From NCBI GenBank assembly GCA_965603825.1, contig CBFDEM010000057.1, positions 558,001 to 622,000 of the forward strand: 64,000 bases of DNA, read 5' to 3'. The notes beneath the pieces were generated by a model that made no database searches, was not told where the DNA came from, and saw nothing but the letters and a program-made list of their open reading frames with translations. Positions 1-64,000 of this stretch are shown one piece after another. Position 1 is the stretch's first letter; each line of letters starts with the position of its first letter. Source of the DNA: Blepharisma stoltei ATCC 30299 (lineage: Eukaryota; Protista; Ciliophora). The position numbers and the translations under genes are program-made.

Positions 1-2580
1 GAAGTCGAAGTTCAGGCTGACGTTAATGATTCAGGTTTTGTTGATGCTAAAGAAAGATCAGAAATATTGCTAAGCAGTGGAATGGAAACAATGGACTCAA
101 ACATGCTCTTCTCTTCCATCCACTCAATTGCTCATTATACATTCCATAACACTCTAAACTTAAATGATATGACAAAATGCATAGAAAACCTGGAAGAGAC
201 TTTGAATAAATGGATGAACTCTTCAATGCCAAGAATTGGGCTGTCCGAGTCCAGCACTGTCATTGATGCAGTCTCTACCTTGCTTGGAAAAGCAGAAGTC
301 TATAAAGAAAAGCTGCTGCTTGATATTTATAGTACTCAAAATAAAGCTCTAAACCACACAAAGACTCTTGACGTCGGCACATACACCAGCATTCTTTCTA
401 ATCTTGATAAGCTGCTTGATAGCCTTCAGGCATTATCAGCTCAAAATGAAAGCGCTTACACCGAAATGGACCTCTTCAAAATTATCAACCAAACTCACAG
501 TGAAGGAACTCGAAAGTATTTGGGGGCAATCAATCCCAACGAAAGTCCTGTAAAATACAGAGGTGGGAAATTCAACTCTACCAGTATTTTAGCTGATGGA
601 AAATCTTTAGCGAAGCCTATCGAATACGACTCACCGATTGAAGGTAGTGCTACTAAGTTTAATGTCAATACCTCCAAGAACTCTGACTCTACAAGCTACT
701 TAGTCTCAATCCTTTCAGTTGCTCCATTCAAGAATATTTCAGATGCCCTTCTGAGCTCTGCAAGTAGCTCTCTGGCTTCTTTTGAAGACTACTCATTTAC
801 TGAAGGATCAGTTGTTTCTTCTGACTCTGCTGTAATAAAAAAATACTCTTATTCAGATGAGCTTACATCATGATGGGTGCAGCCGAGCTTATCTAAAAAT
901 ACTGGAACCATTATTAACCCAGTCTTATCTTCTGGGCCGGTGACTGAAGTTAGCAGTGAAGTCTCATATGAAACAGTTAATAGCAGTTTGGAACCAACTT
1001 GCACTGTTTATGATCTAAACATTGAAAAAAGCTTATTTAAGTATTGTACGACGATTTTACGAGAAAACGGATCAGCAACTTGCGTTTGCGAAGTTGTAGG
1101 GCTTTTTGGAGTGCAGCCTTATCCGACAATTTTAAACCTTGTGGAGAATAGGTTCGAAGTATGAATGGATCTTGGCATTCCAACAGTTGGCACCACTCCT
1201 GTTTGAATCATTTTTGGAATTGTTTTATTTTTATACAAAATAGGATGGAAGGATGCTAATAAATCTGATGAATATAATGGAGATACTTGAAAAACGAATT
1301 TATTAAAAGCTAATAAAATAATTCTTGGGGAAATAGGAGCATTTGTATACTTAAACAAACTATCAATAAAATGAGATGCTAAAGCTTTTGAAAAGTTGAA
1401 AAAACAGCTAGAGAAGAAGATGAAACGCTTATGCAATGCTCAGGATCTCAGTATCTTGCTTGGAGATGAAAATCTTGGAGATTGTATTGAAAATTGCATA
1501 GATAATCAAAATTTCGATGATCTGAAACGCCTAATAAGTAATTTGCTAAATCAATGTGACGAATTCAAAGCTGAAGTGAAAACCCTGAAAACGGAGTATA
1601 ATTTTATGAATAAGGTACTTGACATAGATGAAATATATGATTGGTGAAGAGCAAGGCCAGTTCTTAAAAGAATGAAAAACACTATTAACTTGGATACAGA
1701 TTCAAATATAGCCCTGTGAAACTCAGTAGATAAATTGAAACCTTATATCATTAAGTATATAAAAGACCATCATATTGAAGAGATCTGTTCTTATGAAAAA
1801 CAGAATACACCTGCAAGTGTTTCAGTAGAGGCAATAAACATTACTATTAACAATAATGAAGAATGTAATGAACAAAGTATCAATTTACAATTTGACTCAC
1901 AAAATACTCAAGAGAATAGTTTTGAGTCTACAACATTTTTATCACGATCACTAGAAATCTTGCAAACTAAAGCTATAAATAGCAAAAACTATAAGAAAAA
2001 TTATTTTGGATATTTTATAAAGCACAATGATATTTTAGGAGTCATTGGATATACTGATTTGAACTCTCCAAGGAGATTTAGGCTGACTTATTTAATATTA
2101 GCAATTTGCACTGAGATTACGATTGCCATTTCAGCCTTTGATAATTATAATCGACAAATAGATAGAGAGGTATGATTGCTATTTTATTTTCAGCAGCAGA
2201 GCTTCTGGATTTTTGTTTTATCAATCGGTTTTGGGATATTGCCTTTATTCACAAAGCTCTACTTCAATTACAATGTTTTGAGCAGCCAGTTTGAGAAACA
2301 CAAGCTATTGAAATGCAAAAACAAAAGCGTATTTATCGGCTATATTGTTAGTTGATTAATGATTCTAGGCGAATTTGTTTATTGTCTATTTAAGCTTCGA
2401 TTGTGCCCTTTGACTAATTTCCACGCATATATGTCATATATAGCTCAATCCTTGATTTTCTTTTTAATTTCGAGTGGAATCGGTTTTCCTTTAGCTATAT
2501 CTGCAATTCATTGTTGTTGTTTTGAAAATTCATGCAAAAATAAGAACAAAGTAATTCAAGACACCCAGTATATAGCATAA
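1..2580 (+). CDS. Polycystin-1-like REJ/GPS multi-TM receptor, copy A (5'-partial; TGA=Trp)
   Basis: Frame +1 ORF pieces 67-873, 877-1164, 1396-1647, 1735-2175 and 2359-2580 are separated only by TGA; ends at TAA 2578-2580. Close paralog of 9940-12570. GPS-like C..CVC motif followed by hydrophobic TM segments. Confidence 0.8.
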
Positions 2581-2980
2581 TGGCATAACTAAGTTTTTAA
2601 TTTATATTGAATCAATTTTGTGTATGGTTTCATTCTTTTTTTGCTTTATAATTAATTTAATGATTATCTTTTCAGGGGAATATGATGGTTAGATATTCAA
2701 GATCAATTGTATGAAATTGATAATGATTAGGCTGCTATGATTTAGATTAACAATTTGGAGTTATAAAAAATTTTTTCAAATTATTTTAATTAAGAAAGAC
2801 TATATTAATTTAAAAATTATTTCTATATTTATATATTAGATTGATTAATTTGAACTCTATAAATATAAAAACTGCAACCATCATTCATATATTATCTTAC
2901 GCCTCCTTTATTAAGCAAAATTTGTAGTTTAGATCAAGATAATGTCAAAGGAATGGCATGTCTAAAAATACTGAAAGAAA
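1..2980 (+). repeat. Segmental tandem duplication, copy A (partner 9940-12976)
   Basis: Direct alignment at offset about 9939-9996. It covers the CDS 3' part plus about 400 bp downstream, ending at ggcatgtctaaaaatactNaaagaaa. Confidence 0.95.
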
Positions 2981-3178
2981 TGGGTCGTGCGATTTCTCCA
3001 ACGTAATGCCTACAGTAACTACAGCAACTACAGTTACTTCCACAATTCCAACAACTCAAACAATTCCAAAAACTCTAAGCAATTCCAATAACTCCAAACA
3101 ATTCCAACTTCTAGATCAACAGATCCAGCTTCAACTGCCACATCAAGCTCAGTAGCAACTCAGCAATAAATTAGTTCT

Positions 3179-3520
3179 TTATTCTTGACCTTTACCTTTC
3201 TCGACAAGTCATTTATCTACATCGTTTCCAGTATTATCTAAACTTTCTTTTTCACATTCTGCATCTTCTTCTTCAACTTCGACTCCTAATTCCTCCTCAA
3301 ATTCATAATCTTGTCTATCTTCATAATTCAGTGACCACTCCGTGACATCATCATCCAATCCACACATGACAACAGTTCCAACATCTAGGAGCAGGCTAAA
3401 TGCAAGATCAGCATCTCCTCCACATGCTTCCAGCATTCTCATAGCAATTTCCAAGTCAAAACCTAGTAATTTCAGCAACAAAACATACTTTTTTTGATAC
3501 CCCAAGAGTTCATTCGTCAT
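3179..3520 (-). CDS. Small UBA-domain protein with acidic tail (about 113 aa)
   Basis: LLKLLGFDLEIAMRMLEACGGDADLAFSLLL matches the UBA pattern (L..MGF....A..AL....GD...A...LL). Reading through TGA at 3209 gives TAA at 3179-3181. Confidence 0.55.
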
Positions 3521-4692
3521 AAATAAATCATGAATTTTATAGCAAAAATAAAATCAAGATAATTTTTGTGCAACCTATTCGCGCAATTCACTTTTGTTGA
3601 AAAAGTCATAAAAAATTATGAAAAGAATATTTAGAAATCAAAGTGAAAGAAATTTGCTCATTCTATTTAAACTCTAAGTCGATACAGCCCAATCGAGCTT
3701 GAATATAGAATCATATATAAAAAATATTCTTGAGAGATGCGCATCTTGGTACTAGCTAAAATCGTGCCATTATGGGCCCAGTCATCATAATTCACTATAT
3801 TTTACTAAACTTTTCAGGCGTATTTGCGTCTATAGATGGTTTCTTTTCTTCTGAAAATTCAAATACAAGCATTAAGTTAAATCATTGAGCATTTCCATCA
3901 AGACTTTTATTCTTTCTACCTCTACTCGCCTGTCCGTACGCACCCTTGCTCTGGCTTATTTATTCATAAAGTGTGTGTATTTTCTCCACCAAAGTTCCAA
4001 ATTTGTCTAGTTTAACTATGGAAAACTCAAGAAATCTAATAATCTGATCAGCCCGCAAGCTAAAATTGGATTGAAGCACACTACACAATGCCAAGTATAT
4101 TGCGCTAGCTCCTCCCAAAGTGACAAAGCGAAAAAAAGTGAGGTAATTTTTTCCTTAATAATCATATATTAAAGTTTTGTTTTTGTTCGAACTTTAAAAA
4201 GCTTCAAATCTGGGGTATATGTATTTATCTACCTAGATTAGAGGAGTCCTAGGTGTTGCTAGAGAATCTTTCCAGCTTCATGCACCTCTTTCTTCCAAAA
4301 AAGGAAAATTTTCCCCGAAGATAAGGCTTTTGGTTATAGTTGATCAGCCTATGTTCCCGCTTCATCTGAGCTATGAAGCCTACCAGATGCTCCCACAACG
4401 GATGACTTATTACATTCACAGTTGTCCGGACTCATTCATTTTGCCGATTATTGAAATTAGAAATCGTGACTAATCACTGCAGCATTTGATAAAATACTTA
4501 AGAATTGCATATAACTATTTCTTTAAAGTTTTCCTCATATATTTTTTACTACTGCCGGATGCAAAAGCTACTTGATGTGAAGAGATAGCTTAGCATTAAT
4601 CTACATGATTATTGCAACTTATATATAAGGCACTCGTCATATAATTAAATAGTAAAACTTCAGAAGTTATAAAAAATGTCATAGAATAATTA

Positions 4693-7600
4693 ATGAATAA
4701 GCTATTTCTTGTTCTAATCGTCGCTGCTAGACAGGCAAATGCAGGTGGAGGTGGCGATGATAGTCCACCACCGTGCTATGAAAATGATGGCCACCTTAAG
4801 ATTGGCTCGAGTTGTGTAAGCTGCTCTGTTGGCTGTAAAACCTGCTTTGGGAGCGCTTTCTGATATCAATGCGCCTCATGCTACTCAGGCTATGAACTAA
4901 TGAACAATCTTTGCTTGCCAAAAGTTCACTTACAACCTGTTTCATTTAATTTTAGCAGTCAAGTTAATCTTGGCATAGAGATAAACGAAGTCTTCCAAGC
5001 AGGATCAAATAGCAAGAATAAGTACCCAGACTATGATGCAAATGACCCATATCCTACTTTTCAGAGAGGCTACTATTATAATAATAGCTCCTACATGGCT
5101 TCCGATAAGTTTAATTTGAGTCCCTGGTTTTCTAACTCTTTCTGAGTCAAACCGTACTCAGCTGGAAGCATATTTCTGAAAAGAGACTCAAGCAGCGTTC
5201 TTCTAAGTCTCTCAATATCTTCTAACAATGTACTTGCTTATAGCATCAAATTAGCAAATGGAGTCACCTTAAGTTTGCATCATTCAACAATAAATAGCGT
5301 TCTTAATGTTTGGAATCAGATCGCCATTACTTGTGATTTAGCTATCGACCAATGAGTTACGAAAATTCAGCTCATTCATAATGGAAAAGTTATAACTGAA
5401 TCCCAAGCTACCATACAAGATTGGTATAATGATCCTCCAACAGCAATAATTGGAAATGACCCCAAAGGAAGCCAAACCTTTACTGGATTTATATGAAGTT
5501 TAAAATATTATGATAATTCAACTTTGTGGCATGCCGATTATCAAATTTCAACCTACTGTGCATCAGGGTGTTCGTTTTGCTCTGAAGATTTAACTTGTCC
5601 TGATTACTGCGATTTTGGTCAATTTAATGATAATGGAGTGTGTGTTGACTGCTTAAGTGAGTGCACATATGGTTGCAGAACAGCAGAGAGATGCAATATA
5701 TGCGAGACTAAAGAATGCTACTCATGCAGTGATTCTTTTGTCTGTGATACTTGTGTAACCAGGGGAAATTTGACTAACAGAGTATGTGAGTGCAATTTAA
5801 ACTCATTTTTTAATGAGACAACAAAAATTTGTGACATATGTGACAACGGCTATTGCAGTCAATGCTTAACTGTAAATTATTTTGACTGCAAAGTCTGTGG
5901 CCCTAATTATGAATTAATAGGCACCGTTTGCTTGGTACATACTCCATCAGGTTGGGATAGCTCAAAAACTCAGCCTTATGTAGCATATGACATCCCTTTC
6001 TGAACTGGTGCTTATCAAGGAGAGTTCGGGATTTTTAAGACAGGAGAAGATAAAACTAGTTATTATCCATTTAATACTCCAGAAGAATTAATGGACCCAA
6101 TCCCAATAGAAAATCGAGGATTGTATTTTTCTAATGGAAATTTTTTGAATTCAAGTCTAATCTACTTGCCTCATAGTTTTACTATGATAATTTGTATCAA
6201 CCCCAAAAATGGAGATTTTTTGGAAAAAGGAAACTTGAGCATCAATTCTAATGGCAAAGCGAGCATTATTCTCCAAGACCCCCTCAATAATTTGATGCAT
6301 ATTGTTACGCTTAGCGAATTTCCACTTAAGGATTGAACTTATTTTACTCTAGTGGTTTCTTATTTTAACTCAACCACAACGCTGTCAACATACTCTAATG
6401 GAAATCTGCTATTCTTGTATTCCTATTATCCATGGATATTTAGAGATTCCTCATTATCTTCAATGCTTCTCGCAAGGAGCCAAGACAGTATCTATGATGG
6501 TTTTATTTACATAATTCAGGAGATTATTGGACAAATAAGCGACATAGTAAGCTACATAGAAAATGAAGCCAGTTTAAACCAATTACCGTCCTGTGATTAT
6601 GATTACACCTTTGATCAAAATGGAACCTGCATCTCCTGCAACTCTTCATGCACTATAGGCTGTATTCGAGAATCAAACTGTAATCTGTGCCATGATCAGT
6701 TATGCCGAAACTGCTCTGGGCCTTTAGAAGAATCTACTTGTTTTAATTGCTCATGACTTTCCCACAATTTATATCCTAATGAGTGCATCTGCGACGACAA
6801 TGCATTTTTAATCAAAAACAGCTCGAACTGATATTGCGAGCATTGCGAATATAATTACTGTGCTTTTTGCAACGATAATGGACATTTTGAATGCCAAGGC
6901 TGCAAGTCAGGCGTTCTTGTGAACACTGTTTGTCTTGATGAGTATCCGCTCGGATATTTTGAGTGTTCTGGTAAGAATTGCCTTTTAAGTCAAATTAACC
7001 CGAATGAAAATTTCAGAGGGAGGTATGGGATATTCATTGGCGGTTCCACGAAGGATTTATTTCCGCATTTCAATGGCTCTGAAAAAGAAGACCCAACCCC
7101 TGTAGACCGCCGAGGCTTCTACTTTGATGGTGCCTTGCAATTTTTCCAAACAGAACATTTTACTTATTTAGGCCACATCTTTTCAATTGGGGGGTGGTTT
7201 TCTGTCTTAGGGACCGGGGATATTCTTGAGCACTACAATAGACTTTTATTAGCAAGCAATGGGTCTCTTTCAATAACCTTGCAAGATAGAGATCAAAAAG
7301 AGTTTACATTTACCTCTCCAGGCATGATCTTTTCTGGCTGATCTCATCTTGCTTACACTGTATTTTATGCAAACTCTACAACTTCTCTTAAGGTGTTTCT
7401 AAATAATGAAGTATTTTTTGAGAGAGATTTTCCAAATTTATTATTTAGAGATATTTCAAACTCTACTCTTTTCATCGGAAAAAGTCCTAATTCTAACTTC
7501 TATGGATTTCTATACAATTTCAAAATGTGAAATTTTGCAAAACAGGCGTTTATCTACGAGTTTAAAAATGAAGTCTGCGGGTATGGAAAGAATGGAACCT

Positions 7601-10600
7601 GTCTTCCACTCTGCAGCATAGACGAATATTATCAAGAATGGGAAGGATCAGAGCCATCCTGCGAAAAATGTCTTCGCTCATGCGATAAGGGCTGCATCAG
7701 AAAAGACACATGCAATATTTGCCAAGACGTTTTATGTGCTGTTTGTCCTTATTTTGGACGTACTCGCTGCAGCCAGTGTATTCCTTATGCATATGGAATA
7801 GAAAAGTGTAAGTGCATTGAAAACTATTGCTTATCTCTTGATAGATTATCATGCATTAAATTTCCATACGAAAACAGTCCAGAGAAATACTGGATCCACT
7901 TTTTACCAAATACGACAATCATAGTTGGAAAGTGAAGTGATGATTTTGTCATAAATACAATCCATCCATGAATGATAGATGTTCACCTCCTTGATAGTGA
8001 TGTCGTAACCTTCAGCAATAAGGCTTGCACCTTCAACCCTTTCTACGAAAATTTCACATGCTCATTTAATGTGCTTGTAGATCCAAGCTACGATAATAAG
8101 AATGGCCCTATCACTATCAAAGCTAAGTTCCAAGGCTACGTCTATCCAATGACCTTTCCTGTATCTTATGATGATTTTTCTGTTTCACTTATGAGTCGCC
8201 CTGAGCGCTTGGGAGTTGTATTTTACGCAGGCTATAACTACATTCAAATAACGCCGGACGAGGAATTATCGTTTAATGATGACCTTTGCAGTGATGAAAA
8301 CTGTACACATGCAGCGTGCGATGAGCTCCTTTCTCAAAAATCGATTTCTTCTATAGGATCAAATATTGATTGTACTTATTCTGGACCAGGTATAATATCA
8401 ATATACGTAGGGCATGTCAAAGATAATACAAATTCCTTGATTTTCAGAGAAAATGTTTTTTATGGCTCAAGCACTAACGAAAAAAACTTAAAATATTTGG
8501 CCATACCTTGGAAACTTCAAAAGCCGCCATTACCTGTTGCTTCAATAGTTCCATTAGCTGAAACTTGCTGCTCATGCATTGCTATTTTTGATGGTTCTAG
8601 ATCTTCAACTCGATTAGGAAGCTTAAAATACCTATGAATCTTAAGCGAATTTATGCTTTATTCTGGTGATGACACCGAGAGAATAACAAACATAACATTG
8701 CAAAGCTGTAATATAGCTAAAGATCATAAACAATTTAATGTTACTTTAATAGTCACCGACAATTTCGACCAACAAGCTAGCGCAAGCATGACAGTAGATA
8801 TGACAAGCGATGACGTTTTAATTCGAGGGTGAAAGGATCCCAAAATCAAGACAACTATTAATGATATTTCCAAACTGATTTTTGATTATCAGAAGAGTTC
8901 CAAAATCCATCTTGATCCCAACCCAATGGTTATATGAAGCTTATTCAAAAAATTATCTACAAGAGGGCTGCTTGGAAGTAAAATCTATGAGTCTGCAGGG
9001 GTTGAGTTTGATTATACATTTACACAAAAAGGAGAATATATAATAGTTTTGGATGCCTATTTTAATAACAACACTTATAAGATTTCAGCAAATGCTTCAA
9101 TAATTGCTAACCCTCCAGTTCCTGACTTGGTCCTGAGTGGAGTCAATACTTATGTATTTGCAAACTCAAATATTACTGTAAATTTGACAGCAAGCTATAA
9201 AGGAGAAGTTTTTGAGCTTGATAAAGGCTACGCTTTTATTAATAAAATTGAATGCTCTAATGGCGAATTTATTGAGGTTGCTGGAGATATTTTCAAGCTG
9301 AGAGTATTTAATAAAGAAAGAATATTTAATTGTAGTTTTACAATTGGCTTGAGGGATTATCCTGAATATGAATCTGAAGTCAGCTGGCTCTATGTGGTGA
9401 AAGGAAATATCCCAAGGGTGTACATTGTTTCCATGTTTCCTTATTTAGATCCCTCAGCGCCAGTAAGACTAATCGCAGACGTAGCGGACTCTTTGAGAAT
9501 GATAATTTCTTGGAGAGAAAAGAACGGCCATCCATTCATTGCGACTACGCCAACAGATCAGCCGAGTATGACAATTCAAGAATTCAGTATGCTCTGTGGA
9601 TTAGATTACGAATTTGAAATCACTGTTATTGATCCGGTTTCTTTCGTCCCTGTCAAAGCTTCTATCAAAAGATATGTAAACTGTCCCCCTAACTCAGGGA
9701 CTTTTGAGGTTGATCCTAAAGAAGGCCGAGCCTTGGATACTCAGTTTAATGTTTTATTTGCAGGCTGGAACGATTTAGAAGGGGACGATCCCATTTCTTA
9801 CCAAGTGTTTATGCAAAAAGACGAAAATATGATTGCCCTGACTCCAAAAACAACTGAAAATAAGTTCAAAATAGTGCTAGGGGAGAGGGGAAAAGTTACT
9901 CTTGTAGGGAGGATTTATGATTCACGAGGCACCTTTACCGAAGCCGAACTTCAGGTTGACGTTAATGATTCAGGTTTTGTTGATGCTAAAGAAAGATCAG
10001 AAATATTGCTAAACAGTGGAATGGAAACAATGGACTCAAATATGCTCTTCTCTTCCATCCACTCAATTGCTCATTATGCTTTCCATAACACTCTAAACTT
10101 AAATGACTTGACAAAATGCATAGAAAATCTCGACGGAACTTTGAACAAATGGATGAACTCTTCAATGCCAAGAATCGGGCTGTCTGAATCCAGCTCTGTC
10201 ATTGATGCAGTCTACACTTTGCTTGAAAAAGCAGAAGTCTATAAAGAAAAGCTGCTGCTTGATATTTATAGTACTCAAAACAAAGCTTTAAACCACACAA
10301 AGACTCTTGACGTCCGCACATACACTATCATTCTTTCTAATCTTGATAAGCTGCTTGATAGCCTTCAGGCATTATCATCTCAAAATGAAAGCGCTTATAC
10401 CGAAATGGACCTCTTCAAAATGATCAACCAAACTCTCAGTGAAGGGACTCTAAAGTATTTGCAGACAATTAATCCCAACGAAAGTCCTGTAAAATACTGA
10501 GGCAAGAAATTTAACTCCACCTGTCTTTCAGCTGATGGAAAATCGCTAGCGAAACCTATCAAATACGACTCACCGATAGAAGGCAGTTCTACTAAGTTTA

Positions 10601-12570
10601 ATGTCAATACCTCCAAGAACTCTGACTCTACAAGCTACTTAGTCTCAATCCTTTCAGTTGCTCCATTCAAGAATATTTCAGATGCCCTTCTGAGCTCTGC
10701 AAGTAGCTCTCTGGCTTCTTTTGAAGACTACTCATTTACTGAAGGATCAGTTGTTTCTTCTGACTCTGCTGTAATAAAAAAATACTCTTATTCAGATGAG
10801 CTTACATCAGTATGGGTGCAGCCGAGCTTATCTAAAAATACTGGAACCATTATTAACCCAGTCTTATCTTCTGAGCCGGTGACTGAAGTTAGCAGTGAAG
10901 TCTCATATGAAACAGTTAATAGCAGTTTGGAACCAACGTGCACTGTTTATGATCTAAACATTGAAAAAAGCTCATTTAAGTATTGTACGACGATTTTACG
11001 AGAAAACGGATCAGCAACTTGCGTTTGCGAAGTTGTAGGGCTTTTTGGAGTGCAGCCTTATCCGACAATTTTAAACCTTGTGGAGAATAGGTTCGAAGTA
11101 TGAATGGATCTTGGCATCCCAACAGTTGGCATCACTCCTGTTTTAGTCATTTTTGGAATTATTTTGCTTTTATACAAATTAGGATGGAAGGATGCTAACA
11201 AATCTGATGAAATCAATGGAGATCTTTTAAAAATGAATGTATTAGAAGCTAATAAAACACTTCTTAAGGAAATCGGGGCATTTACAAACGAATTAGATCA
11301 ACTATCAGAAAAATGAGATAATGAAGTTTTAGAAAATTTGAAAAAACTCCTAGATGAGAAGATGAAATCTAAATATAATGATGAGGTTCGCAAATTCTCG
11401 CTTACAGATGAAAACATTGGAGATTGCATTGAAAATTACATAGATAGTCAAAATTTTGATGATCTGAAATGTCTAATAAGTGATTTGCTAGATCGAAATG
11501 ACGAATTCAAAGCTGAAGTGAAAGCCCTACGCCAGAAGTATAATTATTTTATTAGGAAGATTGACTTAGATGAAATATATGATTGATGGAGAGCAAGGCC
11601 GGTTCTTGAAAGAATGAGAAAAGCTATTGTATCATCCTTGGAATCAAAAGAAAAAAAAGTAGATTGCATCATTATTTTGGATATAAAATCACATATAGCT
11701 CTGTTAAACTCAATAGACAAATTGAAACCTCATATCATTAGATACATAAAGCAAAATAATATTGATGGGATTTATCATTATAAAAAACAGAATACAGGTG
11801 CAAGTGTTTCATTCGAGATAATAGATAATACTAATAACAACGTTGAAGAATGTAATGAAGAAAATATCAATTTAGGATTTGACTCACAAAATACTCAAGA
11901 GGATGATAGTTTTGAGTTTACAACATTTTTATCAAAGTCAATAGGAGCCTTGCAAACTGAAGCAATAACAAGCAAAAACTATGAGAAAAATTATTTTGGA
12001 TATTTTATAAAACATAATGATATCTTAGGAGTTATTGGATACACTGATTTGAACTCTCCAAGGAGATTTAGGCTGACTTATTTAATATTAGCAATTTGCA
12101 CTGAGATTACGATTGCCATTTCAGCCTTTGATAACTATAATCGACAAATAGATAGAGAGGTATGATTGCTATTTTATTTTCAGCAGCAGAGCTTCTGGAT
12201 TTTTGTTTTATCAATCGGTTTTGGGCTATTGCCTTTATTCACAAAGCTCTGCTTCAATTACAATGTTTTGAGCAGCCAATTTGAGAAACACAAGCTCTTG
12301 AAACGCACAAATAAAAGCATAATAGCTGGCTATATTGTTAGTTGATTAATGATTCTAGGAGAATTTGTTTATTGTCTATTTAAGCTCAAATTGTGCCCTT
12401 TGACTAATTTCCACGCATATATGTCATATATAGCTCAATCCTTGATTTTATTTTTAATTTCGAGTGGAATCGGTTTTCCTTTAGTTATATCTGCAATTCA
12501 TTATTGTTGTTTTAGAAATTCATGCAAAAATGAGAGCAAAGTAATTCCAGAAACCCAGAATATAGCATAA
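4693..12570 (+). CDS. Polycystin-1-like receptor, copy B, about 2625 aa: signal peptide, 3x (Cys-rich furin-like + LamG-like), PKD/REJ, GPS, multiple TMs
   Basis: ATG 4693 (MNKLFLVLIVAARQANA signal peptide). All ORF-track pieces from 4900 to 12570 are in frame +1 and broken only by TGA. REJ hallmark NCPPNSGTFEVDPKEGRALDTQF..GWND...PISY. HNDILG..SPRRFRLT resembles the PKD1 H.W.S....FTR.QR TM motif. Confidence 0.8.
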
Positions 12571-12976
12571 TGGTATAACTAAGTTTTTAATTTATATCGA
12601 TTCAATTTAATATAAGCTACAGTATGGTTTCATTCTTTTTTTGCTTTATAATTAATTATATTATTATCTTTTCAGGGGAATATGATGGCTAGATATTCAA
12701 GATCGATTGTATAAAATTGATACTGATTAGGCTGCTATGATTTAGATTAACAATTTGGAGTTGTAAAAATCTTTTTCAAACTATTTTAATAAGAAAGACT
12801 ATATTAATTTAAAAATCATTTCTATATTTATATTAGATTGATTAATTTGAGCTCTATAAATATAAAAACTGAACCATCATTCATATATTATCTTGCGCCG
12901 CCTTTATTAAGCAAAATTTGTAGATTAGATCAAGATAATGTCAAAGGAATGGCATGTCTAAAAATACTAAAAGAAA
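9940..12976 (+). repeat. Segmental tandem duplication, copy B (partner 1-2980)
   Basis: gaagccgaacttcaggttgacgttaatgat at 9940 matches window position 1. Similarity stops abruptly after about 12976. Confidence 0.95.
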
Positions 12977-13907
12977 GATCATTTTCTAAATTTTAGAGCA
13001 AGACCATGAAGAATATTATCTTTATATGCGGCATAAACTGTGATCTATTGCTTAGATTAGTTTACAGTAATTGAAGGCCAACTATTAAAAAATTAGATGA
13101 TATTATAATAGCAAGAGAAGCTAATAAAAGCCATGAAAATGATAAACTCAAAAAATACTTATAGAAATGAATGTTGACGAATCTTTAATGGAAGATCTTG
13201 ATGTTTATGAAAATATTAATTTGCAAAAAGGTATTTCAGAAGTAAAACTAATAAAATGAATTGAGACTTAATGATGTAATTCATGTTTACTTAATGGAAA
13301 TAATTGAAAAGAAAACAGAGAAGAAAGGTTCTTTGAAATATATGAGATTGATAATCATGCAAGTTTTCAAGGTTTTCAAGGAGATCAGCCTGAAGAACTC
13401 GGCTTTAATCAAGTAATTAATTCTAAGACAATCATTGAGATCAAATTAAGGAGATTAATACGGAAAAAATCGAATTATCTGGAGATTTAGCTGATTCGAA
13501 AGACAATCAAAACACCAATTAGAGGAGGTTGGTCATAAAGAAATTAAACTATTGATATAAAGCGCCCAAATCATTAACAAGGCACTTCAAAGATGGATCT
13601 TTTGACACTTTGAGTTGAATAGATCTGCCTTCTATTTTTGCTTGCTTATCTTATGCAGGTGCTGTAATTTTTTTGCCTTCTATTTTTGCTTCATTAGGTC
13701 ACTGCAGCTGTTGTAAATGTTTCTCTGCTGTCTCAAAAAAAAAGTAGCTCCAACTAATTTAGATTCAAAGGCAAAAGCAGAGAGTAAATAAATAATCCAT
13801 AAATATTAAGTATTCAAAGAGCGCAAAGTGCGTAGTAAATATAGCAAATCATACATATAATTTGTTACTATAAATCATATTTAGTTCCTAATATAAAATA
13901 AATATAT

Positions 13908-16510
13908 ATGGATACTTTATGTAGATATTGCGGAGTATTTGAAGCTTATTACCAATGTGACTCCTGCAAAAAACAATTTTGTATTGAAGACTGATTTAAA
14001 GCTCACCCCAAAGCTTTACACCAACAACTCAGAATTATTTTGCCAATTAATAAAAAATCAAGCGAGACATTATTGAAATTGTTAGAATTCATAAAGAAAG
14101 AATCTTTAATATTTTTAATTGCATAAAAAAGAAATCTATAGAAAGCAATCAGAGCACTCTTAAAGATATAGCTAAAAATCATATGGTAATTAATATTTGA
14201 TGCAACACAATGATATTTCGTATTATGTGAACAAAATTTGTTAGCAAAAAACTTTTATATACTCCGCTCGAATATTTTTTAATAAATCCTCATGAATTAG
14301 CAGAGCAATATACAAAGGGATTTAATTTATTAGAGTTTAAAGACAGCCCATTGAGGTATATGTTTGATTTTATTTTGGATAATTATTCAAAGTATTGTTC
14401 TAAGAGCACATATGGCCTATACTGATCGATAAATAATAATTTATCTATGCTAGGGTTTATTATAGAAGCATTACAAACCTTTCTCAAACATCACCAATAT
14501 GGGCCTGCTTATGAGTTATTAGACAATTTAAAAGAGTTTTCATTCTATATTAAATTATCCAAGAGTGGTATAAATAATGACATTGATATCATGCAATGCT
14601 TTTTAGTTTATCTTAGTCAAAATTTGGATTTTGACATGGAACTGTGAAATCAAGCAGAAAATAATGTTAAATCGAACGGAATCCATATGTGACAGTTTTT
14701 ATTTTTTAATTTTTTTCAAACGATTTTTCAAATAGCGAATTGCAGGAAGTATTTTGTGAAGTGCTCTAAATTTTTGATTAATTTAACTAAACTTAACAAC
14801 TCTGGCCTCCAATATTTGCATAAGATTTACAAAGAAATTGCATTTGGTGAAAGCAATCTTGAAAAACGAATAAAATATTACACAAAAGCTTATCACACTC
14901 TTGTAAAGAATATAAACTTGGTCCTTTCTAATAATAGATCAAATTTTATAGATATATATTTAATTCTAACAGACATGATTGAAGCTTATGAAACAAATTA
15001 TGAAACTGCAAAGTCCAAAATTGTCTTCAATAAATTCAAACACCTTTTAAAAAAAAAATTCCCTCCAAAATCTACAGAAGAATTTTGTTGATTTTTATTC
15101 TGTTTTGGAAAAATCTTCTATTTGAAAAACGATTATAAATCTGCACTAGAATATTTAGAAAGATCTTTAAAAGAAATGAAAAAACGAAAATATGTTGAAA
15201 ATTATTTATTTTGCTCAATTAATTATTATCTTGGACTTGCATTCTTCAAAGAAGGCAACTATGAATTAGCTATCAAAAAGATTTATAGCTCCAAAAGAAT
15301 CCTAGAGGCACAATTGCCTAAAGAGAGTGAATTTGCTATAAAATTAAATAGAGCTTTAGGGCGCATTTATATGTCCCGGCATTGATGTGATGAAGCTCTA
15401 AAATATTTCAAATTAATAAAAGAGTCAGGAGAATACAATGATTATAGGATTGATTATTGAATTGGAGAAATATATTATAAAAAAGGAGAAATTGATAGAC
15501 CTTTGAATATATTTGAAAATTATTTGTCATTACTTCTTGAAAGTGATCATGAGAGTGCCTCTAAGGCTAATGAAATTATATTGCTTTATAATTATATTGC
15601 AAATTTATATAATAGGCTTGGCAATTATGAAAAATTCAAGTGGTATACTGAAAAATGTTTTAATCTAGTTGATCATTGTTTTGGTAATTCAATCCTATCT
15701 TTAGAAACTCTTCCAGGCATTATTGAGCTCAGTCTGGCAGAAGAGAATTATGAGCGATGTGAAGATATTTGCCTGAAATCATTGAAATTTTTTTCAAATA
15801 TATTAGATGAAAATGGTAAATTTCATATACATATCTTTCTTTTGAGAGCTTATGAGCTCAAAGAAAATTACGAAATGGCTGACAAAGAAGTGGACTACTT
15901 GCAATTGAATATAGGTAATTTTAGTAATAAAAAATATTATATCTCTCAAATCCTTGGATTAATTTCAATTGCAACGGTATTTCGAAACAGAAGCAATTAT
16001 ATAAAAGCAGAAGCTTCATTAATAGATGCTAAGCAAATACATGAAAGAAATCTAAAAACTTGATTATGACTTAAAATAGGTGTTTATGTAGAAATAGGCG
16101 TGCTATATAAAGCGATGGGAAGGCTAGAAGAATCAGAGCTTTATTTCCTTAATGTTTTAGACATTTACTCAAGCACCTTTTATGATACTAAGGCAATTTT
16201 GAATGCTTATGCTGGATTAGCAGATATAAATAGAATGAAAAATGACATTTCGAAACAAAAATATTATTTATTAAAATTTATTGAGCTCTATAAAGAAAAA
16301 AATTGTAATCATCATCCACTATATTATATTGTGCTAGTTTTGCTGATCAAAATATGTAAAGAAGATAAAGATGATGTAAAAGGAATTGCATGCTGATTAG
16401 ATCTTAAGGAATATTTCGACAAAACCTATCCTGGGAGGAGTGTTGAATGCGCAGAAATATTCGATGAGAACAAAAATTTGACAGGCAGAATAAATCTTGA
16501 CAAATATTAA
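13908..16510 (+). CDS. B-box-type zinc finger + TPR-repeat protein, with one apparent frameshift near 14052-14057
   Basis: MDTLCRYC..QCDSCKKQFC..H..H in one frame. A second frame is open from about 14054 to TAA 16508-16510 apart from TGA codons. TPR motifs such as YYLGLAFFKEGNYELA and IGVLYKAMGRLEESELYF. Confidence 0.65.
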
Positions 16511-16823
16511 TAGAATAATTATTATTTAGCATAATAAGACAAATTTTATGGCTCAAAAGAAGCTAATTTTTTTTCAAAATAGATTAAATGCTGACCGTTT
16601 GCACAATGCTTACTTTTATTTTTACTTTTACTTGTATAAATCTTATGATGGATTTGCATTTGTGCTTAAGTTGTTTCACCGATATATTGGGCTAATTTTA
16701 TTATGATTAATATCTGAGATGTTTTTAATAAAATATAAAAATCTAAGATATATGCTTATTTATGGACATGCTGAATGCAATTTTTTATACTTCAGAAATA
16801 TCAATTAATTTAGGTTTACAAAA

Positions 16824-17522
16824 ATGAATATTCTTATCACAATTTATAGCACCACAGGAATCTTTATATCTTTTATCCTCAATTTGACTCCAATTCCTTC
16901 TCTCATCAAAGCCAATATAACTCGAGACATTTCAGAAATTTCTCATGCATATCTCATAATGGCAAGCGCAAATTATCTCAATTGATGCCTTTATGCTACC
17001 AAGGTAGATTTGCTCGGTCCTCTAATTAATAACTTAATCGGATTGTGTTTCACAATAGCATACATTATAGTTTATCACAAAATTAAAGGTGATATTTGGA
17101 AATTTGGCCCAATTTATTTTAGTTGCTGTGCATGCATCTCATTAATAATGTTCAAAGTGCCTCCAAGCGATTTATTAGGGCTTCTTTCTGTAGGACTGTC
17201 AGCATTACAATATATGGCACCGATTGAACAAATAAAGCCAGCCTTGCTGAATAAAGATCCAAAATATATAGATATCTTTCTTATCCCTGCTTTAATGAGT
17301 AACGCTGCTGTTTGGGGAGTTTATGGATTTTTAGTTGATGACTGATTTATTATTATACCAAATTTGATGGGCTTATTGTTTTCTTTATTTCAAATTTTAG
17401 TATATGTATGGGCTCAAGGATTTTTACCCCATCCTACTTTTTCTTGGCTTGCGAATAAAATTAGAGAAAAGCCCATAAAAATGACTGAGGATGACACAAT
17501 TGAGTTTCAAAATAAGGATTAA
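16824..17522 (+). CDS. SWEET/MtN3-saliva sugar transporter (about 232 aa)
   Basis: Two MtN3 repeats: LTPIP..NW(TGA)CLYA..NLIG and YMAPIEQ..VWGVYG..IIPNLMG. Ends at TAA 17520-17522. Confidence 0.85.
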
Positions 17523-17864
17523 CTAAACTTTTAATGTCAGAGTGATGCTCTTTCTAATATATCTATCATGCAATCATAATAATTTATTTTCATTAATATA
17601 TGCAAAAAAGTTACAATTATTTCAAGGTTCTTATAATATTATAAATAGATTCTTTGATAGCGAGTAGCACCCTCATCAACATCAAATTATTGCCATTTGT
17701 AATATAGAATCGATGATCCAATAAATAGTAAAGTTAAAAAGAACATTGGAAGTATTGAGCTTCCAAAGCCGAAATCTGCAGTAACTACCACAGTCGATTT
17801 AGCTGCTAAAGCAAGCCCAACTTTACTATTTTCAGCCTTTTCTCTATTAAATTAAATATGATAA

Positions 17865-18716
17865 ATGAGACTTTCAGACATTATTATAAATTCATCACAA
17901 AGCTCCCAAGACAGTACACCAGTAAAACTCAATAAAAATTCTTTCAATCCTCTAAATTTTGAAAGCCCAGACTTTCAAAAAACCTATGAACTTTGCAATT
18001 GCTGCAAACAAAATTTTCCTCTTTCTTCAAGATCTCATGTTTGTAAAAACTGCAAAACTTTTAATTGCAGCAAACATTTGATATTAGAAAACAGATATGA
18101 CGCAGAAAGAATATGTGAAGCCTGCTACAAAGAAAAAATTTCAATCCAAAGATATGAAGAACTTAAAGAGGTCGAAGAAACCATTCAGAAAGAAATCCAG
18201 CTCTGTCTGCATGAGCGTGAAAAGAAAACAATTCTCCTTACTAAAGAGATCACCCACACAAAATCGCTACGAAAACAGCTAAAGACCTATTCTGCAGGTG
18301 CAGAAGAAAAAGCTAAATTGTTAGAACTTCAAGTTTCACTTGAAAAAGAAGAAGTTTTAAAGCTGAAAGAAAGCTTAGAAATGTACGAAGGACAAAAAGA
18401 GGCCAAAAAGTACACCGAAGATGCTTCTAATAGATGGCTCACAAAAATCCAAATGGAATACAGCGAGAAAGCAAGTTTAGAAAATTCTTTGGAATCACAG
18501 ATTTCAGAGCTTAAAACAAAAAATAATTCCTTAGAAAATACTTTAAGGGCTATGATTCCTATAGAAACTGTAGCAGAAAACCTCTGCAAAATTTGCCTGC
18601 TTAAGTGCAAAAGCGTTTTCGCTTCTGTTCCTATTCCCCCCAAATTAAAGTCCAGAATTAGTAGCAGATTCGTAAATGAATTAGTTAGGGATAAATGTGC
18701 TTGTCAAATAATTTAA
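17865..18716 (+). CDS. FYVE-like zinc finger, coiled-coil, C-terminal CaaX protein
   Basis: CNCCKQNF...RSHVCKNCKTFNCSKH...RICEACY, then a heptad-rich region, ending CACQII. Confidence 0.75.
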   Translation: MRLSDIIINSSQSSQDSTPVKLNKNSFNPLNFESPDFQKTYELCNCCKQNFPLSSRSHVCKNCKTFNCSKHLILENRYDAERICEACYKEKISIQRYEELKEVEETIQKEIQLCLHEREKKTILLTKEITHTKSLRKQLKTYSAGAEEKAKLLELQVSLEKEEVLKLKESLEMYEGQKEAKKYTEDASNRWLTKIQMEYSEKASLENSLESQISELKTKNNSLENTLRAMIPIETVAENLCKICLLKCKSVFASVPIPPKLKSRISSRFVNELVRDKCACQII

Positions 18717-18746
18717 CTTTATTTAGCTTAAAAATATCCGTTTATT

Positions 18747-21700
18747 ATGAAAAAGCTTAGCACTTACCAGACTTTTGAGAATTCTTTGCAATCTGAAGAC
18801 TGGGACAAAATCGTGTTTTTGCAAGCCAATAAAACAAGGCTGAATCTGGCTTATTTTTTTTATTTGATTTCATTCGGTACTTTTTACTTATTCAATAGAT
18901 GAAGCCCTCTGCTAGACCTTTGGAAATATGATATTTGTTTGCCGAATGAAGCAAGTTATGTGATGATTATAGCGAAAGATGGGAGTCACACTATTATTCC
19001 TATTGAAATTATTGAAGTTCCTTTATCAACACTTGGGTATTTTGCTAGTGAGAAAACAGTTGAAATTAAGGTAAAACTTATATAGACTTTTGTATTTAGA
19101 TTTGTTAGGTATTATATGAAAAACGATAATTATACTTTTCTACCTTTGAAATTCGAGACTAACTACACTGGAGCCGATTTTCATGAAAAACTTGGCAAAG
19201 GGATTGCAAATCCTTATGAAGTCACCTTAAGAAGAAAATTATTTGGGGAATGCGAAATCAATGTGCCAATTCCTTCAATTTTCTCTCTTATATTTATCGA
19301 AGTGACTCATCCTTTTTTCCTCTTCCAAACATTTAGTGTCCTCCTCTGATGTTATGAAGAATACTACCTCTATTCAAGCGTTATTTTCATTTTTTCTATT
19401 ATTTCTGTCACAACAACAGTATCAGAAATTAGAAGCGGGATTTCTTCCATAAAGTCAATGGCGCGCTTTGAATGCTCTATATCAGCCTTCCGAGATTCTC
19501 AATGAAAAACAATTTCAAGTAAAGAGCTTGTCCCAGGCGATCTCATTCATCTTCCAGAGCACACACAAATTCCATGTGACGTGGTTCTCATTAGTGGCAG
19601 CTGCTTAGTTGATGAAAGTATGCTGACCGGTGAATCTCAGCCTGTGTTAAAAGAACAAATTTCTACAGCCAATTTTTATGTGTATAATGATGATAAAAAC
19701 TGCACAATTAGCTCTGGGACAAAATCATTGTCTCATAAAGGAAGCTGTGAGGCCATTGTAATCGCGACTGGATTTGCTACTGCAAAAGGAAGCTTGATAA
19801 GGTCAATTTTGTTCCCAAAGCCAAACAGATTTGGGTTTGTGTCGGATTCTATGAAATTCATATTAATTATGACTGCAATTGCAGTGGCTGGGTTCATTTG
19901 GACTTTTGTAGAACTTGCTGATGATGATATAGACCTATTAAATAAAATTTTAGCAGGGCTGGATTTAGTAACTATTATAATACCGCCTGCGTTGCCATTT
20001 GCTATGACAGTTGGCACTGCTTTTGCAATTTCTAGGATGTATCGTAAAAATATCACTTGTATTTCTCCACCAGCAGTGAATGCTGCTGGAAGGATTTCAA
20101 TTGTATGTTTCGATAAAACAGGAACCTTAACAAAAGACTCAATGACTTTAAAAGGGGTTTGGGACGCAAATTTTGGACTTTTTACTGATAATTTATTGGA
20201 ATGCTCTCAGATTTTCCAAGAAAATATGGCAACTTGCCAGTCTTTGACGCGTTTAGATGGGAAACTTATAGGAGATCCTCAAGAAGAAGAAATTTTTAAA
20301 AAATTGTCATGGGAATGGATTGAAAGTGATAGTGAGAGATGCAAGGTAAGGAAAAATGACGTTGAGATCAAGATAAAAAACTTATTTTATTTTTCACCTG
20401 TAACAAAGCGCATGGGAGTTATTATAGAAAATCAGCAAGGAATAGGCTTGCATTTGAAAGGGGCACCAGAAGTAATTATTCCATTATGCAAAGAGTATCC
20501 AGAAAATTTGGAAAACCTTATAAAATTGTACTCCAGTCAAAGCTATAGGATTTTAGCATGTGCTTATAAATCCTTACCAGACTATAACCCTAATGAGAAT
20601 TATGAAAATGACCTGATTTTTTTAGGCTTGATTTTGCTCCAAAATGAAATTAAGCCAAATTCATATGAAGTAATTTCCGAGCTTAAATGTGCCACCATTA
20701 AATGCATTATGTCAACTGGTGATTCTTTAGTTACTGCTGCATCTATTGGCAAAGAATGCGGAATTATCCCAAGTAGTAGCTCTGTTGTCTATGGAAGTTT
20801 ATTGGATAGAAATGTAGTATGAAAAAACGATGCTAGTAAAGCCATTGATATCACACAGTTGTCAGACAATTTCTGTTTGGTTCTTACAGGTGAGCTTCTG
20901 GAGTTCATGGCTTCCATTTCTCATCAAAGCTTACCTATTGTCCTTGATAAAGGCTTAATTTTTAGCAGGATGTCACCTGACCAAAAAGTCTTATTAATCC
21001 AACTGCTTCAAACTAATAACACTATGGTCGCCATGGTAGGAGATGGTGCCAATGACTGTGGAGCCTTAAAGGCAGCTGATGTCGGTCTGAGCTTGAGTGA
21101 GGCTGAATCTTCAATAGCTGCCCCATTTAACGGGACCAGACTTAATGGTATTATTGATATTATAAAAGAAGGCAGAGCATCCTTAGTTACTTGTTTACAA
21201 ACCTTCAAATTTATCATGATGTATAGTCTCGTCCAGTTTTCTGTGATAAATATTTTATATTTATTAGACAACAATATGACTGACAGTCAATATTTATATC
21301 AAGATTTATTTTTAATTATGCCGCTTGCTGTGTTTATGGCTTATACAGGGGCTTATGATAAGCTTGCTAAATTTATGCCTCCTGGCGCTTTAGTGTCAAT
21401 ACCAATTATCTCATCCTTGATCGGGCATTTTGCTGTCGTGGTGATTGGCCAAACTATGGGGTATTTTGCACTGATTTTGCATGATTTTTATAAAGAGTCA
21501 GGAAGCAGCTTAGAAGTTGCAGCAGAAGGACATAGTAATACAGTTTTATTTCTTATAAGCACAGCTCAGCTATTGTGCGTTGGGATATGTCTTAATATTG
21601 GGCCTCCTTTTAGAAAACCTGCATACGAGAATTATTTGTTTACAATTGCTGCTGTAATCGCAGGGGGGCTTAATTTGTATTTGATATTCATGCCTTCTGA

Positions 21701-21863
21701 AGGTGTACAAGACATTCTAGGGCTTGTTGATATTCCACTGGAGTTTTCGTTTGTGATATTTGCAATTGTTTGTCTGGGATTTGCGTGTTCATTTGTTCAT
21801 GAAAGAGTATTCATTGATTTTCTGAGCCTTTCTACAAATAGTTTGAATAAGTCACTTAATTAA
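18747..21863 (+). CDS. P5B-type ATPase (ATP13A2-5/Ypk9 family), about 1033 aa, one 15-nt intron
   Basis: DESMLTGES, PPALP (P5B signature), CFDKTGTLT, KGAPE, TGD and GDGANDCGALK motifs. Intron at 19071-19085. Confidence 0.92.
19071..19085 (+). other. 15-nt spliceosomal intron gtaaaacttatatag
   Basis: GT..AG, A at position 10, and it contains the only in-frame TAG in the P5 ATPase frame. Confidence 0.85.
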
Positions 21864-22075
21864 GATTTTATACTATAAGATAATAAAATTAATAATTATG
21901 GAAAATATTTTAATACCTAAGTATAGCAATATATCTAGGAAGGAGTAAGATGCTAATAAAATGTATATAAATTTCTATAAAAGATTTAACTAATATGTAA
22001 ATCATAAAGCATGATATATTTAATCGTTAAAAATTATGCATGATAATTTAAAATATTAAAAAATTTTCTTATAAC

Positions 22076-25000
22076 TTATTCTTCATCTACAACAATATCT
22101 TTATCATGCTTCGGTACAATAAAATAGCAGGGTAAAGATCTTCCTGTCGGCTCATAGGTTACAATCTTATTAAAATCATAATCAAACCTATCAGGCATCT
22201 GCGCTTCGGCAATACTTCTAGTCACTTCACTTATATTAATTCGTCCAGCGGACCCATTGCTTTCCATTTTATTCGCTATATCATTATCTGGGCCATAAAT
22301 ATCGTACCTCACAATATTCGTCCCAGTGATCCCAGCTATAACTTCTCCAGTATGGATCCCAATCCTCATATTTAAGTTGATTTTTTTGCTTTTATTGACC
22401 CTTTTGATAGCTTTTATCATATCTAACGCCATTTCTACTACATTGACACATTCAGTGTTAGGGTCTCGTTTTTCTCCATCTGTAAAGCTTAATATTACAT
22501 AGCAGTCGCCTATTGTATGAACTTTATAGACGTTATGCCTTACACATAGATGGTCGAAAATAGAGAAGAGTTTAGAAAGCATAGACACAACGTCTATTGG
22601 GTCTTTATTAGAAGACCACATAGTAAACCCGACGATATCAGCATAAAGAATAGTGACATCATAATACCTATCTGTAGTCGTCACGTCGTTATGTAAATTT
22701 CTCAGAACTTGTGGAGGAATCATTTGATTTAACAATTTTTCAGTGTTTTTAATTTCTTTTTGGGCTCTTTTATTCAAGTTATAAGCTCTTCTACTCTGCC
22801 ATTCAATTAAGAAGCTGAAAACTGCATTTATTGCAAAAAATACCAAAATATAAGCAGTTGCTTCTAGGGCAGATTCAGTATCAATTTGGCTTAGGAAAAT
22901 GATGCAGATTCAGTTTCCTAAATTTATTACAGTTGAAAATAAAATGTAGCCAAAAGGGAGACCACTGATATGGTTGATTACTACATTTGTGTACATAATT
23001 TCTAATGCGACAACATTTAAGAAGAGACTAGGCATCGTTGTAATAGAAACACAGCTAAGTAGGGATTCAATTAGGTAAAGGAGCATGACAGCTCAAGGAA
23101 AAAGAGGGTACTTGTAGAGCTTTTTGAATTTGAGGACCAAATAAAACATAGTAGCCAAACACAGTAACCTTAAAATGATTTCTGCAATAGAGCCTTGAGT
23201 CCTATAAGCATATGCAGCAATAAAAATAATAGTCCTTATTGTGTAAGTTACAATTGTAAGCCATAACCCAAATATCAACCCCGTCGTATCTCTTTCAATT
23301 GCAGAAAGTCGGAATTCGTTTTGCATGTCAGTTTCTCTGAAGCTGCACACAAGTCATTCAACAGGCCCTACAAGTTCAATATCTCCATCATCTTCTTCAT
23401 TGTTTAGGTCATTCAAATCAAACTTAGGTGCTGTTTTTATAGGCTCGTCCTCCACCGTAATTTGTTGGGTTTGCGATCTTTTATCATCTGTCATCAATGG
23501 GTCTTGACTTTTCTCTAACACTTCAATAGAGTTATCATCATTCCCTTTATGGTCATTTCCCAAAAATACAGCCCTTCTGGTTTTTCTTCTCGCTTTTTGT
23601 GTTTCTACTATAAAAGTGTTTAGAATTCCTTTCCCTTTGGCTTCAACTTTGTTTGGTATAAAATTATATTTGGTATGATCTTTGATGTAATTGTAAGTGT
23701 CCATTGAAATTTGGATGGAGTCTGGAGACTTAAGGGTCGAGCACATCCTGGAGGCTGTGTTTACTGTATCTCCGACCAGAGAAAATTGAGGCTTATGCTC
23801 CCCTACAACTCCTGCTATAACTGAGCCTGTATTTATTCCAATTTTTACTTGAAGTTTGTGACCGTTTTTTAGTGAAACTGGCTCAAGCTTTTCCAGGATT
23901 TTTATTGCAGCTTCCAAGCATCTTTCAGCATGGTTAAGTTTTAGCTGCTTACTAGAAAGATTAGCTTCGCTGTCAGCTAGTCCTCCACAAATCATGTAAG
24001 TTTTATTGACGGTCTCTATTTTCGTCACTCCTATTTTTTCACATAGCCCATCCAGCATCACAAAAAATTTGTCCAAAAGCTCCAAAAGTTCATTAGGCGA
24101 TAGGGTTGAACATATTTTGTCAAAATCATAAATATCACAAAATAGCACAGTTACGCTGTTCTGTTTTTCTGCAATATATCTAACACCTTCTTTTACCCTG
24201 TCTTTTACAAAGTTAGGGAGTAAGTTACTGAGAATATCTTGGCCTTTCTGAAACTGAAATTCAAGTTTTCTTTGGAAAACAAATTCCATTCTTGTAAATT
24301 TTTCTAACATATATCCCACATATGCACCAACCAAAAAGATCCCTATTGTAAGTGTTGCATAATTAAATAAAATAATTATGGCATCTGCGACACTGTGCTT
24401 TATTCCATACATAATGCCCATAAATACTAAATAAGCAAATAAAAAGAAAAAATTGATGATGCAGATCTTATAGTTTCCTACGTTAAATAGAAAGAAATTT
24501 GCTGTCAAAACTAAAGCGGTGCTTAAAGAGGAGTCATAACTGTATATCACTTCGTGCACAAATTTGAATAGGAGATAAGAGGCAACAAATATAAGGATTC
24601 ACATTTCAAATTGGTTTTGAAAATTCTTTCTTGTCGAAAGCCATATAATTAGGAGGGATAAAAACACTAAAATGCAGTAGGAGATAACAATCCTAAGGTC
24701 ACTAGAGTTTATGATAATGATATAAATTTCAAACACTATTCCAATAGTAATTACAAGCCTTGCTTCAGTTGTCATATACTTCATAATCTTTGAAGTCATA
24801 TGGGCTTTGAAAGTCTTTTCCACATAAGGATGTTTGAAATTTAAAAACCAGTTATGAAAGGCGTAATAGTCATAATCTTCGTCTTCATTAGACCCCATAT
24901 TTGAGTTTTTCGACTTAAACACTTTATTAAGAGATTTTGCATATTCTTTAACTCTCATTAATACAAGCTGAATTCTGTTTTTTGATCTCTGGATGTATCT

Positions 25001-28000
25001 TTTGCTAGGAGTTACCTTAGATTCTCTGCCTCTCAAAGTGTCAGCTTCGCTTGGATATCATAGAATACTTATATATTTTCCAGAAATATGGATAATTACA
25101 TTGATAACTGGTGCAAACATCATATAGAAAAAATAATAGGGGAATTCAAAAAGTTTGGTTGAAATTCCATACATTGCGTAATCAGAAAAGCCAGAGTAAT
25201 CATATATAAATATAAAGGGGTAAAATATAAGGAGACTTCCACTTGAAATTATGATAAATAGCCACGTCCAATCATAAGTTTCGGATAAAATCACATAAGT
25301 GACTGTTTTAACTGCTAGTAAATATGCAGCTACTCCATTAGCATCTAATGATTGAGGAAACCCATCAACAGTAATTGCATTCATTATGCTGCCTTGCAAG
25401 AACCCAAAAAGCACTAAGCTATGCAAAATCGACGTAAAACTCCATTTCAAAAACACCTTAAAATTGAATAATTTCTTATAAATTCCATCCATATAAAGTG
25501 TAGGCCTGGAAAGAATAGCTTCTTTATCTAAATCTCTATCAAAGCTTCCTAGTACCACTATAGGCAAGGATGTAAAAATCACATTATAAAGTGTTGCAAG
25601 TCATGAGTCATAAAATGAAGTCCCACTATATAAATTTTCAAAACTGTAGTAAAAATTTGGTAAAACCAGCAAAAAATTCTTGTAAAAGGAATATAAGATT
25701 ACTTTGGAAACTCTGTTATAGTTTCATCTACCATGGACAAATAGAAGTGGCACTAAAAATGAAAATCTAGAAATTGCGTATTCACTTGTATTGGCTGCTT
25801 GCATTCCTTCTTTGCCTAATATCCCTACACCTATATGGGCTTCCTGGATCATAGAGACATCATTAGCTCCATCACCTATTGCAAGTGTCATAGGCCTAAA
25901 AGCCAGCTGCTTTTTAACCAATTTCACGATTTCAGACTTCTGTAATGGTGTTACTCTACACAGTATTACAGCATGGCATAATGTAGCCAGCATCATAAAA
26001 TATTTGACAGTGATAGAGTCGCTCAATATAAAGCCGAGTGTTTTTCCATCAATAATCAATCCCAAGTTTAAATTTTCTAAATTCGGGACTTTCAGCTCTC
26101 CTTCAAACTGTTCTTTATCATCAGACACAACTTGGTACCTTGTTCCTTTTCTTTTTTTATTCGGATTTATTGTATCGCCTGGAGTGTTATCAGTTACCAC
26201 TCGAATTTTATTGAGGACACTATTATGTCTATTTCTTTCTCCTTTTACGTATTTTGCTAAATTAGTCTTTATTTGCTGCTTGGATTCCTCCATTGTATTA
26301 GCAGAAATTTTCATAATTTCCATATCAGGATGTAAAAGTTTGCATGAATACCCTATATTAATAGCAGTTTCTTTTTTATCACCTGTTAAAACCCATACTT
26401 TTATGCCTCCTCCCATTAAAGTTTCTATGGCTTCTGGGACGCCTTCTTGGATTTTGTCTTCAATTGCAGCTGCTCCTATTAGTTCCATGTCTTTTTCGAA
26501 CTCTTCAGCAAGTTCGTCAAGTCTTGCAGCTTTATCAGAAAGGGCATTTTTAGCAGTGTTATAGCGGACTTGATAATCATTCGCTTCTTCAGGGCTAAGT
26601 TCACGGCGGCCTAATACAAGTGTTCTTAGCCCTGCCAAGGCGAATTCATCAAGATGCTCATTCAGTGTAATGATTTCTTTAGAAGTCCCAAGACACCTTT
26701 CAAGCATAACGCTATCAGCACCTTTACATAGTAAAATAGCATTTCTATTTCTTTCACTCATAGGTTCTACCACAATTGACATTCTTTTACGTTCAGAGCT
26801 GAACTCATTTATACCTAAAACTCGATATTCTAAGGTTTCTCCATTGACTCTGAGCGAAATTGAGTCATTTTTATAAGCAATTAAAGAGTATCCGAAACAG
26901 TGAGCAGCTATAACTAAAGCTTCTTCATCTGGGGAAGAGGCTTGAAATAAAGGTTCTCCATCATAATCAAAATCTGGATTCACTGTATTGCAAAGTGCTA
27001 AGAGTTCAAAAAAATCCCCAATTTCCCTTTTTTTCGATTTTTGGAGGTCTTCTAATAAGTCTGGGTCTCAAAATTCGAATTTCTTATGAGGGTTGATTTG
27101 GCTTTTTTTAAATGTGTCCTGCTCTTCGTTAAATCCATATGATGTGCCTTTTATTGAGCATCTTTTGAATTCCATGATATTTTCTGTCAAAGTGCCTGTT
27201 TTGTCAGCAAAAATATACTCAATTTGGCCTAAATCTTCATTTAAGTCACCAGTTTTTACGATTGTAGGCTGGTCTAACTCATCGTAATACATAGAAATGT
27301 CCCATTGTATGATTTTTGATTGGATTATTTTTACGACATCAAGAGTTACATATAGAGATATTGGTACCAAACTGTTGTACAGGATCAAAAAGGTAATACA
27401 TACTATTGGAGAGAGTTTATAGGAATCTCCGGAAAAATAGCTGAGTTCATCTGATTGAGTATAAGAAAGAGTTAGTGAAATTGCTGTGTCAAGAAAAGCG
27501 ATCGCAAAGAGAAATGTAAAAACGATTATCAGATAGCTATTGATCCTTTTCTCCACATTGCTGACTTTATGTGGAGGATGCTTAATATTTTTCATCAATT
27601 TTGTATCATTTCCTGTAAAAACTACCAGCCCAATAATCCATGGGGTATTTTTCAAGGTGCTTCCTCTCAATATCATATTTGATAAATCTACAGGATTCGC
27701 TCTTGGATGGCCTTTCAGTTTAAGCCACCCTTCAAAAGAATGCAGTCTGTTATTAGGCTGCTCAGTTTTCAGTAGCCCATCTTCTATTATATGCATATTT
27801 TTCATGGCTTCTAATGCTGTATTTCCTTCCATTATGCTTGAAATATCATTTACGCATTTTTTTATCTTTAAACTGTCTTCTCCATCCAACCCAGTGGTTT
27901 CAATATAACAGCTTTTTTCAGGCAAACTTGAGACTAAAAGCAGCAAATCAGCTGGGACATGGACTTCTCCTTCCAATAAAACAATGTTCCCGACCCTTAA

Positions 28001-28402
28001 ATCCATTCATTTAGATTCTATGAATTTCCCAGCTGTGTTTTCTCATCTTTTTGCAATTCTGTTATTTATTTTTCGGTCCATGGCATGACGGCGATAGTCT
28101 AGATACCCATCTTTGAATAGTGAGACTGACAAGACTAAGGAAAGAGGTGCAATTGTGGCTCAGTTTGAAGTTGGAGATAACCCAAATGGTAAAAGTTGAA
28201 AAATCGAGACAATTAAAAATCAAATGTTGGCTACCCTATTGAATTGTTCAAATAAGTTTTTTGGGACTAGAGAAAATACGGTATATTTGCCTGAGGTAAT
28301 AAAATTGTTGGGAAATGCTGTAGGCTCGCAAGCTTTGCCGCCTTCTATTTTAATTTGTCGAAATTCTGCAGAAGAACTGTCAATAAATGCTGCATCTGCC
28401 AT
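22076..28402 (-). CDS. Bifunctional P4-ATPase (flippase)-guanylyl cyclase, alveolate GC type, about 2108 aa
   Basis: Eight ORF pieces in one minus frame, joined through TGA. P4 motifs PISLYVT, DKTGTLTEN, SPDEEALV, GDGANDVSMIQEA and HGRW(TGA)NY. These are followed by two TM blocks, each with a class III cyclase domain (KIETVNKTY..GDTVNTASRM and ADIVGFT..KVHTIGDCY). Confidence 0.93.
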
Positions 28403-28654
28403 TTAAAAGTTTTGATTAATTATTTTATAAGAAGTTTGTAATTTAAAATTTCACAAAATTTGAAGGGATTTGCATTTGTGAATTAATTGTAAATAGGACA
28501 ATATGAATTTGACAATTTTATTAAATATTAAAAATATGATCATTTCCTTTAATATTTGCTAATTTATCATATAATTGTAAAAAATTATGAAAAATGCATT
28601 AAGGTTTTTTAAATATTTTTATATTATAAAAGTTTAAGTAATAACCTAGACATA

Positions 28655-29275
28655 TTAAGCAAGCTCATCCTCTATAAAATGAGAAGTTGCATTTATCCTT
28701 TCAAGAGATAAGAATGGGCTACTGTTGTTATCCTTTCTCTTATCCTCTTTATCTTCTGAAGTTTTAGCTTTAAGTTCTGCCAACCTTTCCTCAATTTCTC
28801 TTTTTTCTTTATTTTTTAGAATTCTCAGCTCACTTGGATCCATATTCCTGGTAACTGGGACTGGTGTGAACAAATAAGTGTGGTCTTGTGGAAAAGGAGG
28901 TAGAAAATTAGGGATATTTTCATCGTTATAGAAAACATCTATTTCTTCTTGAGGTGATAGACGAGGGACAATTGGGAATTTTATATTTTCACGGCAAAAA
29001 GGAATGTCAGCTATCTGATTTGTAAGAAAGTGTTGGAGCTGCTCTTTGTTAGTCTGAAGGACATCTAATGCTCTAGATGTGTCAAAAATATTACACTCTG
29101 TACGACCTGTGTGTTCAGCAATTAATTTGGCTCGAAGACCTATTTTTTCGATTAAAAGCTCTGTTACTTCTTCAAGGGTGTCTAAGGCTTGACTGGATAT
29201 GCTGGAAAATCCCATTTCTTGGGCAAGTTGGCATAGAGCAAGTTTGCCAATTTGTCGCTTGTAATCTTCAGACAT
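28655..29275 (-). CDS. TAF8: TFIID subunit 8 (Bromo_TP histone fold + TAF8 C-terminal motif)
   Basis: MGFSSISSQALDTL..AEHTGRTECN and IPNFLPPFPQDHTYLFTPV. Confidence 0.88.
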   Translation of the reverse strand: MSEDYKRQIGKLALCQLAQEMGFSSISSQALDTLEEVTELLIEKIGLRAKLIAEHTGRTECNIFDTSRALDVLQTNKEQLQHFLTNQIADIPFCRENIKFPIVPRLSPQEEIDVFYNDENIPNFLPPFPQDHTYLFTPVPVTRNMDPSELRILKNKEKREIEERLAELKAKTSEDKEDKRKDNNSSPFLSLERINATSHFIEDELA

Positions 29276-29782
29276 TTTAATATTGGGGATTTGTATTTAG
29301 CGGGTATAAGCGATTTTTGATATACATCAATTTTCTTTTATCTGGTTTAAGAATTTTTAAAATTAGCTTATTATTGAGATGCAGCATAAAATTGTCTCAC
29401 TGCCTCTCTAGTTGTTGAGTGGTAGTTTGATTACAATACAGAGTTGTTAAATGGAAAAAATATCTGAAGTCCTATTATCATCATAAGAATATTTTGAGCA
29501 TTTTAAAAAATATAATAAATTACTCGACTTGCTAGGAAATTATTAATAAAGGAAAAAAGAATCACACATTAATAAATCGCTGATGTTGGCTAAATATAAA
29601 ATTACAAGTATTTATTTCATATTATAAAGAATATTTCAGTATTTTAGGTAAATAGAAATACAAACTATGATTTTAAGGTAAATAGCTCAAGCAAAACCGA
29701 AAAAGCTACTTTTTAAGTTATAATTAGTAATCTATTTAATAACTGAGTATTAGTAAAAGATTTCATGATGTCATAAAAATTA

Positions 29783-31156
29783 ATGATCGATTTAGCTATT
29801 GTATTGCTATGAACTGTTTGCTTCTTTTATTTATACACAAGCTATGGATTCCTATATATTATTGGCTGAAGCATTATTACATGGGCAACTCTGAACTGGA
29901 TGCCTTTATTATTCGGCTACGAAAGGGTAAGTGGATCAGACGGAATTTGGCTTCTTGACTCTCCTACAAACAAAATGTTCATCACAAGCATAGGGATATT
30001 AGAAAGGATCACTGCAGACCAGATGAAAGATATTGTTAGAGCTTCCCATGAGTCTGAATCTCGTGCTAAGAAAGTAATAAAATTATTATTTTGAAGATTT
30101 TATTGAAAAAAAGATAAAAATTACAATTTCGATAACCATTTTGAAACAATTTCAAACAAAATGGATAAAAATGATTTTCAGCAACTTGTGAACTCTTTAG
30201 TCACTAAAGAACTTGACCCGAAGCATCCTCCACACAAAGTTATTTTTGTAGAGAATTATGAAAACGACTCTTCAGCATTTATTCTAAGATTTCATCATGC
30301 TTTTGCAGATGGATTATCAATGGTTTCTAGAGTTGTTTGGCCAAGTGATGAAGGATCAGATAAGATCTTTTTCCAACCTCCGAGACCTACATTTTTAAAA
30401 AGTATTTTTCTATGGACTTTGGCAGTGATATCGCTGCCTTATTCTGTAATTTCTTTGGCTCTGCTTAAAATGAATAAAAATAAACTTCATGGAATGCCGT
30501 TGACAGGGAAAAAGACAATGTACTGAACAAATGATATAAACTTTTCTGATGTAGGTGCTATATGCAAAAAAAGAAAAATTACTTTTAATGATTTCCTGAC
30601 TGCCAGTGTTATTCAAGCATTAAATGAGTATGCTGGATGCGACTTAGGAGAACTGGTTAGCTATATTCCATTTAGCTTACGAGGTCAGCCGACAGATGGG
30701 ACTTGCTTACCATTAGAAAACGATTTTGCTGCTTTGCTTGTTAGGCTGCCTAAAGGAGATTTTGAAACTCTACTAAATAAATGCTCAAGTCTCTTCAATA
30801 AGCTTAAAAGCTCTTTACAGCCATTCTCTATTATGCTTGCTATGAAATTAATGGGGAAAATATTACCTCCTTCTTTATCAAAACAAATTATGTATTTTTT
30901 TGCGAATAAGGCAACACTTTTATTTTCCAATGTGCCTGGACCAAAGAAAGAGGTGAGATATAAAGGAAAATTAATGAGAAGAGTAATAAGCATGAGCCCT
31001 ACAATTGGAACTAGTGGGATTTCTATTACATCTTTTAGCTATAATGGGTACTTTTTAGTAACTTGTTATGCTGATGTTGCAGCAATGCCTGATGTGCAAG
31101 CATTCATCAAGATCGTGGAGAAAAATATCTTAGAAGAAATTAGCACCTTAAAATAA
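29783..31156 (+). CDS. Wax ester synthase/diacylglycerol acyltransferase (WS/DGAT) family, N-terminal TM, about 457 aa
   Basis: Catalytic HHAFADG, plus TFND, PFSLR and SNVPGP. Frame is continuous with TGA=Trp. Confidence 0.85.
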
Positions 31157-31271
31157 TTATTCTTAATAATAAAGCAATTATTTTTTGTAAATATAATTAT
31201 TAAAACTAGTATTAAGCTTATAAACTTATAAACATATTAAATGGTATTATTTATTTAATTAATATGCATTT

Positions 31272-33908
31272 TTAAAAATCAGCCATCCTTATTTCTTTTT
31301 CAGCAATAAGTTCCCATTTTTCATCCATTTCTAGCAATAAATAAAATTCTTTTAGCCAAGGATGCCTTCTTATGGCTTGGTGAACTATTGTTTCTTTGAT
31401 ATTTTCATTTGAATTATTAATATAAATTCTTCAGAGATCAATATAATCTGGATCCAATTTAATGTTTCTTGATAAATTAAGTAAAAATTTTGGTAATATT
31501 TTCATGCCTAATAATTGGAACTTCGGGTTGTTTATAATTAACTTCATATGAAATGGGCTGAAATGTGTAATTTTTTTGATATCATTAAAGATCAAAAATT
31601 TTGGATTTGAGTAAAAATTAAGGAAAAAGGAGAAAAATAATGGATTTTTAGGGAAAGACTGGAAACTCCGTAAGGCTGGATTCATGTATAATTGAGCAGA
31701 TAATATTAATCTTTGTATGTTTTTTGCATAGAGTAGTAGCAAAATGTTGTTTGAGAAAAAGTATTCATCTGATAATCCTTTGCATATAGAGGTTTCACAC
31801 ATATTTTCAGATTTAAAGCTATCAAACTCGTTTAATGAAGATTCAAACCCTTCAGTTCCATAAATAAATCACTGTATAAGAGATAAAGCAATGCTAGTTA
31901 AGGAAGGAATTCAGTTTTTTTCTGCTGGGCTTGATATCAATTTTTTCAGTTTTATTTTGCATGACAAAGAAGCTAACTCCTTTATGGATTCGATTGGGAC
32001 ATTTAAAATTTCAGATTGGATTAATTTGCATGCTTCAATTAAGGGTATTTTCATATCAAAAATTTGATATAAAAAATATTGGTGAACACAAAACAGCTTT
32101 TCATGTTCTGAAATTTCGCCAAATTTTAAGATAGTTCTATATAATTTCTCTGCTTTTATTGGCTGACTTCTTCTTAAACTTTCAGTATACGCCATTCAAT
32201 ATGCTAATGAATTTGATTTTTTAAGCAAAATTTTGGTCAAATTGTCTTCATTCAATTTATTTTCGATCAAAATTAGAAGAATCCCTAAGTCCTCTGTAAA
32301 TATTTGAGTAAATTGCGTGGACCTTTCAAGGATTCTCTTAGCAAAGCTTAATTTTTGCTTATCATTTAAACTTAGAACTGGAAGTCAAAAAATTGGTTTT
32401 ATTTCCGTTTCTTCTCTTTCCATATTGCTTTTCTTTTGGCAGTTTGTACATGATATTTTAGGGATACCAAGAAATTCCAAAAAATTTTCAATAATTTTTT
32501 TCTTATGAATTACTGGAAACTCTATAGGAATTAAATAATCACAAATATCATCATAAAATACAACTCCTTCTGGAGACTTCTCAGCTTGCTCTTTATCTAA
32601 AATCGTTCTAAGAGGTAGCCAATTATTTTCATAATCACTTAACTTGTCATTAATCAGCATCTTATGAATTTCATTTTGAGTATAATTTTCATAGTTGTTT
32701 CAGCCTATAGGGACTTTAGTATCCCCAACTCTTGGTAATTCGGAATCCCAATATTCTTCAAATGAGCCTGCTCTATTTCCAAATACATAAAATTCAGCCA
32801 AAGCTTGATAAATCCCAATCGATCTCTCATAGTATCCGCTCATTCATTCAACTTCAATTACTTTGGCCATAATTTCAATAAAAATATCAATTTTTGTTAA
32901 ATCAGGCTCACTCATCAAGTCTTTTATCCCTTGACTGATTATTTCCCTAAAGTTTGTCATAGAAAATTTTGAAAAATTAGACAAAATAAAATAAAAATAA
33001 TTGCTTCATAGTTCTCTGCTATCAGGCTTTTGCCTTAAATACTCTTTTCACATATAAACTAATTCAGAGTTTGCAAGCTCATTTTCTCCGATTTCTTTTA
33101 TGTTTTCATGATCATAAAGCAGCTTTTCTTCAAAGATTTCTAAATGTTTTAAAATCAGGTTTAAATTTGTTTCAGTTGAAACTTCTTTCAAGGCCTTATT
33201 TATTATTGAAAGTTCTTTTTCGATTGTAGATTTTTTATTTCCGAAAGCCTGTCTTTGATATTTCAAGTACTCGATTCATAAACTTGGATCAGTAGGGTTT
33301 TCTGATAATTTTTCATTAAACATTTTTATTGTTTCATGTATTTTTGCTTCTTCATTTTCCTGTTTAATTTCAATTGGTTCTATAGGAATATACTCTTTTG
33401 TGCATAAATTACATGCTTTTGGAATTTTAATTGACCCTTTTGGCTTGATTTCAAAATATCTCTTTTTTGTGTGCTTTTCTTGACTTTTGCTGATCCCAAG
33501 ATAATAATCAAGCTCTTCTCTTACCTCTTTGGCTTCCTTATACTGATTTTCTCCAATAACTTTGATTGATCTGCATCTTTTAAATCTAGGGACTTTTGAT
33601 AAATTTGGGATATAATATTTTGCGCTTTCATAGTCCCCAACTCTATCAGGATCTCATTTAAGTATAATAAAAGCTTCTCCTTTTTCATATATTGTGTGCT
33701 CTTCATTAGCTTCGTTTTGGATTTTCCTGATTGATTTATTTTTTGATATTTTTATTTTCTTTACAGGCTTTTTTTCAATAAGATCAACTTGTTTTTCCTC
33801 TTCATCATCAAAGAAGTCTTCTGCTGTTGGGCGTTTTTCTTGCGTTTTCTGGGGCGACTCTTGCAAAATAGGAAACAAAGGAGCTGAATTCCATCTATTA
33901 AACTGCAT
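31272..33908 (-). CDS. NRDE2: NRDE-2 family HAT-repeat protein (nuclear RNAi/exosome/splicing factor), about 878 aa
   Basis: SGYYERSIGIYQALAEF..FEEYWDSELPRVGD and C-terminal RRHPWLKEFY..AEKEIRM. Single minus frame ending at TAA 31272-31274. Confidence 0.8.
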
Positions 33909-34168
33909 AAATAAAATTTATATAAAAGCTATAATTTTATTTCTATTAATATTTTAATGCTTTAATATTTATATATCCTGAATATCCAAATAAAATTATA
34001 TATAAAATTTATATATATATCAAAATACCTGCTGTGTTGTTTTACTTCTGATGTCATAAAGATGTAAAATATACTATCCTCTCTTTATAATACCCTTATC
34101 ATCAATATTTTCTTAGTAACTTCCAATATAAATTAACTTTTTTATCTACGTCATCACAATAAATAGAA

Positions 34169-36130
34169 ATGTCACTAGATCGCCACATCCTTTCTTTCTT
34201 AAGAGCGCTAGTTTCTTCACGAGAGCGAAAAGTTGCGACAGCTGGCGTAGTCATAGGCATCCTTTACCTTTTAAATTGGAGTCAGCGCAAAACATCAGCA
34301 AAAATCTCCCTTGGCCACCGAAGCAAAAAATCAAATAAAGGCACTGTGGATCTTGAGTTTTTCAAGCGTATAATTGAGCTAATAAAAATTGTAGTCCCAA
34401 GCTGGAGATCTCTGGAGATGTTTAATCTTGTGCTACTTAGTGCTTTATTAATTGCAAGAACTCTTCTCAGCATCTCTATATCAAGCGTCAACGGAAGAAT
34501 CGTAAAAGCAATTGTCACTCGAGATTTCAATTTGTTTATGAAAAGAGTAATTTTTACATAGATAATTCAATTAGCAATGTTTGCAATCCCTGCTTCAATG
34601 GTAAACAGTGGGCTTGACTATTTGAATCATAAGCTCGCTATTCAGTTTCGTGCGAAAATGGCTTATTATTTGAATCAAAAATACCTTACAGGACTGATTT
34701 ATTACCAAATGAGCAATCTTGATAACAGAATAGCTAACCCTGATCAAAGATTTACTCAGGATATCGACAAATGGGCATCTTGTCTTAGTAATTTGTATTC
34801 AAATATTACTAAACCTTGCTTAGATATATTTTTATTCAGTAGAAAACTATCAGACTTAGTAGGTGCTGAAGGACCTATTTTTATTATTGGCTGGTATTTT
34901 CTTTCAGGAATTATCATAAAATTCATAACGCCTCCATTTGGGCTTCTTACAGCTCAAGAGCAACAGAATGAAGGCTTATATCGAGCTTGCCAAAGTGATC
35001 TTGTCAACCATTCTGAAGAAATTGCTTTTTATCGAGGCAATGACTGGGAAAAACGAAGAATTAACAACACCCTAGATAAAATTGTAAAACACATCAATGA
35101 TATACTGACAAAAAGATTTTTCATGGGAACTTTTGATAGCATGCTTGTGAAATATGGAGCCACTATGACTTCTTATGGAGTCCTTGGACTGCCTGTATTT
35201 GGACCTAATAGAGAAAAATACTTCGCGAGGATAGGAAATGACCCAAGTTCTATTACCAGAGATTATATAAGAAATTCAAGTCTATTGATAAATTTAGCAA
35301 AAGCAATAGGAAGGCTGGTGGTATCTTATAAAGATTTGCAGTCTTTAGCTGGATATACCACACTTATTCATGAAGCAAAGGTGGTATTGGAAGATTTGGC
35401 GAATGGAAAGTATCAAAGGACGATGATGGAAGGAGCTGTTTATGACCAAAAGTCAAGGGGAACTTATATAATAGCTGATTACATTAAATTTGAAAATGTG
35501 CCTGTGGTATCACCTAATGGAGACCTTTTAATAGAAAGACTTTCTTTTACAATAAAGCCAGGCATGCACACCTTTATTCAAGGACCAAATGGATGTGGCA
35601 AATCTTCATTATTCAGAATTCTTGGCGAGCTTTGGCCATTATTTTCAGGGACTGTATATAAACCGCCTATGGAGCAGCTTTTTTATATCCCACAAAGGCC
35701 ATATTTACCACACGGAAGTCTCAGAGAGCAAATTATTTACCCACACTCTAGAGAGCAAATGGAAAAACTAGGTTATAATGATGAATATTTAGAAAATCTT
35801 ATGAGAATTGTGAGGCTAGAAGACATAATAGAAAAGAGAGGAGGGTTCGAGCAAGTTGAGGACTGGAATGATACTTTAAGTGGTGGCCAAAAACAAAAGG
35901 TCGCTATGTGTAGACTGTTATACCATAAGCCAAAATTTGCAATACTTGATGAATGCACAAGTGCAGTCAGTATGGATGTGGAAGGAAGCATTTATCAGCA
36001 TTATAAAGATAACGGCATTACACTGATTACTGTCTCACATAGAGAAAGCCTGCTGAAGTACCATAACCATATTTTGAAATTTGATGGTGAAGGCGGATGG
36101 AATTTCTATACAATTTTGCCAGATTCTTAG
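34169..36130 (+). CDS. Peroxisomal ABC half-transporter, ABCD family (PMP70/ALDP-like), about 648 aa, one 15-nt intron
   Basis: NPDQRFTQD, EEIAFYRG (EAA motif), Walker A GPNGCGKSS, LSGGQKQ and ILDECTSAVS. Intron at 34547-34561. Confidence 0.95.
34547..34561 (+). other. 15-nt spliceosomal intron gtaatttttacatag
   Basis: Removing it deletes an in-frame TAG and joins ..FMKR|IIQLAMFAIP. GT..AG with A at position 10. Confidence 0.92.
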
Positions 36131-36236
36131 AAATTCATAGTAAATAATGAAAATTAGTCTTGGTTTAAGAATATACGGTCTTTAAACTTATAAAATTAAG
36201 TATATATTTGCTATAGAATTAGGTCTATTGTAAAAT

Positions 36237-37646
36237 ATGGTTACTCGTGAAGAAGCAACTCGTATTCTTACAACACATAAAGCAGAACTGGAGAATATCA
36301 AGGAAAAAATTCATCAAAGCCTTTCACAATGTCAAAATTACGATAGAAAAGCATTGGAGCCACGCTTAACTAAAATTAAAGAGCGTATAGTATCAATTGA
36401 TTTATTCCTAAAAAACTTACCTGATAAAATTCATGAAAATGAAATCAAGAAGCTAAAAGGTAATAATATAATTAACTGGGTTTTGAAGTGAATTGCTGAA
36501 AAGAAAATTTTTGAAAATGATTCAAAAACCTTATCAGACCTTTTAAATGACAATATAAGAAAGCTTTATTCTCTAGAAAACAAACTTAATGAATTAATAA
36601 ATAAAAGCAAACCAACAAATTTTGAAGAAATAAAAATAGAAATTTGAAAAGAAATTGAAGATATTTCGGACTCTTTACATAGCGCTTTTCAAAGCCCCGG
36701 CCGCTTGAAATATTTAATTTTTTGAAATGATGTAGTTCGCCAGATTTATGAATATTTTTTGGGCAAAGGCAGAGAAATTCTCGAACTTTTTTATTCTTTC
36801 ATAGAGAAGTTCACAGTTGAAAAGAATTTTTTTTACAATATCGCCAGTCAAAAAAGAACACCTATGTTAGTAGTTAAATGAATAGAAAATCCAAGAACAA
36901 TTGAAAAATATTTGGGACCCATTTATCTAGATTCAGGATCTTGCATGCTAGAATTGCCAGATTCTGAGTTATTTTTGTATGGAAGTTCTCATCCAGTCAC
37001 AGGGAATTGTTGTATAATTAATATGAAAAATTATCAAATTAAAAAGATTTTGCCTCCTGGGACTCCATCATTTTATGGAGGAGTAGCTTATTATAAAAAT
37101 TCTGTCTATGTATTTGGAGGGAGATTTCCTCGAAAATTAACACATTATTCTTATGAATCAAATTGTGCAAGAAGATTTGATTTAATTAAAAACTTATGGT
37201 TTCAGCTTCCGCCCATGCCTGAAGGTAATTCTTTATCTTCTTGTATCACTTTTAAAGATTCAATATTATTTTCAGGAAAAGGAAATACTGAAATTATTAA
37301 GTATGATTTAATTATAGAAAGTTATTCCAAAATTTCAATTATACAATCAGCTTCTAATGGAAGTAAACTATTTTTAACAGATTCCCAAAGAATTTGGGTG
37401 ATTGAAAGTATTGGAAGAATTATAGAAAGTGAAATAGAGAACGAATATGTGTGAAAAATAATTGGTAGCTCAAAGTATAGCGCTTATCAGAATTATTTCG
37501 TTGCATTTATAAGTCAAGTTTTTTATATCAGTTTATTAACTTCAAGTGAAAGCTTCAAGTATTATAAATTTGACATAAATCAAAAAACAAAAGAATTTAT
37601 TGAAGATATTGGCATATTTGAGAGAAAAATATTTTTGCATGAGTAA
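36237..37646 (+). CDS. Coiled-coil + kelch-like beta-propeller protein (about 469 aa)
   Basis: YYKNSVYVFGG..RFDLIKNLWFQLPPMP kelch repeat. Frame is continuous through TGA to TAA 37644-37646. Confidence 0.7.
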
Positions 37647-37779
37647 AGCAATTAGTTTTTAAATAGCTTATTAAAAGATTTTATAAGATTGATTTTAAAA
37701 TGAATTTTTTAATAACTTCAACAAATAAATGTTATTTTCAGCAAAATTAAAAACTAAATATTTTTGATATAAAATAAAT

Positions 37780-38673
37780 ATGAACCCCCCCATTATGATT
37801 ATAGATGATTCCTTAGACTCAATTCTCCAATCAATCGAATCAGCCAAATCTAAATCCCGGACAAGTTTTCCTACCAAACAAATTTTTATCGTATCTTGAA
37901 ATGTAAATCTCCTTAAAAAAGCTGCATCAAGAGACCAATTTCACCAATTCATCTCCGAAAAATCTCCAGACATTTTATGTTTCGAAGAAACAAAAATCAC
38001 GCTATCAGAGCAAAACCGCTTCAAATCTCTTTTTCCTCAATATTCCTATCAGTATTGGAGCTTTTCAGAGGAGCTTGATCATTGAGCAGGCCTTGCTTTG
38101 CTTTCAAAAGCAGAAGCTCATTCAATTTATCATGGAATCGGCACTCTAAATAGCACTGGAAGAGTTTTATCAGTCGAATTTGAAGATTTTTTTATCTGCG
38201 TTTGCTATTGTCCTCTATCAAAAAGCGAAGAAGAACAACAAAAAAGGGCGATTTGAGATGAAGAATTAAGACATTTTATTATTGAGCTTCAAAAGAGAAA
38301 AAATGTTATTTGAATAGGGGATTTTAATATAATTCATACTGAAGATGATATTATTGGACTTCCTAGTGATTTAATCGTACCCCCTGGGTTTGGAATAATT
38401 GAAAGAAAATCATTTGAAAAAAATTTTGAGTTGGGGTTTGTTGATAGCTTTAGGTATTGCAATGGGGATGAAAAAAAATTTAGCTGGAGAAGTATTAGAA
38501 TGCCCGGATGCCCACTAGGGAGAATTTGGAAATCGAGAATTGATTATGCGCTGGTTAGTGTAAGGATGCTGCCATATTTGAAGGAATCAATTATTTTTGA
38601 TGATTATAAGGCAGTTAGTGATCATTGTCCTATTGGGGTTAAATTTGATTTTTCTGTGAATGAAAATATTTAA
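37780..38673 (+). CDS. Exonuclease III/AP endonuclease (EEP family), about 297 aa
   Basis: IVSW(TGA)NVN, PDILCFEETK, CYCP, GDFN, SRIDY and SDHCP catalytic motifs are all present. Confidence 0.9.
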
Positions 38674-39061
38674 ATTCATAATAAATAATTAAATAGAAAT
38701 TAATTTAAATTTGGCTTATGGCTAGATAGAGAGTAAAGATGAATTTAAATCTCTTGCTAAAAAATAAATTGATTTAAAGTTTTAAATAAGATTATTTCAA
38801 AAAAAATTTATTTATTTATTTAACTTGCTTGTATTTTTATATCCAAAGGTAAAGTAGGAAAATTTCATCCCCAAGATATTCAGTAATAAGTAATTTTCTA
38901 TTTAATATCGAAATTTCTTTTGCTTTTGTAATTATAATTTCTTATCCTGAAATAATATTATAATGTTCAGGCAGGTCATACATTATTCTCATATGCAAAA
39001 TTTTATCTTCTTTCCATTATGATCTTTCTTATATTAAGATTAATTTTATCCAATAATAAAA

Positions 39062-39523
39062 ATGTTTATGAGATCTATTTGCAGAGCTTTTACTACTCGT
39101 CCTTTTAAGGTCCTTGGGGTTCAACAAGTCGCTCTTGGACACTTAGATAAAAACGTTCTTACCAATTTTTGGAGCAACCAGCTTGGAATTCCAAAAATCG
39201 GTAATTTCCAAAGTGAGACAGAGAACGTCAATGAAGACATTTTAAGAATTGGAGAAGGAGATAACGCTGTAGAAATCGATTTAATGCAGCCTATCGATCC
39301 AGAAAAGAATCCTAAAGTTCATAAGATTGCCTTGAATCACTTTGGATTGTGGATTGACGATTTAAGAGCTTGTGTCGATTATTTAGTAGCTAATGGAGTC
39401 CAAATGACACCTGGAGGAATCAGAAGAGGTGCAGCAGGGTTTGATGTGGCGTTTGTTCATCCTAAATCTACAGGAGGAATTCTTCTTGAGCTGGTTCAGC
39501 ACCCTAATCCACCTAGAAAATAA
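39062..39523 (+). CDS. MCEE: Methylmalonyl-CoA epimerase-like VOC protein with mitochondrial presequence
   Basis: LNHFGLWIDD, VAFVHPKSTGGILLELVQ, and an Arg-rich N-terminus MFMRSICRAF. Confidence 0.8.
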   Translation: MFMRSICRAFTTRPFKVLGVQQVALGHLDKNVLTNFWSNQLGIPKIGNFQSETENVNEDILRIGEGDNAVEIDLMQPIDPEKNPKVHKIALNHFGLWIDDLRACVDYLVANGVQMTPGGIRRGAAGFDVAFVHPKSTGGILLELVQHPNPPRK

Positions 39524-40087
39524 ATAAAAAATCCAAAAATTAGACAGAGTAGATTATAAAACATTAAATCAATATTAATTACTTAATTGCCTAAAGGTAT
39601 TTTTCAATACCGAAGCCATTACTTATAAATAATGATGATTTTTCACAAAGTTTTCTTAGAAAAAGTGGTCTATATGTGAGTTTGCATGTTTGCTTAATTC
39701 CACATTTAGAATTTCACTCAATGCACAAGGTTTGAATTCACATGCTGCTGAATTTTGTAAAAAAAGGTAACACGCTATATATTTTAGCTATTATTTTGAG
39801 ATTCCATATTCAATTAAGCCATACTACTGCTATTTCATCTATTCTAATTATTTCAGATGAAAAATTTAAATAATCCCATTTCAATTAGTTTTCAAAAAAA
39901 GCTCTTTTCATAAGTTAAAGGCTCAGTATATTTGCTGGCATACTCCTAAATCACTTTAAAAATATACTCTCTGCATATGAGCTCAAAACGCTTCCATAGT
40001 TTCAATATTATTGTTTTAAATTATTTAGTTATGAAATAATCCATATTGCTTTTAGATTTAAAATATTCATATTTCATAAATTAAAAG

Positions 40088-40354
40088 ATGAACACAGAAA
40101 ACGTGAATCCAAATCTACCTACTGAAGAACTGAGGAAAAACAAAATGTTTATGCATGAAATAAAAGACAAAAGTCTTATATCAAGGATTCCTCTTCAAGA
40201 AAAAGAGATATTTAAAGTACCTTCATTGAATTGTACAGAAATTTTGATGCCGACACAGCTAGATTTGGATCTATATGAAATCCAACGATTATATAAACAA
40301 AATTATAGGGAAGCAAACTTGAAGATCATGAATTCAAGAAAATCGGATCATTAA
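40088..40354 (+). CDS. Small hypothetical protein (88 aa)
   Basis: ATG in A-rich context, TAA stop, isolated within AT-rich spacers. No family recognised. Confidence 0.5.
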   Translation: MNTENVNPNLPTEELRKNKMFMHEIKDKSLISRIPLQEKEIFKVPSLNCTEILMPTQLDLDLYEIQRLYKQNYREANLKIMNSRKSDH

Positions 40355-40849
40355 CTAACGTATGCTAAACTATAATACTTACTTAGTTTTAAAAATGGAT
40401 ACATTTCAGTTAAACTGATATTTTGAATAAAATAAGAAATGGACGAAAATCTTATTGACTTTATTTTTAAAGATTTCTTTAACGAATCAGAAATTTATAA
40501 AAATCTTATCACTGTTTTCCTATTCTAAATATTAAGTGATGCTATACCGTGGTTATTATACTAGCTTATATACTTTATAATATTTATTTATTATTAAAGG
40601 AATTAATGCTATGATGCTATCAAATGAATGTTTAAAAGTTATTTTAAAAATACTTAATTTGAATACTTTTGGAACCTAATAACTATATAAAAAAATAAAA
40701 AATTGTATTTTTACAATCTATATTTTCCCATAGCATCTTATTCAATTATTAAATTTGGGAATTTTTAGTATAATGAAATTTAATAAATAATTGAATCATA
40801 CAGTGTGATACCAATGCCATTTTGAATATTTCAATAATAAATTCTTTGT

Positions 40850-43558
40850 ATGAGCTATACCGAAATCAGTGACCAGTTTGAAACGATTTCTTCCAATCTT
40901 AAAAAAGGCAGCCAAGTGATATCAGCACTGTGTAATTTCTTCAAAAATTATAAAAAACTAATTGATACTTACAATCAGCAACAATCCAAATTATGTGATA
41001 CTTTAGTTCTTGAATTTCCTAAAGAAGGCAACGTAGATACCTTATCAACAGCACTCCATTCCTTTATTAGTTTTCTCAGAAAACAAAATCAAAGTCAACT
41101 TGTATTCTCCAAAAATTTACAATTAGACATAATCGAGCCTTTAGAGCTATTTATCAATCATTTTGCTACATCTACAGCTACTTTATCAAGTCAGGGAGCT
41201 GCAGAATTCAAAGAACTAACAAAATGCAAAGACAGGCTCGATAAATCTATGAATAAATACATTCAAGCTTCAGAAATCGCAGAAAAATCTGAAAAGCTCA
41301 TTTCTGTTGATGATTCTAAAGAAAAACAAGAAAAAGCCTTAAAACAATTTCTAGGCAACCGAGCAATGGCCAATAAAGAGTCCGACAGGTATATGATCGC
41401 ATGCAACAAAATGAACGGCCGTCTGGATGAATATAACAGTGTGATGCCAGGCATAATGCAATGCCTTCAGCAAAATGAAGTAGGACGAATCCATTTCTTA
41501 AAATACACCCTTGAAAAGTATGGAAAACATTACTTAAATTATCATAATGTCACAACTGAGTCTTTAGATGATATGACTAAAATTTTGAGTAACGTCAACA
41601 GTGATATTGACATCAGAGTTCTCGTAGACAGGCTGAAGTCGAAGTCAAGTGAAATCACAAGAACAGAATTTATTACATATGAAAAATGAAAAGAAACTAA
41701 TAAAATTATAGAAGAAACTTTACCAAAAGAAGAAGAAACGAATATAGAAGAACTTGCTGACCCGAATTATGAACTTATTAGGACTGTGCTTAACTATCTT
41801 ACACAAGATATAATGAGACGCTCAATAGAGAGCTCAAGCGATTCTGATGCAAGTATCGATATTCCTGCTTGCACCCCAGAACTTGAAGAACTCGACCAAG
41901 GCTATTTTACTAAACTTTCTAATATCCTGCGTACATCTGAAGGCCGCACATTATTTTGTGACGTCTTGGAACATATGAAACACAGAAATTCGCTGACTGC
42001 AGACAAAATATTGCAGCTTGCTGCTATTATAAACTCACTTTTGACAGTAATTATGATGGAAAATGACAAAGATCCTATGGTTTTTAGCAAAATTATAGTG
42101 TCTTCACATATATTTTATACAGAAAAAGAAGATGGAAAAAGGATTTACTTGTCAAATTATATAGCATCCCATATGATATGGAATGATAAATCACGATGGA
42201 TTCAGGCAATTGACTATACGACTCAGGTAAAAATTTCGACTGATAAGACTTCTATGCAGAGGATTAAATCAATGAAAAGAAAAAATGAAGGACTATTTGG
42301 AACTATAAAGACGCTTGCTAATAAGCTTCCTATGGTATTTCAAAAAGGAGGAGATGAGCAGACTGATAAATCAGCAGGATTTATGGTGATGACACAGTTT
42401 AGTTTTCATATGATACATTTGGCGGTGCCTTTAGAAACTGCAAATGCTATTATAATGAGTTTTTCACAAAAAATAAATTTGGATGCTGATAGGACTTGTG
42501 TGCTCTTAGCTGAATTGCAAGCAAATCAAAGAAATAGCCTAAAAGAAGAAGCACCTTGAAAAGTATCTAAAAAACGACGAGAAAAAGAAAGGCGAAAATG
42601 GGGAGAAATTTTGCCAATTGGATTAGCATTGAAATTTTTAACACAAAAAGAAAGCTTCAATTTAGTTTTAGTCTGTAAGCACTGAAAGTTAAGACTTTAC
42701 CCTACCATTATAAAGAAATGGCTCTATAAAGGAGGACTCGATGAAGAATTTAAGCTGAAAATCAGAACAAAAGCATGGACAGAGCTGCTAAAAGATGATA
42801 TGCCAACATCTATTGATTATATTGCGTTATTAAACAAAGTTGTAGCTGAGCCTACAGCTATAAATGAATTAGAAGAAATTATTGACATGGACGTCTCTAG
42901 GTGCTATCAAAACCACCCACACATAATTCCACAAGTCCTTAAGAATTTATTGAAAACTTATGCATATTATAACCCTGAAATAGGGTATTGCCAAGGGATG
43001 AATTATATTGCTGGAACTTTATATATACAAATACAAGATGAAGAAGCGACATTTAGATCTCTCATTTCCCTAGTTAAAAGGTTTAAAATGACAAATTTAT
43101 TTATAAATGATTTACCAAAGCTCAAGCAATTTTTCTATCAAATGGACAGACTTATTGGAATTTTAGAACCAGAGGTCCATGAGTATTTTAAAGAAGTTGG
43201 GATATCCTCAGGCCACTTTAGTTCTCCATGGTTTATCACCCTCTTCGCTAGCCACCTGCAGAATAAAACAGAAATTTTACTACAAATTTGGGATCTATTT
43301 TTAATTCAAGGGTGGAAAGCAATTTTTAAAGCTGGAATTTCAATAATTAGCAGACTATCCAAAGAGATTATAGGATCAAGGTTTGAAGATATTATGCAGG
43401 TGTTGACAAGTTTGAGTATTAACATTGCTAATATTGATGTATTTGATGGAGAATTCATTCAAAGAGTGAAGATGGTCAAAATTAGTGATGCTTTGCTACA
43501 GGATTTGGAATTTGAGTATGAAAACTTAAAAATAAGAGCTGCAGAGAGGAAAAAATAA
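40850..43558 (+). CDS. F-BAR/FCH + TBC Rab-GAP domain protein (about 902 aa)
   Basis: N-terminal helical region with LQQNEVGRIHFLK (F-BAR). C-terminal IIDMDVSRC, GYCQGMN and PWFITLF (TBC). Three ORF pieces share one frame. Confidence 0.85.
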
Positions 43559-43972
43559 TTAATTGCAATAAATTTGATTCATTAATAGCTAATAAACTAA
43601 TTATATTATGACTATGAGACTTATCGTCTGTCCATTATTCATAAATCTTTTTTAATTTCTAAATTATCTTTCCCTATTTTTGAGGTATAATTTCATATGG
43701 GCTGTGCTGATTATTAAACTCAACGATAAGATCTTATAGTCTTAAACTGAATGCATTATTATACTTTTTCTCAATAGTTTTTCTTAGGAATATATGATAA
43801 AGAATTTGTAAACAAAAATAATCTCTATTGATTTTATAAAATTATAAAATATATTTATTTAAGTTTTTAAACATAAAATCATCATTATTTCAAAAATTAA
43901 TAGTCCATTCAGACTAAGCCAAAGTGATTTATTTTAAAATTCCCATTAGTATATTAGTTTATATTTCTTATT

Positions 43973-45157
43973 ATGGCAATTCTTAAGTCAATAATTTCAT
44001 GACTCTTAGGTCTTGGCTTGGGATCTTTATTAGCATATTATTTATCAAGACAAAAGAAGAAGCCACGATCAATTCCTCTAAAGGACCAATTAATCAGAAA
44101 TTCCCAATTTTTTGGAGAAGGCCAAAAGAAAATTCAGCAAAGTTTTGTTATTGTTATTGGTCTAGGCGGTGTCGGCAGCCATTGTGTAGTAGGCTTAGCT
44201 CGATCAGGTATTAAAAAACTCCGAATTGTCGATTTCGATATTGTAACACTTGGCTCATTAAATCGACATGCAGTCGCTATAGTTGATGATGTCGGCCAAA
44301 CTAAATCTGATGTATTAAAAAGGCACTTAGAAGAAATTATCCCACAGTGTGAAGTAGACGCTATCAATACATTGTTTTCCAGAGAAAATGCTGAACAATT
44401 ATTAAGCGGAAACCCTGATTTTGTTATTGACTGCATTGATAATATCAACACAAAAGCTGACTTACTAGAATTTTGCCATCAGAGAGAAATCAATGTGATC
44501 AGCTCAGGAGGGGCTGGAGGAAAAATTGATCCAACCCGAATGGAAATTTCTGATATCTCGTCTACAAAAAACTGCGAGCTTGTAAGAAAATTACGAAAAA
44601 TTTTGCATAAAAGAGGAGTAAAAGAAGGAATCACTGTTGTTTATTCAGCAGAGGGAGCTGCACAAAGTTTGTTAAAAGTGCAAGATAAAATGTCAAATAC
44701 ACAAGAAAAATATGATGATTATGCAAAATTCAGAACAAGAGTTATGCCAGTCATTGGAACCATGCCAGCAGTAGCAGGGAACTCTATAGCTACTTATGTG
44801 CTGTCTAGACTGGGTGGGGTTGAATTTAAGTCACTTGATAAAGAAAATGTCCGAAGAAATACATTCAACAAATTTTATCAAAGTCTTGAAATACTAGAAA
44901 AAAAACACTTTAGATGCAAGCTTGAAATGGACTTCGAAGAGTTTGAAAACGTCGCTGGAGATTTGTGGCATTGGCAATCGGTTTATAGCCACACTACTAT
45001 TGGAGTTGATGCTGTGAGATTTGATTTGACGAAACCTCCAAGTGAAACTAATTTAATTATGCTGACTAAGCAAGAACTAAAACAACATATCTCGAATACT
45101 CTTCCATGGACACAAGAGCAGCTTGAAGAAATAAGAAGAAAACTGGAAGACAATTAA
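43973..45157 (+). CDS. tcdA: tRNA threonylcarbamoyladenosine dehydratase (TcdA/Tcd1-2, ThiF/E1-like) with N-terminal TM anchor
   Basis: GLGGVGS, DFDIVTLGSLNRH, DCIDN, SSGGAGGKIDPT, VVYSAE and PVIGTMPA. The ATG at 43973 reads through one TGA. Confidence 0.88.
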
Positions 45158-45838
45158 GCATAAATTAATTCAGATTTATTCAGCACCAAAACTTATTTTT
45201 TTATGCACTGTAAATGAATTTCTTAATTCAAAGAGTACTTTGAGTTTAAATCTTAAAAATAGTTAAAATATTATGTAATTTTAAACTTTCTCTATATTAA
45301 TTTCTATTTTTTTATATGATAAAAAACTTCAGCAAGAGTTAAAATAAATAGCCAAATGCATATCTAAACATTTCTCTAGTTATCATTAAGGCATATAGTT
45401 TCTTTTCTTTAAGTAAAATTTTATATCAAAATAATTATGGCTTCATATTTAAAGTTTGACAGGGTTTTATTTCTATATGATGAACTATTTTCTTAATTTT
45501 AATATCAAACGCAAAATATTTATTATCATTAATCAATAAGCCTTTGGAATCAAAATTTAACCTCTTTTATTGAATTGCTTTTCCTTCCTCATTTAGCTTA
45601 TTTTTACTGCAATTTCAATATATTTTAAATTAAAATTTGCTAGATTTTAAATAACTAAAAGCGGTTGCATTTTTTGTATTTAAGTTTATAAAAAATTTTC
45701 AATTTTCATATAAATCTATATCGTCATGCAAACTAATCGTTTTGGCATTATAAGTGTCAGTAAATTCAACCATAAAGTTCATAAGTTAGTTTCATTTCTT
45801 AGAATACAAAAAACAATAATGGCTCATATAAAATTAAA

Positions 45839-46168
45839 ATGTCTGAGTTGATTCAAACAAGTCTTCTATCAAAAGTTGAGAAAGACCCATTAATCATTTC
45901 ACCCAAGCCTAAAAGGGTTTCTTTGGTCCCCATAAAGCCCAATATCAGCAACCCCTTCATTTCTTTGCTCGAAAATCAATGCAAAAATGAAGAGGATTCC
46001 ATCATCAATGAGTTGCAGTTTATATTAACCCAGCCTGAAGTACAAAAGAAAAAATTACCAAACCCCGTACAGTCGCCTGCATTTTGCAGAGCTCAAAGAC
46101 CAATGTCACGCCATACAAGTAATCCAATAATCAACGATGCATTATTCCAAGAATTAAACTGTTCTTAG
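45839..46168 (+). CDS. Small hypothetical protein (109 aa)
   Basis: ATG after aaaa, more GC-rich than flanks, TAG stop. Confidence 0.6.
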   Translation: MSELIQTSLLSKVEKDPLIISPKPKRVSLVPIKPNISNPFISLLENQCKNEEDSIINELQFILTQPEVQKKKLPNPVQSPAFCRAQRPMSRHTSNPIINDALFQELNCS

Positions 46169-46550
46169 AGGGTGCGTATAATGTTTATACCTAATTAAAT
46201 TTTTAAATACCAATTTGTCTAGTTTTTTAACGGAGCTTTTGATATTTTTGACAATCAAATTTGGGCGATTTTTTTCTTGGCTATGTTAAATTCAATAAAA
46301 AATACTTATAAGGAGAATCCAAATAAAATATTACATTTTTAAAGTAAATAAATGAAAGTGAGCTGAAAAAGGAGAAAAAGAAAATTTGTTGAGAATTTAG
46401 AAAATTGAAGTTATACATTTTATTGAGTTATTTAATAAAGAATTTTTCATATTTTTTATATTTTGATAGTCGTCATTTTCATTTTTAATTACCTCATCAG
46501 ATTTTTATCCTTAAGAATACCTTTAAAACATATCACTAAATTGTCATTTA

Positions 46551-48362
46551 TTAATGCCTTCTTCTCTCATTACTTCTACTTCTCGATCTTCTTCTCCTTG
46601 GTGGAGTTTTTGACCTTTTTTTATTTTCTCTCCCTTTCTTTTCTTTTACCTCATTTTCAATTTCTCTTTTTAAAAATCTATCTGCGGCTTCCTTATTCTT
46701 TTTTTGTTCAATTTCACTTTCGCTTTCTGATTCTGAAGATTCGCTTGATGATCCTTCTGATGAAGATGAACTTGAAGAGGAAGATGAGCTTTCAGCTTGC
46801 TGTGGGGCATTTTTTAAAAATTCTCTTAATTCGTCAGTAAGACTGCCAAGCCCAATTGAGGTGAAAAAGTTGATAGCAAATCTGGTATGCTTTGGCAGGT
46901 CTTTGGGGAAAATTCCTTGGAAGCAGTCCATTAGCTCTTCATCTTTGAACTTGAATTGCATTTTTTCAATGCTAAGGTTTTCTGCTATTTCTTGCATCAC
47001 GATTTTTATAAAGATTCTGCTTGAAGAAGTGGTGTCTTCTTCTGTAAGTCTGATGACTCTAAAAACACACCATGAAATTGCATCTGTAAATAATAAATGA
47101 GCAAAAAATTTTGCTAAATTCCTAAGTTTATTTGTTTCAAGCCTATGAATAGTCTGATAATACTGTGTAAGCAAATACTGGAAATGCTCTTGGTAAACAG
47201 GATTTAGCATACAAAATCGTTGGGAAAGTAATCCAAAAAAACGGAGATAAGTTCTCTCTTGCATGCAACACTCTAAAATCATAGCTGCGATGTCACCTTC
47301 TTGGCCTTCTCTAATTTTTAATTTTAGCATTTTATTTGCACACTCTTCAAACCCAACACTTGACATAATGCTTAAGTAAATTGTTTTTCTCAAATTCAGT
47401 AAATCCCTTTCTGTATAATCTTTGATTTTCCCTTCATTTTCGTCTTCTTCCTCTTCTTCCTCACTTTCCTCTTCTTCTCCTTCTCCTAAATAGTTTTCTT
47501 CTCCCAAAATTTCTCTTTTAATAACAGCCCACTCCTCTTCATTATTTTCGAAATTTTCGTCAAACTTAAAAACATTTAAAATTTCTTGACCATCTAAACT
47601 GTCATCCAATGAAATTTCATGTGTAATCTTATCAGCATCTTCTACAAGGTCTAACTCTTGAAGTACTCCAGGATGATCTCTGAATTTTGTTTTTCTGATC
47701 GCCATAAGGTTCTCAATGGTATATTGAACTCTTTTATTAGTTTCTCCTTCTTGTAAAATCCCTCGAAAACGGTCAAAAATTGCATTAACCCCTGTTGGTG
47801 ATAAGTCAGTTAACACTTGTCCGCATTCAATCATAAAATCAGTTGCAATTTCAACTGAATCTTCTGTAGGTTTTTCTAATAGCAAAGCCATGATTTGCAA
47901 AGCTAGTAATTCATTAACGACTTGTTGATTTACCAAGTGGGCAATCATTTTTGTTGTCGCTATACACAATAACTTATCATTTCTTTTGTATGACCTTTGG
48001 AATTGAAGAATTACTCTGTGCAAAAGCAATATCCCAATTTCTGGTAATTTTGTATTTATGACTGAAATTAAAGCAGCATAAACGTGTGTGAAGTTTGGGG
48101 CTGCCATTTGTGCTTTAAGTATAGCCTTAGTCAATAATCCTTTTCCACGTAGCAAATTTTCATTAAAAAGTTCGAAAATTACATTAGAAATGTTACTGAT
48201 ATTGACTTTATTGATGATCCCATTAATGGATTTACGTAAGAGATCCCACATGAGTTTTTGATATTCAGGTGATTTTTTATCTTTTATTTCTTTTTGCATT
48301 TGAGCGAGCCTAAAAGGAGGGATATAGACGCTTTCAGATTGCATTGGCTTTATATCTGTCAT
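46551..48362 (-). CDS. CWC22: Pre-mRNA splicing factor CWC22 (MIF4G + MA3, RS-rich tail)
   Basis: VYIPPFRL, WDLLRKSINGIINKVN, QERTY, HRLETNKLRN and RFAINFFTSIGLG. Confidence 0.97.
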   Translation of the reverse strand: MTDIKPMQSESVYIPPFRLAQMQKEIKDKKSPEYQKLMWDLLRKSINGIINKVNISNISNVIFELFNENLLRGKGLLTKAILKAQMAAPNFTHVYAALISVINTKLPEIGILLLHRVILQFQRSYKRNDKLLCIATTKMIAHLVNQQVVNELLALQIMALLLEKPTEDSVEIATDFMIECGQVLTDLSPTGVNAIFDRFRGILQEGETNKRVQYTIENLMAIRKTKFRDHPGVLQELDLVEDADKITHEISLDDSLDGQEILNVFKFDENFENNEEEWAVIKREILGEENYLGEGEEEESEEEEEEDENEGKIKDYTERDLLNLRKTIYLSIMSSVGFEECANKMLKLKIREGQEGDIAAMILECCMQERTYLRFFGLLSQRFCMLNPVYQEHFQYLLTQYYQTIHRLETNKLRNLAKFFAHLLFTDAISWCVFRVIRLTEEDTTSSSRIFIKIVMQEIAENLSIEKMQFKFKDEELMDCFQGIFPKDLPKHTRFAINFFTSIGLGSLTDELREFLKNAPQQAESSSSSSSSSSSEGSSSESSESESESEIEQKKNKEAADRFLKREIENEVKEKKGRENKKRSKTPPRRRRSRSRSNERRRH

Positions 48363-48499
48363 TTTAATTATATAGCAATATAAAAACCTTATAGAAAAAG
48401 TTAAATAAAAATTTAAAGATAGAATAATTATCTAATTATTGAGTATTAAAAGACTTGAAAGATAGAGCAATATTAAGGCTAATTATTATAAACCATAAA

Positions 48500-49213
48500 A
48501 TGGCACTTACAGCATCAGAACCTCAAAGGTTAGAAGAAGCTCTTCAGGCAAATCTTTACCTGACTGGAGATCATCCAACTCACACTGATGCAAAGGTGTT
48601 CGGAGAACTCTCTGGGACATCTTTTGATAAGGCCGCTTTCCCTAATCTCTGGGCATGGTTCCAATTCATTAGCCAATTCGCCCCAGAAATCACACAACAA
48701 TGGCCAGCCCCAGTGCAACAAGCTCCAGCCCACGTCGAAGCTGCACCAGAACAAAAAGCTGCTGAAGGTGCAGAAGAAGACGATGTCGATCTTTTCGCTG
48801 ACGATCCTTCTGTGGAAGAAGAAGCTAAAAAATTAGCAGAAGAAAAAGCCAAAGGAAAGAAAGAAGAGCCAGTTGGCAGAAGCACCGTCGTTTTTGATGT
48901 AAAACCAACCACCTCTACCGTCGATTTGGACGCTCTCGCAGCCAGAATTATCAACGAAGTTCAATTCCCAGGCCTTAAATGGGGTGCTGAATTTAAGAAG
49001 CAGCCAGTTGCCTTCGGAATCTTCAAGCTCATGGTCGGATGCGTGATGGAAGACACTGTTGAAACTGAAGCAATCGTTGAGCAAATCATGGAAATGACTG
49101 GCCAAATGAATGTGGAAGAAGAAGATGAGGAAGGAAATGGAACTGGAGTCTGGAATACAGTTGAAGACAATTTAGTTCAAAGTGTGGATATTGCCAACTT
49201 CCAGAAACTTTAA
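48500..49213 (+). CDS. EEF1B: Translation elongation factor 1-beta (eEF1B alpha/beta)
   Basis: DDVDLF, RSTVVFDVKP, GLKWG..PVAFGIFKL and VQSVDIANFQKL. The true ATG is at 48500; the track's TTG start is not used. Confidence 0.93.
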   Translation: MALTASEPQRLEEALQANLYLTGDHPTHTDAKVFGELSGTSFDKAAFPNLWAWFQFISQFAPEITQQWPAPVQQAPAHVEAAPEQKAAEGAEEDDVDLFADDPSVEEEAKKLAEEKAKGKKEEPVGRSTVVFDVKPTTSTVDLDALAARIINEVQFPGLKWGAEFKKQPVAFGIFKLMVGCVMEDTVETEAIVEQIMEMTGQMNVEEEDEEGNGTGVWNTVEDNLVQSVDIANFQKL

Positions 49214-49240
49214 GTAAGCTCTTTCTTTTTATAATTATTA

Positions 49241-50830
49241 ATGCTCAGATATAAAATCTATGCTGTAGTCACACACCCAGCATTCCCTAATTATGCCTAT
49301 AAAGTTTCGTTATTGCTCCTCATAGGAGCGATTTATATTTTGCTGAACCCAGAACAGATTGAGCAGAGGGCTTTTGTGTCGGAAAATGCTTTGAGTATAC
49401 AGACAGCGACTATAACAAGTAAAGATTTAAGCTATGTCAATAACATAGACAACCTTGAAGAGTTTTTAACCAATAGATTATTCGCAAGCCAGTGGAATAA
49501 TACTAAAGTTTACTATAACCTGATTAGAGGAAGTAGAACTGATGGAAAAGATTGCATGGCTTTTATTATACCTTATAGTAAAGAAAAATACATAGGAATT
49601 GAAGCTGCTTATGAATTCATTAATTTTGTGCAGAAAAAAGAGTGGGTTGGAACGAATTTATTGTTTATTTATTATGATGATTCTATTGCTTATGCTGTAG
49701 AGTTTAGAAAGTGGCTGGATGAATATATTACGCAACCTTCTGAGTATTTTGGGATAATTCGGGAAGCAGTGGAATTTGATCTTTCAAACAGGTTTAGCTA
49801 TTTTACTGTGGTTTCTGAAGGAATTAATGGGGTGCAAACTGATGTGGACATGCTTGTATCAGCACTTAGATGCTTTTCGAGGATTGAGGTAATTAATTTT
49901 AAGCACCCAGAGCCGGTTTTATACAAAATTCCTGATGATCTCTCATCTATTTTCCCTAATTTCTTAAGAAAAATAGAAGGCTCCTTATCAAGCTGATATT
50001 CTTTATGGAGCGGAAACGTAAACAACGCATTTTCCTATGCTCTCGATAAAGGAATTTTATCTTTAGCCATCAAAACAGGTCTAGAAAAAGGCGATAAAGG
50101 AAAATCCACTGGAAATGTCAAGCTCCAAATAGTAAAACTAATGGAAATGCTAACAAGAACTTTTACTTCTCTTGACGAAACCATGCATGCAGGAAGCTAT
50201 TTTTATTATTTTTCTGGCAATTGGAAAATGATTACTTTAGGCAAATATGCATTTGTGATTGGAATTTTAATTCTTCCTTTAGCATTGCAGTCAATTTTGA
50301 TATTAAGAGCAGGGTGGTTTAATATTCGCGCCATTTTATCAACAATTTTCCCTATAATTTTGACAGTTTTTCTGGCTAAAAGCTTTTTAGCAATATTTGT
50401 AAGCACAGCTGGGTATTTTTCATTAATTGTGCTTGCATTGATTCCTTTGCTTTTTTTGAAGAAAGAAGACCATAATTTCCTTCAGGCTTATACAAATGTA
50501 AGCTTTGCGGTTACTTTAGTAGTCACATCTCTACACATTTTGCCGATGATGCTAATATTTATCCCATTAATTCCTCTCAAAATTGTCGCTTTTATGAAAC
50601 CATCAAGCAAAATACTCAAAAATCTTTATAAGACTTCTTTAGGGATCATTGCAATTTCTTTGATTTTTGCTCCACTTTCTCTTATAGAAACAAGTTCAAA
50701 TCCATTGAGTATGATTTCATTGGAAAATTTATATGAAATTGAGATAAACTCTTCACATCAGCTTTTATCATTTTTTATTATTATCACTTTCCCATCAATA
50801 TCACATATAATTTATCTAGCTATTATCTAA
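49241..50830 (+). CDS. GAA1: GPI transamidase component Gaa1
   Basis: RAFVSENAL, EGINGVQTDVD and RTFTSLDETMHAGSYFY, followed by a C-terminal multi-TM region. One internal TGA. Confidence 0.8.
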
Positions 50831-50934
50831 ACATATTTAAGTCAATATTTAAATTATGGTCAATTGAGATTATGGATATATTTTTTGCAATTAATTGATG
50901 ATATAAATATTAAAAGGCTGTTTTATTTAAATAT

Positions 50935-53121
50935 TTAATGTTTTTTCTTTATAGTAAGTGCTTCTATTGGCCATTTCTCATTCGTGATATCTTTATTGAA
51001 AATTTTTGTGTATGCTTCTGCTGTAAAATGGGGAGCAAATGGATGCAAAATTATAAGCAGAATTTTAAGGTTTTGCTTAGTAGGCTTTGTTTTAACCGTT
51101 TCTGTGTGCTCCATAAGTCTTGCAATGACTACATGCAGTTTTTTATTCTCAAATGATCTTGTGACTCCATTTAATCATTTTGAGTAGTCTTCTTCATCAT
51201 TTTCTGCTAGTTCTCCTTCTACTATATTTCATATATTCCCTAGCCATTTTTTCATAGTTTTTAGTAACCCCCCATCCCATTCTATTTGACTTTCACTAGG
51301 TGCTGAAAATAAAATAGCTAATCTTAATACGTCAGCTCCCCATTCTTCTATAATTTCTAAAGGATTTATTCCATTTTTCTTGCTTTTTGACATTTTTTCA
51401 TGAGTAATTTCGACTCCTTCTAAATTTGTTGCTTCTTCTGCTGTTATGTATTTTCCATCTTTTTTGTAAGTTTTGCCTAGCACCAGCCCTTGTGTAAGTA
51501 GATTTGAAAAAGGCTCATCACAAGCTAAATAGCCTTCATCTCTAAGGACTTTATGGATAAATCTTGCATATAATAAATGCATAATTGCATGCTCACTACC
51601 ACCGATATATAGATCGACAGGCAGCCACTTTTTAGCTTTTTCTCTATCAAAAATATCAAAGTCATTTCCAGGGTCTGCATATCTTAAATAATACCATGAA
51701 GAGTCCACAAAAGTGTCTAAAGTGTCTATTTCTTTTCCACCTGGGGTTCCACAATAAGGGCATCTCTCAGTTCTCCATTCAACTAAATCGTCTCCTTTTT
51801 GTGGAAGCATAACTGGAAGTCTGTAATTTGGAACATGACCGTGAATGATACAGTTAATCATAGGTATAGGAACACCCCAATATCTTTGACGAGAAACCAG
51901 CCAATCACGCAAATTATAGCAAGCTTTAGGAGAAATTGCGTCCTTGGACTTCAAAATTTCTTTGAGTCTGGGAATTGCTTCAGAAATTGAAAGTCCAGTG
52001 AATTCTCCACAGTTTATTAGTTTATCTTTATCAAAAACTTTTTTTACATCAATAGGTGAGCCTGTCACAGCTTTTAAGTCTTTATCGTCATGGCCTGGAA
52101 TTCCCATTTTGCACCCAGTTCCTTGAGTCTAATTATAATTTACCATAAGAACATATTCAGCTATAGCAATTGGAATTTCTTCATTAGTTACTGGATGAAT
52201 TGCTTTATGGCTAGAAATCACTATGATTTGAGTTCCAATTTTTCTCGTAGTTTCTGGCTTTTTTCTGATAGTTTCTAAGAATTTTTTTTCTTCTTCATTA
52301 AGATTCATCTTTGCTAATATAGGATGCTCAGGAGAAACTAGTATAAAAGTTGTCCCTAAAATGCCTTCAATGTTTGTAGTAAATGCTGACAGATTTTCAT
52401 CTGTTTCTTTTATAGCAAAATTAATAGCAAATCCTTTGGTTTTCCCAATCCAGCCTCTTTGCATTTCTTTTACATAATCAGGCCATTGAAGTTTATCAAG
52501 CCCTTTAAGTAGCTCATCTGCATATTCTGTGATTTTAAAGTATCATTGTCTCATAGGTTTTCTTTCAACAAGAGCTCCTGATCTTCATGCCCTTCCGTTT
52601 TCATCAACTTGCTCATTTGCGAGTACAGTCTGATCTATTGGGTCTCAGTTCAAATACCCTTCAGTCTTATATGCAAGTCCTTTTTTAAATAGTAAAAGAA
52701 ACAGCCACTGGGTTCACCTATAGTAGTCTGGCATGCACGTTCATACTTCTCTATCCCAATCAAATCTTAGTCCAAGGCTGTCCATTTGTTTCCTCATTTG
52801 AAAGATGTTTTGAAATGTCCATAAATGCGGTTCAATGTTTTTTTCTTTTGCCGCATTTTCTGCAGGGAGTCCAAAAGCGTCCCAACCCATTGGATGAAGT
52901 ACATTTTTTCCTTTTAAATGTTCAAATAATGCAATAGCCTCACTTATAGCATATACCCTTACATGCCCTATATGCAGATTTCCAGAGGGATAAGGAAACA
53001 TAGAAAGACAATAGAACTTTTCTCCGTTCCTTTTTTGTATAGGATTATTTCTCCAAAGTTGCTGCCACTTAGTTTCTACTTCTTTGAAATGATAATTACG
53101 GAATAATAATCTGTAAGCCAT
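50935..53121 (-). CDS. LARS2: Mitochondrial (bacterial-type) leucyl-tRNA synthetase, about 723 aa, one 15-nt intron
   Basis: MFPYPSGNLHIGH, GWDAFGLPAENAA, DWLVSRQRYWGVPIP, DTFVDSSWY, KMSKS and HPFAPH. Intron at 52129-52143; TAA at 50935-50937. Confidence 0.95.
52129..52143 (-). other. 15-nt spliceosomal intron gtaaattataattag
   Basis: Splicing removes an in-frame TAG and restores EYVLM|TQGTG (conserved YVLMxYGTG spacing). A at position 10. Confidence 0.93.
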
Positions 53122-53126
53122 TTATT

Positions 53127-54548
53127 ATGCTTTTTAGAAGAAGTCTAAGATTTTTCAATTTTCGTTTCTTCTCTGAGGTACAGAAAGCTATAAATCCTAT
53201 GAAAGATTTAATCACACAGATAGAAAACAATATAAATGCGGTAGAATTGATGAAAAAAGAAAGAGAAATGAGTGAGGTTGCTCAAGAAAGAAAAAGGGCT
53301 TTGAATGATTTAGAACAGACAGCGGCGTTTAAGGTGCATGAGTTTGATAATGAAAATTTGTTAAAGATATTGAAAATTTATGCTGAAAATGACCAAGGGA
53401 CTGAAAAGTTACTGTCAGCGATTTCTTCACAGATATACAGAAGAATTCATTCATTTTCGTATCAAGAATTGTCAGATATTGTATTTTATCTTTATAACTG
53501 GGAGTATGAATCACGAGTTTTTGATGTTATAGACAATTTATTGATCAAAAATCCATTTGAAATCACTCCTGAGATGGCTGCAAGGATTTCATTAGCGTAT
53601 GGAATGAAGAAAAAAGGATCAGACACATTGTTCAAAATTATTACCAATATATTTTTGACAAAGAAAGCAGAAATTAATGCAGAAAACGGAATTATGATTA
53701 TCACAGGGCTTTATAAAAAAGAGTATAAAGATTTTGCACTTTTAAGAGCTATTGAAGAATGGGCTGTAAGTAAAGCAGAAACAATGAACCCTTCACAGAT
53801 TTCTCAATTGTTTTACTGCTTAATTAAATTAGAAAGCCCTGATTCTGTGCTAGAAAAAATAGAAAATTCCTTTAAAATTCAAGATTTCCAAGCAAAAGAT
53901 ATAGAAAAAGTCTTAGGGTGTTATTTATTTAAAAATAGAGCTTTGCCAAATGGAAAATTATTAGACCGCTGCATAGAGCTAATAAGCAAAAACCAAATAA
54001 CTCCATCTGAGCTAGTTCAATTAATTTACACATTATCTCAACACAACAACACTGCAGATATTTTCACTGAAATTGAAAAATTGATCGTGAATTCAATAGA
54101 AAGTTTCACCCAAGAAGAAATTGTTTACCTATTTGTAGCATTAATTCGAACTGGCAAAGAAACTCCTAGTATTTTATCAATTCTTAAGCCTTGTCTTGAT
54201 ACAAATATTGACGCAAAATATTTATCAATGATTTATGCATCGATTCTTCGTAGAGGTAATCTTTATATTGAAACTCTAGAACCTTTATTCAAATGGACAG
54301 CGACTTGTATTAAAGGGAATATTCTTGACACTCAGTCAATTATTGCAGCACTTTACACTTTGCTTCATCTAAAATACCAAAATCTAGAGTTTTGGTCCAA
54401 TATCTTAAAATGCATTAAAGACATAAAAATCCGAAGTGCTGATGAGTATATACAAATTTATAAAATAACTCAAAGGATTGGGAAACTTGATTTAGACGTA
54501 GGAGAAGTTTTAGAATTTTTGTCTAGAAGATATGAAAACCCTAATTAA
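53127..54548 (+). CDS. Mitochondrion-targeted helical-repeat protein (HPR/OPR/FASTK-like), 473 aa
   Basis: Presequence MLFRRSLRFFNFRFFS. Repeated units of roughly 37 aa, e.g. FSYQELSDIVFYL, MNPSQISQLFYCL, ITPSELVQLIYTL, FTQEEIVYLFVAL. Confidence 0.65.
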   Translation: MLFRRSLRFFNFRFFSEVQKAINPMKDLITQIENNINAVELMKKEREMSEVAQERKRALNDLEQTAAFKVHEFDNENLLKILKIYAENDQGTEKLLSAISSQIYRRIHSFSYQELSDIVFYLYNWEYESRVFDVIDNLLIKNPFEITPEMAARISLAYGMKKKGSDTLFKIITNIFLTKKAEINAENGIMIITGLYKKEYKDFALLRAIEEWAVSKAETMNPSQISQLFYCLIKLESPDSVLEKIENSFKIQDFQAKDIEKVLGCYLFKNRALPNGKLLDRCIELISKNQITPSELVQLIYTLSQHNNTADIFTEIEKLIVNSIESFTQEEIVYLFVALIRTGKETPSILSILKPCLDTNIDAKYLSMIYASILRRGNLYIETLEPLFKWTATCIKGNILDTQSIIAALYTLLHLKYQNLEFWSNILKCIKDIKIRSADEYIQIYKITQRIGKLDLDVGEVLEFLSRRYENPN

Positions 54549-54562
54549 ATAAGATAATTTAA

Positions 54563-55564
54563 ATGGAAAATAGCTTTGGCTCAGATTTAGAGCAGTATTT
54601 GAGAGACTATTCGGCTTCAAAGGTTTATAAAGCAGCAAGAAATTTGCAGCTCCCGCTAAGCGAAAATACTAGAAAACAAAACCAGCTTGGCCTAATAGAA
54701 AAGAATGAATTATTAGAAATTGAAAACAAGAAATTGACTATTAAAATAAGAGAATTAGAGCATAAATGGTCAGAAGAGAGAAAAGAATTAATTGATTCTC
54801 ACCTTTATAAAATCGAAGAAATTGAAAATAAAAATAGTCAGCTTAGAAAAACCATCACAAATTTGGAAATTGAATTGAAAAATGCACAAAATGAATTAAA
54901 TTCATACCAATGCAAGCATGAATATCTTGAACTAAAAGCGAAATCGTTAAGAAATTTTCAGGAAAACCGCTCAGAGCTGCTAAAAGAAGTAGAAAAGTTA
55001 ACTGATAAACTTTTCAAATTCAAACAGAAAAAATATGAACAATTTAATGAAATGAGCCTAAAATATAAAGCCATTGAAGATGAATTAGAAATCTGTAAGG
55101 AAGAGAAGAGAGAAGCAGATAAAAAAATTTCGATGTTAGAGCAGACACTGAGACATATGTGTGAAGAAAAAGATATGAGGATAGAAAGATTACAGTTTCT
55201 TATTAGAGAAAAAACTCCTCTAAAACCAAAAGAAAACTTATCAAGGACAGTCACTCCGCTGACTGACAGAAACACAAGGTCAATTTCTCCTATGGCAACA
55301 TCGAGAAGCACTTTTGATTTAACAAAAACAATGGAAACAACTGCAACTACGAAACTCTCTGAAGACTTCAGTGCTGACATCAAAAATCTTGAAAAATCCC
55401 ACAAGAAATTAAAGCAAAAATATATTTCTCTGATAACCTCGAGAGCTCATGAGTCAGAGCTCATAAAAGCATATAACAAAATTAATATCAATGAAAAAGC
55501 ATTGAGTGATTTTCAAAAAAAGCAGAAAAAAATAGTCTTAGAATCAAAAAGCTTTAATTTGTAA
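54563..55564 (+). CDS. Coiled-coil protein of unknown function (333 aa)
   Basis: Uninterrupted E/K/L heptad-rich ORF with an S/T/P-rich linker. Confidence 0.75.
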   Translation: MENSFGSDLEQYLRDYSASKVYKAARNLQLPLSENTRKQNQLGLIEKNELLEIENKKLTIKIRELEHKWSEERKELIDSHLYKIEEIENKNSQLRKTITNLEIELKNAQNELNSYQCKHEYLELKAKSLRNFQENRSELLKEVEKLTDKLFKFKQKKYEQFNEMSLKYKAIEDELEICKEEKREADKKISMLEQTLRHMCEEKDMRIERLQFLIREKTPLKPKENLSRTVTPLTDRNTRSISPMATSRSTFDLTKTMETTATTKLSEDFSADIKNLEKSHKKLKQKYISLITSRAHESELIKAYNKININEKALSDFQKKQKKIVLESKSFNL

Positions 55565-55584
55565 AAATAAATTTTAATAAAGGT

Positions 55585-58500
55585 TTAAAGCTCATTTACT
55601 GTCATAACTGCTAGCGAATCATTAATTCTTGGACCAATTTCTTGAATTTTGCTTCCTAAATCTCCAACGTTTCTTGCTTTTCCAAGCACCCCTCCAGAGC
55701 CCATAGGCAGTAATGAGTTTACAGCTGATCCAAACTTGCTTGCTGTTATAAACCCTATAATTCCAAGGAAAATAAATGCGAAAATCAAAATCAATATCAG
55801 CAGAGTAATTAAAAACATTTTTATCAGTTTTCCTTTTCCCATTCCCATATGCTCAATCGCACCATTTGCTATTTCACTGCGAATATATTCCAGAGCCGCA
55901 TCAAATTCTTGCACATTCATGCAACCACTTCCATCTGCATCAAACTTTGAAAAAATTTCCAATAGCCTTTGCATGGTAAATTCCAAGTCAAAAAATTTCA
56001 TAATTTGGGCAAACTCTTCAAAATCAAGCTCTCCTGAATGGTCTTTGTCCAGCATATGGAAGATTTGGTCTGTATCTCCTCCTGAATCCATTTTTTCTTT
56101 TAATTTTTCAAGATCACTTTTGCCAGACCTAGCTTCTTCTTCAGATTCTCCTATTAATTTCAGTCTTTTAATAAGTGTTACGACTTGCTGAATTTTAACA
56201 GGGTCAAATTCACAAAATCTCCCAGCCATGCCAGCTAGGCCATTCCAGTCTCCTTTTCCAAGTGCTATAAACCCAGCTATGATATTTTCATCAATTTCAT
56301 ATGTTTTTGACAGTTTATAAGCAGCTTTATCTCTGCTTTCTAAGCTATTATCTGACTGGAATAGAGCTACAAGTCCACATAACAAAGATAAAGTTTCAGG
56401 CTTCACATTTGGCATTAAAGCAAGCCCTAAGCTAGGCATTGCAGCTAAGACTGCACTTTTATACTTATTTGGATCTGTGCATACCAAAAAGAATGCATCC
56501 AGAACAATAATATCAGCATTTTCCTTTTCTTTGCCAGGTTTTACAGGCAATCTTAAGTTTTTCGGGATATTTGATACAATATAGTCTACAAATGGAAATA
56601 GGACTTCTCCCATGCCGTCACGACCATAGTCTAGATCTTTTTGCAGTTTTCCTAGTAGTTTTACTATAGAATCAACAACTGGGATTGGAATTTTTGGGTA
56701 GCGCTGATTAATTATCCTAGGAAGCCATGTAAATTCTTTCAAGTTTAATGGATTCTTAGGGACTGCTAATGTAAAAAGCTCTTTCAGTGCGTCTTCTGGG
56801 ATGCCAAACTCCTCTTTAGCGAACCCTAAAAATGCTTCAAGCTCCCCCATTGCATAAAGCAAAAACATTTTCCCTGGCTTAGACTTAGCTGGCATTTCAA
56901 CCTTTGTAAGCTTTTCTAAAAATTTCTTTATAAATGGTAAAAGTTCTCTATAGCGGTCATCAAGCTTTTTTTGGACCAAAGCTATCATTATTTCAGGAGC
57001 GTTTTCTACATAATTTTCTTTTAGTTCCATTTTATAATAATCTGAGTTCGCAGCCCTTGTTACCCCTTTTGCCATTAAATTATACTGTTTCCTTACAGAT
57101 CCTACAAGGCTTTGTATAAGTCCTGAGGGTATATTTAAATTATTGTGGTCAATATATTCCTCAACTTTATCAGTAGCATTAAAAAGCATGGTAGAATTTC
57201 CATTGAAAATGTGGACTAAGTACTTTAAAATTTCATAGTGGTCAAAGCTTTCTCCAAGGATTCTCATGACGATTGGGACAACTTCTACGTCTCCTTCACC
57301 AATCCCTAGAATTAAATCAAGAATGATCCCTCCCGCCTTTTTCTTGTACTCATTTAAGAGAATTCGCCTCATATTAGGATTTCTTCAGAGTCTCTTGAAG
57401 CCGATTTTTTCAATAAGTGCTTCTTTGTAAGGGTTTCCGATTGAATTTGTATTAGAAGCTTCAATGTCGTTTGTCATGTCTGCTTCTAAAAATCTGGTGT
57501 GATTAGGTGAAGTTTCGATTTCTAGATCAATATCCATACGAATGTTGTCGTTAAACATGTTTTCTTTAACATCATATGGCATTTTCTTAGATAAAATGCT
57601 TTGCAAAGCTTTTAATAGTAGTGCTTGTTGTGACTCATCTTTTTCTTGCAATCTCTGCAAATTCATAAAAAAGAGCCCTAATTGTACCCATGCATCCAGA
57701 TCTCCTGACATAGCTTGAAATATTGAAGCAGCTAAAGCGGAACTAATGGGTGGTGACGAAAGCCTTTCACAAATGCTCTGAAACGAAAGCTCCAAGCTTT
57801 CTTTAGTTTTATAACAATATGGCAAAAACCCTTGTGCAATACTTGGATCAATTTCAAGCCTAACTGCTAATGGGCCAATTCCTGATGAAAGAGCATCAAT
57901 TGAGTTAAAAGAAAGCATGATCAGGATAAGCAGCATATCTTGGTCTACTTCTAAAAAATCTCCTAAAGCATCAATTGTTTCTATAACTCCATGTGGATTT
58001 CGAGAACATAGCGCTGTCAAGCTCTGCAGAAGCCTTGGGTCATGATATATCTTTGTACACAACAATTGATTGGTTTTACTTTCAATTTTCCAACAACTAT
58101 GATCGCCTTTAGCCAATTTTACCAAAAATTCGAGCTCGGGAGCATCAGGCTCAAAGCCATAAAATGAAAATAAATCGTCTTCGTTTGCTTCATCAGTATC
58201 AGTGTTCCCCAACAATTTTTTATTTTTTTCTTCCAATTCTTTAAATTCTTCTACTAGCTCTAATATATCTTCCCAATCTCCAGTAGACAGTGCCATTATT
58301 TCTTTTAATGTATCAATATCAATAGGTAAATCTTCATATAAAGATTTCAATATTTCTTCAATTTTATCATGATGATGCAAATTCCCACCTGCTAGTTCCA
58401 AAAACAGCTTTACAGACTCTTCGTTGAAATATCCTTCACCTGGTAATGATTTTTCATTTAATCCAGCTATAAGAGTATTCATATATTTCTGTTTTCTACT

Positions 58501-61500
58501 TGGGTCAAAACTTAAAGTTATTCGCTTTTTCAGTATTGAGCCTTCAGAATCGACCTCATCTAGGTCGCCAGTTGACGAAAAAGAGCTTTCAGATGAAGAA
58601 CCCATTGATGAAGACTCTGAGTCAGATTTGTCAGATTCTTCGGTTTCCAAAATGTAGTCGTTAAAATCGTCATCATGGACGTATTCGTCAATGAACCGTT
58701 GAGCTTCTCTTGCAGTTTCTATTTGTAAAATTTGTCGAAGCCATAATAAGCATGCTGCATCATGCCTGGCTAGTTTTATTAAAATTTCTAATCCTTTTGA
58801 AGGTATTTTAAACAAATCAGATAAGTTTCTTACAATAGAAGGAAGGTGCTTAAATGCCATCCATGCATTATGTTCTTTGGATTTTATATTGCTTCTAAAA
58901 GGGTTCTGATTTACTAAACATGCAAAACTTGCATAAATATTTTTTTCAACTGATCCCCAGCCCAGCTTCCCTGCGATTTCTCCTATAATGCTGGCATCAC
59001 CTTGCACAAGTTTTGTGACTACAACAGCACCATTGCTATTAGGCAATCCAATAGATTTGCAAAGCCAAGGAAGCCCTTGTTTTAGCTTTCTCGTTTTTTG
59101 AGAAGGCTTATATTTTTTGCCAGACTTGCCATCAATAGATAAATATGAGTAAATGCTAAGCAAAGCTTTTAAGAGCTGCGGCCTTATTGCTCCGCCATCT
59201 TCTAAATCTTCAGCTATGTCTTCAACATGGTCAAAATCAGATCTAGTCAGTGCAACAACAGCGGCTGCTTTTTGGTCATCAAGGCCCAATTTTAACACAA
59301 TTTTTTGGAAACTTGAAGAAGTTTTTAGCGTAGTATGGTTTAAATCGTCATTTCCTGACAAAGTCACCAAGACCTCTGCTATATCTGCATCAAAGGAAAT
59401 AGCTGAGCAAATGTCTTCTATATTTTGGACTTGTCCAAGCGCCATAGAAATGAAGCCTCGACAATGAGATTCTTCTATTTGAAATCCTGGACTGTGCAGT
59501 CTAGACATTTCGATAATGGTGGAGGCCATAGTTTCATAATCAAGCTTAGAAGCTGCAATCATCCCTGATATAACCAATGGAGGGATTTCTAAGACTTGTC
59601 CTAGGACTTCTGAACAAGTAGCTTTTTTCGATAATTCGCCTTGAGGGTTTATAGAAAATTTACAATTAGTTTTGATTGCTAAAGCTGATATGGATTTTCC
59701 TATGTTTTCAAGAATTGGGTCAAGCCTTAGCACGTGAAGCAAATTACCCACTTTTTCTATGACATCTGAGTCAGAAAGAGCTCCAAAAATGGTCATAATT
59801 GTTGTGAGAGTGTCAGGGTTTAAAGAAAGTGCTTTTCCTAATGGTTCTAGCTCAGAGATTTCTCCATTTACAAAGTTCGCTATTGAGTCTTGCAAAGCTG
59901 GGGCATCAACCCCGAGTTCTCCTATAAATTTCTTAGTGAACTGTTTAAATATTTCAGCGTTTTCAGAAACAATGTCAGCAAATCCAATAGCGAGGGAGTC
60001 TAAAAAGGAGGTTGGGACTCCTATAGTTCTAGCCAGCTTATTGAAGCCAAGAACAGCATTGAAAAATATCTGGTTTTGGTTCGAATAGTCTTGAATTATT
60101 CCTTCATAGCCAGACACATCTTTTATGCCCACTTTTTCAAGCCAGTTCTTCATAGCGATAGTTTTTGGATAGATATTGTCTTCTAAAACCATATCAATTC
60201 AGGCGCTCATCATTTCTGGCTCAACTTCAAACAGTCTTGCAAGGGCAATTATATTTTCTTTTCTTTTAGTTCCTTGAGTTTGCCATAGATATGAGGCTTG
60301 GATTAATGATTTATATTTTCTTTGGTTTTCTTCATCACATGGGACTTTCTTTTCAAAGATTTTTCTAAGGAAGATGGCCGGATATTGGAATGACATCAAT
60401 AGCTGCCCTTTTGCCATAATTCTTCTCTTCACTTTCAAAGCTTTTATTTCTGAAACCTTATTCGCAAGTGCTTTGCACCAATCCTTACAAAGCGCTGCAT
60501 GAAATCTTCATGACAGCGCTTTTTTCCTCCTTACAAGTGGATCATCATTTTTTAGTTTCAGCTGTTTTACTAAATATCCATTTGGCAAATCTTTCGGGTC
60601 AATAAGCCTTTTTGCTACAAACGTCAGGTCTTTGCATTGCATTTTCAGCTTAGAATGAGCTTCCCTAATAGAATCTACATCAAGTGAAGTCAGCCACACA
60701 GTCACATGTGATAAATAATCAGTAAAGCTTTCATCCAATCTCATTCTCCTTACAACTTCTCTTGTGATTTCTTTAAGTGCTGAGCCTTGCCGCTTATTAG
60801 CCCCTCTTATAATTGAATAAAGTCCTAAGAGCTGTTCCCCAGTCAATTTAAAAAATTTTGCCATCCATTCCATGCTTTCAGCTGTTGGCTGATGTGACTC
60901 TGCAAGTGCTTTAAATGCAGGCGGCAGCTTATTTTCATTAATCATAGCTTGGATTTCACTGTCAGGCTGTATGATGTCTCCACTAATTAAATTTGAGTCT
61001 CTTACGTTCTCAACATTTGTAGTCAGCCGAGGGATTTCTGTATATTTTTTCTCTGCAAAAATAGGAGCTATGCTTTTGACGATTTCTGGGTCTAAGTCAT
61101 ATTGATCAGCTAGCTCATCAAAATCAATGTTAACGCCGTGGATTATTGCAAATAGAGAAGAAATTGTTTGATGCTCAAGTCTCCAGCCATATTTTCTGTT
61201 AAGCATGTCCGTAACTTGTATTAGAAGGCGTTGAAGCTGTCCATGAGATTCTCTAGCCATATGGACGATCATTTGGATCGGCAGGGAGTCTTGGATTCCT
61301 AAAAATTTAGAAAATGTGTCGACTTTTTCATCCCAGCCGCTATAGTCATTTTGAAATTTACTTGCATATCCTTCATCACAAAAAGCTCCAATACATTCCG
61401 CTATATCTTTAGGGAAGTTCCCAAAATTGGTCATTAGCCTTACAAAAATTTCCACAATTTCTTTGCCGCCATCTTCAATTAATCCTTTAATAAGAAGCAT

Positions 61501-64000
61501 TAAATCTGTAATAGGCTTAGGGAACGTCTCTGATGTAGATATTCAGGTCAGCATTCTCTCAGTAGATCCACGTGACATTGCAACAAGTGCTTCAATAATT
61601 CTAGGATCTATATTGTATCCATCAATTTCTTTGTCAGCTAATAATTCTTTTTTCATCTTCACAAATTGCACAGTTGCCATTTTCACAGAACTTCTTATAT
61701 TTAAATCACTTTGTTTTAGTGATACTTTTACTATCATTTTTGCAATATCAGGAGATATATTAATGGCTGGGATTGCAGCAAGCTGTTCAGTGATTCCTAA
61801 AAGCTTATTATTATCTTTTTGTATTACTGCCACGATAGCTGCCATTATCAAAGGATGAATTCCAAACTCGATTGCAATTTCTTTTATGGCAGATTCATCG
61901 CCTTGAGCTAAAGCAGTTGCGAGCTTATGGTTTATATCTAGCGATTTCGCTATTCCTCCAAGCGGAGTTTTAGAAAATACTTGTAAGGTTCTGTTTTCTC
62001 TACTAATTGTAGAAGTCTGTACTTGGCTTAAAGCTAGCCCAGCACATGCACTTTCTAATGTTGCACTCACATTCCCATTGAGTTTTTCTTTTACAGAGGT
62101 TTTTACCCTCTTGAAAATTTCTGAAGTCATAAAAGTGATTATTTTTACCTGGGCCAAGCAAAATGCTATTAACGTTGCAGCACCTGCACAGTAAGGCAAA
62201 AATATATCAGGGTTAAGCACTGCTCCTAATATAAACCACATTAATGCATTCACAAATAGCATCACAATAATTCCAGCAATAAATAATAACGCGAAATAAT
62301 GGGCAAATTGAGAAAGTTTTCTATATCCTGTAATCCCTGCTAGCAAGGTGTCTGCCCTGGCTGGGAAAACTTGATAGATGTAATATGTGTAAAGCTCAAC
62401 AATAGAAATTACTAATAAAATAGCCGACACTATTAGCATCACCCAAAGAATTGTTTCTAAGTATTCAAATTTTGACGGCATCAAATACCATGCACTTTTC
62501 ATATCAATTTTGGTCAGAATATAGTCAGGATTTCTTGCAGAAGTTTCAGCATGCTTTGTTTCTGTTAAAAGCGGAGTTAAAGATAGCGGCAATACTATCC
62601 ACACACACAAAATCACATGCAGAATGGCTACGCAGCAATCTGCACAATACCAACATTTCCCTAGAGGGCTAACATCTTTATCGCCTTCTTTATATACAAA
62701 TGCTGATAAATCTATCCTATATCGTCCTCCAGCTTTTAAATGGGTTATTTGTAGCCTCTCAAAAATACTCCCCATAGCGCCCATCGCTCTTTTAGTAATA
62801 GGAACAGCATCAGTCACCTGCTCAGCCCTGCAAAACTTCTCATACTCGCTTTGGAAATCTTTAACATAAATTACATCAGCATTAAATGGAGATAAATTGC
62901 ACCTCGACCTGACGAAAAAGCTTAAAGAGTCTTCATTTGGCATTTGTGCAGGCTTTCCAAGCTCAATTAATTCTTTTCTATTTTTAAAAAAGATTTTTCT
63001 GAAAACTTCAGTAGAGGTATCGTTGACAGTAAAAAATTCCATCTCAAGATCAGTGAATTTCTCTTTATTTTCTTTAAGATTTTTTTCGACATATCCTTTT
63101 GCAAAGCAGAATTCTTCATACTTTGACTTTACATCTACCAATTTTAATGTTTGTATCGGCACTTCTTCGCCTTCTGGTACTTCTTTTACAACTTTTTGTA
63201 AAAACAAAGACAATGAGTCTGCGTTTGATTGAGAACTTTGAGTTATTAGAATATCAGGAATTGCATAAGGAGGCAATAAGCAGCCCTCCCCAGGGACTTG
63301 GTCTTCCTCTTCTTTTCCTTCATTTCCTTCAACTTCTTCTTTTTCATTTTCGTTATTTTCGTTATTTTCATCATTTTCTTCATCATCTTCATCTAATTCG
63401 TTTAAAATTTCTTTGGCAGATCTATTATCTCTTATTCTTGTTTCCACTGTATTTCTGAGCACTAAAAACCTTCTTTTATGCTCTAATTTTCTCCATACAA
63501 TATCAGCGAGATTTTTTAGAAAAATGTAAAAGCCAAAAGCACCGCCAAGCCCACACACAAAGCCGAGAAACAAACTAATAGAAAGAGCAGCTAATAAAAA
63601 TGGGTTATCAGTGAGCTTAATAAGGTGTTTTGACAGCTGTAGGGTTTTTGTCCGAGAAAATTTGTATCAGTTGTCACTTGTTTTGCTTGTTTCCATTCAT
63701 ATGAGGAGGTCAGAATCTCTTGCTGACCACATGTCATAGAGTGTGTTATACATAGTGCTGATTGTGGAGTTGGTTAATTTTGTATTGGTTAAAGGGTAGC
63801 TTAAAGGAAGAATCCTTATGTTAATAGAATATATATCAGGGACTAGTAGTCCAAAAGATATTAATGACAGCCACCAAGGCTTCATTTGAGCATATGCCTC
63901 ATTTGTAGTAAAAAGCCATTTTCCATTATCTTCATAGATCCCAGGCATGTTCATAATTGCTAGCACGTCTTTGTTGATCCCTGCGTTAAATGTATCATTT
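55585..64000 (-). CDS. Giant (>2800 aa, 5'-partial) multi-pass membrane protein with helical repeats and a C-terminal EF-hand pair
   Basis: Six ORF pieces in one minus frame, separated only by TGA, ending at TAA 55585-55587. EF-hands DKDHSGELDFEE and DADGSGCMNVQE. TM segments at about 63480-63600, 62140-62660 and 55700-55820. Confidence 0.8.

What the first reader, a model, noticed from the sequence alone, without database searches (positions are those of the whole stretch)
55585..64000. Unassigned giant membrane protein hidden by TGA codons: TMs, paired winged-helix-like modules, long solenoid, EF-hands, TM tail
Seen: one reading frame of at least 2805 codons once TGA is read as Trp; the standard code splits it into six ORFs. 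Order from the N-terminus: luminal-looking region, TM, acidic linker, two internal repeats, about 4 TMs, about 1900 aa of helical repeats, two canonical EF-hands, then a terminal hydrophobic hairpin. I recognise no named family with this architecture. Inference: a Ca2+-regulated membrane scaffold, tether or channel-like protein. It is the best candidate for an undescribed system in this window.
Basis: partly seen in the sequence, partly recalled or inferred. Interest (0 to 1): 0.8.

Follow-up and report, generated by a model that had tools for sequence, protein, structure and literature searches.

The report
Giant conserved EF-hand membrane protein gene
This is one real, intron-free gene of the ciliate Blepharisma stoltei (where TGA means tryptophan) for a 3,173-residue, seven-pass membrane protein. 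It belongs to an unnamed, functionally unstudied family found in ciliates, choanoflagellates and other protists, so the genetic-code 'disguise' is ordinary but the protein family is still unexplained.

Summary
On the minus strand, one frame runs from an ATG at 65104-65106 (1.1 kb beyond the window end) to a TAA at 55585-55587. It has 3,173 codons, no intron, and 8 in-frame TGAs, 6 of them inside the window.

The genome is Blepharisma stoltei (41 Mb, 64 contigs), whose published code reads UGA as Trp. The public protein set already holds this exact 3,173-aa product, unnamed. TGA positions align with Trp in homologues in 13 of 24 comparisons.

Modelled or scanned architecture:
- short cytosolic N-terminus and TM1;
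- an exoplasmic Toastrack-type beta-helix (AF2 pLDDT 92.6; VIA Z 12.4; Foldseek E 3e-6 to 4QRK) plus an alpha/beta subdomain;
- TM2 and an acidic linker;
- two tandem winged-helix modules of RFX / phage P4 origin-binding type (Z about 6, weak);
- a four-helix TM core carrying the family's most conserved motif (W..LGA..NP...LPYA);
- about 2,000 aa of helical repeats;
- an EF-hand pair, a conserved seventh TM and a short tail.

A profile search found 273 relatives. Named ones come from Protocruzia, Rhodelphis, two choanoflagellates and an ichthyosporean. Pfam has no model for the TM core or the solenoid.

Function is untested. I favour a Ca2+-responsive sub-membrane scaffold or sensor; a channel is the main rival. 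RNA evidence could not be obtained.

The parts
55585..64000 (-). In-window part of the single coding sequence. The whole CDS is 55585-65106: 3,173 codons plus TAA, with the ATG at 65104-65106 outside the window.
   Evidence: The translation is identical to database protein P0165. TM1 (aa 72-96) and the Toastrack beta-helix (aa 91-353) lie beyond the window end, at about 64048-64893.
63697..63699 (-). In-frame TGA (aa 470), read as Trp. The other in-window TGAs are at 63667-69 (aa 480), 61543-45 (aa 1188), 60508-10 (aa 1533), 60199-201 (aa 1636) and 57385-87 (aa 2574). Two more lie beyond the window (aa 253 and 264).
   Evidence: TGA positions align with W in 13 of 24 comparisons with three ciliate homologues, against a background W frequency of about 1.2%. 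In 9 of 16 TGA columns between the two paralogues, the partner is W or TGA.
63607..64000 (-). C-terminal alpha/beta subdomain of the exoplasmic domain (aa 370-500 lie in the window). It carries the conserved motif AY..(M)PWWL..S..LL.P.
   Evidence: AF2 model ma97ea6869ec8, pLDDT 92.6. Conservation in alignments A3 and A6. Conserved Cys residues and 6 N-x-S/T sequons in aa 97-500.
63520..63600 (-). TM2 (aa 503-529).
   Evidence: Hydropathy score 2.27. The flanking K/R bias puts the downstream side in the cytosol.
63307..63414 (-). Acidic D/E/N-rich linker (aa about 565-600).
   Evidence: Read directly from the sequence. Also acidic in the paralogue.
62986..63264 (-). Winged-helix-like module 1 (aa about 615-707).
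   Evidence: AF2 core model mcc28ebb5cff6, pLDDT 89.7. VIA-align matches: RFX5 Z 6.3, RFX1 DNA-binding domain Z 5.9, phage P4 origin-binding domain Z 5.7, Cdc6 winged helix Z 5.2. The ESM Atlas shape search returns D5 / Pox_D5 primase-helicases.
62713..62979 (-). Winged-helix-like module 2 (aa about 710-798), a tandem repeat of module 1.
   Evidence: The motif SL..F...(C)...D.I....F...Y..FC recurs in alignment A4. Pfam Pox_D5 appears only weakly, in 3 of 79 homologues.
62122..62652 (-). Four-helix transmembrane core (aa 819-995: TM3-TM6).
   Evidence: No known TM family matches at significance.
62173..62238 (-). Most conserved motif of the family, at the TM5/TM6 turn: W957..LGA..NP966...L970PY..GA.T.
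   Evidence: W, L, A, P and L are at least 90% conserved in 83 sequences. L960, P966 and L970 are invariant in the 12 full-length proteins.
56107..62121 (-). Cytosolic helical repeat region (aa 996-3000). At least 7 copies of a roughly 36-aa motif 'LGIdp..l..l..LA.GD...l..la' sit at aa 1051, 1942, 2018, 2096, 2258, 2316 and 2933.
   Evidence: Only aa 1036-1190 were modelled; they form helical hairpins with TPR-like VIA matches at Z 5-5.8. hhalign self-comparison: aa 1830-2099 resemble aa 1072-1350, probability 82%, E 1e-5. Motif HMM. No Pfam domain.
55903..56073 (-). EF-hand pair (aa 3012-3068). Loops DKDHSGELDFEE and DADGSGCMNVQE.
   Evidence: Pfam EF-hand_1 at E 7.6e-13 with two stretches; EF-hand_7 at E 9.8e-10. 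The first loop's D, D, E and F are invariant in 8 homologues from ciliates to a choanoflagellate.
55744..55824 (-). TM7 (aa 3095-3121), with conserved FAFIF.GI.GF.
   Evidence: Hydropathy score 3.34. F, F, G and F are invariant in alignment A5. A C-terminal TM at the same relative position occurs in most full-length homologues.
55588..55743 (-). Short exoplasmic tail (aa 3122-3173), beginning with the conserved FG(A/S)(A/V)VNS.LP.

Best explanation
SHOWN. This is one intron-free 9,522-nt macronuclear gene of Blepharisma stoltei, translated with UGA as Trp into a 3,173-aa protein. The protein belongs to an unnamed family conserved across distant protists.

Predicted layout, with the side of the membrane for each part:
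- N-terminus: cytosol.
- TM1.
- Toastrack-type beta-helix plus an alpha/beta subdomain: exoplasmic side. Evidence is the conserved Cys residues, the glycosylation sequons and the positive-inside rule.
- TM2.
- Acidic linker and two RFX / P4-origin-binding-type winged-helix modules: cytosol.
- Four-helix TM core.
- About 2,000-aa helical repeat region: cytosol.
- EF-hand pair: cytosol.
- TM7.
- About 50-aa exoplasmic tail.

INFERRED. The protein most likely acts as a Ca2+-responsive sub-membrane scaffold or transmembrane sensor.
- The beta-helix offers an outward docking surface.
- The giant solenoid is pinned to the membrane at both ends, by TM6 and TM7, and forms a cytosolic platform lying along the membrane.
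- The EF-hand pair sits about 25 residues before TM7, so Ca2+ binding could change how the solenoid end and TM7 sit against the TM core.

The gene identity and the architecture are near certain (about 0.97). The mechanism is a best guess.
For: Gene and code:
- define the ORF.
- Its translation is identical to database protein P0165.
- The paralogue P0164 is named as Blepharisma stoltei.
- PMC9942806 reports 41 Mbp, UGA=Trp and 15/16-nt introns.
- TGA aligns with W.

Family:
- 273 profile hits, 28 of them below 1e-30.
- Colinear full-length homologues at 46, 39 and 26% identity.
- Named members in Protocruzia, Rhodelphis, Bicosta, Salpingoeca and Chromosphaera.
- The same TM pattern across the family, and the same C-terminal EF-hand pair in 5 distant members.

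Folds:
- Exoplasmic domain model: pLDDT 92.6, pTM 0.88. It matches 4QRK and 4OPW (Foldseek E 3e-6, probability 1.0; VIA Z 10.6-12.4). These are the exemplar Toastrack structures named in PMC11237479.
- Core model: pLDDT 89.7, with winged-helix matches.

For a scaffold:
- About 2,000 aa of repeats with no catalytic domain.
- Homologues carry a U-box and a voltage-sensor-like TM half as insertions inside the solenoid. This suggests a membrane-apposed platform that takes accessory modules.
- PMC11237479 proposes that Toastrack sheets serve as protein-docking surfaces.
Against:
- The strongest conservation in the family lies inside the membrane, at the TM5/TM6 turn and TM7, not in the solenoid. 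That pattern suits a transport or channel function better than a passive scaffold.
- The winged-helix matches (Z 5.2-6.3) lie below the level at which the aligner's own notes say a match is safe.
- Toastrack membership rests on structure. The Pfam model does not hit this protein.
- The solenoid beyond aa 1190 was not folded.
- The topology is predicted, not measured.
Confidence: 0.5

Rival explanations
1. It is the pore-forming or transporting subunit of a giant Ca2+-modulated channel or transporter. The four-helix core and TM7 would oligomerise into a permeation path. The cytosolic solenoid with its EF-hands would act as the gating shell. This is analogous in logic, not in ancestry, to ryanodine and IP3 receptors.
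For: - The most conserved residues of the whole 3,173-aa protein sit in the membrane: W..LGA..NP...LPYA at the TM5/TM6 turn, and FAFIF.GI.GF plus FGAVVNS.LP at TM7.
- The two exoplasmic-face motifs resemble each other: [LF]GAV[LV]N[PS]..LP.
- The EF-hand pair directly precedes TM7.
- Relatives P0006 and P0007 carry a voltage-sensor-like half of Ion_trans.
- The weakest-of-weak profile matches to solved structures are all four-TM channels: pannexin-1 at E 0.06, nAChR, GLIC.
Against: - Those PDB matches are not significant.
- No structural match for the TM core rises above noise.
- No oligomer was modelled.
- No selectivity-filter-like or charged pore-lining motif was identified.
- Five TM helices per chain with a single conserved turn is not a recognised channel design.
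Confidence: 0.3
2. It is an inter-membrane tether. The N-terminal six TM helices sit in one membrane. The tail-anchor-like TM7 inserts post-translationally into another, for example the plasma membrane versus cortical alveoli or ER. The 2,000-aa solenoid would then span a contact site and respond to Ca2+.
For: - A single C-terminal TM about 50-100 aa from the end is conserved across the family.
- A very long solenoid lies between the two membrane-embedded parts.
- EF-hands sit next to the anchor.
Against: - TM7 and the segment after it are conserved residue by residue. That points to specific helix packing, probably with the core, rather than generic anchoring.
- The family occurs in lineages without alveoli.
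- There is no localisation evidence.
Confidence: 0.12
3. The winged-helix pair binds nucleic acid. The protein would be a membrane-tethered DNA- or RNA-binding factor or a relic of a D5/P4-type mobile-element protein.
For: - Fold resemblance to the RFX DNA-binding domain, the phage P4 origin-binding domain and the Cdc6 winged helix.
- The ESM Atlas neighbours are all D5-type primase-helicases.
- Weak Pox_D5 and Cdc6_C hits in 3 of 79 homologues each.
Against: - The modules sit between TM2 and TM3, so they cannot be released without two cleavages.
- No primase or helicase domain is present.
- Z scores are about 6 and TM-scores 0.14-0.31, which is weak.
- Winged helices often mediate protein contacts.
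Confidence: 0.05
4. The TGAs are true stops. The locus would then be several separate genes or a decayed pseudogene.
For: Under the standard code the frame is broken into pieces. No RNA evidence was obtained.
Against: - All 8 internal stops are TGA, none is TAA or TAG, and the frame ends in TAA.
- TGA aligns with Trp in homologues far above chance.
- Orthologue P0001 is an uninterrupted 3,180-aa ORF under the standard code.
- The published code of the species reads UGA as Trp.
Confidence: 0.01

Closest known systems
Bacterial Toastrack-domain proteins (Pfam DUF4097/DUF2154/DUF2807; LiaG, LiaF and PspC fusions; PDB 4QRK, 4OPW, 4YGU, 3LYC)
   Same: [quoted passage not shown] As in bacteria, the domain is joined to multi-TM regions and lies near winged-helix modules. 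Six of 44 family members reach the Pfam model weakly.
   Different: This is a eukaryotic protein of 3,173 aa. The domain is predicted to be exoplasmic, whereas PMC11237479 argues it is intracellular in bacteria. This protein does not hit the Pfam model. No PspA, PspC or LiaI-LiaF-TM partner was detected.
RFX DNA-binding domain / phage P4 alpha origin-binding domain / Pox_D5 C-terminal winged helix
   Same: Two tandem alpha/beta modules superpose on 1DP7 (74 of 76 residues, rmsd 2.6), 8ZJR_M and 1KA8 (78 of 100 residues, rmsd 3.0). The ESM Atlas shape neighbours are all D5-type primase-helicases.
   Different: Z is only 5.7-6.3. No primase or helicase is present. The modules are fixed between two TM segments on the cytosolic face. 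Sequence models do not hit this protein.
Ryanodine / IP3 receptors
   Same: Similar overall logic: a very large cytosolic alpha-solenoid, an EF-hand pair close to a C-terminal membrane segment, and a membrane-embedded conserved core.
   Different: No RIH, SPRY, MIR or six-TM Ion_trans domains. The TM helices are split into 2 + 4 + 1 along the chain. There is an exoplasmic beta-helix. No structural or sequence similarity was found.
Public annotation of this gene family in B. stoltei ('unnamed protein product' / UniRef 'EF-hand domain-containing protein')
   Same: Same gene model. P0165 equals the translation given here, and the paralogue P0164 carries these labels.
   Different: The annotation recognises only the EF-hands. 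The Toastrack domain, the winged-helix pair, the TM core motif, the repeat unit and the cross-eukaryote family are not recorded there.

Membership tests
EF-hand (Pfam PF00036 / PF13499) | Paired helix-loop-helix with a 12-residue Ca2+-binding loop (D-x-[DN]-x-[DNS]-...-E) scoring above the Pfam gathering threshold. | tested here: met
   EF-hand_1 scores 47.5 bits (cut-off 25.4) with two stretches. EF-hand_7 scores 39.1 bits (cut-off 30). The loops are DKDHSGELDFEE and DADGSGCMNVQE. The first loop is invariant at D, D and E in 8 homologues.
Toastrack (DUF4097/DUF2154/DUF2807) | [quoted passage not shown] | tested here: met
   AF2 model with pLDDT 92.6. Foldseek gives 4QRK E 3.4e-6 and 4OPW E 1.8e-4, probability 1.0. 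VIA gives 4YGU Z 12.4, 3LYC 11.3 and 4QRK 10.6, well above the unrelated beta-helices at Z 8 or below.
Toastrack (DUF4097/DUF2154/DUF2807) | Match to the Pfam sequence model PF13349 above its cut-off. | tested here: not met
   No hit for this protein and none anywhere in the genome at E <= 1. Only 6 of 44 homologous exoplasmic domains hit, best E 3e-4. P0006 scores 16.9 bits against a cut-off of 22.9.
RFX / P4-OBD / Pox_D5-type winged helix | Winged-helix fold superposing on RFX DNA-binding or P4 origin-binding domains with a clear margin over noise. | tested here: inconclusive
   Z is 5.7-6.3 with rmsd 2.6-3.0 over 74-79 residues. These rank first, but they are below the Z 8 caution level and level with unrelated helical rows. 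ESM Atlas TM-scores are 0.14-0.31. The modules were not folded on their own.
RFX / P4-OBD / Pox_D5-type winged helix | Match to Pfam Pox_D5 (PF03288) or RFX_DNA_binding. | tested here: not met
   No hit in this protein. Pox_D5 hits 3 of 79 homologues at best E 0.0039, and Cdc6_C hits 3 of 79.
Voltage-gated-like ion channels (Pfam Ion_trans) | Six-TM Ion_trans domain with a pore loop. | tested here: not met
   No hit in this protein. P0006 and P0007 have only the first half of the model (positions 1-123 of 241), as an insertion relative to this protein.
Ryanodine / IP3 receptor | RIH, RYDR_ITPR or MIR domains and a C-terminal six-TM channel. | tested here: not met
   No Pfam hit at E <= 0.1 on any piece. 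No Foldseek or VIA match.
DsbD / CcdA (the label IMG gives orthologue P0152) | DsbD-type six-TM domain with two conserved Cys residues; match to the Pfam DsbD models. | tested here: not met
   No Pfam hit and no NCBIfam hit apart from an EF-hand-type model below its cut-off. DsbD_2 hits only 2 of 83 TM cores, at E 3e-4. The label appears to be a TM-composition artefact.
LiaI-LiaF-TM (DUF2157) four-TM domain, the usual bacterial partner of Toastrack | Match to the DUF2157 / LiaF TM profile. | tested here: not met
   The family is not among the Pfam hits of 83 TM cores at E <= 0.05. A profile-profile comparison was not possible with these tools, so distant kinship is not excluded.

The most novel reading that the evidence does not exclude
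The family is a previously unrecognised, ancient eukaryotic class of giant Ca2+-gated membrane channel or mechano-/ligand-sensor. Its conserved TM5/TM6 turn and TM7 motifs would form the permeation or signalling site. It would have been assembled from a bacterial envelope-stress Toastrack module and a D5/RFX-type winged-helix pair, kept in free-living flagellated or ciliated protists, and lost from animals, fungi and plants.
Probability: 0.2. Interest if true: 0.8.

Novelty: categorically new. Interest (0 to 1): 0.55.

Why it matters
The genetic-code aspect is ordinary. What remains is a 3,000-5,700-residue membrane protein family conserved from ciliates to the closest unicellular relatives of animals. 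It has no Pfam model for its core, no solved relative and no described function.

Two features stand out. It joins a beta-helix otherwise typical of bacterial envelope-stress systems to a membrane-proximal winged-helix pair. It also places an EF-hand pair directly before a residue-by-residue conserved last TM helix.

If it proves to be a channel or a Ca2+-controlled cortical organiser, it would add a new component to protist excitability or membrane-cortex coupling. It would also be another gene that unicellular holozoans have and animals seem to lack. If it is 'only' a scaffold, it is still a well-defined, testable family for annotation, and the domain boundaries and motifs given here could seed a family model.

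I chose 'categorically new' for the protein family, not for the gene. The gene is already predicted in public data, and several of its individual domains are of known kinds.

Tried and rejected
- **Wrong frame.** The first translation was off by one base; corrected.
- **Word-index protein searches.** Piece A found nothing because of the tool's length window. The full-length orthologue P0001 found only the two Blepharisma proteins, P0001/P0163 and one weak metaclust protein. The 12-sequence full-length alignment found only the query.
- **ESM Atlas feature search.** No usable hit for the 937-aa solenoid piece or for the core.
- **PDB sequence searches.** No significant match for one solenoid piece, the core, the winged-helix profile or the TM profile. 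Pannexin, nAChR and GLIC at E 0.06-1 are treated as TM-composition noise.
- **Foldseek of the 595-residue core against PDB.** Nothing at E <= 0.001.
- **Self-BLAST for internal repeats.** Gave nothing. hhalign and a motif HMM did find repeats.
- **The search for related loci on genome and viral collections with A2.** Presence in prokaryotes or giant viruses is therefore untested.
- **Candidate tiny introns.** The only GTA...TAG candidate (16 nt, at aa 537) lies in a motif conserved in the paralogue and would shift the frame, so I rejected it.
- **A literature hit on a Paramecium mating substance with EF-hands (PMC10974281).** It is an unrelated 489-aa kinase.
- **The IMG label 'CcdA' on an orthologue.** Rejected.
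- **Search of earlier scan notes by words.** Nothing relevant.

Full report
**Organism and genetic code**

The window is C57:558001-622000 of a 41.46-Mb, 64-contig eukaryotic assembly. A search with a full-length orthologue returned the paralogue of the gene studied here as 'unnamed protein product [Blepharisma stoltei]', with the UniRef label 'EF-hand domain-containing protein'. It also returned the window's own product as database protein P0165.

The published B. stoltei macronuclear genome is 41 Mbp and 66% AT. It has predominantly 15/16-nt introns and reads UGA as tryptophan (PMC9942806). The window's G+C content of 27-37% fits this.

**The observation**

- On the minus strand, window:55585-63999 translates as one frame of 2,805 codons. 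It is broken only by six TGAs and ends in TAA.
- With the adjoining DNA (L009), the frame runs on to an ATG at 65104-65106, which has an in-frame TAA three codons upstream.
- The full ORF is 9,522 nt, or 3,173 codons. It has 8 TGA and 30 TGG codons and no internal TAA or TAG.
- The translation with TGA read as W is identical to P0165, so the public gene model is the same and has no intron.
- The only intron-like string, a 16-nt GTA...TAG at aa 537, lies in a motif conserved in the paralogue and would break the frame.

**Evidence that TGA is read through**

- A paralogue at C11:156211-165708 (3,165 aa, 10 TGAs) is colinear at 46% identity. In 9 of the 16 alignment columns holding a TGA in either copy, the partner is W or TGA.
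- Against three ciliate homologues, the eight TGA positions align with W in 13 of 24 comparisons. Ordinary TGG-encoded tryptophans do so in 57 of 90. The background W frequency is about 1.2%.
- Orthologue P0001 is an uninterrupted 3,180-aa ORF under the standard code, on a gene-dense contig.
- The reading 'several genes ending at TGA' is therefore effectively excluded.

**The family**

Pfam finds only the EF-hand pair in the five TGA-free pieces. NCBIfam finds only an EF-hand-type model, below its cut-off.

A profile of aa 481-1187 (alignment A1) searched against 1.84 billion representatives found 273 proteins at E <= 1e-3 and 28 at E <= 1e-30. Many are 1,700-5,800 aa long.

Members that carry taxon names:
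- Protocruzia adherens, a ciliate: 3,202 aa, 26% identity over the full length;
- Rhodelphis marinus;
- the choanoflagellates Bicosta minor and Salpingoeca infusionum;
- the ichthyosporean Chromosphaera perkinsii.

One environmental member lies on a contig with a calpain/C2/WW gene, which marks it as eukaryotic.

The TM pattern recurs across the family: one TM, about 430-670 aa, one TM, about 300 aa, a cluster of TMs, a long gap, then a last TM near the C-terminus. The EF-hand pair about 130-160 residues from the end is present in the Rhodelphis, Chromosphaera and Salpingoeca proteins and in P0019. A 12-protein full-length alignment is colinear, with conserved positions along the whole length.

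**Exoplasmic domain**

- A 44-sequence alignment (A3) gave an AF2 model of aa 66-532 with pLDDT 92.6 and pTM 0.88.
- Residues 91-353 form a beta-helix. It matches the 'putative adhesin' structures 4QRK, 3LJY, 4OPW, 3LYC, 4YGU and 3PET: Foldseek E down to 3.4e-6 with probability 1.0, and VIA Z 9.9-12.4. Generic beta-helices score Z 8 or less.
- 4QRK and 4OPW are the exemplars by which PMC11237479 defines the Toastrack domain. That domain unifies DUF4097, DUF2154 and DUF2807, and is described as pan-bacterial and sporadic in eukaryotes.
- At sequence level, PF13349 does not hit this protein or this genome. It weakly hits 6 of the 44 homologous domains and P0006.
- An alpha/beta subdomain follows, with the conserved motif AY..PWWL..S..LL.P.
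- Conserved cysteines, six N-x-S/T sequons and the K/R distribution around TM1 and TM2 place this domain on the exoplasmic side. PMC11237479 argues that bacterial Toastrack is intracellular, so this is a difference.

**Core**

A 130-sequence alignment (A2) gave a model of aa 596-1190 with pLDDT 89.7. It shows three parts.

- *Two tandem alpha/beta modules (aa about 615-707 and 710-798).* The best VIA matches are the RFX5 and RFX1 DNA-binding domains (Z 6.3 and 5.9), the phage P4 origin-binding domain (Z 5.7; 78 of 100 residues) and a Cdc6 winged helix (Z 5.2). The ESM Atlas shape search returned only D5 / P4-type primase-helicase clusters, at low TM-scores. Pfam Pox_D5 and Cdc6_C are the commonest weak hits among 79 homologous segments, three each. 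This agrees with an earlier first-stage note on the same window (s1-657805). The scores are modest, so I rate membership as inconclusive.
- *Four long TM helices.* The TM5/TM6 turn carries W957..LGA..NP966...L970PY..GA.T, the most conserved element of the family. No known TM family matches. Foldseek gave nothing, and VIA gave no row above helical noise. Profile-versus-PDB E-values are 0.06 or worse. The only recurrent Pfam hit is DsbD_2, in 2 of 83 cores, which probably explains the spurious IMG label 'CcdA' on an orthologue.
- *The first helical hairpins of the repeat region.*

**Solenoid**

- Only aa 1036-1190 were modelled. They form helical hairpins with TPR-like matches at Z 5-5.8.
- A profile self-comparison shows that aa 1830-2099 resemble aa 1072-1350 (probability 82%, E 1e-5). 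Weaker echoes occur elsewhere.
- A motif HMM finds seven copies of a roughly 36-residue unit, 'LGIdp..l..l..LA.GD...l..la'. The GD positions are conserved across the family.
- No Pfam domain occurs here in this protein or in 15 scanned homologues. The exceptions are a voltage-sensor-like half of Ion_trans in P0006 and P0007 and a U-box in P0006. Both are insertions relative to the Blepharisma protein.
- The helical nature of aa 1191-3000 is otherwise inferred from composition and repeats.

**C-terminus**

- Both EF-hand loops are canonical.
- The first loop is invariant at its D, D and E positions from ciliates to a choanoflagellate. The second has decayed in some lineages.
- TM7 (FAFIF.GI.GF) and the segment after it (FGAVVNS.LP) are conserved residue by residue. 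That is more than a plain anchor would need.
- The post-TM7 motif resembles the TM5/TM6 turn (LGAVLNP..(F)LP). Both would lie at the exoplasmic face.

**Mechanism**

Nothing here tests function. The shown facts are the architecture, the predicted topology, the canonical EF-hands and the conservation pattern.

- I favour (about 0.5) a Ca2+-responsive sub-membrane scaffold or transmembrane sensor. The solenoid would be pinned to the membrane at both ends, and the outward beta-helix would serve as a docking surface.
- The main rival (about 0.3) is a channel or transporter built from the TM core and TM7. The concentration of conservation inside the membrane favours this reading.
- A two-membrane tether (about 0.12), a nucleic-acid-binding role for the winged helices (about 0.05) and the separate-genes reading (about 0.01) follow.

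**Novelty and score**

- The code reassignment and the gene model are already public.
- The family has no Pfam model for its core, no solved relative and no literature that I could find.
- The domain combination is not described in the Toastrack survey.
- I therefore class the family as categorically new, although several of its individual domains are of known kinds.
- I score interest at 0.55. It is a solid, widely conserved, unexplained protein family, but it has no functional data and no direct bearing on a long-standing question.

Noticed in passing
G000:C11:156211-165708 (+) (L014/L015): A full-length paralogue of 3,165 aa with 10 in-frame TGAs, 46% identical and colinear. It equals database protein P0164, 'unnamed protein product [Blepharisma stoltei]'. 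The two copies are closer to each other than either is to orthologue P0001 (39-40%), so the duplication probably happened within the Blepharisma lineage.
   Followed up: partly
window 62173-62238 and 55714-55743 (minus strand; aa 957-978 and 3122-3131): The TM5/TM6 turn motif (LGAVLNP..FLP) and the conserved segment right after TM7 (FG(A/S)(A/V)VNS.LP) resemble each other. Both are predicted to lie at the exoplasmic face. They could be a duplicated element or two halves of one site. The significance of the resemblance was not assessed.
   Followed up: no
P0006 (aa 2046-2167 and 3148-3216) and P0007 (aa 2064-2208); locus L017: Environmental family members carry a voltage-sensor-like first half of Pfam Ion_trans, and P0006 also carries a U-box. 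Both are insertions inside the region that aligns with the Blepharisma solenoid.
   Followed up: partly
contig of P0010 in NCBI assembly GCA_041447075.1 (no DNA held): The 1,797-aa family member is followed 17 nt downstream, on the same strand, by a 4,627-aa ORF. The pair may be one protein of about 6,400 aa, split by a stop codon, a frameshift or a code difference.
   Followed up: no
G000, 12 places on 11 contigs (L001-L008 and others): Twelve or more full-length SSU rRNA genes, with near-identical scores, are scattered over many macronuclear contigs rather than sitting in one rDNA array.
   Followed up: no
window 54563-55587: The 3' end of this gene converges on the neighbouring plus-strand ORF 54563-55564 (333 aa, no Pfam hit). 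Only 20 nt separate the two stop codons, which leaves almost no room for 3' UTRs.
   Followed up: no
orthologue cluster P0001/P0151/P0152: JGI/IMG labels two members 'cytochrome c biogenesis protein CcdA'. No DsbD or CcdA model hits the Blepharisma protein, and DsbD_2 hits only 2 of 83 homologous TM cores weakly. The label appears to be an annotation artefact.
   Followed up: yes
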